This document shows positions 1 to 64,000 of a DNA stretch of 64,000 nucleotides, one piece after another. The position numbers and the translations under genes were made by a program. The notes beneath the pieces are model-generated. The model was not told where the DNA came from and ran no database searches. It saw only the letters and a program-made list of their open reading frames with translations. The DNA is taken from positions 4,833 through 68,832 of IMG/VR virus record IMGVR_UViG_3300005543_000001, one strand, 5' to 3'. The DNA is from a virus (Duplodnaviria; Caudoviricetes). The number at the start of each line of letters is the position of its first letter. The stretch's first letter is position 1.

Positions 1-1
1 G

Positions 2-130
2 GCCGCTTTTGACAAGCTCGATGAGCGGGTCCGCGCGGCCATCGTGCGCGGTGCCCGCTTCGAGGACGACCGGCTCATCGGGCAGATCATGCCGGTCGTC
101 GAGCGCGTCCGAGGCGCGGTTCTGTCATGA
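2..130 (+). CDS. Partial hypothetical protein (3' end)
   Basis: Open frame AAFDKLDERVRAAIV...AVLS*; stop overlaps next ATG (ATGA). Confidence 0.4.
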   Translation, partial: AAFDKLDERVRAAIVRGARFEDDRLIGQIMPVVERVRGAVLS

Positions 131-282
131 GCGACAAGAAAGACCGCGGCGGCAGCGGGAAGCGCGCTGACTCAGCTGATCCCAAGCGCTTTCGCGACTG
201 GGCACCCCCTCCGCCGCCGCCTCCACCGCCAGCGAAGGAGCCAGCGAAGGAAGCGCCGACGCGGGATGCGCCCAAGGAGTAG
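127..282 (+). CDS. Small Pro-rich hypothetical protein
   Basis: MSDKKDRGG...PPPPPPPPPAKE; ATGA coupling. Confidence 0.35.
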   Translation: MSDKKDRGGSGKRADSADPKRFRDWAPPPPPPPPPAKEPAKEAPTRDAPKE

Positions 283-329
283 GAGCTGCCCGTAGCAACG
301 ACTTCTCGCTCAGGCCGATACCCGCCAGC

Positions 330-515
330 ATGCCCGCCCCCTCCGCACGCTGGACTGTCCGCCGCCTCGAACTCGGGCGCACCACCTTCGACGTCATCAC
401 GCCGGCCGGCCGCATCACGCTCGAGCTGATGGACGGCGGGGGGTACTGCGCGAGCTTCGGGGTTTGGCGGATTGAGGGGTGGGTCGTGCGGGTGGTGGAG
501 GCGGGGAGTGGGTGA
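330..515 (+). CDS. Hypothetical protein
   Basis: 61-aa ORF, non-shadow composition. Confidence 0.35.
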   Translation: MPAPSARWTVRRLELGRTTFDVITPAGRITLELMDGGGYCASFGVWRIEGWVVRVVEAGSG

Positions 516-525
516 GGCCGCGCCT

Positions 526-1086
526 CTATGGCGCGTTGCAGGCGCTACCACCACCACCAGTCTCTGAGAGACGCTCGGCGACTCTCTGAATTCGAGCGAC
601 CGCTTCCTTCTTTGCTCGGCTCAGTGAGGTGAGCGCGACGAATCCGATGGCCACGGTAAATATCACCAAAGCAAGCGGGGGCGATCCAAGTAGCATATGA
701 CGTCCGACCACTTCTCCGAAGCGAGAGTGCAGGTCCTGAAGTCGCGCGCGCACGCCGGAGTCGTCGATCTGAGCGATGAGTGCGGCGCTCTCTGTTTCGC
801 ACAGAGATTGTGGCGTCATCGCGATCGTGAAGAGGACTCTGCCAAGAGTCATCCGCTCCGCGAAGCGGAGTGACCCGTTCAGTACGTATCGAAGATGCGT
901 GTAGGCAGGCGAGCTGAATGGGATATTGCCATCGGCGGCATATAGGAAGAGCTCGCGACGAAGTGCAAAGAGGTCCTGTCGGAACGCCGCGTTGATTGCG
1001 GGCAGGTAGCACCAGCGCCAGGCACTGAACAAAGCCAAAACTGAAACGGCAGTCAAAATGGCTGTCGCTGTCAGTCTAGCCTCCAT
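526..1086 (-). CDS. Membrane protein (N- and C-terminal TM segments), possible moron
   Basis: Hydrophobic ends; visibly more AT-rich than the phage core. Confidence 0.65.
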   Translation of the reverse strand: MEARLTATAILTAVSVLALFSAWRWCYLPAINAAFRQDLFALRRELFLYAADGNIPFSSPAYTHLRYVLNGSLRFAERMTLGRVLFTIAMTPQSLCETESAALIAQIDDSGVRARLQDLHSRFGEVVGRHMLLGSPPLALVIFTVAIGFVALTSLSRAKKEAVARIQRVAERLSETGGGGSACNAP

Positions 1087-1516
1087 CCTTATCCTCCGGC
1101 CGGGGTTTGCCCGTCTCGTCTAGGCCACTCGATGTTCGCATTGGGTCGAGGCGCCGCTCAAGTTCCGTTGCGTACTCAGGTCTCTGTTTGGCAAGACGTC
1201 GGTTAGTGCGCAGCAGGATCGCAGAAGCGGTCGAACTCACTGTAGCCACGATGTACGCGATCCATTGGTCCGCTCGAATTTCACCGAGGACTTGGAAAAA
1301 CGTGATGGTCTGACGACCCGCGAGTTCCTTCGCCGAAAGATAGACGCAGAACGCACAACCGACCACTCCGATCCATGTGATGAATGTGCGTGTCGTTCCC
1401 CAGACGCCGTCCCAAAAGACCATCTTCTGGTGAATGTCAGCAAGCTGAACTTCCTTAGACTTGGTCAGCTTTGTCTTGGGGGCGCCCGCGCCCCCGCCGC
1501 CACTACGCTTCGACAT
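1076..1516 (-). CDS. Two-TM membrane protein, possible moron
   Basis: Start MSKR with GGGAG RBS; two hydrophobic segments; overlaps start of next gene. Confidence 0.65.
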   Translation of the reverse strand: MSKRSGGGGAGAPKTKLTKSKEVQLADIHQKMVFWDGVWGTTRTFITWIGVVGCAFCVYLSAKELAGRQTITFFQVLGEIRADQWIAYIVATVSSTASAILLRTNRRLAKQRPEYATELERRLDPMRTSSGLDETGKPRPEDKDGG

Positions 1517-1898
1517 TGTGCTCCCTACGCCACAAGGGCTTGTGGTCGGGCGCCTCCGTACAGGCGGCACGCCACAACAGGCCGCGAACGGTCACGCGCC
1601 CCGCGCGTCCTACCCCCGTCCGCAGCTTGACCTTCGGCCAAGCGGACACCATCATCGAAGCCGTGACGCGACGATGCGGGTACCCACAAGGCGCTTGCTC
1701 AGTCACAGAGAGTCCGCGGGCAAACGCGGGCTCTCTTGCTTTTTAAGCCGTGAGTTTTTGCTCGATGGCTTGTTCCCCCTTCAGTCGACGACATGGCCGA
1801 ATCGACCAGCGCGCGTCATGCCCACATAGTTGTCTGGGATCACTCCTTACTGGTCAAGGGTTCCAGGCACGGTTTCTTGCGCAGCTAGCGCCTTGAAA

Positions 1899-2120
1899 TG
1901 TGGGGACTTATCGTTGTCCACAGGCGTCTCTACGGCGTCTCCACACTAGTCCACATGTTTGTCCACTTCTTGCTCACATTTAACCGAGCAGCGAAGGAAC
2001 TGCCGTTCGGGGGGTTCTTAAAAACGTATGAATAGAGCAGATTCAATAAGTTGCTTGGCTCATTGGTAAGAGGTGTTTGCTCCGGCGCGGAGCCCCACTT
2101 AGAGAAGTTATCCACAGGCG
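1899..2120. repeat. Cluster of TCCAC(A) motifs: candidate integrase arm sites (or DnaA-like boxes)
   Basis: TTGTCCACAGGCG 1914-1926, TCCACA 1940 and 1950, TCCACT 1962, TTATCCACAGGCG 2108-2120; AT-rich middle. Confidence 0.45.
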
Positions 2121-2158
2121 AGTTTGCGGGTTGATGTCTAGTCTGGACATTCGCGTTT

Positions 2159-2869
2159 TCACGCGACCAACGGGCCGCTCCCCTCGCTCCCGCCGAGCTC
2201 GGCCGCGATCTCCGCCGGCGTCATCCCCCAGAACCGATACCTGAGCGTCCCCCGTGGCTCGCGCAGCGCGCGTACCCACGCCAGCCACAGCGGCGACGCG
2301 GGCTCGACGAACCACTGCCCACCGCGGCCGCCGCAGCCGGGCACGAAGCGTCTGGCGTAGGAGTTCCACGTACAGTGTCCCGGCGTCGCATGACCAACCA
2401 CGGTGACCTGCCGCCCGAGCGCCTCGCACGCGTCGCGCAGCTCGTCCGCAAAGCCGCCATCGCCACCCGGGCCGGGTTCCCTGTCGTCCTCTCGCGCCTC
2501 GTCGACGTCGCGGCCGGTGTCACAGGCGTACAGCACCACATGTGCATCGCGCGCCGCCTGCTGGGCGAGGGTCCGGGCCAGATGAAGAATGGTGTTCCGC
2601 TGCCAACCGGCCTGCAGCCCGTCCCGCCAGCCGTGGCAAAAGAAGGCGAGCACGTCGAGCGGGGCAGCGCTTTCGATCGCGCGCACACAGACCGCACGCC
2701 GGCGCAGGAACAGCTCACGCGCAGGGAAGCGCGCGATGATCGCGTCGGGGTTCTGGCCGTGACAGCGAGCGAACGCGCGCGCCTCGGGTAAGAACGCACC
2801 CGTCGCATCGCTCTTGCCCACCGTGTTCTGGTCGGGCACGAGACAGAGCATGCGCGACTGCGGCATCAC
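2159..2869 (-). CDS. Hypothetical protein with caspase/CHAT-like His-Gly...Ala-Cys motifs; candidate lytic enzyme
   Basis: VLAFFCHGW and VVLYACDTG; last gene of lysis region. Confidence 0.45.
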   Translation of the reverse strand: MMPQSRMLCLVPDQNTVGKSDATGAFLPEARAFARCHGQNPDAIIARFPARELFLRRRAVCVRAIESAAPLDVLAFFCHGWRDGLQAGWQRNTILHLARTLAQQAARDAHVVLYACDTGRDVDEAREDDREPGPGGDGGFADELRDACEALGRQVTVVGHATPGHCTWNSYARRFVPGCGGRGGQWFVEPASPLWLAWVRALREPRGTLRYRFWGMTPAEIAAELGGSEGSGPLVA

Positions 2870-3138
2870 TTGCGCTCGCCTCGAGCAGCGGCGGCGATGG
2901 CTTCCTTCTCGAGAGCGGCCTTGGCGACCTTACTCTTGCCGCGCTTGATGACCCCGAACCACGTGCGGTCGAGCTCGCCGTCACGCTCGAATACCGGGAT
3001 GCCGAAGATCCGGATCGACGCAGGCTCCGTCCGCGCACGGACGGGCTGACCCTCGACCGTGACCGCGACCTCGTACGCCGCCTGCGCGGCGCCCACCGCA
3101 CCGCTTGCCGCACCTAGCGCGCGCTTGAGCTTAGACAT
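2866..3138 (-). CDS. Hypothetical protein, lysis region
   Basis: MSKLKRALG start with AAAGGAG RBS; coupled to neighbours. Confidence 0.6.
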   Translation of the reverse strand: MSKLKRALGAASGAVGAAQAAYEVAVTVEGQPVRARTEPASIRIFGIPVFERDGELDRTWFGVIKRGKSKVAKAALEKEAIAAAARGERK

Positions 3139-3505
3139 GCTTGCTCCTTTCACGTCGGGCCGCGAGCGCGCCTTGCAGCTCGGGCGGCAAATCGGCCTCC
3201 TCGACGAGCTCGTCCTCGGTGGGCATCTCGACTGCCTGGCCGTCGACCATGATGACGGCGGCGAGGTGCCGCTCGAGCGCGGGCAAGATCTCCAGCGCGG
3301 CCAGGTCGCCGGCCTCGATGTACTCGCCGGTCGCCTCGGTGATCCATCCCGGCGCCGCGACGGGATCGCCGCTGTCGTCGAGCTTGAGGTCGCTCGGGTA
3401 GGTCGTCTGATCAGACGATTCCACGCGAACAGGTAGACCCTCCGCACAGCGAAGCGCGCGCCGCAGAACACGCGCGTGTGCCGGGGTGCAGACGAGGAAG
3501 CTCAC
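3131..3505 (-). CDS. Hypothetical protein, lysis region
   Basis: 124-aa ORF overlapping both neighbours. Confidence 0.6.
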   Translation of the reverse strand: MSFLVCTPAHARVLRRALRCAEGLPVRVESSDQTTYPSDLKLDDSGDPVAAPGWITEATGEYIEAGDLAALEILPALERHLAAVIMVDGQAVEMPTEDELVEEADLPPELQGALAARRERSKHV

Positions 3506-4023
3506 AGCGGCCCCCTTTTCGGCGGTCGGCCCGTGTCGGCGTACTCGAGCGGCTCCACGGGGTTGCCTTCGCCAGGAATCCGCGACGGCGGCGGGAAGCG
3601 ACTCGGCGATAGCAACGGAAGTGGCGTGGGCGTGGCCGGGCGCATGCTCTGCAGCTCAGCCTCGATGAGCAGCTCGAGTTTCTCGTCGCTCACGTCCGAG
3701 AGTAGCCCCGGTGGCGCGCTCGAGCGCGCGGCAGACTTGGCCAGCTCGAGCTTCTCACGACCGTTGCGTGGGCCGATCTTGATGAGCCCGCGGGCGAGCT
3801 TGTTGGCCTGCTCCTCAGCGTAGGCGATGACGCGGCGAACCACCCGGATGATTGTCGCCTCCTGCTGCGCCTCGACCTTGAAGCCGGTCACCTCCGAGAA
3901 CTTCGCGAGCGCTTTCTTGGCGAGCCAAATCGCGGCGACGCTCAGCAGCGCGAAGATCGCTGTGATCGCGATGGCCGCCGCCGCCAGGAGCGTGGTCGCG
4001 TCCTCGGATGTCAGGTTGTCCAT
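3502..4023 (-). CDS. Holin, LL-H-like
   Basis: N-terminal TM, then VIAYAEEQ...GREKLELAK pattern typical of LL-H holins. Confidence 0.7.
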   Translation of the reverse strand: MDNLTSEDATTLLAAAAIAITAIFALLSVAAIWLAKKALAKFSEVTGFKVEAQQEATIIRVVRRVIAYAEEQANKLARGLIKIGPRNGREKLELAKSAARSSAPPGLLSDVSDEKLELLIEAELQSMRPATPTPLPLLSPSRFPPPSRIPGEGNPVEPLEYADTGRPPKRGPL

Positions 4024-4405
4024 GTGTCCCCCCCGCAATGACTCGTCGCAGCTCGTCGTTCTCGATGCGCAATCCCATGATGGCCGTCGCCTGCTGCGCG
4101 TTCTCGCGCTCGAGCTGGGCAAGCTGCGCACGCAGTTCGAGCGCCTCGCGCTGCACGTTCCCGATGACGTTGAACGCGACCAGCGCGAGCTCGGGCGCCG
4201 CGAACGACTTCGCGGGCGCGCTCGGGCGCACAGGCGCGGGCGGCGGCAGGGGCAGGGTCGGCGGCGGCAGACTCTTGTCGGCCTTCTGCAGGCGCTTGTC
4301 TGCCCCACGTTTGAGCAACGCGAACCCTAGCGTGACCACGGCCGCCAGCGCGCCGCCTGCGCTCTTGGTCAGCGTCTCGCCATTCTCGGCCCACCATGTC
4401 TGCAT
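3815..4405 (-). CDS. Membrane-anchored coiled-coil protein, lysis region
   Basis: TM near N-terminus plus heptad region; 3' part overlaps holin by 209 nt. Confidence 0.55.
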   Translation of the reverse strand: MQTWWAENGETLTKSAGGALAAVVTLGFALLKRGADKRLQKADKSLPPPTLPLPPPAPVRPSAPAKSFAAPELALVAFNVIGNVQREALELRAQLAQLERENAQQATAIMGLRIENDELRRVIAGGTHGQPDIRGRDHAPGGGGHRDHSDLRAAERRRDLARQESAREVLGGDRLQGRGAAGGDNHPGGSPRHRLR

Positions 4406-4420
4406 TCACGACTGCCTCCT

Positions 4421-5959
4421 TCACGCCGACATCGCGTAGCGCTGCGCGAGGTAGTCCCACCAAATTTGACGGTCGACATCCGTCAGCACCTTCCGAAAGA
4501 AGATCGACTCGGCCCACCTCATCGCAGCGGGCGTCGCGCCGGCCGTCGTAGACGCGCCGAGCATCATGGGGTAGCCAGCGTTCCCACCAGGGGCGGTGAG
4601 CCCGTTCCCCGAGGCCAGCAATGTCCGCTTGTGATAGGACGCCCACTCGTTGCCGGGGCGGTTCTTCTGGTAGTACATGCCGACGAACGTGGGGGCATTC
4701 AGCACGACTGCCGATCCACCTGCTGGCGCCACGACTGCACCGGAGTTGCCGCCAATCACCGGCAAGCTTCCGCCCGTCGTCAGGTCCAGCTTGTGGAGGT
4801 ACCGAGGATCGGTGGTGGCGGATCCGCCGACTTGATGCAGCGTGAACGCGGCTGCTGCCGTAGGCGCGAGCACGTGCCAATGCTCGCCGCCGCTGAGGCC
4901 GGATATTACGTTCGACCAGGAGAACGTCGGCAGGCTGTACTGATAGCTTTGCGCTGCTGCACCCGTGAAAATGCCCACGGGCTGATTGTTGAACTCAACA
5001 TCAGGCGCAGGCGTTGCAATCTGCCGCGTGGTCGTAGCCTGCGGCCAGAGCCCACCGCTGCCAGAAAGCTCCTTCAGCTCGGTTACCTTGCCGGCCGCGA
5101 TCGTGACGTAGTCAGGGCGCAGCCAGGAGTAAGGATCGAGCGCGAGGACTTGCCTCTCGGCATTGCTGAATGAGAAGGCGTGCGCGTCGATGCCGTACGT
5201 CTGCTGCACGTAGTCGCGCAGCTGCTCGCGCTCGTACGCGTTCAGGATGCGGCTGAAAATGAACGTTTCGCACCAGCGAAACTGACCGAAGCTGCTACCC
5301 GGTCCACCCGCCGCCGTGCTGTTGCGCGCGCCGAGGCGGAAGGGTCCTGCCGTGCCCAGATACGGCGGGTCTGCGCCAGCGAGTACGGTCTGTGACAGCG
5401 CGTTCACGTGCTGCACGTTCTCCTGCATGTTCCCGTAGAACTTTTGACCATGCCAATTGAACAGGTAGGGAACGCCGGGATAGCCCGGCTTGCCGACGCC
5501 AGTCGCGATCAGCGTTTGCGCGATGAGCGTGCCCGCATTGTCCGTGACGGCGACATACGTATCGTTGGTCGTGTGGTGCGACATGAGGTGGCCTTGGCCG
5601 GCCGACCCCATGTTCGTGCTGGAGACGACCCGCGTGTTTCCTGCCGCCGCCGTGTTGACCAGGACATGCGCGATCTCGCAGCTGCTGCCGTCGTGCATGA
5701 ACGTGAAAAAGGAAACGGGCGCATCCGAGGTCACGTGCTGCGTGCCCGTGAACGCGATCGAGGGCGCTCCATTGAACAGCGCATCCGGTGCCGGTGCCGC
5801 GATCACGCCAGCCGAGACGACTAGCGAAGAGACGCCGCCGATTAAGTCTGGCAGCGAGATCAGGTTGGTCCCATCCGTCACTGCCTGGGCTGCCGAGAAG
5901 TGGAAATTCGGCCGCAACGCCTTGGCACCGGCAGGTCGTCGGGCATAGCCGGGTCGCAT
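4421..5959 (-). CDS. Receptor-binding/fibre-associated protein with two tandem LamG/ConA-like domains
   Basis: Duplicated motifs PDALFNGAPSIAF / PDVEFNNQPVGIF and WCETFIFSRILNAYER / WAESIFFRKVLTDVDR; TGATG coupling at start. Confidence 0.65.
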   Translation of the reverse strand: MRPGYARRPAGAKALRPNFHFSAAQAVTDGTNLISLPDLIGGVSSLVVSAGVIAAPAPDALFNGAPSIAFTGTQHVTSDAPVSFFTFMHDGSSCEIAHVLVNTAAAGNTRVVSSTNMGSAGQGHLMSHHTTNDTYVAVTDNAGTLIAQTLIATGVGKPGYPGVPYLFNWHGQKFYGNMQENVQHVNALSQTVLAGADPPYLGTAGPFRLGARNSTAAGGPGSSFGQFRWCETFIFSRILNAYEREQLRDYVQQTYGIDAHAFSFSNAERQVLALDPYSWLRPDYVTIAAGKVTELKELSGSGGLWPQATTTRQIATPAPDVEFNNQPVGIFTGAAAQSYQYSLPTFSWSNVISGLSGGEHWHVLAPTAAAAFTLHQVGGSATTDPRYLHKLDLTTGGSLPVIGGNSGAVVAPAGGSAVVLNAPTFVGMYYQKNRPGNEWASYHKRTLLASGNGLTAPGGNAGYPMMLGASTTAGATPAAMRWAESIFFRKVLTDVDRQIWWDYLAQRYAMSA

Positions 5960-7560
5960 CAGGCCAGGTCTCCCGACGCGATCCATGACGTGGCGGTCAT
6001 CTTCGTTGCGTAGGCAATCGAGTTTCGCTGCCGCAGCTTGAGCGTCGTGCCAGCAGGGTTGAGTGTGTCAGGGCCGGCAATCGCGAACGATGGTTGGCCT
6101 ACGCCGTACCAGAGGAGCCCGAGCACGGTGCCGATCGGAAACGGTACCGTGCTGTTCGACGGGATGGTGAAGGTCTGCGATGCAGCGTTGCTGCCTCGGA
6201 CGAGCACGTCCTTTTTGCCGTCGGTCAGCACGAACGTGTAGGCGGTGCCGGTCTGGTCATTGAACGTGAGAACGTCGCTGCCGCCAGCGCTTGCGACCGC
6301 AGTCTGCAATGCGTTGAGCGCGGTCGTAACGGTAGCGCCGCCGCCCGTCACGCTTGATTGATTCGCGAGGTCGCTGGAGCCCGTGGGGATGGCTTTGGCG
6401 TTGAGCGCGTTGAGCGCCGTGGCCACCGTGGCGCCACCAAAGCCAGCATCATTTTTGATTTGCGATGCGAGGTAGTCATCTGCGACGGGAACCACCGCGC
6501 CGGTCCGGCCGAACACGCTCGGCACCGGCACCACGAGATCCGCCTGCGTGGCGAGCGGACGGATCACGAACGGCGTGACCTGGTCAGCCTTCGTGACAAT
6601 GACGACGGCATTCGGCTTCAGCAAATAGTCCGCGTTGCCGGGACCCGCGAAGCTTGAGCCTGCGCCATAAGTCGAGGCCGAGTGCTTCAGCGTGATCGGC
6701 ACGTTGCCGGGGTTGTAGACGAGGTAAGTGCGGACGTATCCGTCGGGGCCAGGACTCGCCAAGCCAAGCACGGTTTGCGGAGTAGCCGCGCTGAAGGCAA
6801 TGGCGGACACGTCCACCACTGACCCGCTGGAGTCGGCGTCCATTGGCCCGGTCAGCGTGATGGCGAGGGTGCGGCCCGCGATGATCGCGGCGCCGATCAT
6901 CACTTCATCGGGGATGGCGTCAAAGATGATGTTGGCACCTCGGCGCAGCTTTTTAAAGACGAGGTCCGTGCCGACCTTGCCGCTGATAATTGACGCCTGG
7001 CCAGCGGTTACGAGGGAGGTGTTGACTGCCTGGTTGACTTCGCCACCAGCCGGTCGCGCGTTGAGCGTGTTGAGTGCTACAGTCACCGTCGCGCCCGTGA
7101 CGGCCGACTCATTCGAGACGTCGTCGGAGCTACTACTGCCGCCAGTGGTACCAATACTCGTCTTTAGTGACTCCAGAGCATCCGAGACGGTCGTCCCCGT
7201 GACAGTCGATTCGTTGGCGACGGCATCGGACCCGACGTTGCCGCCGACAACTGCAGACGCGATGTCTGCGTTCAAGGTATTGAGCGCGAGAGTGACCGTC
7301 GCGCCGACGACATCGGACTCATTGGTGATGTCGTCCGAAGAGCTGGCGCCAGTGCCATCCCCACTTGTCGCTGCTAGCGCTGCAAGGGCCTCGGCAACCG
7401 TGTTGCCATCCACCCCCGAGTCGTTTCGAACTTCCGACGCGGCGTAGTCGTTTGCTACCGGCAGCACAACGCCAGTGCGACCAAAGACGGAATCAACCGC
7501 CCCCCCGCCGCCGGTGCTGGTACCACTCGGGGCAGCGAGGTTCTTCGCGAGATTCGGCAT
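5959..7560 (-). CDS. Tail fibre-like protein with repeated shaft motifs
   Basis: Six xNxSxVxGxTVxxALxxL repeats; two SVFGRTGxVxP motifs. Confidence 0.7.
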   Translation of the reverse strand: MPNLAKNLAAPSGTSTGGGGAVDSVFGRTGVVLPVANDYAASEVRNDSGVDGNTVAEALAALAATSGDGTGASSSDDITNESDVVGATVTLALNTLNADIASAVVGGNVGSDAVANESTVTGTTVSDALESLKTSIGTTGGSSSSDDVSNESAVTGATVTVALNTLNARPAGGEVNQAVNTSLVTAGQASIISGKVGTDLVFKKLRRGANIIFDAIPDEVMIGAAIIAGRTLAITLTGPMDADSSGSVVDVSAIAFSAATPQTVLGLASPGPDGYVRTYLVYNPGNVPITLKHSASTYGAGSSFAGPGNADYLLKPNAVVIVTKADQVTPFVIRPLATQADLVVPVPSVFGRTGAVVPVADDYLASQIKNDAGFGGATVATALNALNAKAIPTGSSDLANQSSVTGGGATVTTALNALQTAVASAGGSDVLTFNDQTGTAYTFVLTDGKKDVLVRGSNAASQTFTIPSNSTVPFPIGTVLGLLWYGVGQPSFAIAGPDTLNPAGTTLKLRQRNSIAYATKMTATSWIASGDLA

Positions 7561-7566
7561 GATGGA

Positions 7567-7983
7567 TCAGCCTCTCGAGATCAAAAATTGACACCGTGCA
7601 TTCGCGCCCGCGGCGCCACCTGCGGTGCGGACAAAAAGCAGCTTGGCGCGGACACCTGGCACGTTCTCGAAGTTGACCAGTGCATTCAACAGCACGTTGT
7701 TCCCAGTCAGCGAAAAGCGACCAAGACCCTCCGCCCCGTCCGCTTCGGTGACGCGGGTGAACGGTTCCTTGTCGTCGCCGCTGATCCACAGCTGAAAGGT
7801 CCCCGCTGGCGCGTCGGTCGGCGCGGCCGTCTTGCCACCTGTGCTGTCATAGACCACGCACTGCACCGTGAGCTGCCCACTGCTCGGAATCGAGAAGCTC
7901 TCCGCGCTCGCAAGAGCTTGGTTCGGCCCACCCGAGCCGAGATGAAAGGGTCCGATTCGGATCGAGCTGCGTTCATTGGCCAT
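7567..7983 (-). CDS. Hypothetical virion-associated protein
   Basis: 138-aa beta-rich ORF in tail operon with RBS. Confidence 0.55.
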   Translation of the reverse strand: MANERSSIRIGPFHLGSGGPNQALASAESFSIPSSGQLTVQCVVYDSTGGKTAAPTDAPAGTFQLWISGDDKEPFTRVTEADGAEGLGRFSLTGNNVLLNALVNFENVPGVRAKLLFVRTAGGAAGANARCQFLISRG

Positions 7984-7992
7984 GGTTTCCCC

Positions 7993-8736
7993 TTAGACGT
8001 AGTCGACGTGGGTCACGATCCAGCAGTGCTCAGGGCAGTACTTCAGCAGCATGCGCTCGAGCTCCGCACGACGAGTTGCAGGGACCTGCGCCTTCACGCT
8101 GATCGGCGAGCCCGACCAGTAGACAAAGTAGGGCCACGCATCGGGGTCGTCGGGGACACCGGGCGGCGCATTCGGTGTGAGGTTGTCGTTGACCAGGTAC
8201 CCTGGCTCGTTCCGTAGGAAGCGATTGCACTGCGGGTACAGATCCGACAGCGTGACTCCGTCGGGCAGCGGGTCGGGCGGCAGCATCTCGGCCGCCGTGC
8301 ACTGCGCGAGCGGTTCGCCACACTGGACGGTCCCGATCTCCGGCTGCGTCGTGTATGTGCGAGGGTCACGTGCCATGTACGGCGGGCCCGATGTCCACCA
8401 CTCGTAGAGGTAGACGTCGAAGCCCGCCGATCGGACGAGCCCCTCGAGATAGCTCGGGGACTGCCCACCCTGTGCCGCCCACGTCACGGCAAGCTGCAGC
8501 CGTCGATCCGCTTCGGTCGCCGCAGGCAGCAGCCCGAACTGCCGCTCCCACAGCGCGAGCTCGTCGGTCGCATCCGGGAAGATCCCGCGCCACGTCTGGT
8601 CAAGGTGCGCCCGGACGTCCGCCGGCGCGGCCGACAGCCCGAGCCAGTACCGCCGGAGAGTGGTCTCGATCGTCAGCCGCCAGGCGGTCGCCTGCGGTAG
8701 GAGGTGCTGGTAGATCCGGAAGAAGAGCATCAGCAA
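7993..8736 (-). CDS. Baseplate wedge protein (Mu gp48/DUF2313-like)
   Basis: YQHLLP...AW, ELALWERQFGL, GGQSPSYL motifs; position after gp47-like gene. Confidence 0.8.
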   Translation of the reverse strand: MLMLFFRIYQHLLPQATAWRLTIETTLRRYWLGLSAAPADVRAHLDQTWRGIFPDATDELALWERQFGLLPAATEADRRLQLAVTWAAQGGQSPSYLEGLVRSAGFDVYLYEWWTSGPPYMARDPRTYTTQPEIGTVQCGEPLAQCTAAEMLPPDPLPDGVTLSDLYPQCNRFLRNEPGYLVNDNLTPNAPPGVPDDPDAWPYFVYWSGSPISVKAQVPATRRAELERMLLKYCPEHCWIVTHVDYV

Positions 8737-8757
8737 CCTCTCTCGTGCGCCTACACC

Positions 8758-8982
8758 TTACGTGCCTCGCGTGTCGGTCCGTGGGTCGACCTCGGTAGGC
8801 ACTGCCATCATCTGCTCGAACAGAACATTAATCGCGGGCAGTCCGAAGCCCGCGCGCTCGAGCACTTCGACGCCGAGAAGGATCAGCGCGATTCCATGGT
8901 CGCGATCGAAAACACATCCCTCAAGCTGCACTTCGATCTGCGCGGCACGGTCACGAAGGTCAGGTCGAACCTGCCGCAGCAC
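8758..8982 (-). CDS. Small hypothetical protein (possible fibre chaperone)
   Basis: GTG start right after fibre stop; 74 aa. Confidence 0.35.
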   Translation of the reverse strand: MLRQVRPDLRDRAAQIEVQLEGCVFDRDHGIALILLGVEVLERAGFGLPAINVLFEQMMAVPTEVDPRTDTRGT

Positions 8983-8983
8983 A

Positions 8984-9862
8984 TCAAAAGTTCCGGGGCC
9001 CTGGATCGGCGAACTGCACTTCGCAGAATGTAATCGCTTGCGCGGCTGCATGGGCAACCAGAGTCACCTGAAACACGTCCTGCGCGCCATTCGTGAGAAG
9101 CGCCGTCGCGCTCGTATCAATCGAAATGAGCCCGTCTGCTGCGAATGTCTGCGTGTCTGTTCCCAGGGTGGTCCCTGCGTTTTGGTAGGGCGGGCTGAGT
9201 GCTGTCCGAATCTGATTCGCCTGGACGTCGAATGCGGCGCCGTGCCCATCGCTTAGCGCAACTCGGACACGAGTTAGTTTTGATTCATGCGGCAGGTTGA
9301 AGCTCAAGACCAATACTGCGTTGTCGACCACGGACACTATCGATGATGGATTGCCGAGAATGGCGAGGTGGCTCCATTGCGCGGATTGTAGTCCCTCCCT
9401 CCCATTCAGAATCGGCAGCATCCTGGTCCGTAGGCGCGGTCGCGCGCTGCCAAGGTCATCTCCGTAGGTGATTTCGTTCGTGTCGCCACCGACGACGAAC
9501 GCATCGAACACGCCGACGCTCTCCGCAAAGCCGTGGCTCCCCTTCCACTGATAGGACTTTTCCAGAAAGCTGACGGTCTGATACAGGGTCCCCGCGAGCA
9601 GGCTAGTCGCGGCCCTGACGATGTTGTTGACCGCGGTCAGGTACTGCGACGCGCCAACCTTATCGGGCGTGTTCGATGGAGCCAAGCCGCCTGCGGCGAG
9701 CAGGGCCTGCTGAAACCCCCAGATGTCGTTGACCAGGTCCGCTTCCCAGGGCGTCCCGCTGCCATCACCAGGCGTCCCTACGTTTCGCGCCTTGCCATTC
9801 GGGTAGCCGGGGTCGTTGACTTCGGTCTGTGCTGGGTACTTCGACTTGGGAATGATGGCCAC
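8984..9862 (-). CDS. Tail fibre protein with Mu gpS-like baseplate-anchor N-terminus
   Basis: YPNGKARN...GTPWEADLVNDIWGFQQALL...SQYLTAV. Confidence 0.7.
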   Translation of the reverse strand: MAIIPKSKYPAQTEVNDPGYPNGKARNVGTPGDGSGTPWEADLVNDIWGFQQALLAAGGLAPSNTPDKVGASQYLTAVNNIVRAATSLLAGTLYQTVSFLEKSYQWKGSHGFAESVGVFDAFVVGGDTNEITYGDDLGSARPRLRTRMLPILNGREGLQSAQWSHLAILGNPSSIVSVVDNAVLVLSFNLPHESKLTRVRVALSDGHGAAFDVQANQIRTALSPPYQNAGTTLGTDTQTFAADGLISIDTSATALLTNGAQDVFQVTLVAHAAAQAITFCEVQFADPGPRNF

Positions 9863-9875
9863 GAGCGAACCTCGA

Positions 9876-11069
9876 TCAGACGAAGACGATGGAACCGAGC
9901 TTGGCCTTCTCACCTTGCCCGAGGGTGTATGCGGGGATCGTCTCGTTTGCGAACGACAGTGTGACCGCCGCGACGGATCCACCGAGCGAGCTCGCCACGT
10001 CATCGACAATCCCGGAGACCGCCGCGAGGGTGACGCGATCGCTCCGCGGCAGAATCGACAGCCCCGTGATGAAAGGCTCACGCGTCCGCAGGTACTCGTC
10101 GAGCGCGTCCTCGATCGACTGCCTCGTGTTTGCGTCGCCCTCGAGGCCGGTGACGCGCACATCAAAGCTTGCGCGTCTGATCGGCAGGATGTTGACCGCG
10201 GCATTCACCGGGCGCCGCGTGGCCTTGCCCGCAACGTCGAGTTGGATGAGATCGTCGACGGAGCTGCGTTGCGCGACCGTGGGTACCCCGTCCTCGCTGC
10301 CCGAGCTCTCAGGGGTGGCTTCGACGTACACATCGACCTCGCCCGGTGCGCCCCGATAGACGTACGCGTGCGTGATGCCCGCCGCCTCTTCTGCCCAGAC
10401 GGCATAGTCCGCCACGGCGCCTCCCTGGGGCTTGCGCTGGCAGCGACGGATCACCCGGCCTCGATAGGCCGCATCACTCTCCGCGTTGGCACCTGTGACG
10501 ACCTGGGCGAGGACAGCCACGTCCCGCGCCACGTTCGGAAGGGGATTGGCGAACTGCAGGGTGGCGCCGGCCAGCACGTTGCCGACCGTGCCTTCTCCGT
10601 GGCCCCCCTGCTGGTCGCTCGACGCGCGCACCGTGGCAACCACGGAGGCAGCATCCAGCAACACCGGCGCAGTCGTCACGTAGACGACACCCGTCGCCGG
10701 GTAGATAAGCTGCGCGCCAGCCGCCAGCGGGGTTGCACTCTGGCTCTGTACCTTGATCGCGACCTGCAGCTCGGCGCGAGTCGCAGCGATCGGATCCCCC
10801 ACGCCGATCAGGCGACCCCACTCGACGAGCGGACGAACCATCCTCCCGAGGATCTCCGTCTCGCGCATGCTCGCGGTCGACACGAAGATCTGGAGCACGA
10901 TCCAGCTCGCGTACTTGTAGAGCAGCACGTTCATGCCCGCCTGCACCTTGGCGACGACACGCGTGTAGGCCTTGTCCAGAAACGGCGTGCTCTGCTCGAC
11001 CGACGCGTCGACCTGCGCGATGTAGTCGTCTGCGAGCTGCTGCGTCGTCGGGATCGGCTGGCTCATCAT
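9876..11069 (-). CDS. Baseplate J-like protein (Mu gp47)
   Basis: GANAESDAAYRGRVI...PQGGAVADYAVWA. Confidence 0.9.
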   Translation of the reverse strand: MMSQPIPTTQQLADDYIAQVDASVEQSTPFLDKAYTRVVAKVQAGMNVLLYKYASWIVLQIFVSTASMRETEILGRMVRPLVEWGRLIGVGDPIAATRAELQVAIKVQSQSATPLAAGAQLIYPATGVVYVTTAPVLLDAASVVATVRASSDQQGGHGEGTVGNVLAGATLQFANPLPNVARDVAVLAQVVTGANAESDAAYRGRVIRRCQRKPQGGAVADYAVWAEEAAGITHAYVYRGAPGEVDVYVEATPESSGSEDGVPTVAQRSSVDDLIQLDVAGKATRRPVNAAVNILPIRRASFDVRVTGLEGDANTRQSIEDALDEYLRTREPFITGLSILPRSDRVTLAAVSGIVDDVASSLGGSVAAVTLSFANETIPAYTLGQGEKAKLGSIVFV

Positions 11070-12007
11070 CCACCCCAGGCCTGATCGTGCGCGAACGTGA
11101 TCGTCTGCTCACCCGGCACAAGTGCGCACCATACCGCGAGCTGCACGCGGTTCCGCGCAGGCATGCTCGCCCGCACATCGACCGACGCCACGCGCTTGCG
11201 CGCAATCAGCCAGGCGAGATCGTTGCGGACGGCAAACTCCAGGCGGCGGAGGTTGCCCGTCGTGGGCGGCAAGGTCGCCAGCAAGTGCTGCGTCTCGCTG
11301 CGATAGCGTCGGGCTGGCTCAGCCTCGCCGAAGTTACCCCACCATTGCTTGAGATCGTCGCCAGGCAGGCCACTGTCTGATTCGTTCCCGCCGAAGAGCG
11401 AGAGATAGGCGGCTGTCTCCAGCCCTGCGACCATGACCGGCTCGCCGCCGATAAGCTCGATTTCCCCACCGTCCTGCGCGTGGAAAAGACGCACGTCGGT
11501 GAATCCGGTAGCCCGTCTCGAGAGTGAGTTGATTCCTGGTTGAAGCGTCGATGGGGGATTGTAGACCGTCACAACACGCCGAAGGGTCCCGCCGCTATCG
11601 ATCACGGCAGCGTCGATCGTGACAGTACCTTTCCAGCCGCCCGTGCGCCGGACCTGCAGTCGGACTCCGTCCGTGAGAATCGTTCGAACGCTCGACAGAT
11701 AGTCAGTCGAAAAGCGCGCACCATCGTAGATGACGCGATCACCCGCATAGACCGTGACAATCGCAAGGACTCGATCGTCAGTGGCTTCGATCGTGATCGT
11801 CTCGCCCGGCGCGAGCGCACTACCGCTCGGGGGAATGATCGTCAGTAGAGGCGGCTGCTGGTCGATGCCGCTGAGGGCGTCGTCAGGACGCAGCGAGAGC
11901 CAGGGGTCGTCCTCGAAGATGGCGCTGGTCAGATTCGACGCGACGTCAAAGCGCGGCAGCCACAGCTCGTCTGCCGGCGCGAAGACGGTATCGACGAAGT
12001 CCGCCAT
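11066..12007 (-). CDS. Mu gp46-like baseplate protein with N-terminal Ig-like extension
   Basis: C-half LETAAYLSLFGG...WWG...DLAWL; extra ~170-aa N-terminal beta region. Confidence 0.7.
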   Translation of the reverse strand: MADFVDTVFAPADELWLPRFDVASNLTSAIFEDDPWLSLRPDDALSGIDQQPPLLTIIPPSGSALAPGETITIEATDDRVLAIVTVYAGDRVIYDGARFSTDYLSSVRTILTDGVRLQVRRTGGWKGTVTIDAAVIDSGGTLRRVVTVYNPPSTLQPGINSLSRRATGFTDVRLFHAQDGGEIELIGGEPVMVAGLETAAYLSLFGGNESDSGLPGDDLKQWWGNFGEAEPARRYRSETQHLLATLPPTTGNLRRLEFAVRNDLAWLIARKRVASVDVRASMPARNRVQLAVWCALVPGEQTITFAHDQAWGG

Positions 12008-12008
12008 C

Positions 12009-13064
12009 TTACGGTGAGCTTTCCGGCGCGACGGCCGTCCACGGCATGATCAAGTGTCCGAGCGTCAGACGCGGCGCTGCCCCTGCCAGGTCGTAAGTGG
12101 TGGGGTATTCTCTGGCCACCTTATTCATGAACGCATGTTCGAGCCTGCCGATATGTCGGCTGCCGATCGACGGTACGAGCACCCAAGGACGCTCGGTGCG
12201 GAAGCGTCCATCGTTGCCGGGCTGCTGGTAGAAGGGTGGTGTTGCGCCGATGCCGGCGTTCTGGCTGTAGCCGAGCGTGCACGCGGCGAGCGTGTCTCCA
12301 CCACGCCAGCCGCCCGAAGAGAGCGCGCCCGTGCTGCCGTTGCCGACCGTGCCCCAGACGCGAGGCCAGGAGCCGAAGGCGCAGGCAAGGGGATGCGTCA
12401 CGCCCACGTCGATATCGGTCAGCGACTCCCAGAGACCGCCTGTGCAAGGCGCGTTCGTCGTGCGATTCCAGACGCTGAAAAACCAAGGCGCGACGTTGCC
12501 CGCGCGCGACGAAGTCTCGACCGCAATCTGCAACCAGAACTGCTGCGTGGAGTTGATGCCGAAGTCGCCCTGGTTGCCCGTCGCCAGCTCCGCGAAGCTG
12601 CCGCTGCTGCCGTTCCAGAGGGTGCCGGCCAGAAACCCCACGTTGCCGGTCAAGGCTGGCGGAGCGAGCGCGGATGCGCCCGTGGTGGCCACGCCGGTCG
12701 CGACGGCAATCGCCGCGCACGCGCCCGCGTCGCTGTTGCTGGTGGCGCTGCTGCGCTGGATCAGGAGGACGCGACCGCTGGCGATCTCTTCCAGCAAGAG
12801 CCAGGCACGCGGCTGCGTGATCGAGTTGTTGCGGACGGCGTTGTAGGCGGTCGCGTCTTGCGACCAGGCAGGGCTCGCGGTGAAGACGTCGAAGCTCGGT
12901 CCTGCTGTCTGTCCGTCGAGCTGGAATGCAGCCTTGCCATCGCCCGAGCCACGGACGCGCCAGCGGCCGCTCGCCACGAGCGCGTTCTTGAGCGCGATCA
13001 GAACGTGCCCGAGCTTGTCCTCAAGTGCGGGCAAGAGGACGTTGGTTGTGTAGACGAATGCCAT
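12009..13064 (-). CDS. Hypothetical virion protein between spike and gp46-like genes
   Basis: 351-aa Gly/Ser/Thr-rich ORF in tail operon. Confidence 0.55.
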   Translation of the reverse strand: MAFVYTTNVLLPALEDKLGHVLIALKNALVASGRWRVRGSGDGKAAFQLDGQTAGPSFDVFTASPAWSQDATAYNAVRNNSITQPRAWLLLEEIASGRVLLIQRSSATSNSDAGACAAIAVATGVATTGASALAPPALTGNVGFLAGTLWNGSSGSFAELATGNQGDFGINSTQQFWLQIAVETSSRAGNVAPWFFSVWNRTTNAPCTGGLWESLTDIDVGVTHPLACAFGSWPRVWGTVGNGSTGALSSGGWRGGDTLAACTLGYSQNAGIGATPPFYQQPGNDGRFRTERPWVLVPSIGSRHIGRLEHAFMNKVAREYPTTYDLAGAAPRLTLGHLIMPWTAVAPESSP

Positions 13065-13066
13065 GG

Positions 13067-13633
13067 TCAGGGCCCCGGAGGCTTGGGTACGGGTGGTGGG
13101 ATCGCCGAGGATGGAGTCCCGAGCGCGGCGGTCGCGTGCACGTGCGATGCGAGGGTCACGCTCACGGGCCCAGCCGTCATCGCAGTCACGTCGCCCGGCG
13201 CTTCAATCGAGCCGGCTGCCGTAAACTTCACGCCATTGATCACGACGTCGCGGCCGCTGATTTTGAAGCTACCGTCCGCGTTCATCTCGAACATGGCCGA
13301 AGCGTTCTCGATCACGACCGAGCCGTCCGAGTGCAACCAGATCTCCACGACCGGCGCGCCATCCGCTTTGCGCGCATAGAGGCGCTTCTCTCCTGGACCT
13401 GCCTTGCCAGCGTTCCGCACGTCGGCGTAACCCGTGGCGTGCTCGCCGCCTGAGCCGCTCGAATCATCGAGCGCGACGTAGTCCCCGGGCAGCGGGGCGG
13501 AGTCGTCACCCGGGTCGGCGAAGTGCGGCGCCGTGATAATGTTGCCGCCGTCGGGATCGCACTTCACGTCGGCTCCGTGGGCGCCGTCTTCGATCACGCG
13601 ATCGAACGATAGGAGGTAGGCGACGCGGCTCAT
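13067..13633 (-). CDS. Baseplate spike (Mu gp45/GpV-like)
   Basis: OB-like N-terminus, beta-helix repeats, C-terminal SHVH metal motif. Confidence 0.85.
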   Translation of the reverse strand: MSRVAYLLSFDRVIEDGAHGADVKCDPDGGNIITAPHFADPGDDSAPLPGDYVALDDSSGSGGEHATGYADVRNAGKAGPGEKRLYARKADGAPVVEIWLHSDGSVVIENASAMFEMNADGSFKISGRDVVINGVKFTAAGSIEAPGDVTAMTAGPVSVTLASHVHATAALGTPSSAIPPPVPKPPGP

Positions 13634-14721
13634 GCCTCTTCCCACGGCATGCGAGGTGGGGCTTCGCCACTGAACGCACCTGGAAGCACGAGCCCGAGCG
13701 ACGCGGTGCGCTCACCTTCGCTCTCTTTCAAGTAGACATCTCGCACGAGCAGCTCCATTTCGCTGTAGACCATGGCCCGCGGTGCGAGCAGCGTGATCGT
13801 GGTGTTCGGCTCCCACAGCCTGCCGCTTGGATCACGCCAGCTGGGAAGCTGCACGACGTACGTGACGGCATTCGCGAACATCCTTGCCATCTTCGCGCGA
13901 ACAGCAGCGGGGGCGTCGCCTTTTTCCACATCATCGAGCGTGAACGACAGCGAGCGCAGGATCGTCCCCGCGAGTCGATCGTTTCGCTGCGTGTACTTCG
14001 AGCCCGTCGTTCCCCGCTTGGCGGTCGTGAAGCCGGTGATCTCGCTGTAGTACTCCTGCGGGCTGAACGTCGCCGTCACTTCGACGATTCCCGCCTCGCC
14101 CTCGCGCAGACGTGCGACAGGCTTGCCTGGCTTGACGCTCTGCCAGAGCAAGAGGTCTCCGCGCGCGTTGCTGGTGCGCACGACGCCACGCTGCTTGGCG
14201 AGCTCGACCAGGAAGTCGTCGACCTTCGTGTCGTGGTCGACCTTCGTGTCCACGCGCGAGCGCTTCCTCTTCGTGTTGACCTTGCGAAACGCCTGCCCCT
14301 CGGGCGCGCGCATATCGACCCCAACCCCGTAGATTCCCGCCAGCCGCTGCGCGATCTGCCTGAGTGTCAGTCCAGCTGTCTCGAACGGAACGAGGTTCCC
14401 GGGCAGGTTGACGTCTTCGAGCAGAGCTGCCCTCGAGTAGGCGCTACAGCTGACCGTGGCCGAGTCTGCTGCTGCATGCGGGGTGACTCCGACCAGCAGG
14501 CCGGCGAAGAGCGGGACGCCCCCAAGCGTGCACGAGAGTGGCGTAAACGAACACGGACGGAATGCCTCGCGCGTCTCGAGTCGAGTGTGTTCGAACGGCG
14601 CGGCAAAGCCCACGCTAGGATGACTGTCGAGGCCAAGATGAACCTCGAGGTCATCCCAGGCACGCCAGGTCTTGCCGCCGATCTCGATCCCGACTTCGTC
14701 GAGCTCACGTGTAGTAGGCAA
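13630..14721 (-). CDS. Baseplate hub (Mu gp44/GpP-like)
   Basis: Size, WRDPSGRLWEPN motif, position after gpN-like gene. Confidence 0.85.
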   Translation of the reverse strand: MPTTRELDEVGIEIGGKTWRAWDDLEVHLGLDSHPSVGFAAPFEHTRLETREAFRPCSFTPLSCTLGGVPLFAGLLVGVTPHAAADSATVSCSAYSRAALLEDVNLPGNLVPFETAGLTLRQIAQRLAGIYGVGVDMRAPEGQAFRKVNTKRKRSRVDTKVDHDTKVDDFLVELAKQRGVVRTSNARGDLLLWQSVKPGKPVARLREGEAGIVEVTATFSPQEYYSEITGFTTAKRGTTGSKYTQRNDRLAGTILRSLSFTLDDVEKGDAPAAVRAKMARMFANAVTYVVQLPSWRDPSGRLWEPNTTITLLAPRAMVYSEMELLVRDVYLKESEGERTASLGLVLPGAFSGEAPPRMPWEEA

Positions 14722-15964
14722 TCGACGCCCCCGCAGGCAGCTCGAGTATCTCCGAACCGGAAAGCTCGTTCGTGCTGATCAATGAATCGAGCCGGCTGTC
14801 GACGGCGCCGTAGACCTCTGCCGCCACGTCGATGATCGTTCGCGGCCGGTCGAGCACGAGTCGCCGCTCCGTGGCCAGTGCGAAGCTCGCCTCGATCAGG
14901 TACCCGACGGCGCGCGCCGTCCCATGCTGTAGCGCCTGCTGCGCCCGGCCCGGATCAGGGAGGCCGAGGAAGACGACCGCATACTCGCGCCAGGCGACGA
15001 GCTGCCGGAACTGCATAAGCACTTCCTCAGCGGCGTTCAGCGCGGCGGGCTTTGCTTCGAAGCGGGTCTCGTAGACAGTCCGCAGACTACCGCCGACAGC
15101 TTGCTGCGCGAAGAAGTCCGACGTCCGAAAGTCGTTCGCCAGCCGCAGTTGACGATCCGCCAGCACCGGGCTCGTGAAGGTGTCGAGGGTCGCGCGGGTA
15201 AAGATTCGCTCCGCCAGATCGCGATAGCCCGCGAGCCGCATCTCGATTCCCACCACGGCGCGCGCCGGGGCCTGCAGCAGATTGATCACCTGCTGCGCGA
15301 GCTGCAGGGGCTGACCGACCAGCAGATCGATCCCGTAGTTGATCGCACTCTGCGCGTCCCGAAATGCCGTGTCGGCGGCGGTCACTGCATCCGCTGCGCC
15401 GCCCATGGCATCAGCGACAAGCCGGACCAGATCGCGCGAGGTCGACTTCGTCACAGCGCGCGCGGCCGCCGTCTTCGAGTCAACCTGCTCCGCGAACTCT
15501 TCCGAGCTGGCGAGGTCTATCGCGTCGAGGGCGGCGAGCAGTTCGTTCCGCGGACTCGCCAGCCCCGACGGGTAAAGCGCCTCCAGGGTGGCGAAGAAGG
15601 TGACCTCCACGATCGACTGATTCGCGCCCGTCTTGAGGTCGTCCCGCCGCGTGATCGTGCCGTAAGGGATCGCGTCGAAGGAGCCGTAGAAGGGATGGTC
15701 GAGTCGGCCGATCCCCCGCTCGAGCAGCCCAACCTCGAACGCGGTCGCCGCCAGGTCATGACTCTCGCCTGTGAAGAAGCAGCGCAGCGGGTAGCGCCGG
15801 ACGCCATACCCGTTGTCCTGCACATAGCCGCCGTCGACACCGGGGAACTGGAACAGCGCGGTGCGCTTGTCGGTCTCGCGCGAGACATCCTCGTAGAGGA
15901 AGGTCATCCGGATCCCGCTCGGGGGCGTATAGGCCCCCTCACGCACGCGATCCTGCCAAGCCAC
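14705..15964 (-). CDS. DNA circularisation protein N-like (Mu gpN)
   Basis: WQDRVREGAY...FQFPGVDGGYVQDNG...LDHPFYG; C-terminal LysM-like motif. Confidence 0.85.
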   Translation of the reverse strand: MAWQDRVREGAYTPPSGIRMTFLYEDVSRETDKRTALFQFPGVDGGYVQDNGYGVRRYPLRCFFTGESHDLAATAFEVGLLERGIGRLDHPFYGSFDAIPYGTITRRDDLKTGANQSIVEVTFFATLEALYPSGLASPRNELLAALDAIDLASSEEFAEQVDSKTAAARAVTKSTSRDLVRLVADAMGGAADAVTAADTAFRDAQSAINYGIDLLVGQPLQLAQQVINLLQAPARAVVGIEMRLAGYRDLAERIFTRATLDTFTSPVLADRQLRLANDFRTSDFFAQQAVGGSLRTVYETRFEAKPAALNAAEEVLMQFRQLVAWREYAVVFLGLPDPGRAQQALQHGTARAVGYLIEASFALATERRLVLDRPRTIIDVAAEVYGAVDSRLDSLISTNELSGSEILELPAGASIAYYT

Positions 15965-18060
15965 TAGAAGCCGCCTGACTGCGCGAGCGAAAGGCTCATG
16001 TTGGCGCCTGGCGACTGCTTCGAGAAGCTGGCTTTGCCAGTCTGGTCGCGAATCACGAGCTCGCTCTGGTTGGTCGTGGTGGTCTCGCTGATCGACCGGG
16101 CGACACGATCAGCAGGGCTCACGACTTGCGGGCCCGTCGTTGGTGCGCTCGTACCTTCGCTGGATTCTTCGTCTGTACCGAGGACCGAGCGGCCAAGTGC
16201 GCGTACTTTGTCCACGGCCCAGGTGATCTTATCGAGGATCGGAGCGAGCACCCTCTCGAAGACGCCCGAAATGCCCGACCAGAGCTTCGAAAAGAAGCCC
16301 GTCAGCGCGCCCCAGATTGTCGTGAATCCCTCGTACCAGACCTTGCCGACCGCAAGCACGGCGTCAAATGCCACGCTCGCGACTGCTGTGACTTGATCCC
16401 AAAGCCAGCGAAACGCCTCGAAGACAGGCTCGATCACGCGGTCGTAAAGGAAGCCGCCGACCGTCGCCATGATGCGGAAGAGCGGGTCCAGGATCGGCTT
16501 CCAGATCAGCACCATCATGCCGACGATGAATTCGAAAAAGCCCGTCAGGAGAGGTTTCAAGACGCCCCACAGAGCGCTGAATATCCCCACCACCTTCTCG
16601 ACGATGAAGCCGGCGATGTCGACCATTCCCTGCCAGATCGACGCGAAGAAGGCGACGATGTCCGGCCAGAACGCGACGATCAGGGCAAGCACTGCTGTGA
16701 TCGCGACGAGCCAGATCGTGAGCGGCGTCGCACTCAGCAACCACACCGCAGCGGTCACGAGCTTGATCGCAACCGCGACCGCAGTGATGACCGCGATGAA
16801 GCGCGCGATCCGACCAGCCCACGCTAGGATGGTGTCGAGGTTATCGGCGATCCACTTGAAGGCGTTCCCAATGCCTTCGACAATCGCCGCTTGGTTCTTG
16901 CTCAGCCACGCATCCATCTGCTGGATGACCTTGCGCAGCGGGCCGCTCTCGAGCGCATAGACATCAATCAGGAACGTGTTGAAGCCTTCTTTGAGACGAT
17001 CGATGTCGCCGCCGAGAGTGTCCATGCGAATCTTTGCCATCTTCTCGGCGGTGCCTGCAGACTTGGACAGCGCCTCTTGCAGTTCGAGGAAGCCGCCACT
17101 CGCCTTCCCAAGCGAGTCCTTCAAGTTGATCGCGGCACGCTGTCCACGCATGCCAACGAGCTCCGCGAAGAAAGCTGCCTGCGCCATGTTGCCGCCTGCA
17201 CCCTTCGCCGCCTGTGTGAACGCCTTCAAGACTTCCACCGGGCTCTTCATGTTGCCGGCTGCATCTTGAAAGGAGATCCCGAACTTCTTCATCTTGCCGC
17301 GCGCTTCATCGGTCGGATCGCTGAGCTTGGTCAGCATGGTGGCAACCGCAGTGCCAGCCTCGGACGCATCGATGCCCACGTCCTGCAAGAGCGCCGCCAT
17401 CGCAAGCGCGTCGTTCACGTGAATCCCGAACTGCTTCGCGGTCGGGGCGAGCTTCGACATGCTCTCCGCAAGGGAAGACATGCTGCTGTCGGTCTTCACG
17501 CTTGCGAGCGCCATCGCATCTGCAAGTGACTGCGCTTGGTTCGCTTCGAGTCCCATCCCCTTCATGACGTGCGTCACAGCTGCAGTGGTCTCTGCGAGGT
17601 CCTCGCCTGCGGCAGACGCCGCGTAGACCATGCCGGGAATCGCCGCGAGGATCTGCTGCTCGTCGAGCCCCGCCTTGCTCATCTGCTCCATGGCGTGGAC
17701 GACGTCGGTCGAGCTGAACTGTGTCTCAGCGCCAAGCTTTTTGGCTGCCTTCTCGAGGGCCCCGAGCTGGTCGCGCGTCTGCAGCGACGTCGCCCCGAGG
17801 TTCGCCATGGCCTGGTCGAACTCCATGCCCGGCTGCGCCGCCGCCCAGAGCGCAGCGCCTACGCCTGCGGCAGCTGCGGCGGCACCGATGCCTGCGTTCT
17901 TCAGCCCACCGAGCCACCTGTCTGCCGCTCCATCGAGCTGCTTGAAGCTCTTCTCGGTCGCCTTCGTGAAGCGCTCCATGCGCGACTGCATCTTCGTGAT
18001 TGGCGCGGTCATCTTGTCGATCGCGCGGAACACCGCGTCGACGCTAAAGCGACCAGCCAT
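15964..18060 (-). CDS. Tape measure protein, TP901-type
   Basis: FDQAMANLGA, LGAETQFS, GIDASEAGTAV; Trp-periodic C-terminus. Confidence 0.92.
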   Translation of the reverse strand: MAGRFSVDAVFRAIDKMTAPITKMQSRMERFTKATEKSFKQLDGAADRWLGGLKNAGIGAAAAAAGVGAALWAAAQPGMEFDQAMANLGATSLQTRDQLGALEKAAKKLGAETQFSSTDVVHAMEQMSKAGLDEQQILAAIPGMVYAASAAGEDLAETTAAVTHVMKGMGLEANQAQSLADAMALASVKTDSSMSSLAESMSKLAPTAKQFGIHVNDALAMAALLQDVGIDASEAGTAVATMLTKLSDPTDEARGKMKKFGISFQDAAGNMKSPVEVLKAFTQAAKGAGGNMAQAAFFAELVGMRGQRAAINLKDSLGKASGGFLELQEALSKSAGTAEKMAKIRMDTLGGDIDRLKEGFNTFLIDVYALESGPLRKVIQQMDAWLSKNQAAIVEGIGNAFKWIADNLDTILAWAGRIARFIAVITAVAVAIKLVTAAVWLLSATPLTIWLVAITAVLALIVAFWPDIVAFFASIWQGMVDIAGFIVEKVVGIFSALWGVLKPLLTGFFEFIVGMMVLIWKPILDPLFRIMATVGGFLYDRVIEPVFEAFRWLWDQVTAVASVAFDAVLAVGKVWYEGFTTIWGALTGFFSKLWSGISGVFERVLAPILDKITWAVDKVRALGRSVLGTDEESSEGTSAPTTGPQVVSPADRVARSISETTTTNQSELVIRDQTGKASFSKQSPGANMSLSLAQSGGF

Positions 18061-18068
18061 GAACCACC

Positions 18069-18760
18069 TTACCTTCGGCGACGAGCAACGGGTCGACGGG
18101 CCACGGGTCCACCCGAAGGCTTCGTGTGCTTCTTCAGCTCAGCCCGCAGCCCCGAATAGAAGAAGCGGATCTCGGCCATGGTCAGCGTGCGCGGATCAGG
18201 AACGCCCGGGTAGTCGCGGCAGACCTGCAGCAACATCTCACCGTAGACGGGCAGGAGCGTGTGCCCAGGTTCGCCGCGCAGGGCGTGTAGCCTTGCGTCT
18301 TCGCCGCCGCGCACGAGCGGGGTCGAGACGCTCAGCCCAAAAAAAGCTTCACGAGCGTCTGGCACACCTTGAAGTCGCGATTCGCCAGCTTCGCGAATGT
18401 CTTGGCGTCGGTCCGCGTCATGTCCGCCAGGACCGCGATCATCTTCGCCACGTCTTGGCCCTTCTTGTGCGCGTCCGTCGCCATGAAGGTGGCGCCGGTT
18501 GGCTCATAGAAGGTGATTGCACGACCGTCGCCTGACTGCGGCGTGAAGACCGGCTGGCCGCGGTCGTCGACGACGACATGCTGCCGCTCGATTGCGCGCA
18601 CGATCACGGCTTTGGCCTCTTCGAAGCCCTTGATGTCCTCCGCGTCCATCCGTGACGTGTCGATGTCCAAATCCATCGCTTCGCAGAAGCGCTCGAACTC
18701 GGCTTCGGCGACCTCGCGTGCGACCCCGCGCGTCAGGTCGAGCACCTTCGCTGATTCCAT
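18069..18760 (-). CDS. Tail assembly chaperone, extended -1 frameshift product (G-T / E-E' type)
   Basis: ORF 18069-18365 lies in -1 frame of the chaperone and is joined at TTTTTTG. Confidence 0.75.
18332..18760 (-). CDS. Tail assembly chaperone (short form)
   Basis: Between tube and tape measure genes. Confidence 0.8.
   Translation of the reverse strand: MESAKVLDLTRGVAREVAEAEFERFCEAMDLDIDTSRMDAEDIKGFEEAKAVIVRAIERQHVVVDDRGQPVFTPQSGDGRAITFYEPTGATFMATDAHKKGQDVAKMIAVLADMTRTDAKTFAKLANRDFKVCQTLVKLFLG
18338..18344 (-). other. Slippery heptamer T TTT TTG
   Basis: AAG CTT TTT TTG GGC TGA; X XXY YYZ pattern just before the stop. Confidence 0.8.
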
Positions 18761-18775
18761 GTCTCCCCCTCGTTC

Positions 18776-19177
18776 CTACTGCTTGGTCAGCTCTCCGGGC
18801 CCGGCAAGCGACAGCCCCGCGGTTGACGCCTGCGAGGCGTACTCGACGGCGTCAACGACGGTGCCACGCCCCGAATACACGGCACCCGAGGCGTAGGTGA
18901 TCGCGATGGCGTAAAAGCCGTCGATGTCGGCACGTCTCCCGTTCTGCAGCTCCTGCAGAAACTCTTGGTCGGCGCGCAGGTCGTTGACGTCGATCACGAC
19001 ACCACTCAGCGACCATCCGGTGCGCGTCTTGATTACGCGCGCCGTGCTGTCGCCGTTCATCTGCAACTCATTCTCGAAGCCGCCGAGCTTGCGCGCGACG
19101 TCGGCATCGGCCGCGACGCTGAAGTTGCGCCCGCGAATCGATACTGATTCGATGCTTCCGCCAGTCGACATGTCCAT
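18776..19177 (-). CDS. Tail tube protein
   Basis: ~131 aa immediately after sheath. Confidence 0.8.
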   Translation of the reverse strand: MDMSTGGSIESVSIRGRNFSVAADADVARKLGGFENELQMNGDSTARVIKTRTGWSLSGVVIDVNDLRADQEFLQELQNGRRADIDGFYAIAITYASGAVYSGRGTVVDAVEYASQASTAGLSLAGPGELTKQ

Positions 19178-19210
19178 CTCTCCTGCGGACAGCGCGCCCG
19201 CGTCGTGGGG

Positions 19211-20980
19211 TTACGCTGTTGCGCTCGCTCCGAAGTAGAAGCCGAACCCAAGCTCGATTCCCTTCTGCACCGTGTTGCCCGAGAGCTGCACGATCAGCCG
19301 GAGGTCAAGTCGCTTCGGGTTCATCGCGTTGATTGACGCGGTCGTCTTCTTCTTCGCCGACGCCGGATCCGACAGAAACGCGTACAGCCCGAGCGAGTCG
19401 ATCAGCGCATTTGCCGCGGCAACGGCGTCCTTCGGCTTACGTGCCGCGTAGTTGACGACGGGCTGATCGTTGGGCACGAGCGGCGCCCCGTCCCAGTCTT
19501 CATTTTCGAAGATGAGCGAAAGGTTGAAGATGATGTTCTGCAGCTTGACGATGTCGCACACGTACCGAAAGCCGGGTGGCTCTTCACCCGTCGGACGGTA
19601 GAACGTGACGACATCGGACAGGCAGACGATCCCGTCCTTGATCTCGATCGTCGACGAGCCGTTCTTCACGGCCATGTCTCGCGTCCGATAGTCCCACTGT
19701 GCACCGTCGGGCCCGGGCGTCAGCCCCGTCAGGCGCTGCGAACCATAGTCGCGCGGGGGATTGTTGTTCGCGATCCGTGCGATGCGCGCGAGCGCCCGCG
19801 CAGCAACCACGACGGGGAGATCTTCGGCCCCTGGCGACACGATCTGCGCATTGACCCGATCCGTGCGTCGACCTGCCGAGACGGCGGTGGCTTCGGCGAC
19901 CGCGGCCGCTGTCGTCCCGACGAACGACACAAAGGGCTTGCGGACAAGCTCGCCCCATCGCTGCTCGCCAAAGGTGGCGAGCTCGTCGAGCGCCTCCGTG
20001 TCGGTGACGTCGAGGCCATTCAGGACGAGGGTCTCCCACACGTCCACGATTTGCCCGAGCGCACTCGCCACCGAGGGGTTCCCCGCCCCGCCCGACGGCT
20101 GCGTGAAGGCGAAGGAGACGCCGTAGGACTCCCCTTCCACCGACAAGCGGATGGCATTGGCGCTCGAGCCTTTCCACTTCGAGGTGAGCTCGAGCTTCGT
20201 CGCAGGGACTTCGATCGTGAAGTTGTCCCCGACCGCGAAGTCCGTCGTGCCATCGGTGACCGTGAACTGCAGCCCCGCCGCATCGACCTCGGTTGTTCCG
20301 CCAGGCGCAGGCGTCAGCGTGACCGACGAGACCGCAATCCCGTCCGGGTCGCTCAGTACGAACTTCCCCCCGTCCGAGATAGCTCCGGTCACAGCCAGCT
20401 TGTAGGAGCCAGGGCGGGGCGTACCTGCGACCGACAGCGCAGTTACGGTGCCGTTCCCCGTGTTGGTACCTGGCGTGGAAGCTGCCGCTCCGTAGGTCGG
20501 CAGGACCGTCACAGGCATCTCCAGCACCGACTGAATCGCGACCATCACCGATCCCAGAATGTCCGAGACCGACGCCCCTACAGGGATCGTGAAGCTCGAC
20601 GAACGAATCCCGCCAACCTTCACGCGATAGCTGGCCGCGCGGGTCTGGGTTCCGATGGCCGTGATGTCTCCGGTGGCTTCGGTCGCGCCGGCTGCTTGCT
20701 GCAGTGGGTAGATCGTCACGGGCACCGTACCGACCCCGTCGCCATTGATCGGCTGCAGCTGAAGCATCGCGAGGTGCGCGGGTGAGCCGTACCCGACCTT
20801 GCTCCCCACCTCGCCGGCGGTGCGCGCCGCGAACTTCGTCGAGCCATAGGCTGCGTCGGTTGCGCCCTGCGCGAGCACGGCAATCCGCTGCGGCAGGTAG
20901 AGCACCGCGCCTTCGCGCAAGTCCTTGTAGGTCGTCTCAATGCCGAGCACACGGGCAACGGCGGATGCGTCGATGGTCAT
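19211..20980 (-). CDS. Tail sheath protein (Mu gpL-like) with inserted domain
   Basis: YGYGSPAHLA-like N-terminus, NPKRLDL C-terminus, size, position. Confidence 0.92.
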   Translation of the reverse strand: MTIDASAVARVLGIETTYKDLREGAVLYLPQRIAVLAQGATDAAYGSTKFAARTAGEVGSKVGYGSPAHLAMLQLQPINGDGVGTVPVTIYPLQQAAGATEATGDITAIGTQTRAASYRVKVGGIRSSSFTIPVGASVSDILGSVMVAIQSVLEMPVTVLPTYGAAASTPGTNTGNGTVTALSVAGTPRPGSYKLAVTGAISDGGKFVLSDPDGIAVSSVTLTPAPGGTTEVDAAGLQFTVTDGTTDFAVGDNFTIEVPATKLELTSKWKGSSANAIRLSVEGESYGVSFAFTQPSGGAGNPSVASALGQIVDVWETLVLNGLDVTDTEALDELATFGEQRWGELVRKPFVSFVGTTAAAVAEATAVSAGRRTDRVNAQIVSPGAEDLPVVVAARALARIARIANNNPPRDYGSQRLTGLTPGPDGAQWDYRTRDMAVKNGSSTIEIKDGIVCLSDVVTFYRPTGEEPPGFRYVCDIVKLQNIIFNLSLIFENEDWDGAPLVPNDQPVVNYAARKPKDAVAAANALIDSLGLYAFLSDPASAKKKTTASINAMNPKRLDLRLIVQLSGNTVQKGIELGFGFYFGASATA

Positions 20981-20984
20981 GGGT

Positions 20985-21671
20985 TCAGACTCCCGGGAAG
21001 GTCGCGGTGAAATAGGAAAGCTCGCCGTCCGGCGCGCGTCGCACGTTGAGGGAGAGCAGTTCTAGCGGCTCGCCGCGGACCTGCGGCGAGTACTCGGAAT
21101 GGTCGACGGTGAGCGTGATCCGCGCTGCGCCGACCCGCTGCACCTGCAGCGCGTCGAGCTGCGGGTCCATCGTCTCGATCGAGGCGATCCAGCGTCCGCC
21201 GACCGTGCCGCGCAGCCCGAGATAGGTGTACTCGGCACTCATCAAGTAGTTCCGGACGAGCCGGATGACCCGCTGCACCTCGAGGGCGGCGAGCTCGTCG
21301 CCTGGACGGTGCCCGCCTCCGGGGACGTCCTGGCTCACTGCAACTGCGTAGCAGTCGATGAAGTAGGTCGAGTCCGCGCGTTGGCGCTCGACCACGTTGG
21401 ACGACGACTTGATATAGGTCGAGCCCGAGTAGCTGACGTTCACGATGGGACGAGGCGGATCCTCCCCTTCGACCAGGTCGACGAACTCGCCGAAGGGGTT
21501 GGTCCGCTCGGTGTACACGCGCAGATCCCAAGGCGTCGGGTCGCGTGCGGCCGCGGTGGCAAGAAACTGCTGCTGCTCGGTCTCGATCAGGAGCAGCGCC
21601 CCGATCTGATCTCGCACCAGCTCGAACACGTCGACCTTGTCGACGAGCTCGGTCAGCTTGGGAGCGAGCAT
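20985..21671 (-). CDS. Tail terminator/completion-like protein
   Basis: Position before sheath; acidic 228 aa. Confidence 0.6.
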   Translation of the reverse strand: MLAPKLTELVDKVDVFELVRDQIGALLLIETEQQQFLATAAARDPTPWDLRVYTERTNPFGEFVDLVEGEDPPRPIVNVSYSGSTYIKSSSNVVERQRADSTYFIDCYAVAVSQDVPGGGHRPGDELAALEVQRVIRLVRNYLMSAEYTYLGLRGTVGGRWIASIETMDPQLDALQVQRVGAARITLTVDHSEYSPQVRGEPLELLSLNVRRAPDGELSYFTATFPGV

Positions 21672-22054
21672 CAGCTCACCCCGCTCTTATAGACTTCGCC
21701 GACGCACCTGACGCTCCCAAGGTCGTTGTCTGGCAGGACCTCGATCACCTTGTACGTGCGCTCGATACCGTGCGCGTCTGCGAAGCGGACGGTCCACGGC
21801 TTAGACGACCCCTCCGAGACAGCACGCACTTCGCCGAGCGGTGCGAGCACCGCGGGCAAGAGCTGCACCGTCACGCGCCGCCCCATGATTCCCAATCCCG
21901 TCTCCGGGTCCACGACCTCGCCGACGTCCGACGCCAACCCGGCAAGCGTCACGCTCACGCCGGCGGGATTGGTCACGGTGATCGCGGTCGCGAACGCCGT
22001 CACATCGGAAAGGATCGCCGCGTGGTCGGCGATCGCGAGTAGGCGCAGGCTCAC
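21671..22054 (-). CDS. Head-tail joining protein (FII-like)
   Basis: Small beta protein in neck region. Confidence 0.6.
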   Translation of the reverse strand: MSLRLLAIADHAAILSDVTAFATAITVTNPAGVSVTLAGLASDVGEVVDPETGLGIMGRRVTVQLLPAVLAPLGEVRAVSEGSSKPWTVRFADAHGIERTYKVIEVLPDNDLGSVRCVGEVYKSGVS

Positions 22055-22573
22055 TCACCCGGTGGGCGAGGACGTGCCGCCACCAGGCGACTGTCCGGAC
22101 TCAGCGGGCTGCGCAGGCTCGCTGGACTTCTTGTCGGTCTTGACGACGTACCCGAGCTTCTCGAGCTCCGTGAGCCGCTCGGCCCCGCCCGCGACGTCCT
22201 TCTCGCTGATCTCTGCGCCCGCGTCGAGTAGGTCGCCGCGATTCCCCGTGAGCGACTTTCCAGGCGCAACACGATAGCCACTCGTCGAGGCCTCGGGCTT
22301 ACCCTTGGCCGCGACTTGCCCGGGGATGGGCGCGATCTCGCCAGGCTCCGAGCCTGGAAGGGATTTTGACTGAGCCGGATCGGTCGTCTGCGCGCCGCCC
22401 GACGTCCCCTGCGTGCCGCCCCCGTCGCGCTCGGCCTTGAGCTTCTGCAGCGCGGCGAGCGTGTCTTCGAGCTGCTGCGTGCCCTGGTTTGTCAGGTCGG
22501 GCGCGGAGATCTGCAGGGTTCCCGCGAGCTGATTGATCTGATCGACCAACTGCTTGTCTTGCTTGTTTGCCAT
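22055..22573 (-). CDS. Hypothetical protein downstream of capsid gene
   Basis: Low-complexity linkers; YRVAPGKSL...LEKLGYV. Confidence 0.6.
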   Translation of the reverse strand: MANKQDKQLVDQINQLAGTLQISAPDLTNQGTQQLEDTLAALQKLKAERDGGGTQGTSGGAQTTDPAQSKSLPGSEPGEIAPIPGQVAAKGKPEASTSGYRVAPGKSLTGNRGDLLDAGAEISEKDVAGGAERLTELEKLGYVVKTDKKSSEPAQPAESGQSPGGGTSSPTG

Positions 22574-22582
22574 GGTCTCGCC

Positions 22583-23662
22583 TTACACCCTTGTCTTGAG
22601 GCAACCGAACGTGTCGATCGCAGTTGGGATCGTGAGGGGGCGAGTGCCCGCCTCAAGCTTCAAGTGCTTGCCGTCGGGCGTGAAGTAGGCGTTGACGGTC
22701 AGGTCCAGCTTCGAAGCGCCGTCGGAGATGCGGGGCGGAAGGAACTCGAGCGCAGACGCGATCGGCGGACGAAGCAGCGGGATGCCGCCCCACGTGAGAT
22801 CGAGTCGCGTCCCTTCGGACAGCATGATCACGCTGTCTGTGTTGACGTACTCCTTGACGGTGCTCGTCTGCGGGTCGACGTAGGTTCCGTCGTAGACGTA
22901 CAACTCGTACTCGTAGTTATCCAGGAAGATGGTTCCTTTATAGGAACCTCCACCCGGAACTTGCCGCGGCTCGATATTGCCGACGTTGATCCGCAGGAGA
23001 TTGAAGAGCTTCTGGACTGCGTCCTTCCCGAAGAAGTCGCGCCAAGCACGCTTTCCGAAGATCAGCCGGTTCGGCAGGCCGCGACCGTTGCGCCGCACCT
23101 GGTCCGCTAGCGACTGAATGTCTGCGAGAGGATTGTCTGAACCGCCGCCCCAATCCGAGCTGGCAGTCGGGAAGTGCGCGGTCCGCGGCCCGAAGTCGAG
23201 CACGAAGAGCGGTCTCCCCGCGTTGTCAGTCAGGGTCAGCTTTCCGGTCTGCAGCACCTGCGCAGCCATGAGCTCGACCGAGCGACGGATCTTCATCTCG
23301 AGCTTACGAAACACCTGGAAGGCCTGCTCCGTGGCATTCGCTAGGTAGTTCGGATCGGTGAAGATGTCCTGCCCCGGCATGCGCCGAATCATGTCGTAGG
23401 ACGTGATCGTCGCAGACTCATCGAAGACGGGCGGCGTGAAGCCTTTGTTCTGCCAAAGCGTGAGCTCGTTCTCGCGCGTCCCGGCACTCAAGTCCTGCAC
23501 GACGATTGCGACCTCTTCCGAATCGCGCATGATGTCGAGCGACACCATCTCCGACGTGTGGAAGTTCTGCGGCGGGCTATCGAAGAAGCTCGTCAGGAAT
23601 AGGACCGGGCTCGCCCGCTCCACATACATCCTGATCAGGTGCTGTGTTGATTCGGTGCTCAT
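22583..23662 (-). CDS. Major capsid protein E (lambda-like)
   Basis: 359 aa; IRRSVELMAAQVLQTGK; follows decoration protein. Confidence 0.92.
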   Translation of the reverse strand: MSTESTQHLIRMYVERASPVLFLTSFFDSPPQNFHTSEMVSLDIMRDSEEVAIVVQDLSAGTRENELTLWQNKGFTPPVFDESATITSYDMIRRMPGQDIFTDPNYLANATEQAFQVFRKLEMKIRRSVELMAAQVLQTGKLTLTDNAGRPLFVLDFGPRTAHFPTASSDWGGGSDNPLADIQSLADQVRRNGRGLPNRLIFGKRAWRDFFGKDAVQKLFNLLRINVGNIEPRQVPGGGSYKGTIFLDNYEYELYVYDGTYVDPQTSTVKEYVNTDSVIMLSEGTRLDLTWGGIPLLRPPIASALEFLPPRISDGASKLDLTVNAYFTPDGKHLKLEAGTRPLTIPTAIDTFGCLKTRV

Positions 23663-23763
23663 GTCTAGACCTCCTGCGGACGCACCGAACCGAGCACGCG
23701 CGCTGAACCAGTTCAGCGAAGCGCGACGTTGGTCGCCGACGGACTTCGAAGTGGAAGGGTGGG

Positions 23764-24159
23764 TTAGGCCGTCTGCCCGACTTGCTGCACATCGACCGGC
23801 GTGATGCCGTAGTTGCGAAGCTGGTCGAGAATGGCAGGGGTGAGGTTGTTACCGTTGCCGTCGGCTGCGATGATCAATCGATTACGGTTGACCTCGCCCT
23901 TGATAAGCGGTCGCGCCAGGACATCGCCTGCGCCGACTGCGACGACGTCATAGGTCAACACCGCGACCGGCTTCTCGCTCCCGTCGCTCGCGCCCGTGGC
24001 GAATGCCTTGAGCTTGCCACCCGCGGTGACGCGGCCAAGGAGAGTCCCCTTGAGGAGCGTCGCCGCTGCCGCAAAGGTGATCACCTCATCGCGGAACTGC
24101 TCATCCTTGAGGGCGATCGACCCGCCGTACCGGATCGTGGTCGTTTCGATGGTTGCCAT
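23764..24159 (-). CDS. Head decoration protein (lambda gpD-like)
   Basis: LKGTLLGRVTAGGK...DGSEKPVAVL. Confidence 0.85.
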   Translation of the reverse strand: MATIETTTIRYGGSIALKDEQFRDEVITFAAAATLLKGTLLGRVTAGGKLKAFATGASDGSEKPVAVLTYDVVAVGAGDVLARPLIKGEVNRNRLIIAADGNGNNLTPAILDQLRNYGITPVDVQQVGQTA

Positions 24160-25508
24160 TAGCGTCCCGCCTTCCCCTGCCGCGCCCGAAGAATATCGAC
24201 GACCTTGTCGCCGAGATCGGGCACGACCGCTGATGCACCCGCCGGTGCACTCGTGCTTGTCTGATGCGCTGCCGGCGCGCTCGGCGGAGGTGGCGGCGTG
24301 ATCTGCGCCGGCGCATCGACTGCGCTGCCGGTCTGGCGATCGTCGCTCTGCCGCACGGCGCGATCGCGCGCGTTCAGTGCGAGCGCGGTGTAGCGTGCGC
24401 TCGCGGTCATGTTCAACGGCGCTCCGCTCTCGATCGCCTGATAGGCAATTGTCAGGCCCTCTTCGCCACCCGTGCGACCGAGGGTCAGATGAGCGCCAAC
24501 GCGGTCGCGTTCGGCCGCTTCGCCTTCCGCGAAGGCAGCCTGATACACGTCAGGGTGCTGTGATTTCAATGTGCGCAGATCCATCGTGATCTCCTGTCTC
24601 TGGTCGTCGACGGCGCTCTGCGCCCCGATCGTCTGTTGGGTCATGAGCGGCTCAAGGGCAGCAGCGATCTGGAGAGCGCGCGGCGTTTCGATCGATAGTG
24701 ATACATTGGGCGCCTGCTCGGCAGCAGGAGCGACCCCGACAGCGCGCAGCGCGGGCCGAAAAATCGAGTCAATCATGCGGCGCTTCTTTGCATGGGCCGC
24801 GAGCAGCGTTGCGCCGCGCCCAAAATTGTCGCGCACGTCTTCAGCATTCAGTCCGCGACCATGCGCAATGGCGTCGATAAACAACTCGTAGATGGCGTCG
24901 AGCTCGCGCCGCACGACCGCCTTCCCCTCCTCGGTAGTGACGTCGGGGCGCTTGTCAGGACTGTCAGTGTTGGTAATCTCCACGACGTCGTCTTCAACGA
25001 CATAGGTCGCAGCGGCCCCCACTGAACCGAAGCGAGCGCCGATGTTCTGCGCCTCGATCCTGCCGGCGACCGCCGCGATCCCATAAGCCGCGCTCAGCGC
25101 ATTCGCTGCTTTGACGCTGAGTGTCTTGCGCGAGCGCGCCATCTCGAGCGCCGCGAGTGCATCGAAGAGACCATCTACACTGCCACCCGGGCTATCGATC
25201 CACAGTACGATGTCATCGATCGATGGGTCAGCCTGCGCAACCCCCAGGCTCGCAGTGATCTCAGCATAGGTTGTGTTTCCGCCCCCGAAGAAGAACGCGA
25301 TGATGTCGGGGGTCTTCGTCAGGATTCCTTCGATCCGAATTTCGGCCGTCGCACCCGTCATCTTCATGATACCTGGCACATCCGCACGAACCTCTCGCCG
25401 GACGCGCTCCTGAAAGGAGCGTGCCTCCGCGTCACTCGGCCGCATGTGCAGACGACGCGCTTCACGTAGAGTGCGCAGCGCGCCCTCGTCCAATAACCAG
25501 CTCGTCAT
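24159..25508 (-). CDS. S49 head maturation protease with scaffold C-terminus
   Basis: IDSPGGSVDG, SAAYGIA, GSVG motifs. Confidence 0.92.
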   Translation of the reverse strand: MTSWLLDEGALRTLREARRLHMRPSDAEARSFQERVRREVRADVPGIMKMTGATAEIRIEGILTKTPDIIAFFFGGGNTTYAEITASLGVAQADPSIDDIVLWIDSPGGSVDGLFDALAALEMARSRKTLSVKAANALSAAYGIAAVAGRIEAQNIGARFGSVGAAATYVVEDDVVEITNTDSPDKRPDVTTEEGKAVVRRELDAIYELFIDAIAHGRGLNAEDVRDNFGRGATLLAAHAKKRRMIDSIFRPALRAVGVAPAAEQAPNVSLSIETPRALQIAAALEPLMTQQTIGAQSAVDDQRQEITMDLRTLKSQHPDVYQAAFAEGEAAERDRVGAHLTLGRTGGEEGLTIAYQAIESGAPLNMTASARYTALALNARDRAVRQSDDRQTGSAVDAPAQITPPPPPSAPAAHQTSTSAPAGASAVVPDLGDKVVDILRARQGKAGR

Positions 25509-25528
25509 GAAATGCCCCGCTCTGGGTG

Positions 25529-27214
25529 TTAGGAGACGACGCGAAGCGAAGACATGCTGGCGTCTTCTTCTTCGCCGCCTTTGCCTTCGTCCGCGTCGTC
25601 ATCGGGAGAGGGTGCTGCAGGCGCGAACGACGTATCGAACTGCTGCATGGGGACACGCGCACGCGCCAGCGCCTCGTTCTCCAGGCGCAGCTTCTTCACG
25701 TTCTGAGAGAACTTCGTGCCCGTCAGCTCTCGCGTCGCACGGTCACGCGTGATCACGCCCATGGAAATCATCTGGTCGTAGGCCTTGGCCTGCTTGAGCA
25801 TGTCCATGGCGGGCTTGATGTTGCCCGACCAGTCCGCTGAGACCCACGACGCGAAGAGGTCGTAGAGCCGCACGTCTCGCCATGCGTCCAAGAGGCCGGG
25901 CGCCGTCACCTTGCCGGTGAGCGCCATCGCGATCAGCCATTCCACGTAGATCGGCTGCGTGAAGCTGCAGCCGAAGAACACGCGCACCTTATTCAGGTAG
26001 ATCTTGAGCTCGTTGATCGCCGCCTGGCTAGCGGAGTAGTTCGAGCTGAACGCCAGCCGCAGGATCTCGGGGGGGATCTCGAAGGACCACGCGATGGTCT
26101 GGATGAGCGCCTCTTCGAACTCCCCGAACTTCGCATCCGTACCGTTTGGCGCGAACCCCTGCGGCTCTTCCCCGTAGGCGAGCTCGTCGAGGACCAGGCC
26201 GGGAATCATCTCGGCGACGTTGAAACGCCGGGGCGGCTGGCCGGCCGCGTCCGGAGTTTCGACGGTCCCGCGGCGGGTGGCACCGGAGAGCATGGGGCGA
26301 CTGCCAGTCCCTGCCTTTTCGGTCTTCTTCACGAACATCGCCAGCATGCTGTTGATCACAGCCTTGCGTTGCGTGGCGTCACGGTAGCGGTCGATCTCGC
26401 GCAGCGACTGCAGAACGAGCGAGAGAACCGGCTTCCCGCGCACGTCGTCGAGCCGCTTCTCCGTCCCGTAGAGCAACCACGCGATGCGCCGCCCTGACTT
26501 CTCGCCGTACGCCGGGAGCCGCTTCGAGGTGCCGTCGCGCTGGGTGACCCAGTAACCGACCGGCCGGTCGAGGGCGTCGAGCTCGACGCCGTGCAGGATG
26601 CGGTGTCCAGTGGCGAGCTTGAAGTCGCCGCTCATGTAGGGGGTCTGCACCATGCCGCCCTTGATCAGCTGCACACGAGGCAGCTGGGTCGGCTGAAACT
26701 GGCGAAGGACGACGAGGACGTCCCCCTCGATCAGAGCCTCCAGCCGCGCCTGCACTTGCAGCGCCCCGAAGGTCTGCTGCTCCATGTGGTCGCAGAGCCA
26801 AGGCTCATCGCCCCACAGCTCGAAGTGCGTCTCGACGTCCTCGGCCCACTCCGCCAACGAGTCCTCAGCCTTGCCGAGTAGCTTCTCGCGCGGTGTGGCT
26901 TCGAGGTGGAGCCCGGTCGTGATCTCGTTCGTCACGAGCCGGCGCAAAAGACCACGTGCGTAGAGGTTCGTCTCAAAGAGCTGGGCCGACCGGGCGCGGA
27001 GCGTCCAGTAGTCCGCCGTGAGCAGTTCGGTCTCGCCGAACCCGCCCTCGAACTTCGAGCCGTTGTCGAACCTCGAGAAGCCGCCGAAGCCAAAGCCGGA
27101 GTAGGGGCCGAGTGCGTCGAGGGTGATTCGCGGCGGCTGCCCGAGTGCCACGTCGATCGCATTGCCGATCCGCTCGCGCGCTTGGGCGAGTCGTCCGCGA
27201 AGTCGATCGAGCAT
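25529..27214 (-). CDS. Portal protein, lambda family
   Basis: LRARSAQLFETN, RGKPVLSLVL, FSSNYSASQAA. Confidence 0.93.
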   Translation of the reverse strand: MLDRLRGRLAQARERIGNAIDVALGQPPRITLDALGPYSGFGFGGFSRFDNGSKFEGGFGETELLTADYWTLRARSAQLFETNLYARGLLRRLVTNEITTGLHLEATPREKLLGKAEDSLAEWAEDVETHFELWGDEPWLCDHMEQQTFGALQVQARLEALIEGDVLVVLRQFQPTQLPRVQLIKGGMVQTPYMSGDFKLATGHRILHGVELDALDRPVGYWVTQRDGTSKRLPAYGEKSGRRIAWLLYGTEKRLDDVRGKPVLSLVLQSLREIDRYRDATQRKAVINSMLAMFVKKTEKAGTGSRPMLSGATRRGTVETPDAAGQPPRRFNVAEMIPGLVLDELAYGEEPQGFAPNGTDAKFGEFEEALIQTIAWSFEIPPEILRLAFSSNYSASQAAINELKIYLNKVRVFFGCSFTQPIYVEWLIAMALTGKVTAPGLLDAWRDVRLYDLFASWVSADWSGNIKPAMDMLKQAKAYDQMISMGVITRDRATRELTGTKFSQNVKKLRLENEALARARVPMQQFDTSFAPAAPSPDDDADEGKGGEEEDASMSSLRVVS

Positions 27215-27224
27215 GGATGGTTCC

Positions 27225-27497
27225 TCAGAAGCCAGGACGGACGTAGAGCGAACGCGGCGACGCATTCAGCGCCCCGAGCAGGTCGAAAAGCTCAGCGTGC
27301 AGCCCGTCACGCCAGGCCCGCAGCGCAGGCAGGCTGGCACGCGTGACCTGCTGTGAGGTCTGTCCGGTGTTGAGCGAGTAGGACTGCGTCGGGTTCGCGA
27401 TGAAGGCGAGCAGGCAGGCATCGAGCGCCGCGAGCTCAGCTTCGATCGCCAGCTGCCGCCGCTTGTAGTGGTCGATCTGCCACTGCTCCAGGTACAT
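27225..27497 (-). CDS. Head-tail joining protein gpW-like
   Basis: QSYSLNTGQTSQQVTRASL; between terL and portal. Confidence 0.75.
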   Translation of the reverse strand: MYLEQWQIDHYKRRQLAIEAELAALDACLLAFIANPTQSYSLNTGQTSQQVTRASLPALRAWRDGLHAELFDLLGALNASPRSLYVRPGF

Positions 27498-27500
27498 GGC

Positions 27501-29510
27501 TCACCCGCTCCCGGTTACGTCCGCCACCATCGCGTCCCAAAAGGCGGGCCAGTTCGTTTGCTCGAGCTCGAGCTGGTCCCGACAGTAGTGCCAGGCGACC
27601 AAGTCCACCGCGGCGTTGCCGTAGACGAGCAAGTCCCAGAGCTCGTTCGCGGCGCCGCTCGGCCGGCGCCATTCCCAGCCGATCCGCTCCCCCGTCCGGG
27701 CATCCACGCGCGCCACCTTCGTCTCGGCCGTCAGTTCGCGCAGCTGCTTGTCGGTCGCGTTCTGGGGTGCGTTGAAGTGACCCACGGGCTGAATGCCAAG
27801 GCTCGGATCCCATTCGACCTTCAGCGCGGCAGACCAGCGGTCCTTGTAGAAGTCGACCGTGATGCCGTACGCGCGCTGCCCGGTCGGCGTCGTGAACTCC
27901 GAAAACTCCTTGTCGCGCTGGTTTCGTGGCGAGACCTCGCGACCCTTGACGGGGAAGACGCCGGACTCGTACTCCGCGCAGAAGCGGTAGACCAGATCGG
28001 TCCGGTAGCCCGAGTCGACCAGCGTGATCCCGAGCGCGTACGCATGCCCGTCGTCGGACTCGTAGCTCTTGTCCTCGATCAGCGAGCGCAGCGCCTTCCA
28101 CGGCGGCGCCTCCATCTGCTCCGTGTCGCCTTCGAAGGTGAAGTAGTCGAGCAGCAGCACACGCCGATCCCGGCACCAGCCCCAGACCGCGACCTTCAGG
28201 TTGTCGCTGTGCACGTCGACGGTTGCGGTCAGGAACAGGACCGGGCTACCGCAGTAGCGCACGCACGTCGTGTTCGGGATCAGGTTCGGGAGCGTCGTCG
28301 GGTCGTCTGACGTGCAGTAGAGGTACCAACTGCGACGATGCCCGCTGACCGCCTCGAAGCGTACTCGTTCGCCGCGGATCTCGAAGGGATCGCCCAGGAC
28401 GTTGTTGTAGAAGACCTGCAGCTGTCGCGTGTCGCGTGGTCGGTTACGCTCGGTGTCCCACGCGTCGAGCCACTTCGCGACGCAGCTCGCCCACGACTGC
28501 ATCCCGACCGGAGAGTAGAGCGCGCTCAGGTGGTAACTGCGAAGGAAGGGCGACGAGGAGACCGCCGTCGGTCGCCACTCCGCACCGTGGGCGGGAGACA
28601 GCAGGCGCGTCTTGTCGTCGTTAGTGTGAGCAGCGTGGCAGTTCGAGCAGCACCAGCGGACCGACTCCTGGACGAGGCGCCCACTCTCGGTCTCCCATAC
28701 GATCCCCGTGATTACTCCGCCCTCCTCAAGGCTTCGCCACCGCAAGCGCTGCGGGAAGCCGCACTTGAGACAGCACACGAAGTAGAAGCGCTGGTCGCCG
28801 GCGGCGAAGCGCTTCTCGATCTTGCTCGACCCCTTCACCGTTGGCGTAGAGATATCGAGGATCTTCCGGCTTAGCTCGTAGGCCGCCGTCCGGTCCCCGA
28901 CCAGTTTGAGCGGGTCGCCATCCTTGCCGACGACGTCAGGCCAGCCGTCGATCTCGTCGCGCAGCAGCATCTGGATAGAGATCGACCTGAGCTTGTTGGC
29001 GGACTGTGCGCCGAACGGAATCAGAAAACCGCCACCCTTCCACTCGAGCTTCTTTTCAGTCTTGCCGCTCTTGCGATGGCTCATCTCATCGTGCGACGTG
29101 ATGAGATGGTCGAGCCCCGAGCTCTGCAGCATCGGGATGACGTAGGAGTCCATGCGAAGCTTCGCGAGTTCGGCATCCGCCGTCACGAGCATGCAGGGGG
29201 CGCACCGGACGTGGTCGATGAAGTACCCGATGGCGTTCTCGAGTACACCGACCGTCGCGCCGATCTGCGCGCCCTTCTGAATCACGACCTCGCGGATGGG
29301 CGAGTCGATGGAGAGGCAGTCGAGGACCTCGCGCAGGTACGGCACGACGTCGAAGCGGTACGGTCCCGGGAGCGACGTCACGCTTGCCGGCAGGTACCGG
29401 CGCTCTTCCGCCCACGCGCTCGGCGCGAGGACAATGTGCTCGCTCGGCAGCTCGTCAAACTGCTGCGCGAGCCATTCGCGCTGCTCTGACGTCGCGAGGA
29501 AGTCGTGCAC
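27501..29510 (-). CDS. Terminase large subunit, GpA family
   Basis: KGAQIGAT Walker A, LLRDEIDGWP Walker B, ISTPTVKG, CLKCG. Confidence 0.95.
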   Translation of the reverse strand: MHDFLATSEQREWLAQQFDELPSEHIVLAPSAWAEERRYLPASVTSLPGPYRFDVVPYLREVLDCLSIDSPIREVVIQKGAQIGATVGVLENAIGYFIDHVRCAPCMLVTADAELAKLRMDSYVIPMLQSSGLDHLITSHDEMSHRKSGKTEKKLEWKGGGFLIPFGAQSANKLRSISIQMLLRDEIDGWPDVVGKDGDPLKLVGDRTAAYELSRKILDISTPTVKGSSKIEKRFAAGDQRFYFVCCLKCGFPQRLRWRSLEEGGVITGIVWETESGRLVQESVRWCCSNCHAAHTNDDKTRLLSPAHGAEWRPTAVSSSPFLRSYHLSALYSPVGMQSWASCVAKWLDAWDTERNRPRDTRQLQVFYNNVLGDPFEIRGERVRFEAVSGHRRSWYLYCTSDDPTTLPNLIPNTTCVRYCGSPVLFLTATVDVHSDNLKVAVWGWCRDRRVLLLDYFTFEGDTEQMEAPPWKALRSLIEDKSYESDDGHAYALGITLVDSGYRTDLVYRFCAEYESGVFPVKGREVSPRNQRDKEFSEFTTPTGQRAYGITVDFYKDRWSAALKVEWDPSLGIQPVGHFNAPQNATDKQLRELTAETKVARVDARTGERIGWEWRRPSGAANELWDLLVYGNAAVDLVAWHYCRDQLELEQTNWPAFWDAMVADVTGSG

Positions 29511-29529
29511 AGGGTACCCCGCTGGAAAG

Positions 29530-29606
29530 TGGTAGCGGCGGCGCGAGTCGAACGCGCTTTCTCCGGGTTATGAGCCCGACGGGATGCCCGGTTCCCCACA
29601 GCCGCA
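29530..29606 (-). tRNA. tRNA-Met(CAT), initiator-like, CCA encoded
   Basis: D stem GGGA/TCCC, anticodon arm TCGGG-CTCATAA-CCCGG, T arm GCGCG-TTCGACT-CGCGC, 1:72 mismatch; one extra bulged T in acceptor stem. Confidence 0.85.
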
Positions 29607-29669
29607 ACAAGGAGTCGTCGTGCGCGCTGTACGCTGGACGTACGGCGTCCCGAATGTCACAGGAGCCTG

Positions 29670-29978
29670 ATGGCGCGTCTCAAGAACGGCATGCGACCCA
29701 TCCATCCGGGCGAGATGCTCCGCGAGGAGTTCATGACTCCGTGCAGCCTGACGGCGAGCGAGCTCGCGCGTGCGCTGAAGGTGCCGCCGAACCGGATCTC
29801 CGGCATCCTGGCCAAGAAGCGGGCCTTGACGGCCGACACCGCATTGCGCCTCGCACGCTACTTCGGCACGACTGCCGAGTTCTGGATGAACTGCCAGAAG
29901 ACGTTCGAGCTCCGCTGCGCGGAGGAGATGAGCGGCAAGGCTATCCGCGCAGAGGTCCCCGTCCGCAAAGCGGGCTGA
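29670..29978 (+). CDS. higA: HigA/VapI-family antitoxin (orphan)
   Basis: PIHPGEMLREEF...LARALKVPPNRISGIL...TALRLARYFGTTAEFWMNCQ. Confidence 0.92.
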   Translation: MARLKNGMRPIHPGEMLREEFMTPCSLTASELARALKVPPNRISGILAKKRALTADTALRLARYFGTTAEFWMNCQKTFELRCAEEMSGKAIRAEVPVRKAG

Positions 29979-29979
29979 A

Positions 29980-30744
29980 TCAGCTTGCTGAACGCTGGCG
30001 GCGAGCCGGATACCCATCAGGTTCTCGCTCGTCGGACTGCTCGCGCAACACATGCACGATTGCGGCCTTGGTTCGCGCGAGCTGCGAGCCGATGAGCTCG
30101 CGCACCAGGGCCTCGCCTTCTTCGATGGTCTGCCCCGCCCGCGCAGCGGCGTAACAGCGGCGTGCGATGGTCGCGGCCGTGTCGGTCAGCAGTCGCCGGT
30201 ATCCGGCGTCGATATGGGCGAAGACGTGCGCCCGAACGAACTCGCGCGGGATCAACCGCCCGGTGCGCTCGGCGTTCTTGAGGTCCTTCTCAGTGATGTC
30301 GGAGATACGCTTGCGGGCGTCCAGGAAGTCGACGAACGCCGGCGCGGTGCCGTGCTCGAGCACGATCTTGCGCAGCGTCATGTCGAGGTAGAGCGCAACA
30401 TCGCCGCGATCGACGTCTTGCTCGACGGAGATGCGAGCAACTGCGCGCCGCAGCGCACCAGAGCGCTCGGGATTGCGTGCAGCGAAGGGATCGACCAGCG
30501 CCGAAGGTTTTGAGGGTCGGGGCGCCGTCGCCTCTGCAGCCGCTTTGGCAGCCACATCCTCGACCTGCGTCGGGTCGATATCGCGTCCGGCCAGGTATCT
30601 GCGCACGTCCGGATGGTCGAGGTCGACCCGCCCTCCGATCAGAGCGTCAGGGAACTGCTTTACAGCGGCGAGGCTGATCGACGGCTTCTTTACGCCTGCA
30701 AGCAGTGCCAGCTGCGACTTTGTCACCAAACGAGCCATGGCCAA
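29980..30744 (-). CDS. Terminase small subunit (Nu1-like)
   Basis: N-terminal wHTH (TKSQLALLAGVKKPSIS), coiled coil, upstream of terL. Confidence 0.75.
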   Translation of the reverse strand: MAMARLVTKSQLALLAGVKKPSISLAAVKQFPDALIGGRVDLDHPDVRRYLAGRDIDPTQVEDVAAKAAAEATAPRPSKPSALVDPFAARNPERSGALRRAVARISVEQDVDRGDVALYLDMTLRKIVLEHGTAPAFVDFLDARKRISDITEKDLKNAERTGRLIPREFVRAHVFAHIDAGYRRLLTDTAATIARRCYAAARAGQTIEEGEALVRELIGSQLARTKAAIVHVLREQSDEREPDGYPARRQRSAS

Positions 30745-30749
30745 CCCAA

Positions 30750-30875
30750 GCTAACACACTCCGCCGCTCCGCCTAACGTCGCTGCCTAACTGCCTAACAG
30801 ATGTCAAAATCATTGAGGAAGCCGGGGTGGCGATTCTAAACTGCGCCTGGGGTGGGGGGTAGGTCCACAGGACCC
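30750..30875 (-). other. Candidate cos packaging region
   Basis: GGGTCCT (lambda cosQ sequence) at 30869-30875; GTTAG repeats at 30751, 30773, 30786, 30794 upstream of terS. Confidence 0.55.
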
Positions 30876-30972
30876 ACATGCATGGCATGGTCCGTGTCGG
30901 CACGCGCCGTGCCATCGACAGCTCTCTGTAAAGTGTTCCTCCGCACGTCCCAATGTATGTACCACCGGCCGT

Positions 30973-31194
30973 CTACTGACCTCGCCGCCTAGAGCCCCGA
31001 ACTTCGGGTCGCCGCGACGTCTGCGTGTTCGGATCTCTCGAGCTGCTCTTCGTCCTGCTCTGACGCTGGCAGGGCTTCGACGTGCGCCTAGGCTCGTCGG
31101 CCGGCTCAACCTCGACCACGAAAGCGGGCACCCTGCACGGCGTGGGCGGAACATCCCCCCATGCAAATAGAGCCAGCCATGCGAGCGAGAGCAT
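30973..31194 (-). CDS. Small hypothetical protein
   Basis: Hydrophobic N-terminus, RBS. Confidence 0.3.
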   Translation of the reverse strand: MLSLAWLALFAWGDVPPTPCRVPAFVVEVEPADEPRRTSKPCQRQSRTKSSSRDPNTQTSRRPEVRGSRRRGQ

Positions 31195-31207
31195 GAGGCC
31201 TCCCCCC

Positions 31208-31918
31208 CTACCTCTTGCGCACGTGCAGCTCGACCTGTTTGCGCACGGCCGCTTCCGCCATTGCGGGCCCTCTGACCTCGACCTCGCGGACGGCAGGCTC
31301 CAGCGTCGGATGAGGTTTCACGGTGACCGTCTTGCGCGAGAGGTCCCAGATCATGCGCACGCGCTTCTTCTTGCCCTCGCCCCCGCTGACCCGAAACATG
31401 CCCTTGCGCCCGCCTGCGAGCCGCAGAAAGGCAACCCCGCCCGACTTCGCTGCGAGCTGTACAGCGACCGCGTTCTGACGCTGGCGCCGCCCGCTGACGG
31501 TTCGCGCAAGCGTGATCGCGCTCTGCCAGTTCTTCTTCTGCACTTGCTTCGTACGGCTGGGCGCCCTCATCGCCTGCCCCGCCGAGCTGGTCGTGGGAAT
31601 CGTCACGCCGTACTTGCCCTTCGCGCGTTCGGTTCCACCAAGCTCCTGCGTCCGCATGTACGGCAGCGCCGATCCCACACGAGACTGCATGTTCTCGATC
31701 GGCCCGATCGTAGCCTTCTCGAGCCTGATCGAGCCGATGGTCCACTTGTTACGCAGGATGAACTTGCGCGCCATCCGCTGAGGCCAAGCTGCCTTCGTGG
31801 CGAACGCCAGGTCATTCAGCGTGTCGCGCACGGCATAGGCAGCGCCCCGCTTCGAGAGCTTCCCAAAGCTCTGCGCAAGCGCTTCCGTCTGCGCCATGTC
31901 GACAGATACGATCGTCAT
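31208..31918 (-). CDS. Basic phage protein, gpZ-like
   Basis: AVRDTLNDLAF...; typical position upstream of terS. Confidence 0.55.
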   Translation of the reverse strand: MTIVSVDMAQTEALAQSFGKLSKRGAAYAVRDTLNDLAFATKAAWPQRMARKFILRNKWTIGSIRLEKATIGPIENMQSRVGSALPYMRTQELGGTERAKGKYGVTIPTTSSAGQAMRAPSRTKQVQKKNWQSAITLARTVSGRRQRQNAVAVQLAAKSGGVAFLRLAGGRKGMFRVSGGEGKKKRVRMIWDLSRKTVTVKPHPTLEPAVREVEVRGPAMAEAAVRKQVELHVRKR

Positions 31919-31942
31919 CGACGCGACCTCTCAGGTAAGCGC

Positions 31943-31989
31943 GTCGAGAGATCGGCGTGTTGCTCGACCGACGCCGCCGATCTCTCGAC
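31943..31989. repeat. Perfect 15-bp inverted repeat in putative late leader
   Basis: GTCGAGAGATCGGCG-N17-CGCCGATCTCTCGAC. Confidence 0.8.
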
Positions 31990-32190
31990 ACTGGAAAGCC
32001 GACTCGCGAGTCCCCGCGATGGGTTCGGGTCGAGGCCGTCCAAGGAATCTCCCGACGTCATCTAGGGCACTCGCGCCAGCTTGCCCATTTGTGAGGGATC
32101 TCAATCGTTCGCTGCAAGTTGAAACGTAACTGCACGCCCCGGTATTTGCGGGGCTTGCGGAGTTGTAGAGTCTGCAGACACCTGGACGCG

Positions 32191-32421
32191 TCATTTCACC
32201 GGTCGCCGCAGGATGCGTGTCCGGGTGCGGTCGATGAAACGCTCGACTGCAGACAGAGGGATCCGCCAGTGCTGACCGACTCCCCCGCGCCATGCGCTCG
32301 GAGCCGTCCCCTCACCATCGAACACCCCCTCCTCGCACATGCGCCTGACCTTGTCATCAGACACCCCAAGGCGGCCCGCCACATCTGTCGTTGTCAGCAT
32401 GGTCTGATCCTCGTTGGCCAT
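32191..32421 (-). CDS. Excisionase-like HTH protein
   Basis: LTTTDVAGRLGVSDDKVRRM...WRIP. Confidence 0.8.
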   Translation of the reverse strand: MANEDQTMLTTTDVAGRLGVSDDKVRRMCEEGVFDGEGTAPSAWRGGVGQHWRIPLSAVERFIDRTRTRILRRPVK

Positions 32422-32424
32422 GGC

Positions 32425-32811
32425 TTAGGGACTCGAGGGGGTGATGGCCTTTGCGCGCAACAGCTCGGCGAACTCTTGCCTGTACCGATCCGCTTCCAGG
32501 CGGCTCTGCTCGAGCTCGTACCGCACCTGATCGAGATCGATGCGCGCCTCGCCAAGCTGCACCATGGCCCTGCCTGACTCGCCATTACGGTAGACCACAA
32601 GCGCGAGCAGGCGCTCGACCGTGCAGACCTCGATCAGCGCGGCCCGTGCCTGCTCGAACGCTCGCCAATCCGCATCGCTCTCGTGTCGGCGCGCGCCACG
32701 GCGCATCACGCGCAAACATCGATCGAGGATGAGCATCCTGTCGTCAAACGAGACCTGAGGCCCCACACGTCCCCGCACGAGCATCCTGATCAGCGCGTCC
32801 GCGATCCTCAT
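32425..32811 (-). CDS. Hypothetical coiled-coil protein
   Basis: Coupled ORF. Confidence 0.5.
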   Translation of the reverse strand: MRIADALIRMLVRGRVGPQVSFDDRMLILDRCLRVMRRGARRHESDADWRAFEQARAALIEVCTVERLLALVVYRNGESGRAMVQLGEARIDLDQVRYELEQSRLEADRYRQEFAELLRAKAITPSSP

Positions 32812-33692
32812 CCAATCGCCTCTGCGTAGTGCGCCGCCGACGTCCGAAGTCCGCCACGCAGTGCAGGTCGTGGGATGGGAATCAGCCCCCGGCGCGCGAG
32901 CTCGTCGCCGACCACTTTGCGGCCATTGCGCACCAGGGCCTGCAACTCGCCAGTGGCGGCCCCGAAGAGCTGGCCGAGCTCTTCATAGCCCGGCATCACC
33001 TGCGCCACGATCCCGGGCGTCCGGAGCAGCAAGAGCGCCCGACACTTCTCGGCGGGGATGCTGTGCGCGCCATCGGGGTAGGCGAGCTCGAGCGCCTGCC
33101 GGACGCGCACCAACTCGCCGGCGCGCCTGAGCAGCGGATCGTCCGGGCGGGCGCTGGTCGCTTCCCCAGTCGCGCCACGTCGGACACGGTCGAGGATGCC
33201 ACCAAGCGCGCTCGGGGAGCTTCGGTCGTGGCGCTCGAACTCCACGAAGGCCGCCAGTGCTGCCGTCAGGCTCGACCAGCGCGGCGCTCCTTCCGGGAGG
33301 ATGAGCGCATGGTGCTTCGTCCAGGGGCTGACCGCGGCCCAGAGCTGCGCCTCGCGCTCCCACTGGCACAACTCGCACTCCCCGCAGCGCCGGACCGCGG
33401 TCTTGCACGAGCTTGCCCAGAGGGCAGGCGTAATGCGAGGCGAGATGCTTGCCGTCGGCGCGAGCGTCGCCTGAAACGCCGCCTTGATTTCCTTGGTCAG
33501 GTCGGCGGTTGCCGCGCGCCCGCGAGGTGCAGCCTCGAGTCGAGACGCCGCAACACGCGCCAGGCAGCTCTTGCAGGTGACCTTCGTCGCATCCGTCTCC
33601 GTATCGACGTCGAGCCAGCCGCAGCGCGCGCGCCGTAGTGGGTCGCCCGCCCGGCTAGCGTCCAAATGGATTCGCGCTCGTCCCCTCGTCAT
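32808..33692 (-). CDS. Zn-finger protein, candidate late regulator
   Basis: H...CG...VTCKSC and CxxxxxxCxxCxxC clusters; located where Q-like genes usually sit. Confidence 0.5.
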   Translation of the reverse strand: MTRGRARIHLDASRAGDPLRRARCGWLDVDTETDATKVTCKSCLARVAASRLEAAPRGRAATADLTKEIKAAFQATLAPTASISPRITPALWASSCKTAVRRCGECELCQWEREAQLWAAVSPWTKHHALILPEGAPRWSSLTAALAAFVEFERHDRSSPSALGGILDRVRRGATGEATSARPDDPLLRRAGELVRVRQALELAYPDGAHSIPAEKCRALLLLRTPGIVAQVMPGYEELGQLFGAATGELQALVRNGRKVVGDELARRGLIPIPRPALRGGLRTSAAHYAEAIG

Positions 33693-33864
33693 GGAGCAAA
33701 TCATGCGCCATCGGCATGGAGTTGCTCCATCCGGACACGCAAGGGGAGGCATAAGGAGCAACAAGGAGGTTGACCCGATAGGCAATGGTCCTCGGGCGAT
33801 GCCCGGGGTGTTCGTTCTGCGACCACGTCTCCATGGACTTGTTTCATGTGTCTGTCTAACGCAG

Positions 33865-33893
33865 TTGACAGACAGAGCGCGTCCCTCTATCAT
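33865..33893 (+). promoter_or_regulatory. Sigma70-type promoter of hicAB
   Basis: TTGACA-17 bp-TATCAT; ATG 7 nt downstream; imperfect inverted repeat over the -35. Confidence 0.8.
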
Positions 33894-33900
33894 TGTTTAC

Positions 33901-34104
33901 ATGAAGGCGCGTGAGCTGCTGAAGGTCTTGAAGAGCCACGGATGTATCGAGGTTCGTCAGTCCGGCAGCCACATCACGGTGCAGTGCGGCCAGTGCAAGA
34001 CGACAGTGGCCTATCACGCGGCGAAGGACATTCCGAAGGGCACGCTGCGCGCAATCGAACGCGACCTGATGCCCTGCCTGGGCAAGGGCTGGTTGGATCG
34101 ATGA
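33901..34104 (+). CDS. hicA: HicA toxin
   Basis: MKARELLKVLKSHG...RQSGSH...DIPKGTLRAI. Confidence 0.9.
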   Translation: MKARELLKVLKSHGCIEVRQSGSHITVQCGQCKTTVAYHAAKDIPKGTLRAIERDLMPCLGKGWLDR

Positions 34105-34118
34105 AAAGGGGCGACGAG

Positions 34119-34619
34119 ATGGCCAAGCGATACACGGTGACTTACGAGCGGGACGAAGATGCGATGTGGACGGCGGTGCTGAAGCTCGCGGCCCATGAAT
34201 CGTGCATCGCGAGCGGCCGCTCCATCGGAGAAGCGCGCAAGCGCATCCGCGGCGCGCTGGCCTTTCACTGGGACGACGAAGCTGCGGCCGACGCCGCCGT
34301 GCTGGTGGATGACGTGAAGCTTCCGGGGAGCGCGAAGACGGCTGTATCGCGGGCGCTGCAGGCTCGCGAGGAGGCGCAGCGCCAGCTCGAAGCCTCCCTG
34401 AAGGCGTCTTCGACGGCTGCGGAACTGCTGACCCAAGCGGGCCTGAGCAGGCGCGACGCCGCTGAGCTACTAGGCATGTCGTACCAGCGGGTCCAGCAGT
34501 TTGCAGAGGCTCAGGCCGTACGACGCGCAGCACGCGCGGTGACTCCAAAAGCTCGACGCACAGCAGACAAGGCAACGGCTACGCGCAAAGCAGGACGTGA
34601 ACGAGCAAGCGCTCGGTGA
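34119..34619 (+). CDS. hicB: HicB antitoxin with C-terminal HTH
   Basis: YTVTYERDED...GRSIGEARKRIRGAL; LSRRDAAELLGMSYQRVQQ. Confidence 0.8.
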   Translation: MAKRYTVTYERDEDAMWTAVLKLAAHESCIASGRSIGEARKRIRGALAFHWDDEAAADAAVLVDDVKLPGSAKTAVSRALQAREEAQRQLEASLKASSTAAELLTQAGLSRRDAAELLGMSYQRVQQFAEAQAVRRAARAVTPKARRTADKATATRKAGRERASAR

Positions 34620-34700
34620 AAAGGCGAAAGCCGATCCTCAGGACGCCAAGAAGGGCGGTTGGCACGGGGTGCATGCTCGAAGCTGAAGCCGGCGTCGAGG

Positions 34701-34964
34701 TCAGCGAGTAGTCGCTGCTGCAATCCATGCACGCAGCGCTGGAAGTTCGTACCGTACGCACGCGCGCTCACGCTGACCGACCTTGAGGTACGGCGGCCCC
34801 TCGCCCGCTACGCGCCACTTGTAGAGCGTGTTCTCATGCACGCCGAGCAGTTCCGCCACTTCCTTTGGCGCCAGCAGGACGCGTTCGACGGGTCCTGTAC
34901 GAGCGATCTCCATCGTCATGACGGTCTCTCCTTCGGCAGTAGGACTGCCCATCGCCAAGCTCAT
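34701..34964 (-). CDS. AlpA/excisionase-like HTH protein
   Basis: [29 protein letters not shown]. Confidence 0.85.
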
Positions 34965-35851
34965 GGCACCGCCTGGCTCTGTTCTTCGGCCGGCGCGAAC
35001 GCCGTGGCCACCGTTGGCACCTTCCAGCCAAGTCGAAACCCCGCAGCGCCCTTGTGCCCACCACCGCCGAACCTCTCCGCGAGTTTGGACACGTCGAACT
35101 CACCGCGCGAGCGCAGCGAGTAGGAGATCTGCCCATCGCCGCGCTGACACCACCCGACGGCGAAGAGAGCGTCCTTCGCCAGCTCGCCGACGAGGTCGGA
35201 AATCGCCACGTAGGGCGCGTTGACCACCGGGATGTCGTCGTACTCCGCGAAGCGTTGCCGGACTGCATGACGCTTGGTCATGGCGACGTACATGTCGCGG
35301 TACGCCTGGGCGCCGCGGCCGAGCTGCAAGGCCTCTTCGAGCCTTACGGTCTGCAGTACGCGCTCGTAGACCTCGAAGTCGCGCGGCAACGTATGCAGGT
35401 ACGCGTTGATCGTCTGCGAATCTGGCAGCGCAAACCGCCAGAGGTCGCGGTCCTGGGTGTAGTTGACGATCCAGTTCTCGCGGTCTTGGGGATACCAGTA
35501 GTCGCGCGCGAGTCCTGCCCCCGAGCGGTTCAGGTCGAACGTGATCCGCACCTTGCCCGTCGTGGTCTCAGTGTCCGTCAACCGTCGCAGATCCTCCTGC
35601 GCCGTCTTATGGTGGTCGAGGATCACGAGCTGCGCACACTCGGCGATCATCTGCACCGTGACCTCGTACGGGTAGCAGAAGTCGACGACATAGACGCGCT
35701 TGCCACGGACATCAGGCGGCGCTTCGTCGTAGTGCGCGGGCTGGTAATCCGCAGACGCGCCGAGCGCTCGCCATGCCTGCCAAGCGGCGCAGAAGCCGTC
35801 AGGACAGTCCGAGTGATAGATAACGAGAGTGTCTGCCGCGGTCTTGGTCAT
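34961..35851 (-). CDS. DHH/DHHA1 phosphoesterase
   Basis: [25 protein letters not shown]...[10 protein letters not shown]. Confidence 0.92.
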
Positions 35852-35888
35852 CGAAGTTCCCCTCTCCCGATCAGTTCGTCCACTCGCT

Positions 35889-36107
35889 CTAGTCGTAGCT
35901 CTCGCTTGCACAGGACAAGCAGACTCCGCCCCCAATCACGCAGATAAACGCGACGAGCGCCGCCCATCCTGAGAGCTCCTTTTCCCCCGCTCGAGAGAGC
36001 AGGGCGGACAGGAATCCGTGCAAGTAAGCCAACGCGCCAAAAGCACAGCCCGCGAATCGCCACTTCGCTCGGTTCGTGAGCTTGCTGGGCTCGTCTGGCT
36101 CGCTCAT
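35889..36107 (-). CDS. Small membrane protein
   Basis: Two hydrophobic segments. Confidence 0.55.
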
Positions 36108-36120
36108 GGTCAGCCTCTTC

Positions 36121-36231
36121 TCAGCATCGGCTCATCGCCACCATGAGCGTCGCCGCGCCGATCATCCCGAGCACCACGAGGGCGATATCGCCCCACGGTA
36201 TGCGCGGCGGCTTCGGCAGATTGGTCGGCAT
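36121..36231 (-). CDS. 36-aa membrane peptide
   Basis: MPTNLPKPPRIPWGDIALVVLGMIGAATLMVAMSRC; fills the gap between neighbours. Confidence 0.4.
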   Translation of the reverse strand: MPTNLPKPPRIPWGDIALVVLGMIGAATLMVAMSRC

Positions 36232-36234
36232 CCC

Positions 36235-36654
36235 TCATCCCGCCGGCGCGGGCTCCTCGACCGGTTCAGGAGGCGCCGGAGGTTCCTCGGCCGGCGTCTG
36301 GGCCGGCTCAACCTCTGGAGGCTCTTCGGCGGGCACCGGCGAAGGCTCAGGTGGTACCTCTGGAGTCGGCTGACCGTCCCCTCCGCCCATCACGAACAGG
36401 ACGCGCTCGAGCGCACCCCGTGCCGGCACGAGCTCGTCCAGGATCACCCGCTGCCACTCGTCCAGCTTGGTCAGCTCGACCTCGAGGTTCTTGACGCGCT
36501 TGGCGTAGGTCACGCGCAGCTCGTGCAGGTCGCCCTCGATGGTGCGGGCCTGGCGAGGCTTGCGCTTCTTTGGCGGCACGTGGTTGTTGACCGGCTCGCT
36601 CTCGACCGCCTGGAGACCGCGGTCACGGCGACTGGTTTGCTTGGCTGGCTTCAT
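36235..36654 (-). CDS. Coiled-coil protein with Pro/Glu tail
   Basis: Start MKPAK; composition. Confidence 0.55.
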   Translation of the reverse strand: MKPAKQTSRRDRGLQAVESEPVNNHVPPKKRKPRQARTIEGDLHELRVTYAKRVKNLEVELTKLDEWQRVILDELVPARGALERVLFVMGGGDGQPTPEVPPEPSPVPAEEPPEVEPAQTPAEEPPAPPEPVEEPAPAG

Positions 36655-37048
36655 GGTCCGTCCCCCTGGTAACGCGCGGGCTTCTGACCCGCGGAACGCA
36701 TCTGCCTCCGAGCGCGACGATCGCGCCGGAACTTCTCCCGCTTGCGCTTGCAGTGGGCGCGCGTGACATCGAGCCGGTGCTGCTTGCCTTCCCAGTCGAG
36801 GTGCATGGCTTCGGCATCGTCGAGACGATCGGCACCGGACTGCTGCGGAAGAGGCCAAACATGAAAGCCATCGACAACGACAGCGTGAGCGCACAGCGCA
36901 CGAGCATCACGGTGAGTGCGACCATGCAAACGAATCCGAGTCCGATGAGCGTCCAGCAGAATCCGTTCATGAAGCGCTCCCCGAGCGTGTACTCAATCTC
37001 GGGAAGCGGTGGTGGTGGCGGTGGTGGTGGCGGTTTGAGCGGCATCAT
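36623..37048 (-). CDS. Membrane protein
   Basis: Poly-Pro then TM segments. Confidence 0.45.
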   Translation of the reverse strand: MMPLKPPPPPPPPPLPEIEYTLGERFMNGFCWTLIGLGFVCMVALTVMLVRCALTLSLSMAFMFGLFRSSPVPIVSTMPKPCTSTGKASSTGSMSRAPTASASGRSSGAIVALGGRCVPRVRSPRVTRGTDHEASQANQSP

Positions 37049-37076
37049 CAGCCTCCCGCGTCACGGACAAGGACAT

Positions 37077-37316
37077 TCACAGCACACCTCGCCGATAGCT
37101 ACGCGTGAGCTTGTCGAGCTCGGCAATGAGCTCCCGATCGGACAGTCCATTGAGCGCGTCCAGCTGCCGCGAGAGGCTCTTGCGCTCGGCCGCGATCAAG
37201 TCCTCGGCGAACTGCTCGACGATCTCGCTACGCTGCTCCGGCGCCGAGTGCGCCAGCCGCTTGTTCATGTTTGCGACGATGCGGTGCTGGTACTCGGTGA
37301 AGACGATGGGCATCAT
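37077..37316 (-). CDS. Hypothetical protein
   Basis: Coupled ORF. Confidence 0.55.
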   Translation of the reverse strand: MMPIVFTEYQHRIVANMNKRLAHSAPEQRSEIVEQFAEDLIAAERKSLSRQLDALNGLSDRELIAELDKLTRSYRRGVL

Positions 37317-38098
37317 GACGGCTGACCGACTCCGAACATCGTCATCTGCCGGCTTCCCGCCAGACGCTCTGCGTCAAGCTGGCGCTTGCGCAACACCGCC
37401 ATGGCCGGCTGCTCAAGCTGAGCCGGCAAGAGACGCCACGGCTTGGCCTTGCCGCCCCAGCCCGTCGCGTCGCGCAGTTCGCGGTCGATGTCCGCCATCG
37501 CTGCTCTTTCGCTCGGCCATTCCCGGGCTTGCACTTCCATCAGGGCAATACGCTTCTTCAGGCTCTTCAGCATCTCCCAGCTGGCTTTGGTGATGGCGCC
37601 GTGGCTGAAGCTCGGCCTCTCCATCTCCGACACGCGCCGGTCAAGGTCGGTCGAGCGCTCGACGATGGTCTGCATCAGCACCAGCATCTGCGATTGCTGC
37701 TTCAGCAACGACTCGATCACCATCGGACTCACCATCGCCGGCTGCATCGCTCGGCCGAAGAAGTGATCGCGCAGGACGCGCTGACACTCACGTTGGTAGG
37801 CGATGAGCTTCGGTCGCACTTCAGGCTTGACTCGCTTCACGTCGATGGTGGCCAGCCAGATGGGCAGCGAGTCGAGCGAGAGACAGAAGGTTTGATAGGT
37901 TTTCCCGTCAAGCGCAGTTGCCTGGATCATCCCTGTAACTGCCCAAGCCTTGCCTTTCAGCTTCACGGCTTGGTCGTGCTCGCGAACCCCCAACGTCTCG
38001 CAGACCCGCTTCACCACCACCCACACCTGCTCCCCGTCGCCGCGCACCGCTTGGATCGTGTCGCCGTGGAACGGCACTACCTCGATTGAGCCCGTCAT
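37313..38098 (-). CDS. Antirepressor, P22 Ant N-terminal domain
   Basis: VPFHGDTI...VVKRVCETLG...WLATIDVKRVKPEVRPKLIAYQREC. Confidence 0.88.
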   Translation of the reverse strand: MTGSIEVVPFHGDTIQAVRGDGEQVWVVVKRVCETLGVREHDQAVKLKGKAWAVTGMIQATALDGKTYQTFCLSLDSLPIWLATIDVKRVKPEVRPKLIAYQRECQRVLRDHFFGRAMQPAMVSPMVIESLLKQQSQMLVLMQTIVERSTDLDRRVSEMERPSFSHGAITKASWEMLKSLKKRIALMEVQAREWPSERAAMADIDRELRDATGWGGKAKPWRLLPAQLEQPAMAVLRKRQLDAERLAGSRQMTMFGVGQPS

Positions 38099-38370
38099 GT
38101 TCCCCCCTCATCCCCACTCTCGTCCGACACACCCACCCCCGTCCCCGAGCTCGCGCGCCGCCGGTACTCACTGGCTTTCGTCCAAGCGTCCGCGAGCGTC
38201 TCCCCTTCGACCTCCTGCCCCTCGTTGCGGAGGGTGATGGTCACGGCAAACGGCTCGCCGGTCTCTCCGTTGTAGGAGGTCCCCGGCTGCCAGAAATGGA
38301 TCTCGCAGACATCGAGCGGCTCCTCGCGCATGAGCCTCTCGACCTCGTTCAAGCAGTCCTCGGTCGTCAT
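38095..38370 (-). CDS. Hypothetical protein
   Basis: Coupled ORF. Confidence 0.55.
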   Translation of the reverse strand: MTTEDCLNEVERLMREEPLDVCEIHFWQPGTSYNGETGEPFAVTITLRNEGQEVEGETLADAWTKASEYRRRASSGTGVGVSDESGDEGGT

Positions 38371-38813
38371 TCGGCCGCCTCCCGCTCGATCCCCGCACCG
38401 AGGCGCTCGAGCTCGGCCCGGAGCCAGCCGATGTCGCGCTCGATGTTGCGCTGCTGCTCAAGCTTGTACGTGAGCTTTGCCTGGAGATCGCAGACCCTAC
38501 GCGCTTGGCTGGACTGGATCCGGTCCGGCGAATGAAGCGAACACCGCTGCCCCTCCCGAAACACCGGATTGGTGCACGCCAGCCCATTCTCCGTCCGCGT
38601 CCACCCGCATCGAGGACCTTGCCGGGGCTTACTGCGCTCCTCGCCGGCGTCTTCATGCCAAGCACACCTACCACCGTAACGAACGTGGCCTCGCGCGTAG
38701 CAGCGCGAAGTGCGGTTCGCGTTGTCGATGTACAGCACGCCGCAGATAGCTCCGTACGCTCCGCTCATGTCTGCACTCTCCCCTTGTCGTTCACCGGCCC
38801 CCTGACGAACCAC
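38367..38813 (-). CDS. Protein with two C-C-C-H Zn-finger repeats
   Basis: CG...RC...RCAWH and CG...C...RCSLH. Confidence 0.5.
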   Translation of the reverse strand: MVRQGAGERQGESADMSGAYGAICGVLYIDNANRTSRCYARGHVRYGGRCAWHEDAGEERSKPRQGPRCGWTRTENGLACTNPVFREGQRCSLHSPDRIQSSQARRVCDLQAKLTYKLEQQRNIERDIGWLRAELERLGAGIEREAAE

Positions 38814-39040
38814 CGCACCCCATCGAACCGCATCCCGAGCTGCTCGAGCGTCGCGTGATAGGCCCGCTCGAGCTCGGGCGTGCGTCCTGCCCTATGCCCG
38901 TAGTCCGCGCACCAAGGCCCGCGCCCTGGCTCCACGAACGGCCGCTCGTCGAGCTCGAGCGAGTCGCGGTTGGCGATCTGCTTGGCGAGCGCACCGCACT
39001 CGAGGAGCACGCTCAGGTAGTCGGGTCGATCAAGTCTCAT
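38765..39040 (-). CDS. Hypothetical protein
   Basis: Coupled ORF. Confidence 0.5.
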   Translation of the reverse strand: MRLDRPDYLSVLLECGALAKQIANRDSLELDERPFVEPGRGPWCADYGHRAGRTPELERAYHATLEQLGMRFDGVRWFVRGPVNDKGRVQT

Positions 39041-39249
39041 CGCGGTCCCTCCGCAACAGGGCCCTCGACCTGCTTGAGCAGCAGCGCGTGAGCGATTCGG
39101 CGTTCTTGAATAAGGTCGAGCTGGCTCCGCTCCAGCTCCAGCTCAAGCTTGTCGAATCGCTCCCTGAGCACGCTCAACTTGATGACCGTGTAGAAATGGC
39201 TGAGCGTGACAATGAGCAGCGCAAAGGCCAGTAACGAGTCCGTCATCAC
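39037..39249 (-). CDS. Small TM plus coiled-coil protein
   Basis: Hydrophobic N-terminus. Confidence 0.5.
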   Translation of the reverse strand: MMTDSLLAFALLIVTLSHFYTVIKLSVLRERFDKLELELERSQLDLIQERRIAHALLLKQVEGPVAEGPR

Positions 39250-39902
39250 GCGCCCCTCCCCAGCAGCTTCGGCCGCGGCATGGTCACAGGCACGTCCAGC
39301 GCGAGGACCCCTTGCGACGCCCGCGCCTTTTTCACGCGCCGCTCGATCCGTTCCTCAGCCTTACGCCCGTCGAACGTCGCCAGCCCACCGAGCGAGCCAT
39401 ACGCCGTGAGACACACGCCCTCGGCTTCGTCATGCGACTCGATGCGCTCACCGAGGTACTGCGAAGCCCAATCGATCGCTGCTTGTTTCACATTCCCACG
39501 CGTGATGCCGTGCACCCGAGCTCGCCACGTCGATGGCTGCACCTCAAGCAAGTGCGACCGATGCACGCCGTTCCACACGAGCATGCCGATCCACACACCG
39601 TAGTTCTTCCCCATGCCGATCAACGTCTGATTGCTGCGTTCAGGTGCCGCCTGCTGAGGCCCCTTACGCAGCGTCTCGTGATCGTGCCGCGTGAGCCGAT
39701 CAGCGGGCATGTGATCGTGTTTTTCAAATTGCACCCACAGCGCAGCGGGATCACCGCCGGCATATCGCAGCGCGAGCTTCACGACGTCGATGCGGTCGAC
39801 GTCGGTGCGCGCCAGCCCGTGCTCGAGTACGCGCCCCCACTCGAGCGCGATGCCCCACCCGGTGGAGCCGCCCTGGTCGAGGCCGAGCACGACGCGGGTC
39901 AT
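39246..39902 (-). CDS. RuvC-like Holliday junction resolvase
   Basis: VVLGLDQGGSTGW, QFEK, PSTWRA, HDEAEG. Confidence 0.75.
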   Translation of the reverse strand: MTRVVLGLDQGGSTGWGIALEWGRVLEHGLARTDVDRIDVVKLALRYAGGDPAALWVQFEKHDHMPADRLTRHDHETLRKGPQQAAPERSNQTLIGMGKNYGVWIGMLVWNGVHRSHLLEVQPSTWRARVHGITRGNVKQAAIDWASQYLGERIESHDEAEGVCLTAYGSLGGLATFDGRKAEERIERRVKKARASQGVLALDVPVTMPRPKLLGRGA

Positions 39903-40483
39903 GGCATCGCTCCGTGCTCGCCGTGTTCAAAGCGGGCTGAGAGGGCTCGCCGGTATGCTTCTGCGAGGCGCGGGTAGTCCTCGCTGCCCCACTCGCGTTT
40001 GTCGTCACAGCCGCAAATGCGGCCTACGCGTCCCTCGAATGCGAGGTCTTTCGCGCCACAGCGCGCGCACGCACAGAAGTATTGACAGTGGTCCCAGCCA
40101 CCCTCGCCGTAATGGACCTCAATCTCTGGGTACTCAAGACCCTTATCGTCGAACCGAGCCATGCCACCGACGACGTACAAGCTCACGCCCGTCGCCTCGG
40201 CGAGCTCGGGCCAGCGCTCGTCGCCGGCGCCCTCGTCCGCGGGCGGGGGCTTCACTTCGAACCACACCGCGCCTGCGCTGAGGTGCAACTTGAAATCGGG
40301 AAGGTAAGGGCCGCTTGGCAGTGCGTAGCCTTCTGGCTCGTACTCCCAAGGGATGCCCAGCGCGTCGAAGAACACCGCCCAGCGCGCCTCGAGTCGCGAC
40401 CGGAACCGGCAACCCGCGTAAGCCGTCTCGATGGCTCTGATCCGGTCGCCTATCGTCTGGGCCGGGTTCGCGCGCCGCCTCAT
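39899..40483 (-). CDS. PD-(D/E)XK-type phage nuclease
   Basis: IETAYAGCRFRSRLEARWAVFFD...YEPEG...YLPDF...FEVK. Confidence 0.8.
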   Translation of the reverse strand: MRRRANPAQTIGDRIRAIETAYAGCRFRSRLEARWAVFFDALGIPWEYEPEGYALPSGPYLPDFKLHLSAGAVWFEVKPPPADEGAGDERWPELAEATGVSLYVVGGMARFDDKGLEYPEIEVHYGEGGWDHCQYFCACARCGAKDLAFEGRVGRICGCDDKREWGSEDYPRLAEAYRRALSARFEHGEHGAMP

Positions 40484-41070
40484 GCGGCCTCCGTCGCGAG
40501 CAGCTCGACGTCGACGAGCTCGGCGCCGAGCGCATCGAACAGCTCCCCAAAGCAGATTGTTGCGTGCACGCCAACGGGCACGCCAGCGAGCTCGGGGGTA
40601 AGGCGCCACTCGCCGCGCAGCTTCATGCCGATCCAACGGTCGAGGTCGCTAGGCCCGGCGCGCCTCAGCTCGACCGCAAGCGCTGCGGCCTCCAGCTCGC
40701 GCATCACGAATGCTGGCCAGCCCTCCCGGACGGCGTTCGTGTACGCATCACGCGCCGTCGCACAGACACAGCGCCGCAAGTGACGGCGAAAGGTGATCAC
40801 GAACGGGACGGGCAGCCCGACGGCGTAGGCGACACAGCACGTCAGGACCTCGCGTGAGGCCCGCGAGGGCGCGCCGACGATGACGCGTAGCGCTCGGTAG
40901 CTCGCGCGGTCCTCACGGCCCTCCTGGTCGCCACAGAGCGCCTCTAGGCGGGCCTCCAGCGCCTCGGGGACCTCACCATCCAGGCCGACACCCTCGGCAA
41001 CCAGGCAGAGGCTCCCACGGGCCTGCAGGACGCCGTCGAAGAGCGCGAGTGCTTGGCCGTAGGGGTTCAA
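40480..41070 (-). CDS. Hypothetical protein
   Basis: Coupled ORF. Confidence 0.5.
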   Translation of the reverse strand: MNPYGQALALFDGVLQARGSLCLVAEGVGLDGEVPEALEARLEALCGDQEGREDRASYRALRVIVGAPSRASREVLTCCVAYAVGLPVPFVITFRRHLRRCVCATARDAYTNAVREGWPAFVMRELEAAALAVELRRAGPSDLDRWIGMKLRGEWRLTPELAGVPVGVHATICFGELFDALGAELVDVELLATEAA

Positions 41071-43463
41071 AACACCCTCCGCGGCCGCGGCTTTTCGTCC
41101 TGCACCACTATGCCTGAGAGTGGTGCAGGAGTGGTGCAGGGTGAAGTGTCCGTATCCTCTACTGATTCACCACTATCACCAGTAGCACCACTATACTGCT
41201 TAATAGACAAGTGAGATTGGTGTGTAGACACGTCTCCATGGACATCAGGCGGCTGGGTGCCTGCGGGCGTGTCCGTGTCCGCGTCACGCGCGCAGGTGGT
41301 ATAAAGGGAATCTACTGGTGCTACTGGTGATAGTGGTGAATCACCATTTGTTTCAGGCGCTTGGCCCTCCACCACTCTTGCACCACTATCGCCCCTAGTG
41401 GTGCACTTCGGTCCCTTTTTCCCTTGAGTTTCGTAGCGCCACACCCGGCAACCATCCACCGAGACCATCCGGCGCACCCACCCGAGCTCACGCAGAATGG
41501 CCGCAACTCGATTTGCACTGCGCTGGTCATACGACCACGCCTTACCGCGGGGCTCGCGCGATGGCTGTTGATAGGAGCCAAACCCTCGCGGGGTCGTCTG
41601 CTCATCGGGTCCGTGGCCGAGGTAGTCAAGTACATCGCCGACCGTCACATGGCGACGTCCTTTGACGAACTGAACAACAAGCGGGTGCCATGGGTCAACC
41701 TGTCGCCGTGCCGCCTGCTCCTCTTCCGCCTCTGCACATACCTCCGGGTCGGTGATGTGCCAGCTCTCACCGTTACGCAGGCGGTAGAGGGCCTCCGCCC
41801 AGAGCTGATCGCGGTCACGTTGCAGCGCCTCGCAATCGGCGCGCTCGCACTCCAACGGCCAGAACCGCCGATTGCCCGTCGAGTCCGCGAGGTAGCTCCC
41901 CTCATTCGTCGTGGCCGCAAACACGCAACGGCGCGGATGCTCGACCGTGCGCCGGGCGTACGCGGATCGAAACCGGGGGGCACGCGCGCTGATGAACGCC
42001 TTGAGCGCGGTGACCTCGCTCTTGCGCATGTGGTCGAGCTCGGCCAGCTCGATGATCCACGGCCCGACGCAGTGCTCGTGCGCGTCTCGGCCAAGCTCGG
42101 GCAGGGTGTCGCTGAAGTAGTCAGACCCGGCGAGGATGGACAGTGCCGTCGACTTGCCAATGCCCTGGAGGCCCTCGAGGACGATGACGTGGTCGACCTG
42201 ACAACCGGGCGTCCGCGCTCGCGCCACGGCGGAGAGCATCCATTTGCTCATGACGGCACGCGTGTAGCTGGAGTCCTTGGCACCGAAATAGGTCGTGGCC
42301 ATCTGGTCAAGGCGCGGGGTCTCATCCCACTTGAGCCCGACCAGATAGTCGCGGACAGCGTCGAAGCGGTTGCGCTCGCAGACAATCGAGATGGCCTGCT
42401 CGAGCTGCGTTGTCTTGGGCTGCATCGACCACCCAAGGCACGTCTGCCCGACCAGCCAATCCGCCACGCGAACCACGTCCGTGTCCGTAACCGCACGAGG
42501 GATCGCAGCCTTGTCCACGGTCACATCGGAGGCGAACGGTGGTTGCCGCTTGAAGATTTGCCGCTCGCGCCGCGCATCGAAAGCGAGCACGGCCTCCCAG
42601 GCCGGGTGGAACATCAGGATGCGGGTGATGTTGTCGACGTCCTTGATGGGTAGGCTCGTATCCGCGTCGAGGCGCAGCTTCTCGAAGACAGGCTTCCATT
42701 CTTCGCTTGGAGCCACCCGCGAGGTATCGGGCGGCAAGCGCCCGTTCGCACGCGCTTCCTCCATCAGTTGGTAGAGTTCGCTGAGCTCGTGGGTAGCGAG
42801 GAAGTCGTCGAGCTTGGGCGCGTCTTTCGGGAAGCGAACGATGTAGACCCTGGCACCAGCGCCCTCGAGAGCGCGACCGAACTCCAGCTCCTGCTTGCGA
42901 ACCTGGTTGTTGCTCAACGCGTCGGCGTCGAAGGCGAGGTAAACGATCAGCCCGACGAGCGCGACGTGGGAAAAATACGGGTGAAGCGTCCTCTCGTCCT
43001 TGATGTGCCACTGGTGGACGCCGGGGAGAGCGATGCAACTGAGCCCGTGTGACTCGGCCGCAAGCATCTTTTTTTCGCCCTCGGTCAGCCAGAGTGGAAC
43101 GGAAGGATCACGGAGCGCTGGGCCTTCGAGAAGCGAGGGCCCAAACGCGAGGTGCGTGCCGGTCTCCTTCGCCTGGGCGTACTTCACGAGCTTGATCGAG
43201 CCGTCGCGCTGTCGCTCCTCCAAGGGCTTGGCGGGCTTACCGCGTACGAGCACCGGGTCGCGCTGAAAGGGGATGCGGTAGGGGAAGACCAACACCGGAA
43301 GGCGTCCTTCCCAGTCTTTCGGCCGTCGCCCGAACAGCTTTGCAGCGGCCTTGGCATCGTCGAGGGAGTAGAGCCCCATGCACTCGGCGATCTCGGGCGA
43401 GATGGCCGAAGCCTTGAGCTCCGCGATCTGCGCTTCTGTCAACGAGGGTGGCCACTGCGTCAT
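41067..43463 (-). CDS. Primase (DUF3854/TOPRIM-like) fused to VirE/VapE helicase
   Basis: LTEGEKK, YLAFDAD; LEGLQGIGKST, IIELAEL, TTNEGSYLADSTGNRRFWP. Confidence 0.9.
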   Translation of the reverse strand: MTQWPPSLTEAQIAELKASAISPEIAECMGLYSLDDAKAAAKLFGRRPKDWEGRLPVLVFPYRIPFQRDPVLVRGKPAKPLEERQRDGSIKLVKYAQAKETGTHLAFGPSLLEGPALRDPSVPLWLTEGEKKMLAAESHGLSCIALPGVHQWHIKDERTLHPYFSHVALVGLIVYLAFDADALSNNQVRKQELEFGRALEGAGARVYIVRFPKDAPKLDDFLATHELSELYQLMEEARANGRLPPDTSRVAPSEEWKPVFEKLRLDADTSLPIKDVDNITRILMFHPAWEAVLAFDARRERQIFKRQPPFASDVTVDKAAIPRAVTDTDVVRVADWLVGQTCLGWSMQPKTTQLEQAISIVCERNRFDAVRDYLVGLKWDETPRLDQMATTYFGAKDSSYTRAVMSKWMLSAVARARTPGCQVDHVIVLEGLQGIGKSTALSILAGSDYFSDTLPELGRDAHEHCVGPWIIELAELDHMRKSEVTALKAFISARAPRFRSAYARRTVEHPRRCVFAATTNEGSYLADSTGNRRFWPLECERADCEALQRDRDQLWAEALYRLRNGESWHITDPEVCAEAEEEQAARRQVDPWHPLVVQFVKGRRHVTVGDVLDYLGHGPDEQTTPRGFGSYQQPSREPRGKAWSYDQRSANRVAAILRELGWVRRMVSVDGCRVWRYETQGKKGPKCTTRGDSGARVVEGQAPETNGDSPLSPVAPVDSLYTTCARDADTDTPAGTQPPDVHGDVSTHQSHLSIKQYSGATGDSGESVEDTDTSPCTTPAPLSGIVVQDEKPRPRRVF
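41101..41405. repeat. Nested inverted repeats, candidate replication origin
   Basis: Perfect 28-bp IR 41163-41190/41316-41343; near-identical 36-bp IR 41101-41136/41370-41405. Confidence 0.7.
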
Positions 43464-43483
43464 GACTACTCCGCGCTCTCGTT

Positions 43484-43699
43484 TCAAACGACCCACGTGC
43501 GCGCATCGGCGTCGTGGGTCTCGGCGTTGGACTGATGCTTGCGCTCGGCCGCCACGCGCCCGACGTGCTCCAGCAGCGCGCCCACCGTCGTCCACGGCCC
43601 GGTCACGAGCGCAACCTCGCCGATCATGGCGCTACCGTGGTACTCGCCCTTTTCGTCGACGGTCACGGACACACTCAGGACGACATCTCGCTTTCTCAT
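43484..43699 (-). CDS. Hypothetical protein
   Basis: Coupled ORF. Confidence 0.5.
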   Translation of the reverse strand: MRKRDVVLSVSVTVDEKGEYHGSAMIGEVALVTGPWTTVGALLEHVGRVAAERKHQSNAETHDADARTWVV

Positions 43700-44061
43700 A
43701 CGGCCCCCGTGGTGCAGCAGCGTGTCGACGGCGGACCAAGATCCAGTGTTGATCGCCGTGCCGCTGGAGAAGGTGTCGCTTGTGTGATCCCCGCCCGGAC
43801 TGCGGTCCTCCTACAGTCGGCAGCGATCCACTCGCCATCGAGGCAGACCAGCACCGTCGCGACGTCGAGCTCGAGCGCGGCCGCGATGTCGGCCACGGTT
43901 CGCAGGCCGACCAGGCGCTTGCCGCTTTCGATACAGCTCACAATGGGTCCGTAGGAATCGATCCGCCGCGCCAGCTCCTCGCGCGACATCTCGGCATCGA
44001 GGCGCAGCTCGCGGATACGCGCGCCGACTGTCTTCGCGATGCCGGGATCGAGCCGCTTCAT
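43696..44061 (-). CDS. XRE-family HTH regulator
   Basis: VGARIRELR...MSREELARRI...IESGKR. Confidence 0.8.
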   Translation of the reverse strand: MKRLDPGIAKTVGARIRELRLDAEMSREELARRIDSYGPIVSCIESGKRLVGLRTVADIAAALELDVATVLVCLDGEWIAADCRRTAVRAGITQATPSPAARRSTLDLGPPSTRCCTTGAV

Positions 44062-44210
44062 GGCCCCGTCTCCGCTTCTGGTTCGGCCTGCTCGTCTGCG
44101 CGCTTGTCTTCGTCCATCCAGCGCTCCGTCAGCACCACCAGCAGACTGGCATTGAGCGCGAGGGCGAGCGCGAGGCCGAACAGGACGCACTCGAGGACGC
44201 GTTCGCTCAT
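44058..44210 (-). CDS. 50-aa membrane peptide
   Basis: MSERVLECVLFGLALALNASLLVVL; ATGA overlaps at both ends. Confidence 0.5.
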   Translation of the reverse strand: MSERVLECVLFGLALALALNASLLVVLTERWMDEDKRADEQAEPEAETGP

Positions 44211-44491
44211 CGGACGCCCCGCGGAGACAGCTCTTGCACGGGCGGCCGCACGTACGCGAGGCGTGGACAGCGACGAAGGCTGTCGAGTCTGATCGAAGCT
44301 TGCCGTCCATTGCGTAAGAGCGACACGACGGCCATCGCATCGGCGCCACAGAGCGCGCGAACGTGAGCCCCGAACGCGATCGACAGGACGATGCCGCGCA
44401 CGACATGACCGCGAAAGCGGAGGAGCTGCCCCGCCTGATCGACGATCACCACCGTGTCGCCGGGCGCGATGCCGCTGCGCACGTCAACCAT
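44207..44491 (-). CDS. Hypothetical protein
   Basis: Coupled ORF. Confidence 0.45.
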   Translation of the reverse strand: MVDVRSGIAPGDTVVIVDQAGQLLRFRGHVVRGIVLSIAFGAHVRALCGADAMAVVSLLRNGRQASIRLDSLRRCPRLAYVRPPVQELSPRGVR

Positions 44492-44574
44492 GGCCGAAGC
44501 TCGCGATAGAAAAGCAGCAGCCTGCAGGCGGCGCGCTCCCGGGAGGTGAGTCGCCACGCGTCTGCAGGCCGCTG

Positions 44575-44620
44575 ACAAAAGCGCGCTCACAGCAAGCGGG
44601 CAAGCTTGCTGCGTGAGCGC
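44575..44620 (-). terminator. Intrinsic terminator after cro (tR1-like)
   Basis: Long GC hairpin followed by TTTTGT on minus strand. Confidence 0.55.
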
Positions 44621-44703
44621 ACGGAGTTGAGGTTTGGACGAGTCGCTGAGTCACGGCGTTGCCCCCGGCGTCCGTGTTGCCCCGTTGCGCATGTTGAGAA
44701 ACG

Positions 44704-44922
44704 TCAGGCGGCGTTGGTCTCGCCGACGATGAGCCAACCAATCGAGGTGCCGTACAGCTCCGCCAAGCGCGCGAGCTTCTTGAGCGACGGCTCGAAGTCG
44801 CCGCGTTCCCACCGATCGAACGTGCGGACGCTGACTCCGAGCTTCTTCGCGACGAACTGGCGCGTGAGGCCCTTTTGCTCGCGCGCCTGTCGAAGTCGCC
44901 CGCCAAAACCAGCAGCACTCAT
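44704..44922 (-). CDS. Cro-like repressor
   Basis: 72-aa XRE HTH divergent from cI-like gene. Confidence 0.85.
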   Translation of the reverse strand: MSAAGFGGRLRQAREQKGLTRQFVAKKLGVSVRTFDRWERGDFEPSLKKLARLAELYGTSIGWLIVGETNAA

Positions 44923-44936
44923 ACGCAGGATGTTAA

Positions 44937-44950
44937 GACATAAAATGTAC
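44937..44950. promoter_or_regulatory. Candidate operator (cro side)
   Basis: GACATAAAATGTAC; consensus GACAT-N4-TGT-N-C shared with two other sites. Confidence 0.6.
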
Positions 44951-45041
44951 AGAGCACAGCCCGTTTTAGATCTGCGCTCTTAGGCCGCAAGGGAGTCTGC
45001 TCGCTAGCAAGTGCGTATGTGTTAGACGCCATCTAGCCCCG

Positions 45042-45533
45042 ATGTCCGGTGAACAGCCCAGTCTGACTACTGTGGGCCAAAGGCTGCGCAGCGCGCGCTT
45101 GGCCATGAGGCCGAAGGTCTCAGGCGCCCGGGCAGGCCTCGAGCTCAACGTCGACCAGAACACCGTGTATCGGTGGGAAAGAGACGAGTGGCTCGTGCCC
45201 ATGAAGAAGCTCGCCAAGTGCGCCGAGATGTACGGTGTCGACTTCAAATGGCTGCTGCATGGGGACGACGATGCCCGCGAAAACGATAGTGTTTCGCGAT
45301 ACCTCGCGAGCCCCGTGGCTGGGGCGGTGGCCGAGGACGTTGCCGAGCGCCTTCGACGCCTGCCCTACGGCTTGTTCGGCTATGCCGAGCCCGACGAAAG
45401 TGATGTAGCGAGCCTGCGTCACACCCTCGAGCTGCACCTTGCCCGCGCGATCACCAAGCGCCCCACTGGGGGCCAGCCCACACAATCTGACCTGCCTCCG
45501 ACGACGCCCAAGCGCCACCGCAAGAGCAGTTAG
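45042..45533 (+). CDS. CI-like repressor without a recognisable S24 autocleavage domain
   Basis: N-terminal XRE HTH; divergent from cro. Confidence 0.8.
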   Translation: MSGEQPSLTTVGQRLRSARLAMRPKVSGARAGLELNVDQNTVYRWERDEWLVPMKKLAKCAEMYGVDFKWLLHGDDDARENDSVSRYLASPVAGAVAEDVAERLRRLPYGLFGYAEPDESDVASLRHTLELHLARAITKRPTGGQPTQSDLPPTTPKRHRKSS

Positions 45534-45593
45534 CGTTGGCTAAGCGATCGCAGTCCCGCTTACAGGCGCGACAATTCGCGGTGCGGCGCGTCC

Positions 45594-45659
45594 GACATTT
45601 TTTGTTCACTAGGCCGCCTGGTCAGTCGGATTCCGTTTCAAGAGTGCACACAAAATGTC
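45594..45659. promoter_or_regulatory. Two candidate operators (early-left side)
   Basis: GACATTTTTTGTTC 45594-45607; GCACACAAAATGTC 45646-45659 (reverse orientation). Confidence 0.6.
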
Positions 45660-45665
45660 TACTCT
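45637..45665 (+). promoter_or_regulatory. Early-left promoter candidate
   Basis: TTCAAG-17 bp-TACTCT; operator lies in spacer; GTG 6 nt downstream. Confidence 0.5.
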
Positions 45666-45671
45666 TGCGAC

Positions 45672-46133
45672 GTGACCAACGTTGCTTCGCATCTCCACGA
45701 GTCCTCCGAGAGCTTCTGCGGCCTCTCCACCGCTAGCGCAGCCGTCTGCAGGCTCATCGCCGAAGCCATCGCCGACAACACGAGCTTCGTGCACGCCGCG
45801 AGTCCCGCCGAACTCGACGAGGCAGTGCACGCGCTCGAGTCCTGCCGCTTGCACGGCTGCGATGTGCACCAGCACGAGGCCGAGGCGCTCGCACTGCTCG
45901 AGCAGCGCAAGTGCGCCCACTGCCTCGTGCACGTCTCGCGCGACGAGCTCGTCGACGTCACCGACCTAGCGCCGCTGAGCGGTCCGATCTGCGCTCACTG
46001 CGAGCGCGACCTGGTGGCCGAGCTCCACGACGACGACGAGTCCCCCCCGAACCACGAAGCCGAAGCCGCCACGCGCGGCGGATTGCGTCCGGGAGCCCTC
46101 GCGCTCTTGGGCTTGCACAAGGGGGATCTGTGA
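45672..46133 (+). CDS. Cys/His-rich hypothetical protein
   Basis: CAHC and CAHCE motifs. Confidence 0.55.
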   Translation: MTNVASHLHESSESFCGLSTASAAVCRLIAEAIADNTSFVHAASPAELDEAVHALESCRLHGCDVHQHEAEALALLEQRKCAHCLVHVSRDELVDVTDLAPLSGPICAHCERDLVAELHDDDESPPNHEAEAATRGGLRPGALALLGLHKGDL

Positions 46134-46354
46134 TCACGACACGAACCATTCTCGAGGTCGAGGCGTTCAGCCAGCTCGACTACATCGGCGAGGAGATCAC
46201 CGCGCTGCGGGAAGCTGGTGATCTCACGCGCGAGCGCCTCCGCGCCACGCTCACCGTCATCCACGAGCATTGCGAGGCCGCCAAGCAAGCGTGCAGCGCG
46301 ATCGAGGAGCTCGACCGGCGCGAGCGCGCAGCCACGCCGGGAGCGATGTCGTGA
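46130..46354 (+). CDS. Hypothetical protein
   Basis: GTGA coupling. Confidence 0.5.
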   Translation: MITTRTILEVEAFSQLDYIGEEITALREAGDLTRERLRATLTVIHEHCEAAKQACSAIEELDRRERAATPGAMS

Positions 46355-46566
46355 GCCAGGGGATTCATTTCGCGGGCAAGCATGGCCGCGCCGATGTCAT
46401 GCACCGGAACGGCCTGTGGCGCGTCTTCTTCGACGGGCGCGCCGACTGGTACGTCTCGAAGTGGGCGGCCTGCCAGGTCGCGATCGGACTTGCCCACGGA
46501 GGCAAAGCTCCGCCGCACATCGCGAGTCTGCTCGATCTGAGTACGCGAGAGCGGAGGATGTCGTGA
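46351..46566 (+). CDS. Hypothetical protein
   Basis: GTGA coupling. Confidence 0.5.
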   Translation: MSQGIHFAGKHGRADVMHRNGLWRVFFDGRADWYVSKWAACQVAIGLAHGGKAPPHIASLLDLSTRERRMS

Positions 46567-46940
46567 TCGTCAGAGACGACCAGGTCCGCGATGCGCTCGC
46601 CCTCTGGTTTGGCCAGAAAGACTACGCTCGCTCGCTGAGCCCCACCGCCTCCAGCATGCGCGTCATGCGCACGGTGCTGGAGTCCGTGGACGTCAAGAAA
46701 AGTCAGGACCCCTGGCACACGGAGACCTATCAGCGGGAGCACGATGTGCACGGTCTGTTCAGTGTCTTCGAAATGGGAGGAAGCTGGCACGCTATCCGGG
46801 TCTGGACGCCCACGCTCGGCGGACCCAGTCAGATGGAGCAGCTCGGCATCCACGTGACCGCCAAAGCTGCGCGCGCGCAGTGCGACCGCATCCTCGCCGA
46901 GCTCGATGCGGCGAACGCTGAGCAGCTGGAGTGCCGATGA
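46563..46940 (+). CDS. Hypothetical protein
   Basis: GTGA coupling. Confidence 0.5.
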   Translation: MIVRDDQVRDALALWFGQKDYARSLSPTASSMRVMRTVLESVDVKKSQDPWHTETYQREHDVHGLFSVFEMGGSWHAIRVWTPTLGGPSQMEQLGIHVTAKAARAQCDRILAELDAANAEQLECR

Positions 46941-47545
46941 GTACCGTCCGCAAGCTTCCACTCGCGCCGGATGACTCCGAGCCCAACGACGACCAGCAGG
47001 TGATCGCTATCGGCGGGTCTAACGCAGCCGCGCAGGAGGACTGGCGGGCCGTGCCCGGTTACGCTGGCTACGAAGCCAGCACCCTCGGCAACATCCGCTC
47101 TTGGCGCCGTCGCGGTCCCGGCACGGCTCTTCGCGGGTACCCGTTGCAGCTTCGTCCCACGGTCGCCCTGAACGGTTATCTCGTGGTCAGCATGCGCGAT
47201 GGCAAGACCTCGAAGCAGGTCCGCGTGCATGTCGCTGTTCTCTTGACCTTCGTAGGTGAGCGTCCTCTTGGGGCCCACGGGTGCCATGGCGATGGGAACA
47301 AGGCGAACAACAGACTCATCAATCTGCGCTGGGACTCCGCGCGTGAGAACAACGCAGATCGCGCTCGACACGGGAGACTTCCGCGAGGCGCTGCTGTGTT
47401 CACGGCGAAACTGACCATCGCTAAGGTCCACGACATTCGAAGCCGCCCGAAAAGCGTGAGTAACGCGGAGCTTGCTCGCGAGTTTGGACTGAGCGCAGTG
47501 GGGCTCGGCCGCGTCCGCAAAGGAAAGGCCTGGGCGCACGTATGA
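46937..47545 (+). CDS. NUMOD4-HNH homing endonuclease
   Basis: WRAVPGYAGYEASTLGNIRS; VHVAVLLTF...CHGDGNKANNRLINLRW. Confidence 0.92.
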   Translation: MSTVRKLPLAPDDSEPNDDQQVIAIGGSNAAAQEDWRAVPGYAGYEASTLGNIRSWRRRGPGTALRGYPLQLRPTVALNGYLVVSMRDGKTSKQVRVHVAVLLTFVGERPLGAHGCHGDGNKANNRLINLRWDSARENNADRARHGRLPRGAAVFTAKLTIAKVHDIRSRPKSVSNAELAREFGLSAVGLGRVRKGKAWAHV

Positions 47546-48837
47546 ACCGATCATTACACCACCTCCCGCTCGCGGCCGGCGACGGCGCAAAGGTGCTCGC
47601 GCCGCGCTGGGACTACCGCAAGTACGGTTCGATCGAGGACCCTTGCCACAAGTCGCATTTCTCGACGCTGCTCGGCGAATTCAGCTGCGGCGAACAGTTC
47701 CGTCGCGACCGCCTGCGCGAACGCTCCGGCGAGCAGCGCGAGGTCCTCTCCGGCAAGACCGAGTTCGGCACTGCTGGCCACGAGACGATTGCGCGCGCGC
47801 TGCGCAACGAGGAGGTCCTCGCGGGACTGCTCTCGGGCGCGCGCGTTCCCTCCATCGACACCGTGCGCCGTGTGGTCACCGAGGAGTTCCGCCGCGCGTG
47901 TGGCGACCAGCAGGTCGCCTGGTACGGCAAGGCGGACTACGAGGGCGTGCACGAGGACGTGTCGTGGATGTGCGAGGGGCTGTTTCGCGACCTGCACCGG
48001 CACGTCGCCAAGGTCGAACTGGTCGAGGCAGGGCTCATCGCGCAGCTCGGGGACCTGTTCATCGAGGGGCACGTCGACCTGGTCTATCGGCCTTCTGCGA
48101 ACCCCGAGGCGCTCGCGCTCACTGACTGGAAGACGGGCGCCTCGAAGCCCCATCAGGTCGAGCTCGACCACGGCTACGAGGGTGGCTTCTACTCGCTCGC
48201 GCTCGAGCGTGGTCTGTTCCTGCCCACCGACGTTCTCGCCGCCTGGCGCGAGGCTGCCGCGCTTGTCGGTCCAGTGGGCGTGCCGCTCGACTACGAGGAC
48301 GCGATCCGGCTTGGCCTCGCCTACAACGACCGCGAGGCGATGCACATCGCGCTACGCGGCATCGCGCGCCGCTACGTGCGCGACGAGCCGCTGCCCGAGG
48401 GCGTGCGCGTCTTCGGGCAGTTCCCCGAGGCCATCTACCAGACGCACCTGGCGGACTACGTCCCCTACGAGCGCAAGGGCAGTAAGACCATCGAGCGCCC
48501 CGAGGATGTCGAGCACTGGTCGCGCGTGATGAACGCGCCGCTCTCGACCGGTGCCAAGGTCAACTACGACAAGGGCATGGCGCGCGGCGGCGCGTGGATG
48601 CGCGTGCAGCGAACCGCCGACGACATCACGCGGCTCGACAAGATGCTGCGCACCGTCGTCGGTTGGGTGCGCTTCGGCAAGTTCGTGCCTGCAATCAGCG
48701 AAAAATGCAACCGCTGCCCCTATAAGGGGCCGTGCTTGACCGATGGGTTCGAGCTGCGAGGGGACACAGCGAAGGAGCTGAACTCGGCACTGCGAGACAT
48801 CGACCTGGGGTCCGAAGAGCTCAGCGTCAACGACTGA
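47542..48837 (+). CDS. PD-(D/E)XK (RecB/Cas4-like) exonuclease
   Basis: FGTAGHETI, EGHVDLV, DWKTG, CNRCPYKGPC. Confidence 0.85.
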   Translation: MNRSLHHLPLAAGDGAKVLAPRWDYRKYGSIEDPCHKSHFSTLLGEFSCGEQFRRDRLRERSGEQREVLSGKTEFGTAGHETIARALRNEEVLAGLLSGARVPSIDTVRRVVTEEFRRACGDQQVAWYGKADYEGVHEDVSWMCEGLFRDLHRHVAKVELVEAGLIAQLGDLFIEGHVDLVYRPSANPEALALTDWKTGASKPHQVELDHGYEGGFYSLALERGLFLPTDVLAAWREAAALVGPVGVPLDYEDAIRLGLAYNDREAMHIALRGIARRYVRDEPLPEGVRVFGQFPEAIYQTHLADYVPYERKGSKTIERPEDVEHWSRVMNAPLSTGAKVNYDKGMARGGAWMRVQRTADDITRLDKMLRTVVGWVRFGKFVPAISEKCNRCPYKGPCLTDGFELRGDTAKELNSALRDIDLGSEELSVND

Positions 48838-48854
48838 AGAGGGGGAACAGACAC

Positions 48855-49736
48855 ATGGCAAAGAGTAAGGATCAGAGCGCACTGGCGCTCGCGTCGCCGC
48901 AAGACGAAGCCGGTGCATTGGCGGTGTTCGATGACATGGACTTCGAGGTCTCGGGCCTCGAGGAAGTGGACGCGGAGGACCTCCGCTTCGCTGTCAAAGT
49001 TTGGAACATGCGCAGCAAGCGGCCCGACGGGAAGGGCCTGTTCCAGGTGGATGAGTTCTTCGACACGCTGACCGAGCAGACCACGCGCGAGCTGCACTGT
49101 GTGTTCGTCACGCTGCACAAGACGAACGACTATGCTTTCTTCGACAACGACAAGCAGGAGACCGTTCGCGTCTGCACCAGCTACGACCGCGAGACGGGCA
49201 CCCTGCGCGCGCAGCATCCAGATACTGGCCAGCCCGCAGGCACCGTCCGCCCGTGCGCGACCTGCCCCGATGCGCTGTGGCACAAGGACGACAAGGGTAA
49301 GAACGTCCGCAACTGCGCGCCGGTCTACGGGGTGATCGGCGTCGAGCTCGACGGCGACGGCAACCCGACCAGCCCGTTCATGATCCGCTTCAAGAAGACG
49401 TCGCTGCAGCCTTTCAAGGCCCACCTGCAGAAGCACCACATCAAGCGTCGCCAGGACCCCAAGACCCGCAAGATGGTGGACGTCCCGCTGTTCGCGTTCT
49501 CGGTCCGCATCCGGCTCGAAGCGGACAAGGGCGGGCAGTTCGCGGTGCCGATCCTGGAGCGCGGCGACGTGCTCTCACGCGACTTGCTGCTGCAGCTCTC
49601 CGAGCAAGCCAAGGGCTTTCGCGAGATGGCCGACGACGTCACGCGCGCGGCCGAGAAGAAGGAGACGCAGGTCGGTGAGGGCGGCGCCGTCGAGACGCAG
49701 GGGGAAGCGCTCCGCGCAGACGACTTCGCGGGTTAG
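48855..49736 (+). CDS. Putative ssDNA-binding/annealing protein
   Basis: Follows exonuclease; GLEEVDAEDL; acidic C-terminus. Confidence 0.5.
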   Translation: MAKSKDQSALALASPQDEAGALAVFDDMDFEVSGLEEVDAEDLRFAVKVWNMRSKRPDGKGLFQVDEFFDTLTEQTTRELHCVFVTLHKTNDYAFFDNDKQETVRVCTSYDRETGTLRAQHPDTGQPAGTVRPCATCPDALWHKDDKGKNVRNCAPVYGVIGVELDGDGNPTSPFMIRFKKTSLQPFKAHLQKHHIKRRQDPKTRKMVDVPLFAFSVRIRLEADKGGQFAVPILERGDVLSRDLLLQLSEQAKGFREMADDVTRAAEKKETQVGEGGAVETQGEALRADDFAG

Positions 49737-49740
49737 AGGT

Positions 49741-49900
49741 TTCGGCTTCCCCTGGCCGGACGGTGTCGCATCGACGCCGGGAGGTTCAGCGCTGACGGGA
49801 GTCATGCCCCAACTCAGCGGACTGAGCTTCCAAAAGGAACGACGCAGGTTCCAGGTGCGTCGCGCCTCGATGCTGACAGCCGGGAAAGACCGGCAACTAA
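49741..49900 (+). ncRNA. Candidate structured RNA upstream of recD2
   Basis: Five or more stems, including GGAGGTTCAG/CTGAGCTTCC enclosing CGCTGA/TCAGCG, and GCCGG-GAAAGA-CCGGC. Confidence 0.45.
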
Positions 49901-49929
49901 GCAGGTAGGACCCACCGTTGAGGATGCCC

Positions 49930-50835
49930 ATGGGCGAGACGATCAAAGGCGAGCTCCGTAGCTTCACGGTCCGAGGAACGGACTTCTGGGGCGTCGGTCT
50001 CGTTCGCACCCAGCACGACGCAGGCGACGTGACGATCGTCGGCAAGCTTGTCGGCGCCACCGAAGGCGACACGGTCGAGCTGGTGGGCGTCTTCATGGAC
50101 CATCCCAAGCACGGCCGACAGTACAAGTTCAGCGCGTGCACGGTCCTGCTCCCGAGCGACGTGAGCGGAGTCGTCGGCTGGCTGGCGAGCAAGCTCCCAC
50201 AAATCTCGCGCCGCCGTGCGGAGCAGCTGGTCGAGCGATTCGGCGTGGACCCGCTCTGGAAGCTGCTCGACGCAGAGGACACTGCCGCGCTGTGCGTGGT
50301 CGATGGCATCACCGAGCCGCGCGCCCAGGAGATCCTCGCGGCCTACCGCGAGCACAAGGGCGACCGCGACCGGCTGGTGCGCTTGCGGACTTGGGGCCTG
50401 ACGGATGGTCAGATCGCGCGCGTCACGACGGAATGGGGCGAGGACGCCGAGGCGCGCATGAGCGCCAACCCGTACGCGCTGATGGAGTGCGTCGACGGGT
50501 TCGGCTGGGTCCGTGCGGACCAGGTCGCGCGCAAGATGGGCATGAAGCTGGACTCGCCGCCGCGACTGCAGGCGGCGCTGCTTCACGCCATGGGCGAGGC
50601 CCGCGCGCAAGGCCACTGCTACTGGGCCCAGGGCAAGCTGGTCGCCGTCGTCACCACGAAGATCTGTCGCATCACGGACGAGGCCGCGGTCCGCCGCGCG
50701 CTGGAGGCCCTGCTCGAGCGCGAGAAGCTGGTTCGGCTTGAGGCCAGAATCTACCTGCCCGAGCTCGCGGAGGCGGAAGGCCGGCTCGCCAAGGTATTCG
50801 CGACGCGTGCGCAGCGCGCCGGGAGGGCAGCGTGA
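49930..50835 (+). CDS. RecD2-like helicase, N-terminal half (OB and HhH domains)
   Basis: HPKHGRQYK, NPYALM..VDGFGW.RAD.VA, QGHCY. Confidence 0.88.
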   Translation: MGETIKGELRSFTVRGTDFWGVGLVRTQHDAGDVTIVGKLVGATEGDTVELVGVFMDHPKHGRQYKFSACTVLLPSDVSGVVGWLASKLPQISRRRAEQLVERFGVDPLWKLLDAEDTAALCVVDGITEPRAQEILAAYREHKGDRDRLVRLRTWGLTDGQIARVTTEWGEDAEARMSANPYALMECVDGFGWVRADQVARKMGMKLDSPPRLQAALLHAMGEARAQGHCYWAQGKLVAVVTTKICRITDEAAVRRALEALLEREKLVRLEARIYLPELAEAEGRLAKVFATRAQRAGRAA

Positions 50836-51125
50836 CGTATCACCTGACCAGTACGGGGTTCGACCTCGACCGCTCCATTGCTGATCCCTCCGACGCCTTC
50901 CACGTCGGCTCGATTGCGCGCTGTCTGTTTTACGCACGCATGTACGCGGAGTGCGAGCCGAGCCATCTCAATGTCTTCTACGCGGGCGTCGCCATCGGGG
51001 AGGCGCGAGGGCATGTAGAGGCCCTCGCGGACCGCGACATCGCCGACCGCGCTTGGCGCCTGTGGACCTTCGTCGAGAGTCGCATTCACGCGCAGATGCT
51101 CGCGGGAGGCTGCCTTGGAACTTGA
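50832..51125 (+). CDS. 97-aa protein between the two recD2 halves
   Basis: GTGA overlap upstream; overlaps next TTG start. Confidence 0.6.
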   Translation: MTYHLTSTGFDLDRSIADPSDAFHVGSIARCLFYARMYAECEPSHLNVFYAGVAIGEARGHVEALADRDIADRAWRLWTFVESRIHAQMLAGGCLGT

Positions 51126-52386
51126 TCCTTCTCAAGTGCGGGCCGTCGAGCTCGTCTGCACGGCGCCGTTCGCGATTCTCACCGGCGGCCCGGGCACGGG
51201 CAAGTCCACGTGCCTTCGCGTCGCACTGGACCGCCTCGATGCCGACGGTGTGACCTACGCACTGGCATCCCCCACCGGCAAGGCTGCCAAGCGCATGACC
51301 GAGGCCACCGGCCGCCCGGCCAGCACGATCCATCGGCTGCTCGGCTGGAGTCGGTTCGGCTGGGAGTACCACCAGGGCAATCCGCTCCCGTTCGACGTGA
51401 TGATCGTCGACGAAGTCTCGATGTTGGATCTCGAGCTCGCCGATGCGCTGGCCGATGCCATCGCAGAGGACTCACGCATCATCCTCGTCGGCGACGCCAA
51501 CCAGCTGCCGAGCGTCGGCCCGGGTCGCATCCTCGCCGACCTGGTGGAAGCGGACATCGTCCCGGTCGCGCGCCTGACGCATGTGCATCGCGCGGCCGCG
51601 GAGTCCTGGATCTGCCGCAACGCGCCGAAGGTGCTCACCGGCGAACCGCTCGAGCTCGGCAGCTACCCCGATTTCCGGTTCTTCGAAGTCGAAGGAGCAG
51701 AGGAAGCGGCCAGCACCGTGGCGAGCATCGTCACCATGGCCGAGTACCAGGGCGCGCAGGTCCTCACGCCGCAGCGCACGACCGCGTGCGGCGTCGAGCA
51801 GCTCAACACGATGCTGCAGGCAAAACTCAACCCGCCCCGCGGATCTCACGACGAGTGGACGCTGGGCGACAAGGTGCTGCGCAAGGGCGATCGCGTCATT
51901 CAGACTCGGAACGCCTACAACCTGCTCGGGTCAAACGGCGCGCTCGGCGTCTTCAACGGGGAGGTCGGTGAAGTCGTTGGAGCGGGGGCGAACCTGACGG
52001 TTGACTTCGGCGACAGGCGCATCGCGTACGCAAAGCAGGACGCGTTCGACCTTCAGCTTGCCTACGCGCTGACCGTTCATCGATTTCAGGGCTCCGAGGT
52101 CGAGACGGTGGTGTTCGTCGTCCACAGCGCGCACACGTACATGCTGAGCCGTCAGCTTTTCTACACCGCGATCACGCGCGCGAAAAAGCGCGTCGTCCTC
52201 GTGGGCAATCGCAAGGGCCTCGCGGCCGCCACCAGCGCGAAGGAGCCGCCGAAGCGGAACACGTCGCTGGTCGAGCGCATGCGCGCGCTGGTGCTGGATG
52301 ACGTGGGCGCTGGGGTGCCGAGCGCGGCGCCCGACAACGACGTGACGACGTTCGACAAGACGGGGGAGGACGAGCTGCCATGGTGA
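51115..52386 (+). CDS. RecD2-like SF1B helicase, motor half
   Basis: GGPGTGKS, SPTGKAA, TIHRLL, VDEVSM, GDANQLPSVGPG, YALTVHRFQGSE. Confidence 0.93.
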   Translation: MELDPSQVRAVELVCTAPFAILTGGPGTGKSTCLRVALDRLDADGVTYALASPTGKAAKRMTEATGRPASTIHRLLGWSRFGWEYHQGNPLPFDVMIVDEVSMLDLELADALADAIAEDSRIILVGDANQLPSVGPGRILADLVEADIVPVARLTHVHRAAAESWICRNAPKVLTGEPLELGSYPDFRFFEVEGAEEAASTVASIVTMAEYQGAQVLTPQRTTACGVEQLNTMLQAKLNPPRGSHDEWTLGDKVLRKGDRVIQTRNAYNLLGSNGALGVFNGEVGEVVGAGANLTVDFGDRRIAYAKQDAFDLQLAYALTVHRFQGSEVETVVFVVHSAHTYMLSRQLFYTAITRAKKRVVLVGNRKGLAAATSAKEPPKRNTSLVERMRALVLDDVGAGVPSAAPDNDVTTFDKTGEDELPW

Positions 52387-52727
52387 TCGACGACACGACG
52401 CACGCTCTGGAGTTCCGCAAGTACGAACTGCCGCCCTTTGCGCTCACGCCCGAGGAGCAGGCCGCACTCGAGCGTGGTGACCGCGGCTATGCTCGCGAAG
52501 GCGACGACGAGTTGCTGCGCGCTGCGCTGCATCGAGCACGGCGCACGCTGGCCCTTCGCCTTGCCCCTGGGGAACCGCAGGCCGACGCGCCTACGGATAT
52601 TGCGCTGCTCCCCGATTACTGGGACGAGCGCCGACGTCGGCAAGGGAAGGTCGATACCAGCCGATGCGCCGCCGAGTTGCGGATCGCGCTTGCCGCGAAC
52701 CTCCAGGGCCAGGAGCAACGCCCATGA
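52380..52727 (+). CDS. Hypothetical protein
   Basis: Coupled ORF. Confidence 0.5.
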   Translation: MVIDDTTHALEFRKYELPPFALTPEEQAALERGDRGYAREGDDELLRAALHRARRTLALRLAPGEPQADAPTDIALLPDYWDERRRRQGKVDTSRCAAELRIALAANLQGQEQRP

Positions 52728-52891
52728 GATGCGTCGCCTGCCAGGCTCCAGACGCCACCACTCGGCACGCCGACTACCTCGGCCTGTGCAAGGTCTGCAC
52801 TCAATTCGTCGAACGGCTGGTTGCGATGCCCCACGTTCAGCGTGCGCTGCGCGAGGTGGCGGCGGCGGGTGGGAAGGAGACAGTGCGATGA
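52724..52891 (+). CDS. Small Zn-ribbon protein
   Basis: CVAC...CKVC. Confidence 0.5.
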   Translation: MRCVACQAPDATTRHADYLGLCKVCTQFVERLVAMPHVQRALREVAAAGGKETVR

Positions 52892-53187
52892 GCACGGACG
52901 CCGACCAGGCCGAGGAGTTGACGCAGCTTCGCAACAAACTGAATGAGTGCTCAGACTGGCTGTATCGACTGGGCGTCGCCTCGCTGGTCCTGTCGGTACT
53001 GCTCGCCGCCAACTGCAGCGCAGAGCTTGCTGGCGCGGACGATGCGCAGTCTAGGCGCGTCCTCTACGCGCTCACTGGCGTGCTGATCTTCGGGCTCATG
53101 CCCGCCTTCTTCTTCGTCATTGGACGTGGCGAGAAACTCCACAAGCGCTTTGTAGAGCTTCAACGCAAAGGGGCCGGGTCACCATGA
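52888..53187 (+). CDS. Two-TM membrane protein
   Basis: Two hydrophobic segments. Confidence 0.6.
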   Translation: MSTDADQAEELTQLRNKLNECSDWLYRLGVASLVLSVLLAANCSAELAGADDAQSRRVLYALTGVLIFGLMPAFFFVIGRGEKLHKRFVELQRKGAGSP

Positions 53188-53672
53188 CCAAACCTGACAG
53201 CTATAGCGACGAACAAGTCGAGACGGCGCTGACTGCGTGGTACGGCGATTCGTGGCCGTGGCACGAGGGCGCGGCTGCCGACCAGGCCCGCGCTGAGATG
53301 CGCAAGGCGCTCGCCGGCGCCGGCGTACCCGTGCAGCCATACTCGTTCGCCGCGTACGCAACGGCACGATTGGGTGAGCAACGTGAGATCACGTCGCCAG
53401 AAAACCGGATGAGTCTCGCCGCGCTCGGCCTTGCCGGAGAGGCCGGCGAATACATCGAACTGATCAAGAAGCACCTTTTCCACGGCAAGGACCTCGACCG
53501 CGAGAAGGCCGTCAAGGAGCTGGGCGACGTCCTTTGGTACGTCATGTTCGCAGCCGACTCGATCGGCAGCTCGCTCGACGAGGTAGCGCGGGTGAACGAT
53601 GCCAAGCTCCGCGAACGCTATCCGAATGGCTTTTCGGTTGAGGCTGCGCGAACACGAAGGAGCGAGCCATGA
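53184..53672 (+). CDS. MazG-like NTP pyrophosphohydrolase with N-terminal YSDEQVE module
   Basis: LGLAGEAGE...KKHLFHG...ELGDVLWY...NDAKLRERYPNGF. Confidence 0.9.
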   Translation: MTKPDSYSDEQVETALTAWYGDSWPWHEGAAADQARAEMRKALAGAGVPVQPYSFAAYATARLGEQREITSPENRMSLAALGLAGEAGEYIELIKKHLFHGKDLDREKAVKELGDVLWYVMFAADSIGSSLDEVARVNDAKLRERYPNGFSVEAARTRRSEP

Positions 53673-53941
53673 CCGCGCCCGAGTGCGACCACTGCGATGA
53701 AGCTGTCGCGGAGTTGATGAGCATGGTTGACCACGACTTCACCGGCACCGAAGTGCGCGGCCTGAACGTACACGTGCGGCGTCTTCTCGCGGCAGAACGC
53801 GAGAAGGTGTTGGCCGAGTTTGTCGCGTGGTTGGCCAAAGAGTCGGACGCCACAAGCCACCACACAGAAGACGATTCGAGCCTGGTCGAGATTGCCGACG
53901 TGCTCGAGTTTATTCACACGCTGCGGACGAGGAAGCCATGA
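53669..53941 (+). CDS. Hypothetical protein
   Basis: Coupled ORF. Confidence 0.55.
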   Translation: MTAPECDHCDEAVAELMSMVDHDFTGTEVRGLNVHVRRLLAAEREKVLAEFVAWLAKESDATSHHTEDDSSLVEIADVLEFIHTLRTRKP

Positions 53942-54480
53942 CCGCGCCCCACGAGTACAGCGACGAGCAGGTCGAGGCGGCGCTCGATGCGTGGTGGACA
54001 GACGGCGCTCTTGTGCATTGGCGCGACGAGTCTGAGCACATTCGACAGAACTATCGCAATGAGATGCGCCGCGCCCTCACCGCCGCCAGCGTGCCCGCGC
54101 AGCCCAATGAGCTCGTCGCGGCGCGCGCCGTCATTCATGATATCGCCAACGCGCTTGGCTACGTCGATTGGGCGGACGATGGCCGGTTCATCCAGATTGC
54201 CGACGACGAGCTCGCGGACAAAGCAGCTGAGTTGCGACGCCGAGTCGACACTGCGTTCGACGAGGGGATGTCGGCAGCCCGAGCGCTGGGGCAACAGCTT
54301 GAAATCCCAGCCGGCACGTGGAGCGATCGCGACTATGGAGCCGCTGCGGATGCGCTCGAGTTGTGTCCGAACGACCTCACTGTCGAAGACCGCGCACGCG
54401 TCGTCTTAGAGGCCGTTCAGTACCGCCTGGCGCCAACCCCTGCGGCTGGACCCGTGATGGCGGGAGGTGGGGATGAGTGA
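53938..54480 (+). CDS. YSDEQVE-module protein
   Basis: YSDEQVEAALDAW...MRRALTAASVPAQP. Confidence 0.7.
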   Translation: MTAPHEYSDEQVEAALDAWWTDGALVHWRDESEHIRQNYRNEMRRALTAASVPAQPNELVAARAVIHDIANALGYVDWADDGRFIQIADDELADKAAELRRRVDTAFDEGMSAARALGQQLEIPAGTWSDRDYGAAADALELCPNDLTVEDRARVVLEAVQYRLAPTPAAGPVMAGGGDE

Positions 54481-54757
54481 CTATTCACTCAAGCAGGTCC
54501 GGGATGCCCTCGACGCTTGGAATCCCGCATGGCGGCACACTCGGCTGCTGGTTCAGGCACGCTTTATGGGCGACATGCACAAAGCCTTGGAGGCGGCCTC
54601 GGTGCCCCCACACCCGCCCACGCTCACTGAGGCCGAGCGTCTGGTGTGCGAAGCCATTCGGGAAGACCTTAGTAATCCTGGCCCTGACAACCGGCCCACC
54701 AGCGACGTCGAGCGCTTGCTGGCCATCGTCGAGCGCCTGACAGGAGATGAGTTATGA
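54473..54757 (+). CDS. YSDEQVE-module protein
   Basis: YSLKQVRDALDAW...MHKALEAASVPPHP. Confidence 0.7.
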   Translation: MSDYSLKQVRDALDAWNPAWRHTRLLVQARFMGDMHKALEAASVPPHPPTLTEAERLVCEAIREDLSNPGPDNRPTSDVERLLAIVERLTGDEL

Positions 54758-55452
54758 CCACGTACTCGGACGCGCAGGTCGAGGCGGCGGTTGCAGTCCT
54801 TCACCAGGCGCGTGCGACCCTTCGCGAGGACAATCGCATAGTCCGGCTGATGCTCGCCGCGGCGAGCGTGCCTGCGCAGCCGCTACCCTCTGCGACTGCC
54901 GGCGAGTGGACTGACGCGGACTACGAAGCAGCCGAGAAAGCCCTGGTTCGTGCCGCCCAACGCGGCGTCAAGACCGAGAAGAGTTATCACGCAGCCAAAG
55001 TCGCACTCGACGCCGTCTCGTACCGCATCAGCGTGCCCGCGCAGCCGGCCGGCAAGTGGACTGAGTTTGATCAGACGATTGCCGTCCAGGCGCTGTCCGT
55101 TCTGTGGCCCGATGACAGCGAGTACGAAGAGGAACGCAACGACGACGTCTACAACGCCGCCAAGGCCATCCTAGAGGCGGTCAGGTATCGCCTGATTCCT
55201 GTCCCTGCCCCACTCGTCCTGGCGCCCAGGAAGAGCTTTGTCGATGTGCTCGACGAGATACGCCAGGAGTTTGCCGCGCAGGGCGTCACGATCGACCTGG
55301 AGCGCTTCAAGGCGGCACTGCATGGCGACGCCCGGCGCGCTCGGGTGAACGAGTTGGCGAATGTCCTGCGGACACCCTTGCGGACTTGGACAATGACAGG
55401 CGCAAAGGAAGCCCTCGACGAGCTGGTGCGCTTGGCTGGAGGTGGGGAGTGA
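54754..55452 (+). CDS. YSDEQVE-module protein with two W(S/T)D repeats
   Basis: YSDAQVEAAV...LAAASVPAQP. Confidence 0.7.
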   Translation: MTTYSDAQVEAAVAVLHQARATLREDNRIVRLMLAAASVPAQPLPSATAGEWTDADYEAAEKALVRAAQRGVKTEKSYHAAKVALDAVSYRISVPAQPAGKWTEFDQTIAVQALSVLWPDDSEYEEERNDDVYNAAKAILEAVRYRLIPVPAPLVLAPRKSFVDVLDEIRQEFAAQGVTIDLERFKAALHGDARRARVNELANVLRTPLRTWTMTGAKEALDELVRLAGGGE

Positions 55453-55754
55453 AAGACGCTGCCGATGTGGCGCTCGACGTTGCGAACGAGATCAATCCAG
55501 ACTGGGCATGGGCCGGCTACCACCTCTCATGTCTTGCGCGCGCCATCTTCAACGCGCGAATGGAGGGTGAGGACGCAGCCCGCGCAGGCGAGGCGAACTT
55601 GGCCGAGCGGTTCGAGCGCATCCGTGCAGACGAGCGCGCCTACTGGCTCACCCAATTCAAGCTCGTCGAGCGTTGCTCCGAGAACGCGGACGTAGTGGAC
55701 GAACTGGACGCCTACGATCGCGTCATCGCGCTCATGGCGGGAGGCGACCGATGA
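55449..55754 (+). CDS. Hypothetical protein
   Basis: GTGA coupling. Confidence 0.55.
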   Translation: MKDAADVALDVANEINPDWAWAGYHLSCLARAIFNARMEGEDAARAGEANLAERFERIRADERAYWLTQFKLVERCSENADVVDELDAYDRVIALMAGGDR

Positions 55755-56044
55755 CGAACGTTGTCGTCGACCTCGGGAAGCTGTTTAGCGGCATCAGCGC
55801 GCCACTTCGTAGGAGCGTCGCCAAAGCGTTCGAACAGGTTGCGGCCAACGTGGACCTCGACGTGCTGCTCGCCGTGGGCATGGACCAGGGCGACTACGCG
55901 GCGCTGGTGTCTGACGCGGAGGTCGATCTTGGCTTCTGCCCGGCCGTCCGCGACGAGTACCTCGCGTACATGCGCGCGGTTGTCTTTCTGGTCTGCTGGA
56001 CGAAGTGGAGCCGCGCGTGCTTCTCGGCAGGAGGCGACCAATGA
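55751..56044 (+). CDS. Hypothetical protein
   Basis: ATGA coupling. Confidence 0.55.
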   Translation: MTNVVVDLGKLFSGISAPLRRSVAKAFEQVAANVDLDVLLAVGMDQGDYAALVSDAEVDLGFCPAVRDEYLAYMRAVVFLVCWTKWSRACFSAGGDQ

Positions 56045-56634
56045 CCGAGCCCCAAGACTTTACGGACAAGCAGGTCGAGGCGGCGCTGGATGCATCGCGG
56101 TGGTACTGGCGCGACAAGCCCGAGCACGTTCGCCAGGCACATCGCGACACCATGCGGCGCGCCCTCGCCGCCGCTAGCGTGTCACCATGGTCTGGCTCCC
56201 ATGACCACAGCTCGCATCCGACACACACGCAAGAAACGGCGCAAGTGGCGAGCGATCCGGCGATCCGGTCGCTCGGCCGGGCCGACTCACAGGGGACGCT
56301 CAGGACGGACGGGCTCCATGCACAGCAAGAAGACCAGAGCGCTGGGCCGCTCGTCCTAGCGCCTGCAGAGCTTCAGCCAGACGCGCCCGTACTGACATCT
56401 GCGCAGCAAGCACAAGGCTGGGTCGTCAAGGACCAAGGCGGCATGCTGGTCAAGACCGCGGCCATTCGTGAGACCGCCGAGCGCCCGCCAGACTTGCTCA
56501 CACCCGCAGAGCGGAGCCTGGTGGACATCATCGCGAGCGAGCAGGGCCGGTTCCCCTACGTCCGCACAACGGATGCACAACGGCTGCTCGCCATTGTCGA
56601 TCGCTTGGCTCCAGACCCGAGGAGAGGCCGATGA
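56041..56634 (+). CDS. YSDEQVE-module protein
   Basis: FTDKQVEAALDAS...MRRALAAASVSP. Confidence 0.7.
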   Translation: MTEPQDFTDKQVEAALDASRWYWRDKPEHVRQAHRDTMRRALAAASVSPWSGSHDHSSHPTHTQETAQVASDPAIRSLGRADSQGTLRTDGLHAQQEDQSAGPLVLAPAELQPDAPVLTSAQQAQGWVVKDQGGMLVKTAAIRETAERPPDLLTPAERSLVDIIASEQGRFPYVRTTDAQRLLAIVDRLAPDPRRGR

Positions 56635-56873
56635 TCGAGCCCCATATCCCCATCTGGAACGCGGTCGTCCACGACCTCAAGAGCCGGGATCTATCGCTGC
56701 TTGGACCAGAGCAGACGCGCCTCGCCGTCAAAGCGCTCGTCGCCGAGATCGAGACCCGCGTGCTTAACGCCGCGCACGCCGTGTTCGCGAAGGTTGCTGA
56801 CGCCGACGAAGCCGACGACTTCATCGGTCTCGTGGTGGATCGCCTGCGCCAGGAGGAGATCAACCGTGGCTGA
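56631..56873 (+). CDS. Hypothetical protein
   Basis: Coupled ORF. Confidence 0.55.
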   Translation: MIEPHIPIWNAVVHDLKSRDLSLLGPEQTRLAVKALVAEIETRVLNAAHAVFAKVADADEADDFIGLVVDRLRQEEINRG

Positions 56874-57054
56874 TCCGAAGGTCCATAAGCGTCATCCCGG
56901 CGATGGGCGTGCGATGTGTGGCGCGGGAACGAGCTCGCGCAGCAAGAAGATCACCCGCCTCACCAGCATCAACGCGGAGGTCACGTGCAAGACCTGCCGC
57001 GGCTGGTTCCCGGTGGGAGAGCGCGCGTTGCCGAAGGAGGTGTCGCGTGGCTGA
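56866..57054 (+). CDS. Small H-C-C-C Zn-finger protein
   Basis: VHKRH...MCG...EVTCKTC. Confidence 0.6.
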   Translation: MADPKVHKRHPGDGRAMCGAGTSSRSKKITRLTSINAEVTCKTCRGWFPVGERALPKEVSRG

Positions 57055-57565
57055 GTCGGCAGACGAGCGCACCGCGCGGCTGACCGAGTTGGCGCAGCGC
57101 GTCTATCTCACCGACGAACACCATTTGCCCGGCGTCTATACCCTCGGGCGAGGGGCAGCTGTCCTGACAGATGGGCAGCACAACATGATGACGTTCGAAG
57201 GGCCGCGCGCCCTCGACGCGATCGAAGCCGCTCTCCGCGCGCTCGCGGATGTCGACGGCGAAGATGACCATCGATGTCCCGTCCACGCCGACCAGGTTCA
57301 CGGCCGCGAGGCTGAAGAACTGCGGGCAGGCATTGAGAATATTCTCCGTGCTTTTGACCCGTCTGAGGACGACGACGTGCAACGGATTCGAGAGCAGTTT
57401 TTGCATCTGCTTGACGACGTCGATGCTCGCGACTCGCTGGCATGGTTAGAGCGGCGCGACGCGGCGGCGCTCGACATGCCCTGTTACCACTGCGCGAACG
57501 GCCTCTACTGCCCGCTCGCTGGAACCGATCACGGGCTGCGGCCTAAAGGCGGCGCGCATGGGTAA
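57047..57565 (+). CDS. Hypothetical protein
   Basis: Coupled ORF; C-terminal CYHC..C. Confidence 0.55.
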   Translation: MAESADERTARLTELAQRVYLTDEHHLPGVYTLGRGAAVLTDGQHNMMTFEGPRALDAIEAALRALADVDGEDDHRCPVHADQVHGREAEELRAGIENILRAFDPSEDDDVQRIREQFLHLLDDVDARDSLAWLERRDAAALDMPCYHCANGLYCPLAGTDHGLRPKGGAHG

Positions 57566-58031
57566 GAAGCGCGTCTCACTCCAGGCCGACCTCGACCAGC
57601 TCGCGCGCGAGGACCCCAAGGTCGCGGCTTCGGCGAAGGCATGCGACGACTTCGCCCGCAAGGCGCAGGTGGAGTTTCGCCGACGTGCCTACGAGCTTGT
57701 CGAGCGCGAGCTGATGGCAGCTGGTGTCAGCACTATCTCGTTCCAGCATCTGCCCAAAGGAGGCGCGTGCGCGGTTGGCGCCTGGTACCACGGCGGGCCG
57801 CTCAAGCCGGGCAGCCTAAAGTGGGTAGCTGACCACTGCGAGCCGCGGTCTGCGGTGGAGGCACGGTTCGAAGCTGCGGCGAAGGCACGGTGCGAACCTG
57901 CGGCGAAGGAAGGCCGCTGCGAGTGCGGTACCACGCTCGCGTACTACTCCGGTGCAGGCGCAAGTGGCGTGCTCTGCCCCGAGTGCGACCGCGACCACGC
58001 CGACGAGCTCGAGCCGGGAGAGCGGCCATGA
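57558..58031 (+). CDS. Hypothetical protein with C-terminal Zn ribbon
   Basis: CECG...CPEC. Confidence 0.55.
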   Translation: MGKKRVSLQADLDQLAREDPKVAASAKACDDFARKAQVEFRRRAYELVERELMAAGVSTISFQHLPKGGACAVGAWYHGGPLKPGSLKWVADHCEPRSAVEARFEAAAKARCEPAAKEGRCECGTTLAYYSGAGASGVLCPECDRDHADELEPGERP

Positions 58032-58294
58032 GTGAGCCTGCGCAAGACCCGCCCACGCTGATCGGCGACGTGCACCTAGCGCTCGCCGCGTTCGGCACGC
58101 TGTCGTCTGGCGAGCTGCTCAACATCATCCGCGATGTTCGCCATGACGATCCCTTCCACAAGGACGCGGTGCAGCTCCACGACATCCAAGGCGCGCTCTG
58201 GCAACTGATCGGAACAGGCGCGGTCGTTCGCATCTTCGCGATGGACGGCACCGTGAAGTATCGACTCGCGCGCGCGCAAGGAGGCCGGCCATGA
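58028..58294 (+). CDS. Hypothetical protein
   Basis: ATGA coupling. Confidence 0.5.
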   Translation: MSEPAQDPPTLIGDVHLALAAFGTLSSGELLNIIRDVRHDDPFHKDAVQLHDIQGALWQLIGTGAVVRIFAMDGTVKYRLARAQGGRP

Positions 58295-58500
58295 AGAAAA
58301 GGTGCACTGTCTGCCGCGATCGCCCCTCTAGGCGCCAGCTCGACTTCGAGCACGTCCACGGCCTGTGCGATGTCTGCGCGCGCAGCCTCGCGTGGACACA
58401 GCGCCGGGCTGGCGGCGAGACGATGTGGACGGTTCTCGAGTGGGCTGCCGAACGCGCTCGCAGTGCCGAGCGACGGCGCGGGAAGGAGCGCCATGCGTAA
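58291..58500 (+). CDS. Small Zn-finger protein
   Basis: CTVC...CDVC. Confidence 0.55.
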   Translation: MKKRCTVCRDRPSRRQLDFEHVHGLCDVCARSLAWTQRRAGGETMWTVLEWAAERARSAERRRGKERHA

Positions 58501-58744
58501 GAGGGCCGGCGACATCATTTACACGTACCGGATCAATGTCAGCGAGATCCAGCGTACGAACAAATTCAAGGGCGACCTGCACCCATTCCTCGTGGTCGTC
58601 GACATGCTGCGCTTACTCCTGCACAACCTCGATCCAGCAGTGACCAGCCGCTCGGCAGTCTGGAACGGCGTCGAGGCCGGCTCGCTGGACATCACGATTG
58701 TGCCCGAGCCCGCGAAACGTCGCGGGAAGGAGCGGGCCCAATGA
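58493..58744 (+). CDS. Hypothetical protein
   Basis: RBS and coupling. Confidence 0.5.
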   Translation: MRKRAGDIIYTYRINVSEIQRTNKFKGDLHPFLVVVDMLRLLLHNLDPAVTSRSAVWNGVEAGSLDITIVPEPAKRRGKERAQ

Positions 58745-58926
58745 CCCATCTCAAGATCCACTTCGCCGACCTCCTCTATGGCCGGCCGTGCTGTGGCCAG
58801 GAACGCGGCGGCGCCGTCACGCGCGAGCTCGGCGAGGTCACCTGCAAGAAGTGCCGGACGATCTTGGACGAGTGCGAGCGGGCACTGCTCGAGCGGAGCC
58901 AGGTGCGGGAGGTGCGGCATGGTTGA
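58741..58926 (+). CDS. Small H-C-C-C Zn-finger protein
   Basis: IHF...CCG...EVTCKKC. Confidence 0.6.
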   Translation: MTHLKIHFADLLYGRPCCGQERGGAVTRELGEVTCKKCRTILDECERALLERSQVREVRHG

Positions 58927-59617
58927 GCGGCCCATCCTGTTCGCGGCGCCGATGGTGAGCGCGATTCTGTCGGGCGCGAAGACGCAGACGCGGCGGACGG
59001 TACGCGGCGACGACCGAACGATCTCAGCGGTCTTTGCCACGCAAGACGACGCCCATCGCCCGCCGAGCCCATTCGGACTGCCAGGCGATCGGCTGTGGGT
59101 GCGCGAGACGTTCGCGTTGATCTGGCCTGGCGAATACGAGCCTGACGACATTCGCGAGAATGAAGTCGAGTATCGCGCCGACCATCCCGGTAAGCGCTAC
59201 CCCGGCGAGTGGCCAGACTGCCCCGCGTCAGAGACGGACTCGAGCTGCCCAAAGTGGCGCCCGTCGTTACACATGCCCCGCTGGGCCTCGCGCCTGACGC
59301 TTGAGATCACCGACGTGCGCGTCGAGCGGCTGCAGGACATCAGTGAAGCGGACGCGCGCGCGGAGGGCATCCCTCTGGACGTCTGGGACGCTGCACTCAT
59401 CGCGCCCAACTACCTGACAGACGGCGAGTTCTTTCAGGACTGGCGCGAGGAGGAGCCCCATTTTGCGAAGAGCGATCGCATTGCCGTCGAGTCCTATCGA
59501 GCGCTCTGGGACTCGCTCAACGCCAAGCGCGCGCCCTGGTCGAGCAACCCGTGGGTCTGGGTGCTGAGCTTCAAGCGCGTCGAGTCTGCAGATCGAAAGG
59601 TGGTGGCGCATGGGTAA
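58919..59617 (+). CDS. ASCH/PUA-like conserved phage protein
   Basis: RPILFAAPMVSAILSGAKTQTRR, GDRLWVRETF, WRPSLHMPRWASR, NPWVWV. Confidence 0.8.
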   Translation: MVERPILFAAPMVSAILSGAKTQTRRTVRGDDRTISAVFATQDDAHRPPSPFGLPGDRLWVRETFALIWPGEYEPDDIRENEVEYRADHPGKRYPGEWPDCPASETDSSCPKWRPSLHMPRWASRLTLEITDVRVERLQDISEADARAEGIPLDVWDAALIAPNYLTDGEFFQDWREEEPHFAKSDRIAVESYRALWDSLNAKRAPWSSNPWVWVLSFKRVESADRKVVAHG

Positions 59618-59888
59618 GACGCTACTCAGCCACGGGCGCGTCCTGGAGCGAGAGCGCCTGAAGGGACGCACCGTCACCCTCGTCCGGCTCAAGGGCGAAG
59701 CTCGCCGCGTTTTTGGCAGCTGCAAGAGCCTCTCAGTCTGGGTCGATCCGAATGGCGGCTACGTAGCGCGAGCGCACGTCCTCGAAAGTGCATTCATCGA
59801 AGAGCACGGCTTCACCAAGAACGGCGCGATGGTCGCGATGTGGGACTTGCTGCTCGGACTGGACCCTCGCGAACGGAGTCGCCAATGA
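59610..59888 (+). CDS. Hypothetical protein
   Basis: Coupled ORF. Confidence 0.55.
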   Translation: MGKTLLSHGRVLERERLKGRTVTLVRLKGEARRVFGSCKSLSVWVDPNGGYVARAHVLESAFIEEHGFTKNGAMVAMWDLLLGLDPRERSRQ

Positions 59889-60205
59889 TCACCGTCATCC
59901 TCGAATCCCCGCTCGCCGGCGACGTCGAGCGCAACACGGCCTATGCGCGCGCTTGCATGCTCGACTGTCTGCGGCGTGGCGAGGCCCCGTTTGCGAGCCA
60001 TCTCCTCTTTACCCAGGTGCTCGACGACGGTGAGCCGGACGATCGCGAGCTCGGCATCCTCGCGGGCCTGGCGCTCGGAGCGCGCCTCGAGAAGTCCGTC
60101 GTCTACACCGACTTAGGTGTCTCGCGCGGCATGCGGAGGGGCATCGAGGACGCGCACTGCAAGGGGCGGCCGGTGGAGTTTCGGACGCTGGAGGGATGGA
60201 CATGA
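59885..60205 (+). CDS. Nucleoside deoxyribosyltransferase-like small protein
   Basis: VILESPLAGDVERN..YARAC...APFASHLL...DLGVSRGM. Confidence 0.65.
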   Translation: MITVILESPLAGDVERNTAYARACMLDCLRRGEAPFASHLLFTQVLDDGEPDDRELGILAGLALGARLEKSVVYTDLGVSRGMRRGIEDAHCKGRPVEFRTLEGWT

Positions 60206-60963
60206 CCAGATTCGCGGATGAGTGGAGTTGGGCACGCGTGTGGCACGGGCTTGAGTGGCGCGCGCGTCATTGCAAGGACAGCGCTCGCGAGGGGGCTCTG
60301 TCGGCTTCCGTGTGGACAGACGACAGGGCACCGCTGGGCCTCCGTCTCGAGTACCACTTGCGTAGCGGCGCGTGCGGGTTGCACGTCTGGTTGGAGGATG
60401 AGCACACCGTCACGCTGGGCGTGCAGGTGCCACTGGTCGCGCAGTTCTGGCTCTCGATCGATTTGCTCAACATGTGCTGGCGCGGACCGAGTCGAGCGCT
60501 GGACATATCGATCCACGACTCGGCGCTGTACTGGAAGCTGTTCGCGCCGATGAACAGTTGGTCATCTTCGACGCCGCGAAGGGTGGACGGCAGTTGGCAC
60601 CCGCTCGGCTTTCACATGAGGCAGGGCAAGGTGGAAGTGCTCGAAGAGCGCGATGTGCTGGTGCCGATGACAGAGCGTAGCTATCGAGCACGCGCCAAGC
60701 TCACGCGTTCGCGCTGGGGCCTCACACGCCTGCCACGCGCCTTCGATCGGGCGCGGACGCACGTCGACATCGACATGCTTGAGGGCGAGCAGATCCCTTT
60801 TCCCGGCAAGGGAGAGAACTCATGGGACTGCGGCGACGACGCCACGTTTTCGATGCACTGCCCAGCGCTTAGCATCGAGGAAGGCATCGGGGTGCTGGTC
60901 GGAAGCGTGCTGCGCAATCGACACCGCCGCGGCTGGGCACCGAGTCAAGCAGCTGCAGAGTAA
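60202..60963 (+). CDS. Trp-rich hypothetical protein
   Basis: Coupled ORF with RBS. Confidence 0.6.
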   Translation: MTRFADEWSWARVWHGLEWRARHCKDSAREGALSASVWTDDRAPLGLRLEYHLRSGACGLHVWLEDEHTVTLGVQVPLVAQFWLSIDLLNMCWRGPSRALDISIHDSALYWKLFAPMNSWSSSTPRRVDGSWHPLGFHMRQGKVEVLEERDVLVPMTERSYRARAKLTRSRWGLTRLPRAFDRARTHVDIDMLEGEQIPFPGKGENSWDCGDDATFSMHCPALSIEEGIGVLVGSVLRNRHRRGWAPSQAAAE

Positions 60964-61065
60964 CTGCTCGCGCGGAGCCAGGTAAGAGAGCTGAGCGACA
61001 CCATGATCATCGACTCGAGCCGTTGGCGAGTCTGCAGACACAACATCATCAGGGGGGGAAGACAC

Positions 61066-61764
61066 GTGGCCAAATCGATAGAGACGACAGACGCGCCCAA
61101 GCTCAAGACGCCCAAGCAAGGCACATCGAAGCAGTCGGCGGCGAGCGCATCGCCGGAGCAGCGCATCACCATCGCCGCGCCGGATATCCGGGTCGCCGAG
61201 TTTCGGATCGTGGGATCCGCGCCCTACGTGCAGAACCGCTTCTGGAACAAGGGCGCGATGATCGCCGCGCAGCAAGAGGGCGGCACCAACAAGAAGAAGG
61301 CCCGCGCGCCGAAGGACTTCGAGGCGCTGTTCGAGAATGCCAAGCACAAGGCCCCCGAGGGCTGGTGCGGCATCCCGGCGGCGAGCTTCCGCGCGGCGAT
61401 GATCTCGGCCTGCCGCCTGGTGGGCTTTCAGATGACGCGCGCCAAGCTGAGCCTGTTCGTGCTCGCCGACGGCCTGGACGAGGACGGCTCGCCCATCGTG
61501 AAGATCGAGGGCACGCCCGAGCAGCACACGGCGCACGTGCGCAATGAAACGGGCGTGGTCGACATCCGCTCGCGTCCGATGTGGCGCGAGTGGGCTTGCA
61601 ACTTGCGCGTCCGCTACGACGCCGATCAGTTCACCGCGGTCGATGTGGCGAACCTACTCATGCGCGCCGGCATGCAGGTCGGCGTCGGCGAGGGGCGGCC
61701 CGACAGCAAGAAGTCTCTCACGGGCATGGGCTGGGGAACCTTCAGCATCGACGGGGAGGGCTGA
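61066..61764 (+). CDS. RAMP/Cas7-like RNA-binding protein
   Basis: EFRIVGSAPYVQN, GIPAASFRAAMISAC, C-terminal Gly-rich loop AGMQVGVGEGRP...GMGWGTF. Confidence 0.7.
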   Translation: MAKSIETTDAPKLKTPKQGTSKQSAASASPEQRITIAAPDIRVAEFRIVGSAPYVQNRFWNKGAMIAAQQEGGTNKKKARAPKDFEALFENAKHKAPEGWCGIPAASFRAAMISACRLVGFQMTRAKLSLFVLADGLDEDGSPIVKIEGTPEQHTAHVRNETGVVDIRSRPMWREWACNLRVRYDADQFTAVDVANLLMRAGMQVGVGEGRPDSKKSLTGMGWGTFSIDGEG

Positions 61765-61765
61765 G

Positions 61766-62596
61766 ATGCCAGATCTCAGTCAGTCCGCCATTGACGAGCT
61801 CGGCGAGCTCGACCGCGACGGCAAGCTCGCACCCGTGCACGTCCTCGAGGTCGCGCGCAACCCGGGCAGCGCGCTCCATGCGCACTTCAATTGGGATGAT
61901 GCGTTGGCCGCGCAAGCCTACCGGATCGAGCAAGCCGATCGGCTCATCTGCAAGGTGCGCGTGCGCATCCTGCCGCGCGAGGACGACAAGCCGCGCACCA
62001 TCCGCGCGCTCGTGCAGTCGGCGTCGAACGAGTACGGCCGCGAGGCAAACTGCCCGTGGTTGAAGCCGGCGGCCCGCAGTGCGTTCTCCAGCGCGGCCGC
62101 GCCCGCCGTGGTTCCAGACGCACCCGCGCCCGCGCCGAAGCCCGCACCAGCTCCTCAACCTGACGAGGGCGAGGAAGAGGATGATGGGGACGGCGATGAT
62201 GATGACGACGACGATGAGGACGAGCGCGACGACGACGACGAAGACACCACGCAGCCCGATGTGCCGGCGGTCCGCCATCGTGCGAGCAGCATGACCATCA
62301 AGATCGACGCGCCCGGCGCGCAGCAGTTGCTTCACCAGGCGCTTGCCGAGCTCGCGGTGGTTCGCCGACGTTACGCGCACCTCGTCGAGCTGCGGCCTGT
62401 GTTCGAACAGTTCGATCGACTCGTGAAGCCGGAGGCCGTCGACCGCGCCGCGGATAGTCGGCTCCTCGCGACCGTCGAGCTCGCCCGCGAATACGAGCGC
62501 GCCGGCATGGACAGATTCACCGCGGCGGAACGCGCAGCTCGAGCGCACGCCGTCGATCGCGGGGAGGTACTCGCGGCGCTGCGGGCCACAGGCTGA
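61766..62596 (+). CDS. RAMP-associated partner protein with Pro-rich and poly-Asp linker
   Basis: VLEVARNPGSALHAHFNWDD..AAQAYRIEQA; ELAVVRRRYAHLVEL. Confidence 0.7.
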   Translation: MPDLSQSAIDELGELDRDGKLAPVHVLEVARNPGSALHAHFNWDDALAAQAYRIEQADRLICKVRVRILPREDDKPRTIRALVQSASNEYGREANCPWLKPAARSAFSSAAAPAVVPDAPAPAPKPAPAPQPDEGEEEDDGDGDDDDDDDEDERDDDDEDTTQPDVPAVRHRASSMTIKIDAPGAQQLLHQALAELAVVRRRYAHLVELRPVFEQFDRLVKPEAVDRAADSRLLATVELAREYERAGMDRFTAAERAARAHAVDRGEVLAALRATG

Positions 62597-62598
62597 TG

Positions 62599-63301
62599 GG
62601 CAGGCACGGCAGCGCGAGGTTCCGCAAGGCCCGGCCGGGCACGGCTGGCAACGCTAGGCAGGGCTCGGCCGGGCACGGCATGGATCGGCGGCGCAGGCGA
62701 GGAAGCGCATGCCATCGCTAGGTGCGGCAGGGCTCGGATCGGCAGGTGGCGCGAGGTTCGGACCGTCAGGGCACCGATGGGCACGGCAGGCAAGGCGACG
62801 CACGGATTGGCAGCGAGTGGATGGGCGCGGCAGGCACGGCAAGGCGAGGCATGGGCATGGGTAGGTTGGGCGAGGTCAGGCAGGCGGCGCTAGGCAGCGC
62901 AGGGATCGACACGGCGGCGCACGGCTTGGTCGGGCAGGCATGGCAGGGATTGGTACGGCGAGGCCGGGCAGGCTGGGTCGAACGGGGCGGGGCAGGTTTT
63001 GCCTCGCTAGGCGAGGCGGGGCCCGGCTCGGCCGGCGGGGCTGGGCATGCCAGCGCAAGGCAAGGCAGGCTCGGAGTGGTGAGGCACGGCCGGGCACGGC
63101 TAGGCGCGGCACGGCAGGCACGGACATCGCGGGGCAGCGCTGGGCCTCGAAGGGCACGGCTGCGCAGGCGCAGCAACGCAAGCCTGGGCTACGCATCGCA
63201 GGGCACGGCAGGCAGGGCGTGGCGCGGCTAGCCCGAGCATGGCGAGGTCTGGCACGGCCGGCGAGGCACGGTGAGGTTCGGCAAGACCGGGCGCGGCAGG
63301 C
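62599..63301 (+). ncRNA. Array of 16 NN-GGY pentamer units; putative guide RNA array
   Basis: Strict 5-nt period (GGC/GGT/GGA/CGC plus 2 variable nt); units of 4-10 pentamers separated by a 4-nt N-GGY step, mostly GGC-A-GGC. Confidence 0.85.
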
Positions 63302-63338
63302 GTGGGGGAACTGGGCTTGAAGTGATGGGGAGGGAACG

Positions 63339-63641
63339 ATGGGAGCGGCGAAGCAAATGGAACCGAACACGCTGGTGGTGACGCTGACACAGGAGCAGCT
63401 GCACTCGCTCGTCAAGGATGCCGTCTGCGAGGCGCTCAGCGCACAGAAGCATCAGCCGGAGGGCTACCTCGACACCGAGCAGGCGGCGTCGTACCTGGGG
63501 ACGACGGTGAGCAGCCTGCGCACGGCCGTCGCTCGCGGAAAGCTCACGCCAGATCATCGCGGGCAGCGCGGTGGCGGCATGAAGGGCAATCGCTTCTCGC
63601 GGCAGACGCTCGACGCGTTCTGCAAGCGCGTAGTGGGATGA
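63339..63641 (+). CDS. Excisionase-like HTH protein
   Basis: YLDTEQAASYLGTTVSSLRTAVARGKL; directly upstream of integrase-like gene. Confidence 0.8.
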   Translation: MGAAKQMEPNTLVVTLTQEQLHSLVKDAVCEALSAQKHQPEGYLDTEQAASYLGTTVSSLRTAVARGKLTPDHRGQRGGGMKGNRFSRQTLDAFCKRVVG

Positions 63642-63652
63642 CAGGAGTACCC

Positions 63653-64000
63653 GTGTCGAAGAAAGCCAAACCCAAGAGTAGTGACGGCCTGAAGCTTCTC
63701 GGCCGCGAGGCGGGCAAGCTCAAGTACGAAGCTACCCTCCGCAAGAAGCAGGGTGGCAAGCTCATTGTCGACACGACCGCCATCATCCTGGCCGATTCGA
63801 AGGCCGAGGCGCTTATCGAGAAAGCGCGGCGACTCGAGGAAGCCGTGCAGACGAAGCTCGGTAACCGCATCACTGATCGCATCGCGCTTGGCCCCGCGTG
63901 CGACGCCTTCCTTGCCACACTTCGCAAGGGCACCCGCGTCCCCTACGGCTCCCACCTCAAGAAGTACCGCGCCGCCCTCGGTGACGATCGCCCGCTCGAC
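63653..64000 (+). CDS. Probable tyrosine integrase, N-terminal part (truncated by window)
   Basis: AGGAG RBS and GTG; basic arm-like N-terminus then helical domain; follows xis; catalytic residues not in window. Confidence 0.55.
   Translation, partial: MSKKAKPKSSDGLKLLGREAGKLKYEATLRKKQGGKLIVDTTAIILADSKAEALIEKARRLEEAVQTKLGNRITDRIALGPACDAFLATLRKGTRVPYGSHLKKYRAALGDDRPLD

What the first reader, a model, noticed from the sequence alone, without database searches (positions are those of the whole stretch)
61066..63301. Cas7/RAMP-like gene + partner + 5-nt-periodic NN-GGY array: candidate RNA-guided system with a gapped code
Seen: a 232-aa protein with a RAMP-type layout (beta-strand-SAPY, IPAASFRAA helix, C-terminal Gly-rich loop), a coupled partner gene, then 703 bp of non-coding DNA. 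That DNA parses into 16 units of NN+GGY/CGC pentamers, each closed by a one-base-short N-GGY step (mostly GGC-A-GGC). No cas1/cas2 and no CRISPR repeats in the window. Known: class 1 CRISPR Cas7/RAMP subunits polymerise along guide RNA with a fixed nucleotide period. Inference: the RAMP coats the RNA one pentamer per subunit, grips GGY and displays NN for pairing; the short steps mark unit boundaries or processing sites. It sits at the end of the early-left operon just before xis-int. I recall a recent report of phage RAMP plus GGY/NN repeat RNAs (VIPR) that may be this family; I cannot verify that here.
Basis: partly seen in the sequence, partly recalled or inferred. Interest (0 to 1): 0.97.

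Follow-up and report, generated by a model that had tools for sequence, protein, structure and literature searches.

The report
Phage VIPR locus, staggered guide array
This is a real phage-borne VIPR system, a class of RNA-guided DNA binder first described in 2026: a small Cas7-like protein, a partner gene and 16 pentamer-repeat guide RNAs, one of which reads the active-site codons of serine recombinase genes.

Summary
Window 62597-63298 has strong 5-nt periodicity (lag-5 identity 0.487 against a window mean of 0.264, sd 0.025). It parses into 16 units of GGY/CGC+NN pentamers, each closed by a 4-nt step, mostly GGCA|GG.

The 232-aa protein is homologous to SUSP1 Vipr (PDB 36pp; hhalign probability 94.7%, E 6e-8). 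Its model matches Csm3/Cas7 (Z 8.5). Of 40 IMG/VR homologue loci checked, 37 carry same-strand GGY arrays with the same 5n-1 units.

The locus matches the VIPR systems of bioRxiv 10.64898/2026.04.26.720920, including that paper's "staggered arrays" of vrRNAs overlapping by 1 nt.

New here: under the published 1-nt-skip rule, unit 12 matches 24 of 24 database hits antisense on the codons V-A-Y-V-R-V-S-T-D/E. This is the catalytic motif of serine recombinases, and every skipped base falls on a wobble position. The phage's own integrase is a tyrosine recombinase, and no unit targets the phage itself.

No targets were found for the other units. The host, the partner's function and RNA processing remain unknown.

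Verdict: a new member of a known kind, in a clade whose array type has no reported experimental confirmation.

The parts
61066..61764 (+). vipr: 232-aa RAMP (Cas7-like) protein, homologue of SUSP1 Vipr
   Evidence: phrog_4652, E 6.5e-15. The family profile hits PDB 36pp_D 'SUSP1 Vipr protein', E 1.6e-5. hhalign against SUSP1 Vipr: 94.7%, E 6e-8, 172 columns. AF2 pLDDT 81; top folds are Csm3, Z 8.5.
61766..62596 (+). vap-like accessory gene (276 aa): conserved helical N-domain, Pro/Ala plus acidic D/E linker, helical C-domain
   Evidence: N-domain is phrog_15946, E 2.4e-15. The same domain is encoded next to vipr, mostly directly downstream, in 59 of 80 IMG/VR loci. Alignment A2. AF2 model. No Pfam, NCBIfam, PDB or BFVD match. 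Not similar to SUSP1 vap1.
62597..63298 (+). staggered vrRNA array: 16 units of GGY/CGC+NN pentamers (24-54 nt each; 11 of the 16 are 44-50 nt), each closed by a 4-nt step
   Evidence: Same architecture in relatives. No more RNA structure than shuffles, z -0.35. No Rfam family.
63068..63116 (+). unit 12: guide whose NN code, under the 1-nt-skip rule, reads antisense on codons (L/V)-V-A-Y-V-R-V-S-T-D/E of serine recombinase genes
   Evidence: 24 of 24 exact database matches fall on that motif, in frame, with skip = wobble. The target genes carry the Resolvase domain PF00239.
62745..62788 (+). unit 4: candidate second guide against the same recombinase locus (a lead only)
   Evidence: 16/18 NN match at G001:C43 54356-54381, which is 16-41 nt upstream of the recombinase ATG and about 75 nt from the unit-12 site. 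Genome-wide, hits with 2 or fewer mismatches are about as common as for the control pattern.
63299..63338 (+). degenerate end of the array, running into the RBS of the next gene
   Evidence: unit 17 has only 2 GGY.
63339..63641 (+). context: excisionase-like HTH gene (100 aa)
   Evidence: PF12728 HTH_17, E 4e-5; excisionase PHROGs.
63638..64000 (+). context: 5' part of a 428-aa tyrosine integrase that continues across the circular junction of the record
   Evidence: 60-bp terminal direct repeat. Joined reading frame. PF00589, E 6e-13.

Best explanation
The locus is a VIPR (Viral Interference Programmable Repeat) system carried by a complete, circularly assembled 68.8-kb temperate tailed phage.

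Inferred transcription: vipr, the accessory gene and the array are probably transcribed as the tail of the early operon.

By homology to the solved SUSP1 complex: Vipr protomers polymerise along the RNA, one per pentamer. They bury each GGY (here mostly GGC, sometimes CGC) and present the two variable bases. The NN pairs then read double-stranded DNA with one target base skipped between pairs, and so silence transcription.

The array is of the 'staggered' kind. There are 16 guides of 5n-1 nt, without tails or ribozymes. Each ends in GGCA, and the following G doubles as the first G of the next guide. I infer that this register break delimits filaments, processing sites, or both.

Shown by sequence: unit 12 encodes a guide against the codons of the serine-recombinase catalytic motif VAYVRVST(D/E), and it ignores the wobble bases.

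Inferred function: the phage represses serine recombinases or integrases of rival mobile elements. Its own tyrosine integrase is untouched.
For: - Homology and fold of Vipr.
- GGY-contact residues: R138, D177 and R179 of SUSP1 correspond to the invariant R170, E209 and R211 here. H17 corresponds to N57, which is H in most relatives.
- Array anatomy.
- 37 of 40 homologue loci carry same-strand GGY arrays. They share the 44/49/54-nt units ending in [GC]GCA.
- NN content is hypervariable between relatives.
- No self-targets above shuffled controls.
- Unit 12: 24 of 24 hits on one protein motif, with skip = wobble.
- An independent array (L070) holds a guide that reads VA[IM]YTRVST.
- No Cas1 and no CRISPR repeats.
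- The published mechanism and the published staggered arrays.
Against: - Nothing here shows transcription, processing or binding.
- No sigma-70 promoter or terminator was found around the array, though that scan may not suit this host.
- The stacking Trp of SUSP1 (W178) is Gly here (G210). GGY recognition therefore differs in detail.
- About 13% of the pentamers start with CGC instead of GGY.
- Units 8-11 are short or irregular.
- Targets were not found for most of the other units.
- The host is unknown. No Vipr homologue was found in 101 sampled genomes of the family that holds the best candidate target.
- The partner's role is unknown.
Confidence: 0.92

Rival explanations
1. Same components, but the guides act on RNA rather than DNA. 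The Vipr-vrRNA filament would pair with mRNAs, for example the recombinase mRNA, and block translation or recruit decay, as type III Cas7 backbones bind RNA.
For: Both anti-recombinase guides found (window unit 12 and L070) are antisense to the gene, so they are complementary to the mRNA. The nearest solved folds are RNA-targeting Csm3 subunits.
Against: The published SUSP1 and P. fulva systems bind dsDNA and silence from either strand. Two guides in one orientation is no statistic. The candidate unit-4 site lies upstream of the ATG in the promoter/leader region and is in the opposite orientation.
Confidence: 0.05
2. The pentamer tract is not a guide array. It would be a protein-binding or structural DNA element (iteron-like, a G-rich recombination or packaging signal) or a low-complexity coding remnant, and the RAMP-like protein would do something unrelated.
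For: Several long ORFs can be drawn through the tract on both strands. No promoter or terminator was detected.
Against: A 5-nt period cannot be coding. Lag-3 identity is 0.235, below the lag-5 value. The tract co-occurs with vipr homologues, on the vipr strand, in 37 of 40 loci, while its NN content is hypervariable. One unit spells a conserved protein motif under the published code in 24 of 24 hits. That has no explanation under this rival.
Confidence: 0.02
3. A decayed or inactive VIPR remnant: the parts are present but no longer functional.
For: Units 8-11 are short or irregular. The array end is degenerate. W178 is not conserved.
Against: The vipr ORF is intact, and all 49 family-invariant residues are present by construction of A1. 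12 of the 16 units have 8-11 repeats (39-54 nt), and 15 of the 16 closing 4-mers keep the [GC]GC core. The phage record is complete. The G210 state is shared by the whole clade (invariant in A1), so it is not a private lesion.
Confidence: 0.03

Closest known systems
VIPR type II systems of Escherichia phage SUSP1 and a Pseudomonas fulva prophage (bioRxiv 10.64898/2026.04.26.720920 and 10.64898/2026.04.26.720927; PDB 36pp)
   Same: - A homologous single-RRM RAMP protein with thumb and G-loop.
- A two-gene operon (vipr plus an accessory gene) in a phage.
- Same-strand intergenic GGY/NN pentamer repeats with hypervariable NN.
- The 1-nt-skip code, with the skipped base on codon wobble positions.
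- No self-targets.
- No cas genes and no CRISPR array.
   Different: - Only about 23% identity over the hhalign alignment.
- GGC/CGC repeats instead of GGT.
- The guides have no 3' tail or pseudoknot and no separate transcription units. They are abutted with a 1-nt overlap, whereas SUSP1 has about 100-nt vrRNAs with hairpin tails.
- The accessory protein is unrelated to vap1.
- W178 is replaced by Gly, and the G-loop carries an extra segment with an invariant Trp (W223).
'Staggered vrRNA arrays' of the same preprint (fig. S18 legend)
   Same: [quoted passage not shown] That is exactly the GGCA|G GC junction seen here and in relatives.
   Different: I could not see the figure or the supplementary tables. 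So I cannot say which of the seven VIPR types this clade is, or whether this phage was among the 664 loci. The text says the ribozyme arrays and the single-vrRNA systems were confirmed by sRNA-seq. It does not say so for staggered arrays.
Class 1 CRISPR Cas7 backbone subunits (Csm3, type III-A; e.g. PDB 6IFK, 9G9G)
   Same: RRM core, thumb and Gly-rich loop. Polymerisation along a guide RNA with a fixed nucleotide period. Best structural matches: Z 8.0-8.5 over about 145 residues.
   Different: The period is 5, not 6. The repeats are inside the guide rather than flanking a spacer. There are no Cas1/Cas2, Cas10, Cas5 or Cas6 genes and no CRISPR array. Sequence identity is 10-15%.

Membership tests
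VIPR system | Vipr protein: a single-RRM RAMP with thumb and G-loop, homologous to characterised Vipr | tested here: met
   Profile against PDB 36pp_D 'SUSP1 Vipr protein', E 1.6e-5. hhalign 94.7%, E 6e-8, spanning residues 42-229 against 2-188. AF2 topology is strand, helices, beta-hairpin 151-173, helix 191-205, then a Gly-rich loop. Csm3 folds, Z 8.5.
VIPR system | GGY-contacting residues of SUSP1 Vipr (H17, R138, D177, W178, R179) | tested here: inconclusive
   R138 corresponds to R170, D177 to E209 and R179 to R211, all invariant in A1. H17 corresponds to N57 (H in most relatives). W178 corresponds to G210 and is not conserved.
VIPR system | Adjacent same-strand tandem YNNGG/GGYNN repeats (4 or more) with conserved GGY and hypervariable NN | tested here: met
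   136 pentamers, with G 81%, G 90%, C/T 87%, then N, N. Arrays are present in 37 of 40 homologue loci. NN content is not shared with relatives.
VIPR system | Minimal locus: vipr plus an accessory gene (vap), with no cas genes and no CRISPR array | tested here: met
   The partner is conserved in 59 of 80 loci. No Cas1 in the record. No CRISPR-like repeats. Which of vap1-6 the partner is could not be determined.
VIPR system | Targets obey the 1-nt-skip rule, with skip bases on codon wobble positions | tested here: met
   Unit 12: 3 viral and 21 genomic exact matches, all on xVAYVRVST[DE] of Resolvase-domain genes, with skip = wobble in all of them. Not shown for the other units.
VIPR system | No self-targeting by the array's own guides | tested here: met
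   The best self matches are 70-90% of NN and never exceed the shuffled-guide maxima.
VIPR system | vrRNAs are expressed, co-purify with Vipr and direct dsDNA binding or silencing | not testable with these tools
   Needs sRNA-seq, pull-down and reporter assays.
VIPR type II (SUSP1 clade) | Separate vrRNAs of about 100 nt, each with a conserved structured 3' tail; vap1 accessory gene | tested here: not met
   Units abut without tails. The array folds no better than shuffles, z -0.35. The partner is unrelated to vap1.
Class 1 CRISPR-Cas (Cas7 backbone) | CRISPR repeat-spacer array, adaptation and other effector cas genes, 6-nt periodicity | tested here: not met
   No repeats. No Cas1. The period is 5. 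Only the RAMP fold is shared.

The most novel reading that the evidence does not exclude
In this clade the guide array needs no tail, ribozyme or Cas6-like enzyme. The one-base-short GGCA|GG junction would itself break the register of the Vipr filament, and so define guide ends and/or host-RNase cleavage sites. In addition, guides would be selected to read conserved amino-acid motifs rather than particular genes. A single 9-repeat guide would then silence a whole enzyme family across rival elements, here serine recombinases or integrases through their catalytic VAYVRVST codons, whatever their synonymous divergence.
Probability: 0.35. Interest if true: 0.65.

Novelty: new member of a known kind. 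Interest (0 to 1): 0.5.

Why it matters
VIPR is a months-old discovery, and only type II systems have been dissected. This locus is a clean, complete example of the staggered-array clade, sitting in a complete temperate phage genome. It brings a conserved accessory gene unrelated to vap1 and 16 guides.

The same clade is present, unannotated, in cultured and genetically tractable phages: 27 Mycobacterium smegmatis phage records such as Quico, five Gordonia phages and Cyanophage Cy-LDV1. That makes two open questions directly testable: how abutted guides are separated, and what the accessory protein does.

The unit-12 result gives a concrete natural-target hypothesis. The guide reads the catalytic-site codons of serine recombinases and ignores wobble bases. 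This shows how a gapped code can aim at a protein motif rather than at one sequence. It suggests that integrases of rival elements are a target class, alongside the lysis-lysogeny regulators reported so far.

Tried and rejected
Target searches (exact, 1-nt-skip patterns):
- No viral-contig hit for units 7, 2, 15 and 3.
- Unit 1: one hit, in a 512-kb contig with a stop-ridden frame. Judged chance.
- Unit 5: three hits in AT-rich contigs. They read A[HQ]TL[NK]VS[FL], which is HTH-like, but three is about the number expected by chance for 17 specified bases. Not claimed.
- Unit 7 in metagenomes: one hit with stops in every frame. Judged chance.

Mismatch-tolerant scans:
- The 80 vipr loci and the own genome gave nothing above shuffled guides.
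- Unit 4 with 2 or fewer mismatches in 201 genomes of the family of G001 was about as frequent as the reversed-pattern control. Only its position about 75 nt from the unit-12 site in G001:C43 is of note. My rough estimate is p about 1e-3. The contig from G002 is near-identical, so it is not independent.
- Unit 16 matches 14/16 downstream of that recombinase, and unit 7 matches 17/22 nearby. Both are within the null range.

Host: no Vipr homologue at E <= 1e-20 in 101 sampled genomes of that family. Cluster and contig look-ups gave no organism names. The host is left open.

Partner protein: no Pfam, NCBIfam, PDB-Foldseek, BFVD or ESM-Atlas annotation. The weak resemblance to small HTH domains (DeoR DBD, TrpR; E > 5) is not evidence.

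Other checks:
- Rfam found no family. One sub-threshold hit (COG3860, E 0.78) on the opposite strand was ignored.
- I considered that the tract might be coding, and rejected this because of the 5-nt period.
- The search of earlier findings returned nothing for this genome.
- I could not assign the VIPR type (I-VII), because the figures and supplementary tables are not held.
Full report
WHAT IS THERE

The window is the larger part of a 68,832-bp virus record. The record has a 60-bp terminal direct repeat, so it is a circular assembly, rated 100% complete. Its GC content is 65%.

It is a tailed temperate phage:
- Large terminase and portal lie on the minus strand at 25.5-29.5 kb.
- ExoV/Dda-like helicase genes lie on the plus strand at 49.9-52.4 kb.
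- A plus-strand operon then ends with the finding.
- An excisionase-like HTH gene follows at 63339-63641.
- A 428-aa tyrosine integrase starts at 63638 and runs across the record's junction.

The finding itself has three parts.

(i) The Vipr-like protein. A 232-aa ORF lies at 61066-61764 (GTG start with an SD-like G-run). It has no Pfam family but belongs to phrog_4652. More than 5,000 uncharacterised relatives turned up, nearly all unnamed or called 'hypothetical protein'.

(ii) The partner. A 276-aa ORF at 61766-62596 starts 1 nt after the first gene's stop.

(iii) The non-coding tract. 742 nt follow directly after the partner's stop.

The tract's lag-5 identity is 0.487, against 0.264 +/- 0.025 for all 705-nt windows of the sequence. 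At long lags the peak shifts to 24 and 29.

A dynamic-programming parse gives 136 pentamers. Their consensus is G(81%) G(90%) C/T(87%) N N, with C at position 1 in 15% of them (the CGC class). They are arranged in 16 units. Each unit is closed by a 4-mer: GGCA x11, CGCA x2, GGCC x2, GGCT x1. There are no 6-nt steps.

| Unit | Coordinates |
|---|---|
| 1 | 62597-62646 |
| 2 | 62647-62695 |
| 3 | 62696-62744 |
| 4 | 62745-62788 |
| 5 | 62789-62832 |
| 6 | 62833-62882 |
| 7 | 62883-62936 |
| 8 | 62937-62970 |
| 9 | 62971-62994 |
| 10 | 62995-63033 |
| 11 | 63034-63067 |
| 12 | 63068-63116 |
| 13 | 63117-63166 |
| 14 | 63167-63210 |
| 15 | 63211-63259 |
| 16 | 63260-63298 |

WHAT THE PROTEIN IS

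An alignment of 20 relatives (A1) used as a profile finds one solved structure: PDB 36pp chain D, 'SUSP1 Vipr protein' (E 1.6e-5). The match runs from the end of the thumb through helix 2 into the G-loop.

I located the SUSP1 gene in KT454805.2. Profile alignment against it gives 94.7% probability and E 6e-8 over 172 columns, essentially the whole RAMP core.

The AlphaFold model (pLDDT 81) has the expected order: strand, helices, beta-hairpin thumb, helix, Gly-rich loop, last strand. Foldseek's best PDB matches are all Csm3/Cas7 subunits (E 3e-4). VIA-align gives Z 8.0-8.5 over about 145 residues. On that tool's own caveat, this is only just above the level of common arrangements. But the match is uniform across the list and agrees with the sequence result.

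The cryo-EM paper names the residues that grip GGY. Their counterparts here are:

| SUSP1 Vipr | This protein | Conservation in A1 |
|---|---|---|
| R138 | R170 | invariant |
| D177 | E209 | invariant |
| R179 | R211 | invariant |
| H17 | N57 | His in most relatives |
| W178 (stacking) | G210 | Gly is invariant in the clade |

The clade instead has an extra G-loop segment with an invariant Trp (W223). Whether W223 substitutes for W178 is my inference.

THE ARRAY BELONGS TO THE PROTEIN

531 IMG/VR stretches encode relatives. I checked the first 40 loci. In 37 of them a GGY-rich tract of 5-nt period lies beside the gene and on its strand.

Parsing twelve of these tracts shows the same design as here. 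Units of 44, 49 or 54 nt (5n-1) are closed by GGCA or CGCA. In L020, ten of twelve units end in ...CGCA|GG. In L039, 25 junctions are GGCA. The junction is therefore a conserved signal, not noise.

The NN content is not conserved. No unit of this window resembles a unit elsewhere, except unit 16 against the closest relative, L001 (12 of 14).

The array RNA has no more predicted structure than shuffled versions (z -0.35). No Rfam family matches.

IT IS A PUBLISHED KIND OF SYSTEM

These papers describe phage-borne Vipr RAMPs with an accessory gene (vap) and vrRNAs made of GGY/NN pentamers:
- One protomer binds one repeat.
- GGY is flipped into the protein.
- The NN pairs read dsDNA with one base skipped, usually a codon wobble base.
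- The outcome is transcriptional silencing of rival phages.

They define seven types. Beyond the tailed vrRNAs of type II, they mention 'staggered arrays with overlapping vrRNAs'. [quoted passage not shown] That is the GGCA|G GC junction seen here.

Against SUSP1 itself the differences are plain:
- SUSP1 has GGT repeats.
- SUSP1 vrRNAs are about 100 nt, each with a hairpin tail.
- The SUSP1 accessory protein is unrelated to this one.

I could not see figures or supplementary tables. The type number, and whether this phage is among the paper's 664 loci, remain open.

THE PARTNER

Its N-terminal roughly 80 residues carry invariant H38, F41, W43, D44, A48, R53, Q56 and A57. This domain is encoded next to vipr, mostly directly downstream, in 59 of 80 loci. 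It is therefore the clade's accessory gene.

Most relatives are 145-170 aa. The window's version has an inserted Pro/Ala-rich and poly-Asp/Glu linker and a longer helical C-terminus.

The model shows a small helical N-domain, a disordered middle and a helical hairpin. No database gave a meaningful match. Its function is unknown. A role in DNA binding, as the preprint predicts for some vap proteins, is only a guess.

WHAT THE GUIDES AIM AT

I wrote each unit as NNxNNx... and searched.

Self-targeting. No self-target exceeds shuffled guides, as the preprint reports for its systems.

Unit 12. The pattern has 19 specified bases. It matched 3 viral contigs and 21 genome contigs exactly. All 24 matches are antisense on the codons x-V-A-Y-V-R-V-S-T-D/E. 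These lie at the N-terminus of genes with the Resolvase catalytic domain, and every skipped base falls on a codon's third position.

The hits differ freely at those wobble bases. They come from many phyla: Polyangiaceae MAGs, mycobacteria, Micromonospora, alphaproteobacteria and others.

Five other long units, searched the same way in the viral collection, gave 0, 0, 0, 0 and 1 hits. So 24 hits falling on a single motif cannot be chance.

Independent support. Among 812 units parsed from 83 loci, one further guide (L070) reads VA[IM]YTRVST in the same orientation. About 0.15 'RVST' strings would be expected by chance (my estimate).

Consequence. The phage's own integrase is a tyrosine recombinase, so this guide cannot hit its bearer.

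A candidate natural target. In one Polyangiaceae MAG (G001:C43) the targeted recombinase sits at a prophage edge. ParB-methylase and DNA-circularisation genes lie on one side, and a host cytochrome-c peroxidase lies on the other. Unit 4 matches 16 of 18 positions there, 16-41 nt upstream of the recombinase start codon. Matches with two mismatches are as common as controls genome-wide. Only the co-location is suggestive, and I treat it as a lead.

Limits. That bacterial family showed no Vipr homologue in 101 sampled genomes, so the host is not established. No targets were identified for the remaining units.

HOW IT MOST LIKELY WORKS

Shown here:
- homology of the protein;
- the anatomy and conservation of the array;
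- the code match of unit 12.

Taken from the published systems:
- a filament with one protomer per pentamer;
- GGY sequestration;
- gapped pairing to dsDNA;
- silencing.

Inferred by me:
- co-transcription with the early operon;
- delimitation of guides by the register break at the 4-nt step;
- repression of rival serine recombinases or integrases as one function.

The main rival is that the same RNP acts on mRNA. Both anti-recombinase guides are mRNA-complementary, but with only two cases this carries no weight. The published systems bind dsDNA and work from either strand.

VERDICT

The feature is real and correctly interpreted. It belongs to a class described in 2026, so it is a new member of a known kind.

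Its remaining interest has three sources:
- The text does not report experimental confirmation for the staggered architecture.
- The accessory gene is uncharacterised.
- One guide reads a protein motif rather than a single gene.

In addition, the same clade sits unannotated in cultured mycobacteriophages, Gordonia phages and a cyanophage.

Noticed in passing
L130 (Mycobacterium phage Quico NC_028751.1) 2130-2400; L131 (Cyanophage Cy-LDV1 BK059895.1) 3160-3385 and 3965-4140: Cultured phages carry the same vipr clade (31-57% identity), with staggered GGCNN arrays and GGCA|GGC junctions. The synteny is the same: cI/cro ... vipr - small gene - xis. All are annotated as hypothetical. 27 Mycobacterium phage records, 5 Gordonia phages and 1 cyanophage matched.
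   Followed up: partly
L070 about 6562 (IMGVR_UViG_3300045996_000468): A second, independent array holds a unit whose antisense code reads VA[IM]YTRVST, the N-terminal catalytic motif typical of serine recombinases. Serine recombinases may be a recurrent VIPR target class.
   Followed up: partly
window 62995-63033 (unit 10), hairpin about 63001-63017: The one clearly irregular unit (GGTTT TGCCT CGCTA ...) contains a perfect 7-bp hairpin, GCCTCGC-TAG-GCGAGGC, in mid-array. Units 8-11 around it are short. This may mark a boundary between two sub-arrays or an internal signal.
   Followed up: no
window 63638-64000 plus record positions 1-984: The record has a 60-bp terminal direct repeat. The 428-aa tyrosine integrase gene (PF00589) is split by the linearisation point, so the window shows only its first 121 codons.
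   Followed up: yes
window 62088-62290 (partner residues about 108-175): The accessory protein of this phage carries an inserted Pro/Ala-rich stretch followed by a run of about 35 residues that are almost all Asp/Glu (TRF period 15 at 62171-62223). The 145-170-aa relatives lack it. The run looks like a DNA mimic, but this is unexplained.
   Followed up: no
G001:C43 53024-55086 (L108 13024-15086): A Polyangiaceae MAG prophage edge: a ParB-N/N6-N4 methylase fusion diverges from a 229-aa serine recombinase that carries the exact unit-12 target. A host CCP_MauG gene lies next door.
   Followed up: partly
window 62789-62832 (unit 5): Read antisense, the code spells A[HQ]TL[NK]VS[FL], which looks like the second and third helices of an HTH regulator. 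Three exact viral hits were in AT-rich contigs and are compatible with chance.
   Followed up: partly
window 57850-57909: A 24-nt tandem repeat (2.5 copies, 88% matches) lies inside the early operon, in the region of the ORFs at 57558-58031 (+) and 57802-58518 (-). Not examined.
   Followed up: no

What the first reader, a model, noticed from the sequence alone, without database searches (positions are those of the whole stretch)
63071..63115. Array unit 12 decodes to the serine-recombinase active site VAYVRVST[D/E]
Seen: NN pairs are TC GT GA AC CG AC TA GC AC. Their reverse complement with one skipped base after each pair is GTn GCn TAn GTn CGn GTn TCn ACn GAn = V-A-Y-V-R-V-S-T-D/E. Known: YxRVST is the catalytic motif of resolvases, invertases and large serine integrases. 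Inference: this unit is antisense to the coding strand of a serine recombinase gene of a rival element, and the skipped base is the codon wobble position, so synonymous escape would be neutralised. It is the best internal evidence for the 2-paired/1-skipped code. The integrase-like gene here shows no such motif in its N-terminal part.
Basis: partly seen in the sequence, partly recalled or inferred. Interest (0 to 1): 0.93.

Follow-up and report, generated by a model that had tools for sequence, protein, structure and literature searches.

The report
Phage VIPR guide aimed at serine recombinases
One unit of a five-base repeat array in this soil phage is a guide RNA of the recently described VIPR system, and it spells the active-site start of serine recombinase genes that other phages carry, so it is a convincing new example of a known kind of inter-virus weapon.

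Summary
Window 63071-63115 is nine NN+GGN pentamers (tc gt ga ac cg ac ta gc ac) between two AGGC punctuation marks. Read antisense with one base skipped per pair, it gives V-A-Y-V-R-V-S-T-D/E.

The array (62601-63301, 16 units) is a staggered guide-RNA array of a VIPR system, described in 2026 preprints. It follows a Cas7-like Vipr gene (61003-61764) and a conserved partner gene (61766-62596) in a 68.8-kb temperate myovirus from a rhizosphere metagenome.

- **Targets:** the decoded pattern has 7 exact hits in IMG/VR and 58 in species genomes. Five of the 7 viral hits were scanned and all carry a PF00239 domain; the other two have the same kind of N-terminus. 51 of 52 scannable genome hits carry PF00239. 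Four same-format comparison patterns gave 0 hits.
- **Self-targeting:** the phage has no match to its own guide and uses a tyrosine integrase.
- **Sibling allele:** a sibling phage carries the same guide with ga changed to ct, which switches the serine codon from TCN to AGY. Its longer form has an exact 22/22 hit in a resolvase gene.
- **Breadth:** only 2 of 30 sampled Polyangiaceae serine recombinase genes match at 80% or more.

The actual rival element and the host are unknown, and there are no RNA data. The published SUSP1 VIPR already targets a satellite recombinase just upstream of its catalytic serine, so this is a new member of a known kind. The scan has reported VIPR arrays on other DNA, not on this genome.

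The parts
61003..61764 (+). vipr gene (253 aa), a Cas7-like RAMP protein
   Evidence: The only PDB sequence match is the SUSP1 Vipr protein 36pp_D: E 0.005 with the single sequence and 4.7e-06 over nearly its full length with a family profile. The AF2 model has pLDDT 80.7. The listed Foldseek PDB hits are all Csm3/Cas7 subunits or type III/VII CRISPR effector complexes. It is 31% identical to Mattes gp52, which lies beside a mycobacteriophage array. 74 of 83 loci held at that point, nearly all fetched through Vipr homologues, carry GGY-NN arrays.
61766..62596 (+). Candidate vap accessory gene (276 aa) with an acidic low-complexity centre
   Evidence: It starts 2 nt after the vipr stop codon. 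Its N-terminal 77 aa are 35% identical (E 3e-12) to Mattes gp53, the gene that follows the mycobacteriophage Vipr. It matches phrog_15946. There is no informative Pfam or PDB hit, so its function is unknown.
62601..63301 (+). Staggered vrRNA array: 16 units of 4-10 NN+GGY pentamers, each closed by a 4-nt step (mostly AGGC)
   Evidence: Parsed and periodicity measured. The same punctuation is family-wide: 311 of 355 four-nt steps are AGGC, and the triplets are GGC 74% and GGT 11%. This fits the 'staggered arrays with 1-nt overlap' of the preprint's fig. S18 legend. No Rfam family matches.
63067..63119 (+). Unit 12 with both AGGC punctuation marks. The guide NN are tc gt ga ac cg ac ta gc ac (63071-63115). 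The target strand reads GTnGCnTAnGTnCGnGTnTCnACnGA, which is VAYVRVST[D/E].
   Evidence: for the sequence. for the targets. for the sibling allele.
63339..63641 (+). HTH_17 / excisionase-like gene (context)
   Evidence: Weak match to Pfam HTH_17 (E 4.2e-05, 24.2 bits, below the 27-bit gathering cut-off), plus PHROG MerR-like and excisionase families.
63638..64000 (+). N-terminal 121 codons of the phage's own integrase, a tyrosine recombinase (428 aa; continues past the window end round the circular genome)
   Evidence: The ORF was joined across the 60-nt terminal repeat. The C-terminal part matches PF00589 at 4.8e-13. The genome has no PF00239 gene.

Best explanation
Unit 12 is one guide of a phage VIPR system. 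The vipr-vap operon is probably transcribed through the array (inferred: a 4-nt gap, same strand, no terminator examined). The transcript would be cut at the AGGC punctuation into about 49-nt vrRNAs (inferred from the preprint's staggered-array description). Vipr protomers would bind each GGY and present the following NN (shown for SUSP1, inferred here).

The nine NN of unit 12 would pair with codon positions 1 and 2 of nine consecutive codons, VAYVRVST[D/E], on the coding strand of a serine recombinase gene, and skip each wobble base. These codons encode the first beta-strand and the catalytic serine, at the 5' end of the gene. Binding would therefore block transcription of the recombinase, and most silent mutations would not help the target escape.

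The likely victims are competing mobile elements that depend on such a recombinase: prophages, satellites or other integrative elements. The phage itself is exempt because it integrates with a tyrosine recombinase.
For: **The system is VIPR**
- Vipr membership by profile (E 4.7e-06 to SUSP1 Vipr) and by fold (Cas7/Csm3).
- A conserved partner gene follows it.
- Arrays accompany Vipr homologues in 74 of 83 loci, 137 of 138 on the same strand.
- AGGC punctuation is family-wide.

**The target**
- IMG/VR has 7 exact hits, all in frame at recombinase-type N-termini; the 5 scanned carry PF00239 starting at the hit.
- Species genomes have 58 exact hits, and 51 of the 52 that could be scanned carry PF00239.
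- The 65 hits are 57 distinct 27-mers with free wobble bases.
- In 151 Polyangiaceae genomes, 14 have a match with at most 1 mismatch, against 1 for the reversed control.
- Same-format comparison patterns gave 0 hits four times.
- The chance of a YxRVS[ST] decode is 7e-4 or less.

**No self-targeting:**. The phage's own integrase is PF00589.

**Sibling allele**
- Sibling phage L162:5604-5658 carries the same unit with one NN changed, ga to ct. This turns TCN-Ser into AGY-Ser. It also has two extra pentamers.
- The 9-NN form of that allele hits AGY-coded VAYVRVST in IMG/VR, and 2 of 3 hits carry PF00239.
- The 11-NN form has one exact 22/22 metagenome hit at position 1 of a PF00239 domain.

Against: - There is no RNA evidence that this unit is expressed or processed.
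- The 1-nt skip rule was shown experimentally only for type II VIPR, and this Vipr is a distant relative.
- Host and co-resident elements are unknown, so no specific rival is identified.
- None of the other 14 units tested matched the five virus records that carry exact unit-12 targets.
- Among 452 guides from 80 related IMG/VR loci, no other one decodes to RVS[TS]. A third close strain has an unrelated guide in this slot and a fourth lacks the slot. The guide is therefore lineage-specific and dispensable.
- Only 2 of 30 Polyangiaceae serine recombinases match at 15/18 or better.
- Any pattern that encodes VAYVRVSTD must hit such genes, so the hit lists show specificity of the address, not by themselves selection for it.
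Confidence: 0.8

Rival explanations
1. Unit 12 is a real VIPR guide, but its natural target is a chromosomal or regulatory serine recombinase of the host, for example an invertase that switches a receptor or defence locus, or the conserved decayed resolvase-like gene of Sorangium. It would then manipulate the host and not a rival mobile element.
For: Eight Sorangium species carry an exact match in one conserved 194-aa gene that keeps only half of the PF00239 domain. The matching genes are mostly small resolvase/invertase-type proteins of about 200-260 aa. The phage's TerL is 64% identical to a match in one Myxococcota genome.
Against: No Vipr homologue was found in five target-bearing genomes (four Sorangium/Polyangiaceae, one Mycobacterium) or in the Myxococcota genome with the TerL match, so the host assignment is weak. 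Exact targets also lie inside viral records. One example is the provirus G001, where the gene matches the PHROG integrase and invertase families and sits about 2 kb from the terminase gene. The published natural VIPR targets are mainly competing phages and satellites.
Confidence: 0.13
2. The match is a coincidence. Unit 12 is a guide, or a degenerate unit, with another target or none, and the VAYVRVST reading arose by chance among about 30 decoded strings.
For: With a look-elsewhere factor of about 100 motifs, the shuffle probability of 7e-4 rises to the order of a few percent. The guide is absent from most relatives.
Against: All nine codons, not only the six-residue core, occur together in natural genes, as 57 distinct 27-mers. 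Unit 12 is the best-preserved unit of the array. The only NN difference in the sibling phage is a double substitution that keeps serine. Among single-NN replacements, 1 in 135 would do exactly this, or 2 in 135 if the Arg switch is counted. The sibling's extended guide has an exact 22-base natural match in a resolvase gene.
Confidence: 0.05
3. The pentamer array is not a guide array at all. It would instead be a protein-binding or structural repeat, such as a TRAP-like RNA-binding site with 5-nt spacing, G-quadruplex-forming DNA, or a packaging or replication signal.
For: This was my first impression from the 5-nt period and the G-rich strand. There is no Rfam match.
Against: The adjacent gene is a Vipr homologue. 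The array co-occurs and is co-oriented with that gene in 74 of 83 loci. The NN are hypervariable between relatives while GGY and AGGC are kept. One unit has a specific wobble-phased natural target. All of this matches the published VIPR anatomy.
Confidence: 0.02

Closest known systems
VIPR systems (Vipr + vrRNA + Vap); reference type II systems of Escherichia phage SUSP1 and a Pseudomonas fulva prophage (bioRxiv 10.64898/2026.04.26.720920 and 10.64898/2026.04.26.720927)
   Same: It is phage-borne. It has a small Cas7-like protein with a partner gene, and co-oriented arrays of GGY+NN pentamers. The target reading uses two paired bases and one skipped base, in phase with codons. There is no self-targeting.
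   Different: The Vipr is only remotely similar to the SUSP1 protein (profile E 4.7e-06). The guides have no 3' tail or pseudoknot and are packed head to tail with a 4-nt AGGC step, which is the 'staggered' architecture mentioned only in a supplementary legend. There are 16 guides in one 700-nt block. The partner gene is unrelated to anything solved. The host is an unknown high-GC soil bacterium. The VIPR type could not be assigned because the classification tables are not held.
SUSP1 vrRNA4 against the F5 satellite excision recombinase (bioRxiv 10.64898/2026.10.15.759431)
   Same: The guide footprint lies on active-site codons of a recombinase that has a catalytic serine. It is wobble-aligned, so silent mutations do not give escape. 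The predicted effect is to immobilise a competitor.
   Different: The SUSP1 footprint is 6 codons, residues 79-84, just upstream of the serine. Here it is 9 codons at the N-terminal edge of the catalytic domain (model positions 1-3) and includes the catalytic Ser-Thr itself. The victim here is unidentified. Sibling phages here carry TCN and AGY alleles of the serine position, which I did not find in the sections of that paper that I read or searched.
Cluster F mycobacteriophages (Cheoctovirus, e.g. Mattes gp52-gp53 and the unannotated array upstream)
   Same: They have a homologous vipr-vap pair (31% and 35% identity) and the same AGGC-punctuated GGC-NN array, near the excisionase gene.
   Different: The array lies upstream of vipr, not downstream. 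The guides are unrelated. The host is Mycobacterium. In Donkeykong the array is annotated as a protein-coding gene (gp48).
Class 1 CRISPR-Cas interference complexes (Cas7 backbone on crRNA)
   Same: The RAMP fold is shared, one protomer binds per fixed step of guide RNA, and the thumb flips out bases periodically.
   Different: There is no repeat-spacer array, no cas1/cas2 or other cas genes, a 5-nt step, and non-contiguous pairing. This is not a CRISPR system.

Membership tests
VIPR system | Vipr protein: a minimal RAMP (RRM core, G-loop, thumb) related to Cas7 | tested here: met
   A profile of 27 homologues hits the SUSP1 Vipr protein (36pp_D) at E 4.7e-06 over profile positions 40-210 and chain residues 3-180, including the C-terminal G-x-G-x-x-RP loop. 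It is the only hit with the single sequence. The AF2 model (pLDDT 80.7) has only Csm3/Cas7 subunits or type III/VII CRISPR effector complexes among its listed Foldseek hits, best E about 3e-5.
VIPR system | vrRNA genes made of four or more tandem GGY/NN (YNNGG) pentamers, next to vipr and on the same strand | tested here: met
   About 125 pentamers lie in 62601-63301, starting 4 nt after the partner gene. 74 of 83 loci held at that point, nearly all fetched through Vipr homologues, have such arrays, 137 of 138 on the same strand as the gene. GGY makes up 84% of the triplets.
VIPR system | A vap accessory gene beside vipr | tested here: inconclusive
   A gene follows vipr at a 2-nt distance, and its N-terminal domain is conserved next to the mycobacteriophage Vipr (E 3e-12). 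I could not relate it to vap1-6, and it has no Pfam or PDB assignment.
VIPR system | Guides match natural DNA under the 1-nt skip rule, mostly in coding sequence with the skip on the wobble base | tested here: met
   Met for unit 12 only. It has 65 exact matches: 51 of 52 scannable genome hits and the 5 viral hits scanned carry PF00239, and the skip positions are free. Units 2, 3 and 15 gave no exact hit in IMG/VR.
VIPR system | No self-targeting of the source genome | tested here: met
   The whole 68.8-kb genome has no match with up to 2 mismatches. The best own-genome scores of all units lie within the shuffle controls.
VIPR system | vrRNAs are expressed, processed and co-purify with Vipr, and the RNP binds dsDNA and represses transcription | not testable with these tools
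   Only DNA contigs of metagenomes hold this sequence.
VIPR staggered array architecture (fig. S18 of the preprint) | Adjacent vrRNAs share a 1-nt overlap, so the end of one marks the start of the next, with no tail between them | tested here: met
   Each unit ends in a 4-nt step where a 5-nt step is expected (AGGC in 11 of 16 junctions here and in 311 of 355 across relatives). There is no conserved tail or hairpin between units. The figure itself is not held; only its legend could be read.
Serine recombinases (PF00239), as the class of the target | The match lies on the N-terminal beta-strand and the catalytic serine (YxRVST) of a Resolvase domain | tested here: met
   The PF00239 domain starts at model position 1-3 at the match in 5 of 5 viral records tested and in 51 of 52 genome hits.
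CRISPR array | Identical direct repeats of about 23-50 nt that alternate with unique spacers, with cas genes nearby | tested here: not met
   TRF finds only weak 10-29-nt periods. The constant element is 3 nt long. Apart from the lone RAMP, no cas-like gene was found among the neighbouring ORFs scanned.

The most novel reading that the evidence does not exclude
Sibling phages carry two alleles of the same guide that differ only by the dinucleotide facing the catalytic serine codon, TCN in one and AGY in the other. This would be the trace of an arms race fought at the level of an amino-acid motif. Targets can escape a wobble-proof guide only by jumping between the two serine codon families, and the phage follows. 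VIPR guides would then act as protein-motif-level addresses. The guide slot also turns over like a cassette (replaced in one strain, deleted in another) without any known acquisition machinery.
Probability: 0.4. Interest if true: 0.7.

Novelty: new member of a known kind. Interest (0 to 1): 0.5.

Why it matters
It is an independent example, from a distant Vipr clade and an unrelated soil phage, of the two central claims of the 2026 VIPR preprints. The second is that recombinases of competitors are preferred victims.

It adds three testable points:
- **The catalytic serine is covered.** A guide can sit directly on the catalytic Ser-Thr codons, at the promoter-proximal edge of the catalytic domain.
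- **Both serine codon families are covered.** The one synonymous escape route left open, the two serine codon families, is covered by a second allele in a sibling phage.
- **Guide slots turn over as cassettes.** In tail-less staggered arrays, guide slots are gained, lost and replaced as 44-49-nt cassettes.

It also shows that Cluster F mycobacteriophages, which can be grown and manipulated in the laboratory, carry the same kind of system.

Tried and rejected
- **First idea, dropped.** I first took the array for a TRAP-like RNA-binding site with 5-nt spacing, G-quadruplex DNA or a packaging signal. I dropped this once the neighbouring gene proved to be a Vipr homologue.
- **Rfam.** The only hit was a sub-threshold COG3860 match (17.7 bits, E 0.61), which is chance.
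- **Related loci through the HTH protein.** Nothing confirmed.
- **Relatives of the window genome.** Not available for a virus record.
- **Host search.**
  - No Vipr match in four Sorangium/Polyangiaceae genomes and one Mycobacterium genome that carry exact targets.
  - The best TerL match among 401 Myxococcota genomes is 64% identical, in G370, which has no Vipr.
  - The phage shares no meaningful similarity with the target-bearing proviruses G001 and G002.
  - The host remains unknown.
- **Other guides.**
  - Units 1-5, 7, 8, 10, 11, 13-16 and part of unit 6 do not match records G001-G005 above shuffle controls.
  - Units 2, 3 and 15 have no exact hit in IMG/VR.
  - Searches at 80% match were not possible with the collection scans.
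- **Recurrence of the recombinase guide.** It is absent from 452 unique guides of 80 related loci and from four relatives with 69-76% Vipr identity.
- **Contigs of P0017, P0125 and P0124.** No DNA could be read.
- **RNA.** No RNA holder is listed, so expression could not be examined.
- **Supplementary tables of the preprint.** They are not held, so the VIPR type was not assigned.

Full report
**1. The observation**

Window 63071-63115 reads tcGGA gtGGT gaGGC acGGC cgGGC acGGC taGGC gcGGC acGGC. A dynamic-programming parse of 62560-63345 shows 16 runs of 4-10 in-phase NN+GGC pentamers. Each run is closed by a 4-nt step: AGGC eleven times, otherwise AGGT, CGGC or TGGC. It is the cleanest unit, since all nine triplets are GGN. 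GGC recurs 40 times at lag 5 against 0-13 at lags 1-4 and 2 at lag 6, and nothing else in the 64-kb window shows this periodicity.

**2. Where it sits**

The window is positions 4833-68832 of a 68,832-nt IMG/VR virus record with a 60-nt terminal repeat, so the genome is a circle of 68,772 nt. It encodes a large terminase, portal, protease, major head protein, tail sheath, tape measure and a primase/helicase. It is therefore a temperate myovirus. It comes from rhizosphere metagenomes.

The array follows two genes on the same strand: 61003-61764 (253 aa) and 61766-62596 (276 aa). It precedes an HTH/excisionase-like gene (63339-63641) and an integrase that runs over the window end. Joined across the repeat, the integrase is 428 aa and its C-terminal part is PF00589, a tyrosine recombinase.

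**3. What the system is**

My first idea was a TRAP-like or G-rich structural repeat. A blastn search then showed the same kind of array in Cluster F mycobacteriophages. Notes from this scan on other genomes pointed to VIPR. I read the three preprints and tested the definition here.

VIPR consists of a small phage-borne RAMP protein (Vipr), usually an accessory gene (vap), and vrRNAs made of alternating GGY and NN. The NN pair with a dsDNA target in which every third base is skipped. Natural targets are mostly coding sequences with the skip on the wobble base. The cryo-EM work shows that the thumb displaces GGY on the guide and one base on the target.

Results for this locus:
- **Sequence.** The 253-aa protein has a single PDB sequence hit, the SUSP1 Vipr protein (E 0.005). 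A profile of 27 homologues raises this to E 4.7e-06 over almost the whole chain.
- **Fold.** Its AlphaFold model (pLDDT 80.7) has only Csm3/Cas7 subunits or type III/VII CRISPR effector complexes among its listed Foldseek hits.
- **Family.** The family is large, with 6634 proteins at E of 0.001 or below. Of the 83 loci held at that point, nearly all fetched through Vipr homologues, 74 carry GGY-NN arrays, and 137 of 138 arrays lie on the strand of the gene.
- **Punctuation.** Within those arrays there are 3179 five-nt steps and 355 four-nt steps, 311 of them AGGC. That is about one per nine pentamers. It fits the 'staggered arrays', in which neighbouring vrRNAs overlap by 1 nt, as described in the legend of fig. 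S18.
- **Partner gene.** The gene after vipr shares its N-terminal domain with the gene after the mycobacteriophage Vipr (E 3e-12), so the two-gene module is conserved. I could not equate it with a named vap.

**4. What unit 12 addresses**

The 18-base pattern has 7 exact hits in IMG/VR. All are in frame at the N-terminus of proteins that continue as typical serine recombinases. In the five records tested, a PF00239 domain starts at the hit.

In 185,579 species genomes it has 58 exact hits. Of the 52 with at least 60 codons of open frame, 51 carry PF00239. Several of the six shorter ones are recognisable truncated recombinases.

The 65 hits are 57 different 27-mers. All four bases occur at the skipped positions, and only C or T occurs after TA, so none is a stop codon.

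Controls of the same format gave no hit in IMG/VR: the pattern read backwards and units 2, 3 and 15. In a sample of 151 Polyangiaceae genomes, 14 have a match with at most one mismatch, against 1 for the reversed pattern.

The hits are spread over many lineages. They include eight Sorangium species, several Polyangiaceae and other Myxococcota MAGs, about seven Mycobacterium/Mycolicibacterium genomes and about eleven Acidimicrobiia genomes. The proteins are both small resolvase/invertase-type and large serine recombinases. One exact target lies in a 66-kb provirus, about 2 kb from its terminase gene, and matches the PHROG integrase and invertase families.

**5. Is the decoding chance?**

A pattern that encodes VAYVRVSTD must hit such genes. 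The hit lists therefore show how specific the address is, not that the guide was selected for it. Three arguments bear on selection.

- **Shuffling.** Shuffling the array's own NN among the units gives any YxRVS[ST] decode on either strand in 7e-4 of trials, or 1.4e-4 with family-wide NN frequencies. With a generous look-elsewhere factor this leaves at most a few percent, before counting the three further codons that also fit natural genes.
- **The sibling allele.** A sibling phage (ENA contig of 65,935 nt, same 90%-identity Vipr cluster) has the homologous unit at L162:5604-5658 as tc gt CT ac cg ac ta gc ac gc ac. Its only NN change is a double substitution opposite the serine codon, turning TCn into AGn. 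The decode stays V-A-Y-V-R-V-S-T-D/E if the target uses AGY. Of the 135 possible single-NN replacements in a nine-NN unit, one does this, or two if the Arg CGN/AGR switch is counted.
- **Natural matches of the sibling allele.** This allele has 3 exact IMG/VR hits, all AGC or AGT, and two carry PF00239. The sibling's 10-nt extension adds 'V-A' upstream. The resulting 22-base pattern has one exact match in the metagenome collection, at position 1 of a PF00239 domain (E 1.2e-40) with serine coded by AGC.

I therefore rate coincidence at about 5%.

One caveat applies to the arms-race reading. By the preprint's criterion of at least 80% NN match, each allele would still 'hit' the other codon family (16/18 and 20/22). 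Whether the switch matters functionally is open.

**6. Limits of the interpretation**

- The guide is not a universal address for serine recombinases. Of 30 PF00239 genes from 41 Polyangiaceae genomes, only two match at 15/18 or better (both IGYVRVST[D/E]), or three if either allele is counted.
- It is not conserved beyond this lineage. None of 452 unique guides from 80 related loci, and none in four relatives with 69-76% Vipr identity, decodes to RVS[TS].
- Among phages whose Vipr falls in the same 90%-identity cluster, the slot is dynamic. Three contigs from other samples keep units 11 and 13 but have an unrelated ten-NN guide between them. A fourth variant lacks 63063-63106 altogether. Guides thus behave as 44-49-nt cassettes, by a mechanism that is not known.
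- The other units gave no match to the five records that carry unit-12 targets, so no single rival element emerges.
- The host is unknown. The best lead is a TerL match of 64% identity in one Myxococcota genome that has no Vipr.
- No RNA data exist for this sequence.

**7. Mechanism proposed**

- **Shown here:** the anatomy, the protein family, the address and its specificity, the absence of self-targets and the allele pair.
- **Taken from the preprints:** Vipr filaments on GGY, NN pairing with a one-base skip, and transcriptional silencing on either strand without a PAM.
- **Inferred:** co-transcription with vipr-vap, processing at AGGC, and silencing of a competitor's recombinase gene. The target lies on the first codons of the catalytic domain, near the 5' end of the gene, which is both the most constrained and a promoter-proximal site.

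The phage is exempt because its own integrase is a tyrosine recombinase and its genome has neither a PF00239 gene nor a near match to the pattern.

**8. Comparison with what is known, and novelty**

The closest precedent is SUSP1 vrRNA4. [quoted passage not shown] The present guide is a second, independent case in a distant Vipr clade with the staggered, tail-less array architecture, and its footprint covers the catalytic serine itself.

This is a new member of a known kind. The TCN/AGY allele pair and the cassette-like turnover of guide slots are the parts I did not find in the sections of the three preprints that I read or searched. This scan has reported VIPR arrays on other genomes, but none on this one.

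Noticed in passing
L002:2440-2700 (Mycobacterium phage Mattes) and L001:2460-2810 (Donkeykong): Cluster F mycobacteriophages (Cheoctovirus) carry an AGGC-punctuated GGC-NN array upstream of a vipr-vap pair (Mattes gp52/gp53), a few genes before the excisionase. In Donkeykong the array is annotated as the protein gene gp48, and in Mattes it is unannotated. The main text of the VIPR discovery preprint does not mention mycobacteriophages.
   Followed up: partly
window 63063-63106 and 63211-63259; L203:2433-2482; L162:5379-5423: Guide slots turn over as cassettes among phages whose Vipr falls in the same 90%-identity cluster. One variant lacks unit 12 (44 nt) and unit 15 (49 nt). Another has unrelated guides in both slots. 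The sibling L162 lacks unit 5. No acquisition genes are evident.
   Followed up: partly
window 63263-63297 and L169:5111-5155: The last unit of the array (ga ac ga tc aa cg gc) shares its first six NN with the last unit of a relative whose Vipr is only 71% identical, while all other guides differ. This may be a conserved target or a conserved 3' end of the array.
   Followed up: no
window 62160-62250: The acidic Asp/Glu-rich low-complexity stretch of the partner protein varies in length between strains and attracts many unrelated metagenome contigs.
   Followed up: no
L107:4041-4622 and the other Sorangium loci (L103, L127, L135, L140, L148, L156, L157): Eight Sorangium species share a conserved 194-aa gene that starts VAYVRVSTDAACASA. 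It keeps only the first half of the resolvase domain (33 bits) and lacks the usual Gln after the serine. It looks like a decayed or repurposed resolvase, and it is an exact match to unit 12.
   Followed up: partly
window 62699-62743 versus L162:5281-5325: Unit 3 differs between the siblings by at to ac. In the antisense reading this turns an Ile/Met codon into Val ([DE][DE]LAY[IM][IM]L to [DE][DE]LAY[IM]VL). A conservative change of this kind would fit a coding target on that strand. No exact target was found in IMG/VR.
   Followed up: partly
window 29534-29605: A single tRNA-Met gene lies just beside the large terminase gene.
   Followed up: no

What the first reader, a model, noticed from the sequence alone, without database searches (positions are those of the whole stretch)
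62606..62645. Array unit 1 decodes to a tRNA T-arm (a typical att-site sequence)
Seen: NN = AC AG GA TC AA CC CG AC; decoded target GTnCGnGGnTTnGAnTCnCTnGT. This fits GTnC-GAGGG-TTCGAAT-CCCTC-GT, with conserved T54 T55 G57 A58 C61 and the fixed stem bases able to pair (G51:C63). Known: tRNA 3' halves are the commonest attB/attP cores of tyrosine integrases. Inference: the unit could occlude an integration site or a rival attP. It does not match this phage's own tRNA-Met T-arm.
Basis: partly seen in the sequence, partly recalled or inferred. Interest (0 to 1): 0.8.

Follow-up and report, generated by a model that had tools for sequence, protein, structure and literature searches.

The report
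Phage VIPR guide spelling a T-arm
The 40 bases are one guide RNA of a phage VIPR system (a CRISPR relative published in 2026); read by the published rule it does spell a tRNA T-arm, but its best database match is the tRNA-like tail of a rival phage's VIPR guide RNAs, not a host integration site.

Summary
Observation confirmed. Window 62606-62645 holds eight NNGGY-type pentamers with NN = AC AG GA TC AA CC CG AC. It is the first unit of a 740-bp pentamer array (62597-63335). The array follows a Cas7-like RAMP gene and an accessory gene.

The decoded pattern is a genuine T-arm. In a sample of 80 exact genome hits, 20 lie in tRNA-Ser T-arms (Clostridium, Bdellovibrionota).

The att-site reading is not supported:
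- The host is unknown (rhizosphere viral contig).
- The phage itself holds no matching site.
- Near-exact tRNA matches are rare in GC-rich soil phyla.
- No other guide converges on tRNA-Ser.
- T-arm-like decodings are not enriched across 80 related arrays.

The best match is different. With the leading junction pentamer included, the guide matches 18 of 18 positions, eight times in tandem. The matched site is the T-arm of the tRNA-like tail that ends every guide of a different VIPR system on a 63% GC metagenome contig. The October 2026 VIPR preprint already predicts guides aimed at rivals' guide RNAs. This is therefore a new variant of a known strategy. It rests on one target example, and the contest with chance is unresolved.

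The parts
61003..61764 (+). vipr gene (Cas7-like RAMP). The likely start is GTG at 61066, giving 232 aa.
   Evidence: phrog_4652. More than 6600 homologues without a Pfam domain. AF2 model pLDDT 76.6. The 27 Foldseek PDB matches at E <= 1e-3 are type III/VII Cas7-family RAMPs or multi-RAMP effectors, best 8do6_E at E 1.2e-4. Conserved glycine-rich C-terminal motif G227-G245.
61766..62596 (+). vap-like accessory gene: N-terminal winged-helix-like domain, acidic low-complexity insert, C-terminal helices.
   Evidence: phrog_15946. A homologue lies beside the RAMP gene in 71 of 82 loci. The model of a compact homologue has pLDDT 92. Its PDB matches are weak forkhead/MecI winged-helix hits, E 0.4-2.
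62597..63335 (+). Staggered vrRNA array: about 15 runs of 6-10 NNGGY pentamers separated by 4-nt AGGC junctions.
   Evidence: GGC autocorrelation peaks at 5, 10, 15 nt. Parse. The same arrays lie beside the RAMP gene in about 62 of 80 IMG/VR loci, always on the gene's strand and never on the other. Whole-unit indels of 44, 49 and 61 nt occur in sister contigs.
62601..62645 (+). Unit 1, the finding: leading junction pentamer CAGGC plus eight pentamers. Guide NN = (CA) AC AG GA TC AA CC CG AC.
   Evidence: It matches the eight tRNA-like tails of L236 at 18 of 18 positions.
63259..63297 (+). Paralogous unit (U15): NN = GA AC GA TC AA CG GC. It shares the GA TC AA core, and a near-identical unit is present in relative L003.
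63339..63641 (+). HTH / excisionase-like gene downstream of the array.
   Evidence: PF12728 HTH_17 (E 4e-5) and phrog_66.
63638..64000 (+). N-terminal part of a tyrosine-integrase-like gene that continues across the end of the circular contig (about 428 aa).
   Evidence: 60-nt terminal overlap; the reading frame continues into the start of the contig.

Best explanation
The 40 bases are one guide (vrRNA unit) of a staggered VIPR array carried by a temperate rhizosphere myovirus.

Mechanism, as established in the three VIPR preprints and inferred here by membership: Vipr protomers coat the RNA and hide each GGY. They present the NN pairs, which read double-stranded DNA while skipping every third base. 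Binding blocks transcription.

Most likely target of this guide: the DNA that encodes the constant tRNA-like 3' tail (acceptor-like stem plus T-arm) of the guide RNAs of a rival VIPR system of another type. Every rival guide ends in the same tail, so one guide would place a roadblock on every unit of the rival array. On this reading it is an anti-VIPR guide.

Shown here: the locus anatomy, the RAMP fold, the array-gene linkage, the decoding, and the 18 of 18 match at 8 tandem sites.

Inferred: expression, processing at the junctions, binding, and that the two phages ever meet.
For: VIPR membership:
- RAMP fold.
- NNGGY arrays strictly co-oriented with the gene in about 62 of 80 related loci and never on the opposite strand.
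- Linked accessory gene.
- The 4-nt junctions fit the published description of 'staggered' arrays.

Target:
- The metagenome scan found L236 (63% GC) with 8 tandem exact matches.
- Each match is the T-arm of an identical 51-nt minihelix that ends a run of 10-16 GGA-NN pentamers.
- Upstream on the same strand lies a Vipr homologue (hhalign 97.8%, E 9e-13), then a 187-aa ORF unrelated to this phage's vap.
- Adding the leading junction unit, which was not part of the search pattern, extends the match to 18 of 18. The tRNA-Ser hits mostly end in CT or GC at that position and none in TG, so they stay at 16 of 18.
- Both stem pairs that can be tested in the decoded string (51:63 and 48:66) are Watson-Crick. 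This fits L236's 6-bp T stem.
- There is no self-target in the phage's own genome.
- Precedent: 'vrRNA-targeting vrRNAs' whose footprints lie over the repeat/tail junction, also on VIPR-positive phages (10.64898/2026.10.15.759431).
Against: - There is only one target example. It was found by searching with the guide itself in a very large collection, using a pattern that fixed G53 and C56.
- The L236 tail resembles ordinary tRNA-Ser T-arms, so this match is not independent of the tRNA matches.
- The leading CA unit is common to most units. It may be handle rather than guide, which would make the extra two matches a 1-in-16 event.
- 80 IMG/VR relatives of the L236 Vipr have no such tails and no site at 14 of 16 or better.
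- No other guide of this array hits L236, and L236's guides do not hit this phage.
- T-arm-like decodings are not enriched across the clade.
- Two of the eight scaffolds in the unit are CGC, and the array as a whole is rather degenerate: 73 of 96 scaffolds are GGY.
- Co-occurrence of the two phages was not shown.
Confidence: 0.45

Rival explanations
1. Coincidence. Unit 1 is a normal VIPR guide whose real target is absent from the collections, most likely a protein-coding gene of a competing phage read with the skipped base at the wobble position (peptide V-R-G-F/L-D/E-S-L-V or its opposite-strand reading). The T-arm look is then chance.
For: - Published natural targets are mostly coding sequences with the skip at wobble.
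- About 60 of 80 exact genome hits are GC-rich coding-like sites with G/C at the skipped positions.
- An 8-unit guide has only 16 informative bases. I calculate about 60 sites per 8-Mb genome at 13 of 16 by chance.
- There is no clade-wide enrichment of T-arm-like decodings (P = 0.26).
- Paralogous units in W and L003 share the core GA TC AA but differ by a whole-pentamer indel, as a codon indel would. Three of five testable copies fail the 51:63 pair.
Against: - The non-tRNA hits fall in all six frames and in unrelated genes, so no coherent coding target emerges.
- Within this window a T-arm-compatible guide is unusual (P about 0.03).
- Both testable stem pairs are complementary.
- The 18 of 18 match at 8 tandem sites inside another VIPR array is hard to get by chance.
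Confidence: 0.3
2. The guide binds a host tRNA (tRNA-Ser) or tmRNA T-arm, that is a tRNA-borne attB or a rival attP core, and so blocks integration by competitors.
For: - Exact 16 of 16 matches to tRNA-Ser T-arms exist.
- tRNA-Ser(UGA) of a soil Bryobacterales genome matches 15 of 16, and that of a Polyangiaceae MAG 13 of 16.
- tRNA 3' halves are common att cores (established knowledge).
- The published SUSP1 VIPR immobilises satellites, though it does so by targeting their recombinase gene.
Against: - The host is unknown.
- Lineages with exact matches have low or moderate GC.
- Acidobacteriota: 13 hits against 17 for the control, with one tRNA in 251 genomes. Pseudomonadota: none in 151 genomes.
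- tRNA-Ser hits stop at 16 of 18.
- No second guide hits the tRNA-Ser genes.
- The first VIPR preprint has no occurrence of 'tRNA'; the other two were not searched for the word.
- Sustained binding to an essential host tRNA gene could harm a lysogen (inference).
Confidence: 0.12
3. Decoy or sink. The guide directs Vipr complexes to multi-copy T-arm-like sites in the host chromosome, as satellite solo vrRNAs do with REP elements.
For: Published precedent for guides aimed at repetitive host elements. T-arms are multi-copy and conserved.
Against: - The informative positions include stem bases that differ between tRNAs, so only one or two tRNAs per genome would match.
- In the precedent the decoy guide sits on the element that suffers from VIPR, not on the phage that owns the VIPR.
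Confidence: 0.04

Closest known systems
VIPR systems (Vipr RAMP + vap + vrRNA), with the type II system of Escherichia phage SUSP1 as the experimental exemplar; bioRxiv 10.64898/2026.04.26.720920 and 10.64898/2026.04.26.720927
   Same: Small stand-alone Cas7-like RAMP. Adjacent accessory gene with a predicted DNA-binding fold. Phage context. Non-coding tandem pentamers with a constant GGY and variable NN, co-oriented with the genes. Runs of similar length. 4-nt junctions that fit the 'staggered, 1-nt overlapping' arrays of Fig. S18.
   Different: tblastn with this Vipr does not reach SUSP1. Runs are shorter (mode 8-9) than the published 9-16. No pseudoknot or other constant tail is evident between units. 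Many scaffolds are degenerate (CGC, GGA). Nothing was tested experimentally here.
vrRNA-targeting vrRNAs of SUSP1-family phages (bioRxiv 10.64898/2026.10.15.759431, section 8)
   Same: A guide whose predicted footprint lies on the constant 3' tail region of a rival's guide RNAs, with a lower match to self than to the rival. The preprint also reports them on VIPR-positive phages.
   Different: Here the predicted target tail is a tRNA-like minihelix rather than a pseudoknot. The rival belongs to another VIPR lineage (21% identical Vipr, unrelated second gene, GGA-NN scaffold). The footprint lies wholly inside the tail (T-arm and acceptor 3' strand).
Satellite solo vrRNAs aimed at host REP elements (same preprint, section 7)
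   Same: A guide that matches a short, conserved, structured, multi-copy sequence instead of a gene.
   Different: Those guides are carried by the element under attack and redirect the attacker's complex. REP sites number in the hundreds per genome, whereas only one or two tRNAs per genome come near this guide.
tRNA-gene att cores of tyrosine integrases (for example L5 at tRNA-Gly, Tweety at tRNA-Lys, PMC2884959)
   Same: The decoded string covers the T-arm-to-acceptor segment that such cores usually include. An integrase gene lies 300 bp downstream.
   Different: No copy of the string exists in this phage, so it is not its own attP. No attB was identified. The string exists only after decoding, not in the DNA.
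Class 1 CRISPR crRNA-Cas7 backbone
   Same: RAMP fold. A thumb that periodically interrupts guide-target pairing.
   Different: Period of 5 with 2 pairing bases, against period 6 with 5 pairing bases. No repeat-spacer array, no Cas6, no adaptation genes.

Membership tests
VIPR system | Stand-alone RAMP (Vipr) with RRM core and glycine-rich loop | tested here: met
   The 27 Foldseek PDB hits at E <= 1e-3 are type III/VII Cas7-family RAMPs or multi-RAMP effectors. Invariant G-rich C-terminal motif. TM-scores are modest (0.35-0.5).
VIPR system | Tandem YNNGG / GGY-NN pentamers flanking vipr on the same strand, with NN variable | tested here: met
   About 62 of 80 related loci have such arrays, all on the gene's strand and none on the other. 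All 16 NN dinucleotides are used.
VIPR system | Adjacent accessory gene (vap) with a DNA-interacting fold | tested here: inconclusive
   Linkage is strong (71 of 82 loci). The winged-helix similarity is weak (E 0.4-2).
VIPR system | Sequence homology to an experimentally characterised Vipr (SUSP1 or P. fulva) | tested here: not met
   tblastn of this Vipr against 50,697 phage records finds only mycobacteriophages, Gordonia phages and Cy-LDV1. The discovery paper itself needed 8 PSI-BLAST iterations, so this does not exclude membership.
VIPR system | vrRNAs are expressed, processed and bound by Vipr | not testable with these tools
   No listed holder of the stretch is on record as RNA.
Staggered vrRNA array | Adjacent vrRNAs overlap by 1 nt with no separate spacer | tested here: inconclusive
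   GGC-A-GGC 4-nt steps occur every 6-10 pentamers, and more cleanly in L007. Only the figure legend of the paper could be read.
tRNA T-arm (as decoded target) | T54 T55 R57 A58 Y60 C61 with a paired 5-bp stem | tested here: met
   All six loop bases are present. The testable pairs 51:63 and 48:66 are complementary. There are exact matches to tRNA-Ser genes called by ARAGORN.
att site of this or a rival phage | The same core sequence in the phage (attP) and in a host tRNA (attB), next to the integrase gene | tested here: not met
   No site at 14 of 16 or better in the 68.8-kb genome. Apart from the phage's tRNA-Met gene, the T-arm-like hairpins found in the genome look like chance hits and none lies next to int. 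The host is unknown.
vrRNA-targeting vrRNA | High match to the constant tail of another element's vrRNAs and a low match to self | tested here: met
   18 of 18 at all 8 tails of L236. Self hits are below 14 of 16. It is a single target locus, found with the guide itself.

The most novel reading that the evidence does not exclude
RNA-guided masking of an integration site. The guide would bind the T-arm of a host tRNA-Ser or tmRNA gene, or the matching attP core of rivals. A resident prophage would thereby deny competitors their attachment site. No VIPR paper I read describes such a form of superinfection exclusion.
Probability: 0.08. Interest if true: 0.75.

Novelty: new variant of a known kind. 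Interest (0 to 1): 0.4.

Why it matters
If the tail-targeting reading holds, VIPR systems of different types attack each other through the one part of a guide RNA that cannot vary, its constant tail. A single guide would then disarm a whole rival array.

It would also show that tRNA-like tails exist on VIPR guides and are a liability as well as a processing device. The first VIPR preprint has no occurrence of 'tRNA'.

There is a practical lesson. Short staggered guides carry only 16-18 informative bases, so they cannot be assigned targets by the 80% rule in large databases. Decoded strings that look like conserved RNAs will always collect many hits.

The locus also extends VIPR to Cluster F mycobacteriophages. 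In at least one of them (Donkeykong) the array is annotated as a protein.

Tried and rejected
- Rfam at gathering threshold on the whole window found only the phage tRNA-Met.
- No sigma-70-like promoter was found in 60700-63700, and the one terminator-like site lies upstream of vipr and is no more than shuffles give.
- I considered a protein-coding reading of the array (pentapeptide repeats) and dropped it. TAGGC pentamers put stops in every frame, and related phages leave the region unannotated.
- Before finding the VIPR papers I considered TRAP-like ring binding, a CsrA sponge, a G-quadruplex or R-loop origin, and Chi decoys. The literature superseded these.
- Host inference failed. TerL is under 50% identical to any phage record. 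301 Myxococcota genomes give at most 40% identity.
- No RNA holder is listed for the stretch.
- Exact-match scans of IMG/VR for longer guides (units at 62650, 62886 and 63214, and the 9-unit L003 paralogue) found nothing.
- No guide of this array matches the phage's own genome, the 80 related VIPR loci or the 80 L236-type loci above the shuffled null.
- A single-protein search for L236 relatives in IMG/VR found none. The profile search found 80, none with tRNA-like tails.
- The five IMG/VR exact hits in low-GC phages are a shared T-arm-like element that neither ARAGORN nor Rfam calls (one search did find a group I intron elsewhere in L205). No pentamer arrays lie nearby.

Full report
**What is at the coordinates.** Window 62606-62645 reads ACGGC AGCGC GAGGT TCCGC AAGGC CCGGC CGGGC ACGGC. 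It is the first full run of a 740-bp, G-rich region (62597-63335) with stops in all frames. In that region GGC recurs with a strict 5-nt period; autocorrelation peaks fall at 5, 10 and 15 nt. A dynamic-programming parse gives about 15 runs of 6-10 NNGGY pentamers separated by 4-nt steps, mostly AGGC. Two of the eight scaffolds in the unit are CGC.

**What the locus is.**
- Two co-oriented genes lie upstream: 61003-61764 (phrog_4652) and 61766-62596 (phrog_15946). An HTH/excisionase-like gene and an integrase gene lie downstream. The integrase runs across the end of a circular 68.8-kb contig.
- The first protein has more than 6600 unannotated homologues. Its AlphaFold model (pLDDT 76.6) hits type III and type VII Cas7-family RAMPs and related multi-RAMP effectors at E <= 1e-3 (Csm3, Cmr4, gRAMP).
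- I fetched 80 IMG/VR loci with homologues of this gene. About 62 carry the same pentamer arrays directly beside it. The arrays are always on its strand and never on the other, even in phages of 47-51% GC. The second gene is linked in 71 of 82 loci.
- Cluster F mycobacteriophages have the same trio. In Donkeykong the array is annotated as protein gp48.
- A literature search showed that this is the VIPR system, described in three 2026 preprints. In that system a small ancestral RAMP polymerises on vrRNAs made of GGY/NN pentamers, and the NN pairs read double-stranded DNA while skipping every third base.
- The 4-nt junctions fit the legend for 'staggered' arrays whose units overlap by 1 nt. The run-length mode across the clade is 8-9.
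- Sister contigs from other rhizosphere samples differ from this one by whole-unit indels of 44, 49 and 61 nt. That is how guide arrays are expected to evolve.
- tblastn with this Vipr does not reach SUSP1, so this is a different VIPR lineage from the characterised one.

**The decoding.** The pattern GTnCGnGGnTTnGAnTCnCTnGT is a real T-arm.
The other 60 are mostly a scatter of GC-rich coding-like sites, in all frames.
- In IMG/VR, 5 of 8 exact hits are one T-arm-like element shared by a family of low-GC phages.
- The phage's own tRNA-Met scores 10 of 16.

**Is the resemblance more than chance?** I defined a T-arm-compatible window as TT, RA, YC in successive units plus a 51:63 pair.
- This window has two such windows, unit 1 and its paralogue at 63263. 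Shuffles of the array's own NN pool give 0.03 (P of at least one = 0.029).
- Across all 80 related arrays the count is 5 against 3.35 +/- 1.84 expected (P = 0.26).
- The GA TC AA core recurs in paralogous units of this phage and of its closest relative, L003. One L003 copy lacks a pentamer, so C61 disappears. The 51:63 pair holds in only 2 of 5 independent copies.
- The signal is therefore local and modest.

**The att-site interpretation.**
- The record is a rhizosphere metagenome virus, and I could not identify its host.
- No site in its own genome reaches 14 of 16. Apart from the phage's own tRNA-Met gene, the T-arm-like hairpins in the genome look like chance hits, and none lies next to int. 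The unit is therefore not aimed at its own attP.
- In GC-rich phyla, near-exact tRNA matches are rare. In 251 Acidobacteriota genomes, 13 sites fall within one mismatch against 17 for the reversed-pattern control. Only one of the 13 is a tRNA, namely tRNA-Ser(UGA) of a Bryobacterales genome at 15 of 16. None was found in 151 Pseudomonadota genomes.
- No other guide of the array hits tRNA-Ser genes above the shuffled null.
- With 16 informative bases, the 80% criterion of the papers is met at about 60 sites per 8-Mb genome by chance (my calculation). Matches at 13 of 16 therefore carry no weight.

**A better target of the same shape.**
- I scanned the metagenome collection with the pattern, fixing the T-loop invariants. 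It returned 67 stretches.
- Thirty-six of the matches are tRNA-Ser. One contig, L236 (2.9 kb, 63% GC), holds eight exact matches spaced 105-135 nt apart.
- On that strand L236 encodes three things in order:
  - a 203-aa protein whose family is homologous to this phage's Vipr family (hhalign 97.8%, E 9e-13, 21% identity);
  - a 187-aa ORF unrelated to this phage's accessory gene;
  - eight units of 10-16 GGA-NN pentamers.
- Each unit ends in an identical 51-nt element. It folds as a 7-bp acceptor-like stem stacked on a 6-bp T stem with a UUCGACU loop (-20.9 kcal/mol, z = -2.2).
- L236 is therefore a VIPR system of another type with tRNA-like guide tails. Earlier notes of this scan report such tails in other phages. 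I verified only L236.
- Unit 1 covers the T-arm and the first bases of the acceptor 3' strand.
- Suppose the leading junction pentamer CAGGC (62601-62605) is counted as the first unit, as the 1-nt-overlap model implies. The match then becomes 18 of 18 at all eight tails. The tRNA-Ser hits carry mostly CT or GC there, and none carries TG.
- The October 2026 preprint predicts 'vrRNA-targeting vrRNAs' whose footprints lie over the repeat/tail junction, also on VIPR-positive phages, and with lower self-match. Unit 1 fits that class.

**Caveats.**
- L236 was found with the guide itself.
- Its tail resembles ordinary tRNA-Ser T-arms.
- The leading CA is shared by most units and may not pair with the target.
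- 80 IMG/VR relatives of the L236 Vipr lack such tails.
- No second guide of this array hits L236, and L236's guides do not hit this phage.
- Co-occurrence of the two phages is unknown.

**Verdict.** The system is already published, and the att-site inference is not supported. The most interesting outcome is a plausible cross-type anti-VIPR guide aimed at a tRNA-like tail. That is a new variant of a predicted strategy, and it rests on one example.

Noticed in passing
L001:3965-4320 (Mycobacterium phage Donkeykong NC_051648, about 36884-37239): Cluster F mycobacteriophages carry the same VIPR trio. The 'hypothetical protein' gp48 is a nearly perfect NNGGC array. gp49 is the Vipr (phrog_4652) and gp50 the accessory gene (phrog_15946). 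Several sister phages leave the array unannotated. Gordonia phages also have the RAMP gene.
   Followed up: partly
L236:517-2604 (minus strand; Ga0315273_10180395): A complete VIPR system of another type. It has a Vipr homologue, an unrelated 187-aa second gene, and eight guides built on a GGA-NN scaffold rather than GGY. Each guide ends in an identical tRNA-like minihelix. The first VIPR preprint has no occurrence of 'tRNA'.
   Followed up: partly
L009:3899-3972, L010 about 950-1020, L008 about 990-1060: A tRNA-like element (GGCAGG...CCTGCC stem, an inner hairpin, and a T-arm GCGGG-TTCGACT-CCCGC) lies about 60 nt upstream of vipr in three loci of this window's own VIPR clade. ARAGORN does not call it. 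It scores 15 of 18 against unit 1, which is not above chance.
   Followed up: partly
window 62796-62858, 63062-63107, 63210-63260: Contigs of sister phages in other rhizosphere runs lack or replace exactly one array unit at these places (skips of 61, 44 and 49 nt). The flanking genes stay about 93-95% identical.
   Followed up: no
window 62130-62260: The accessory gene carries an acidic Asp/Glu-rich low-complexity insert (GAC/GAT triplet repeats). Compact homologues lack it, and it varies in length between sister contigs.
   Followed up: no
window 62990-63003: A small hairpin (GGCA-GGTT-TGCC) interrupts the pentamer register and splits the array into two blocks. Its role is unknown.
   Followed up: no
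window 63638-64000 and start of the contig: The contig is circular or permuted with a 60-nt terminal overlap, and the integrase reading frame crosses the junction. No tRNA-type attP core was recognisable near it.
   Followed up: partly
L002:4425-4530 and 5223-5362 (Cyanophage Cy-LDV1 BK059895): Cy-LDV1 g34 is 57% identical to this Vipr and is flanked by NNGGC arrays, so this published cyanophage also has an unannotated VIPR system.
   Followed up: partly
L204:179, L205:2409, L207:11635, L208:7359, L209:1389: Five low-GC IMG/VR phage contigs share a conserved 90-nt region containing a T-arm-like hairpin (GTGGG-TTCGAMT-CCCTC with a T:T mismatch). Neither ARAGORN nor Rfam calls it. It may be an att core or a small RNA.
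   Followed up: no
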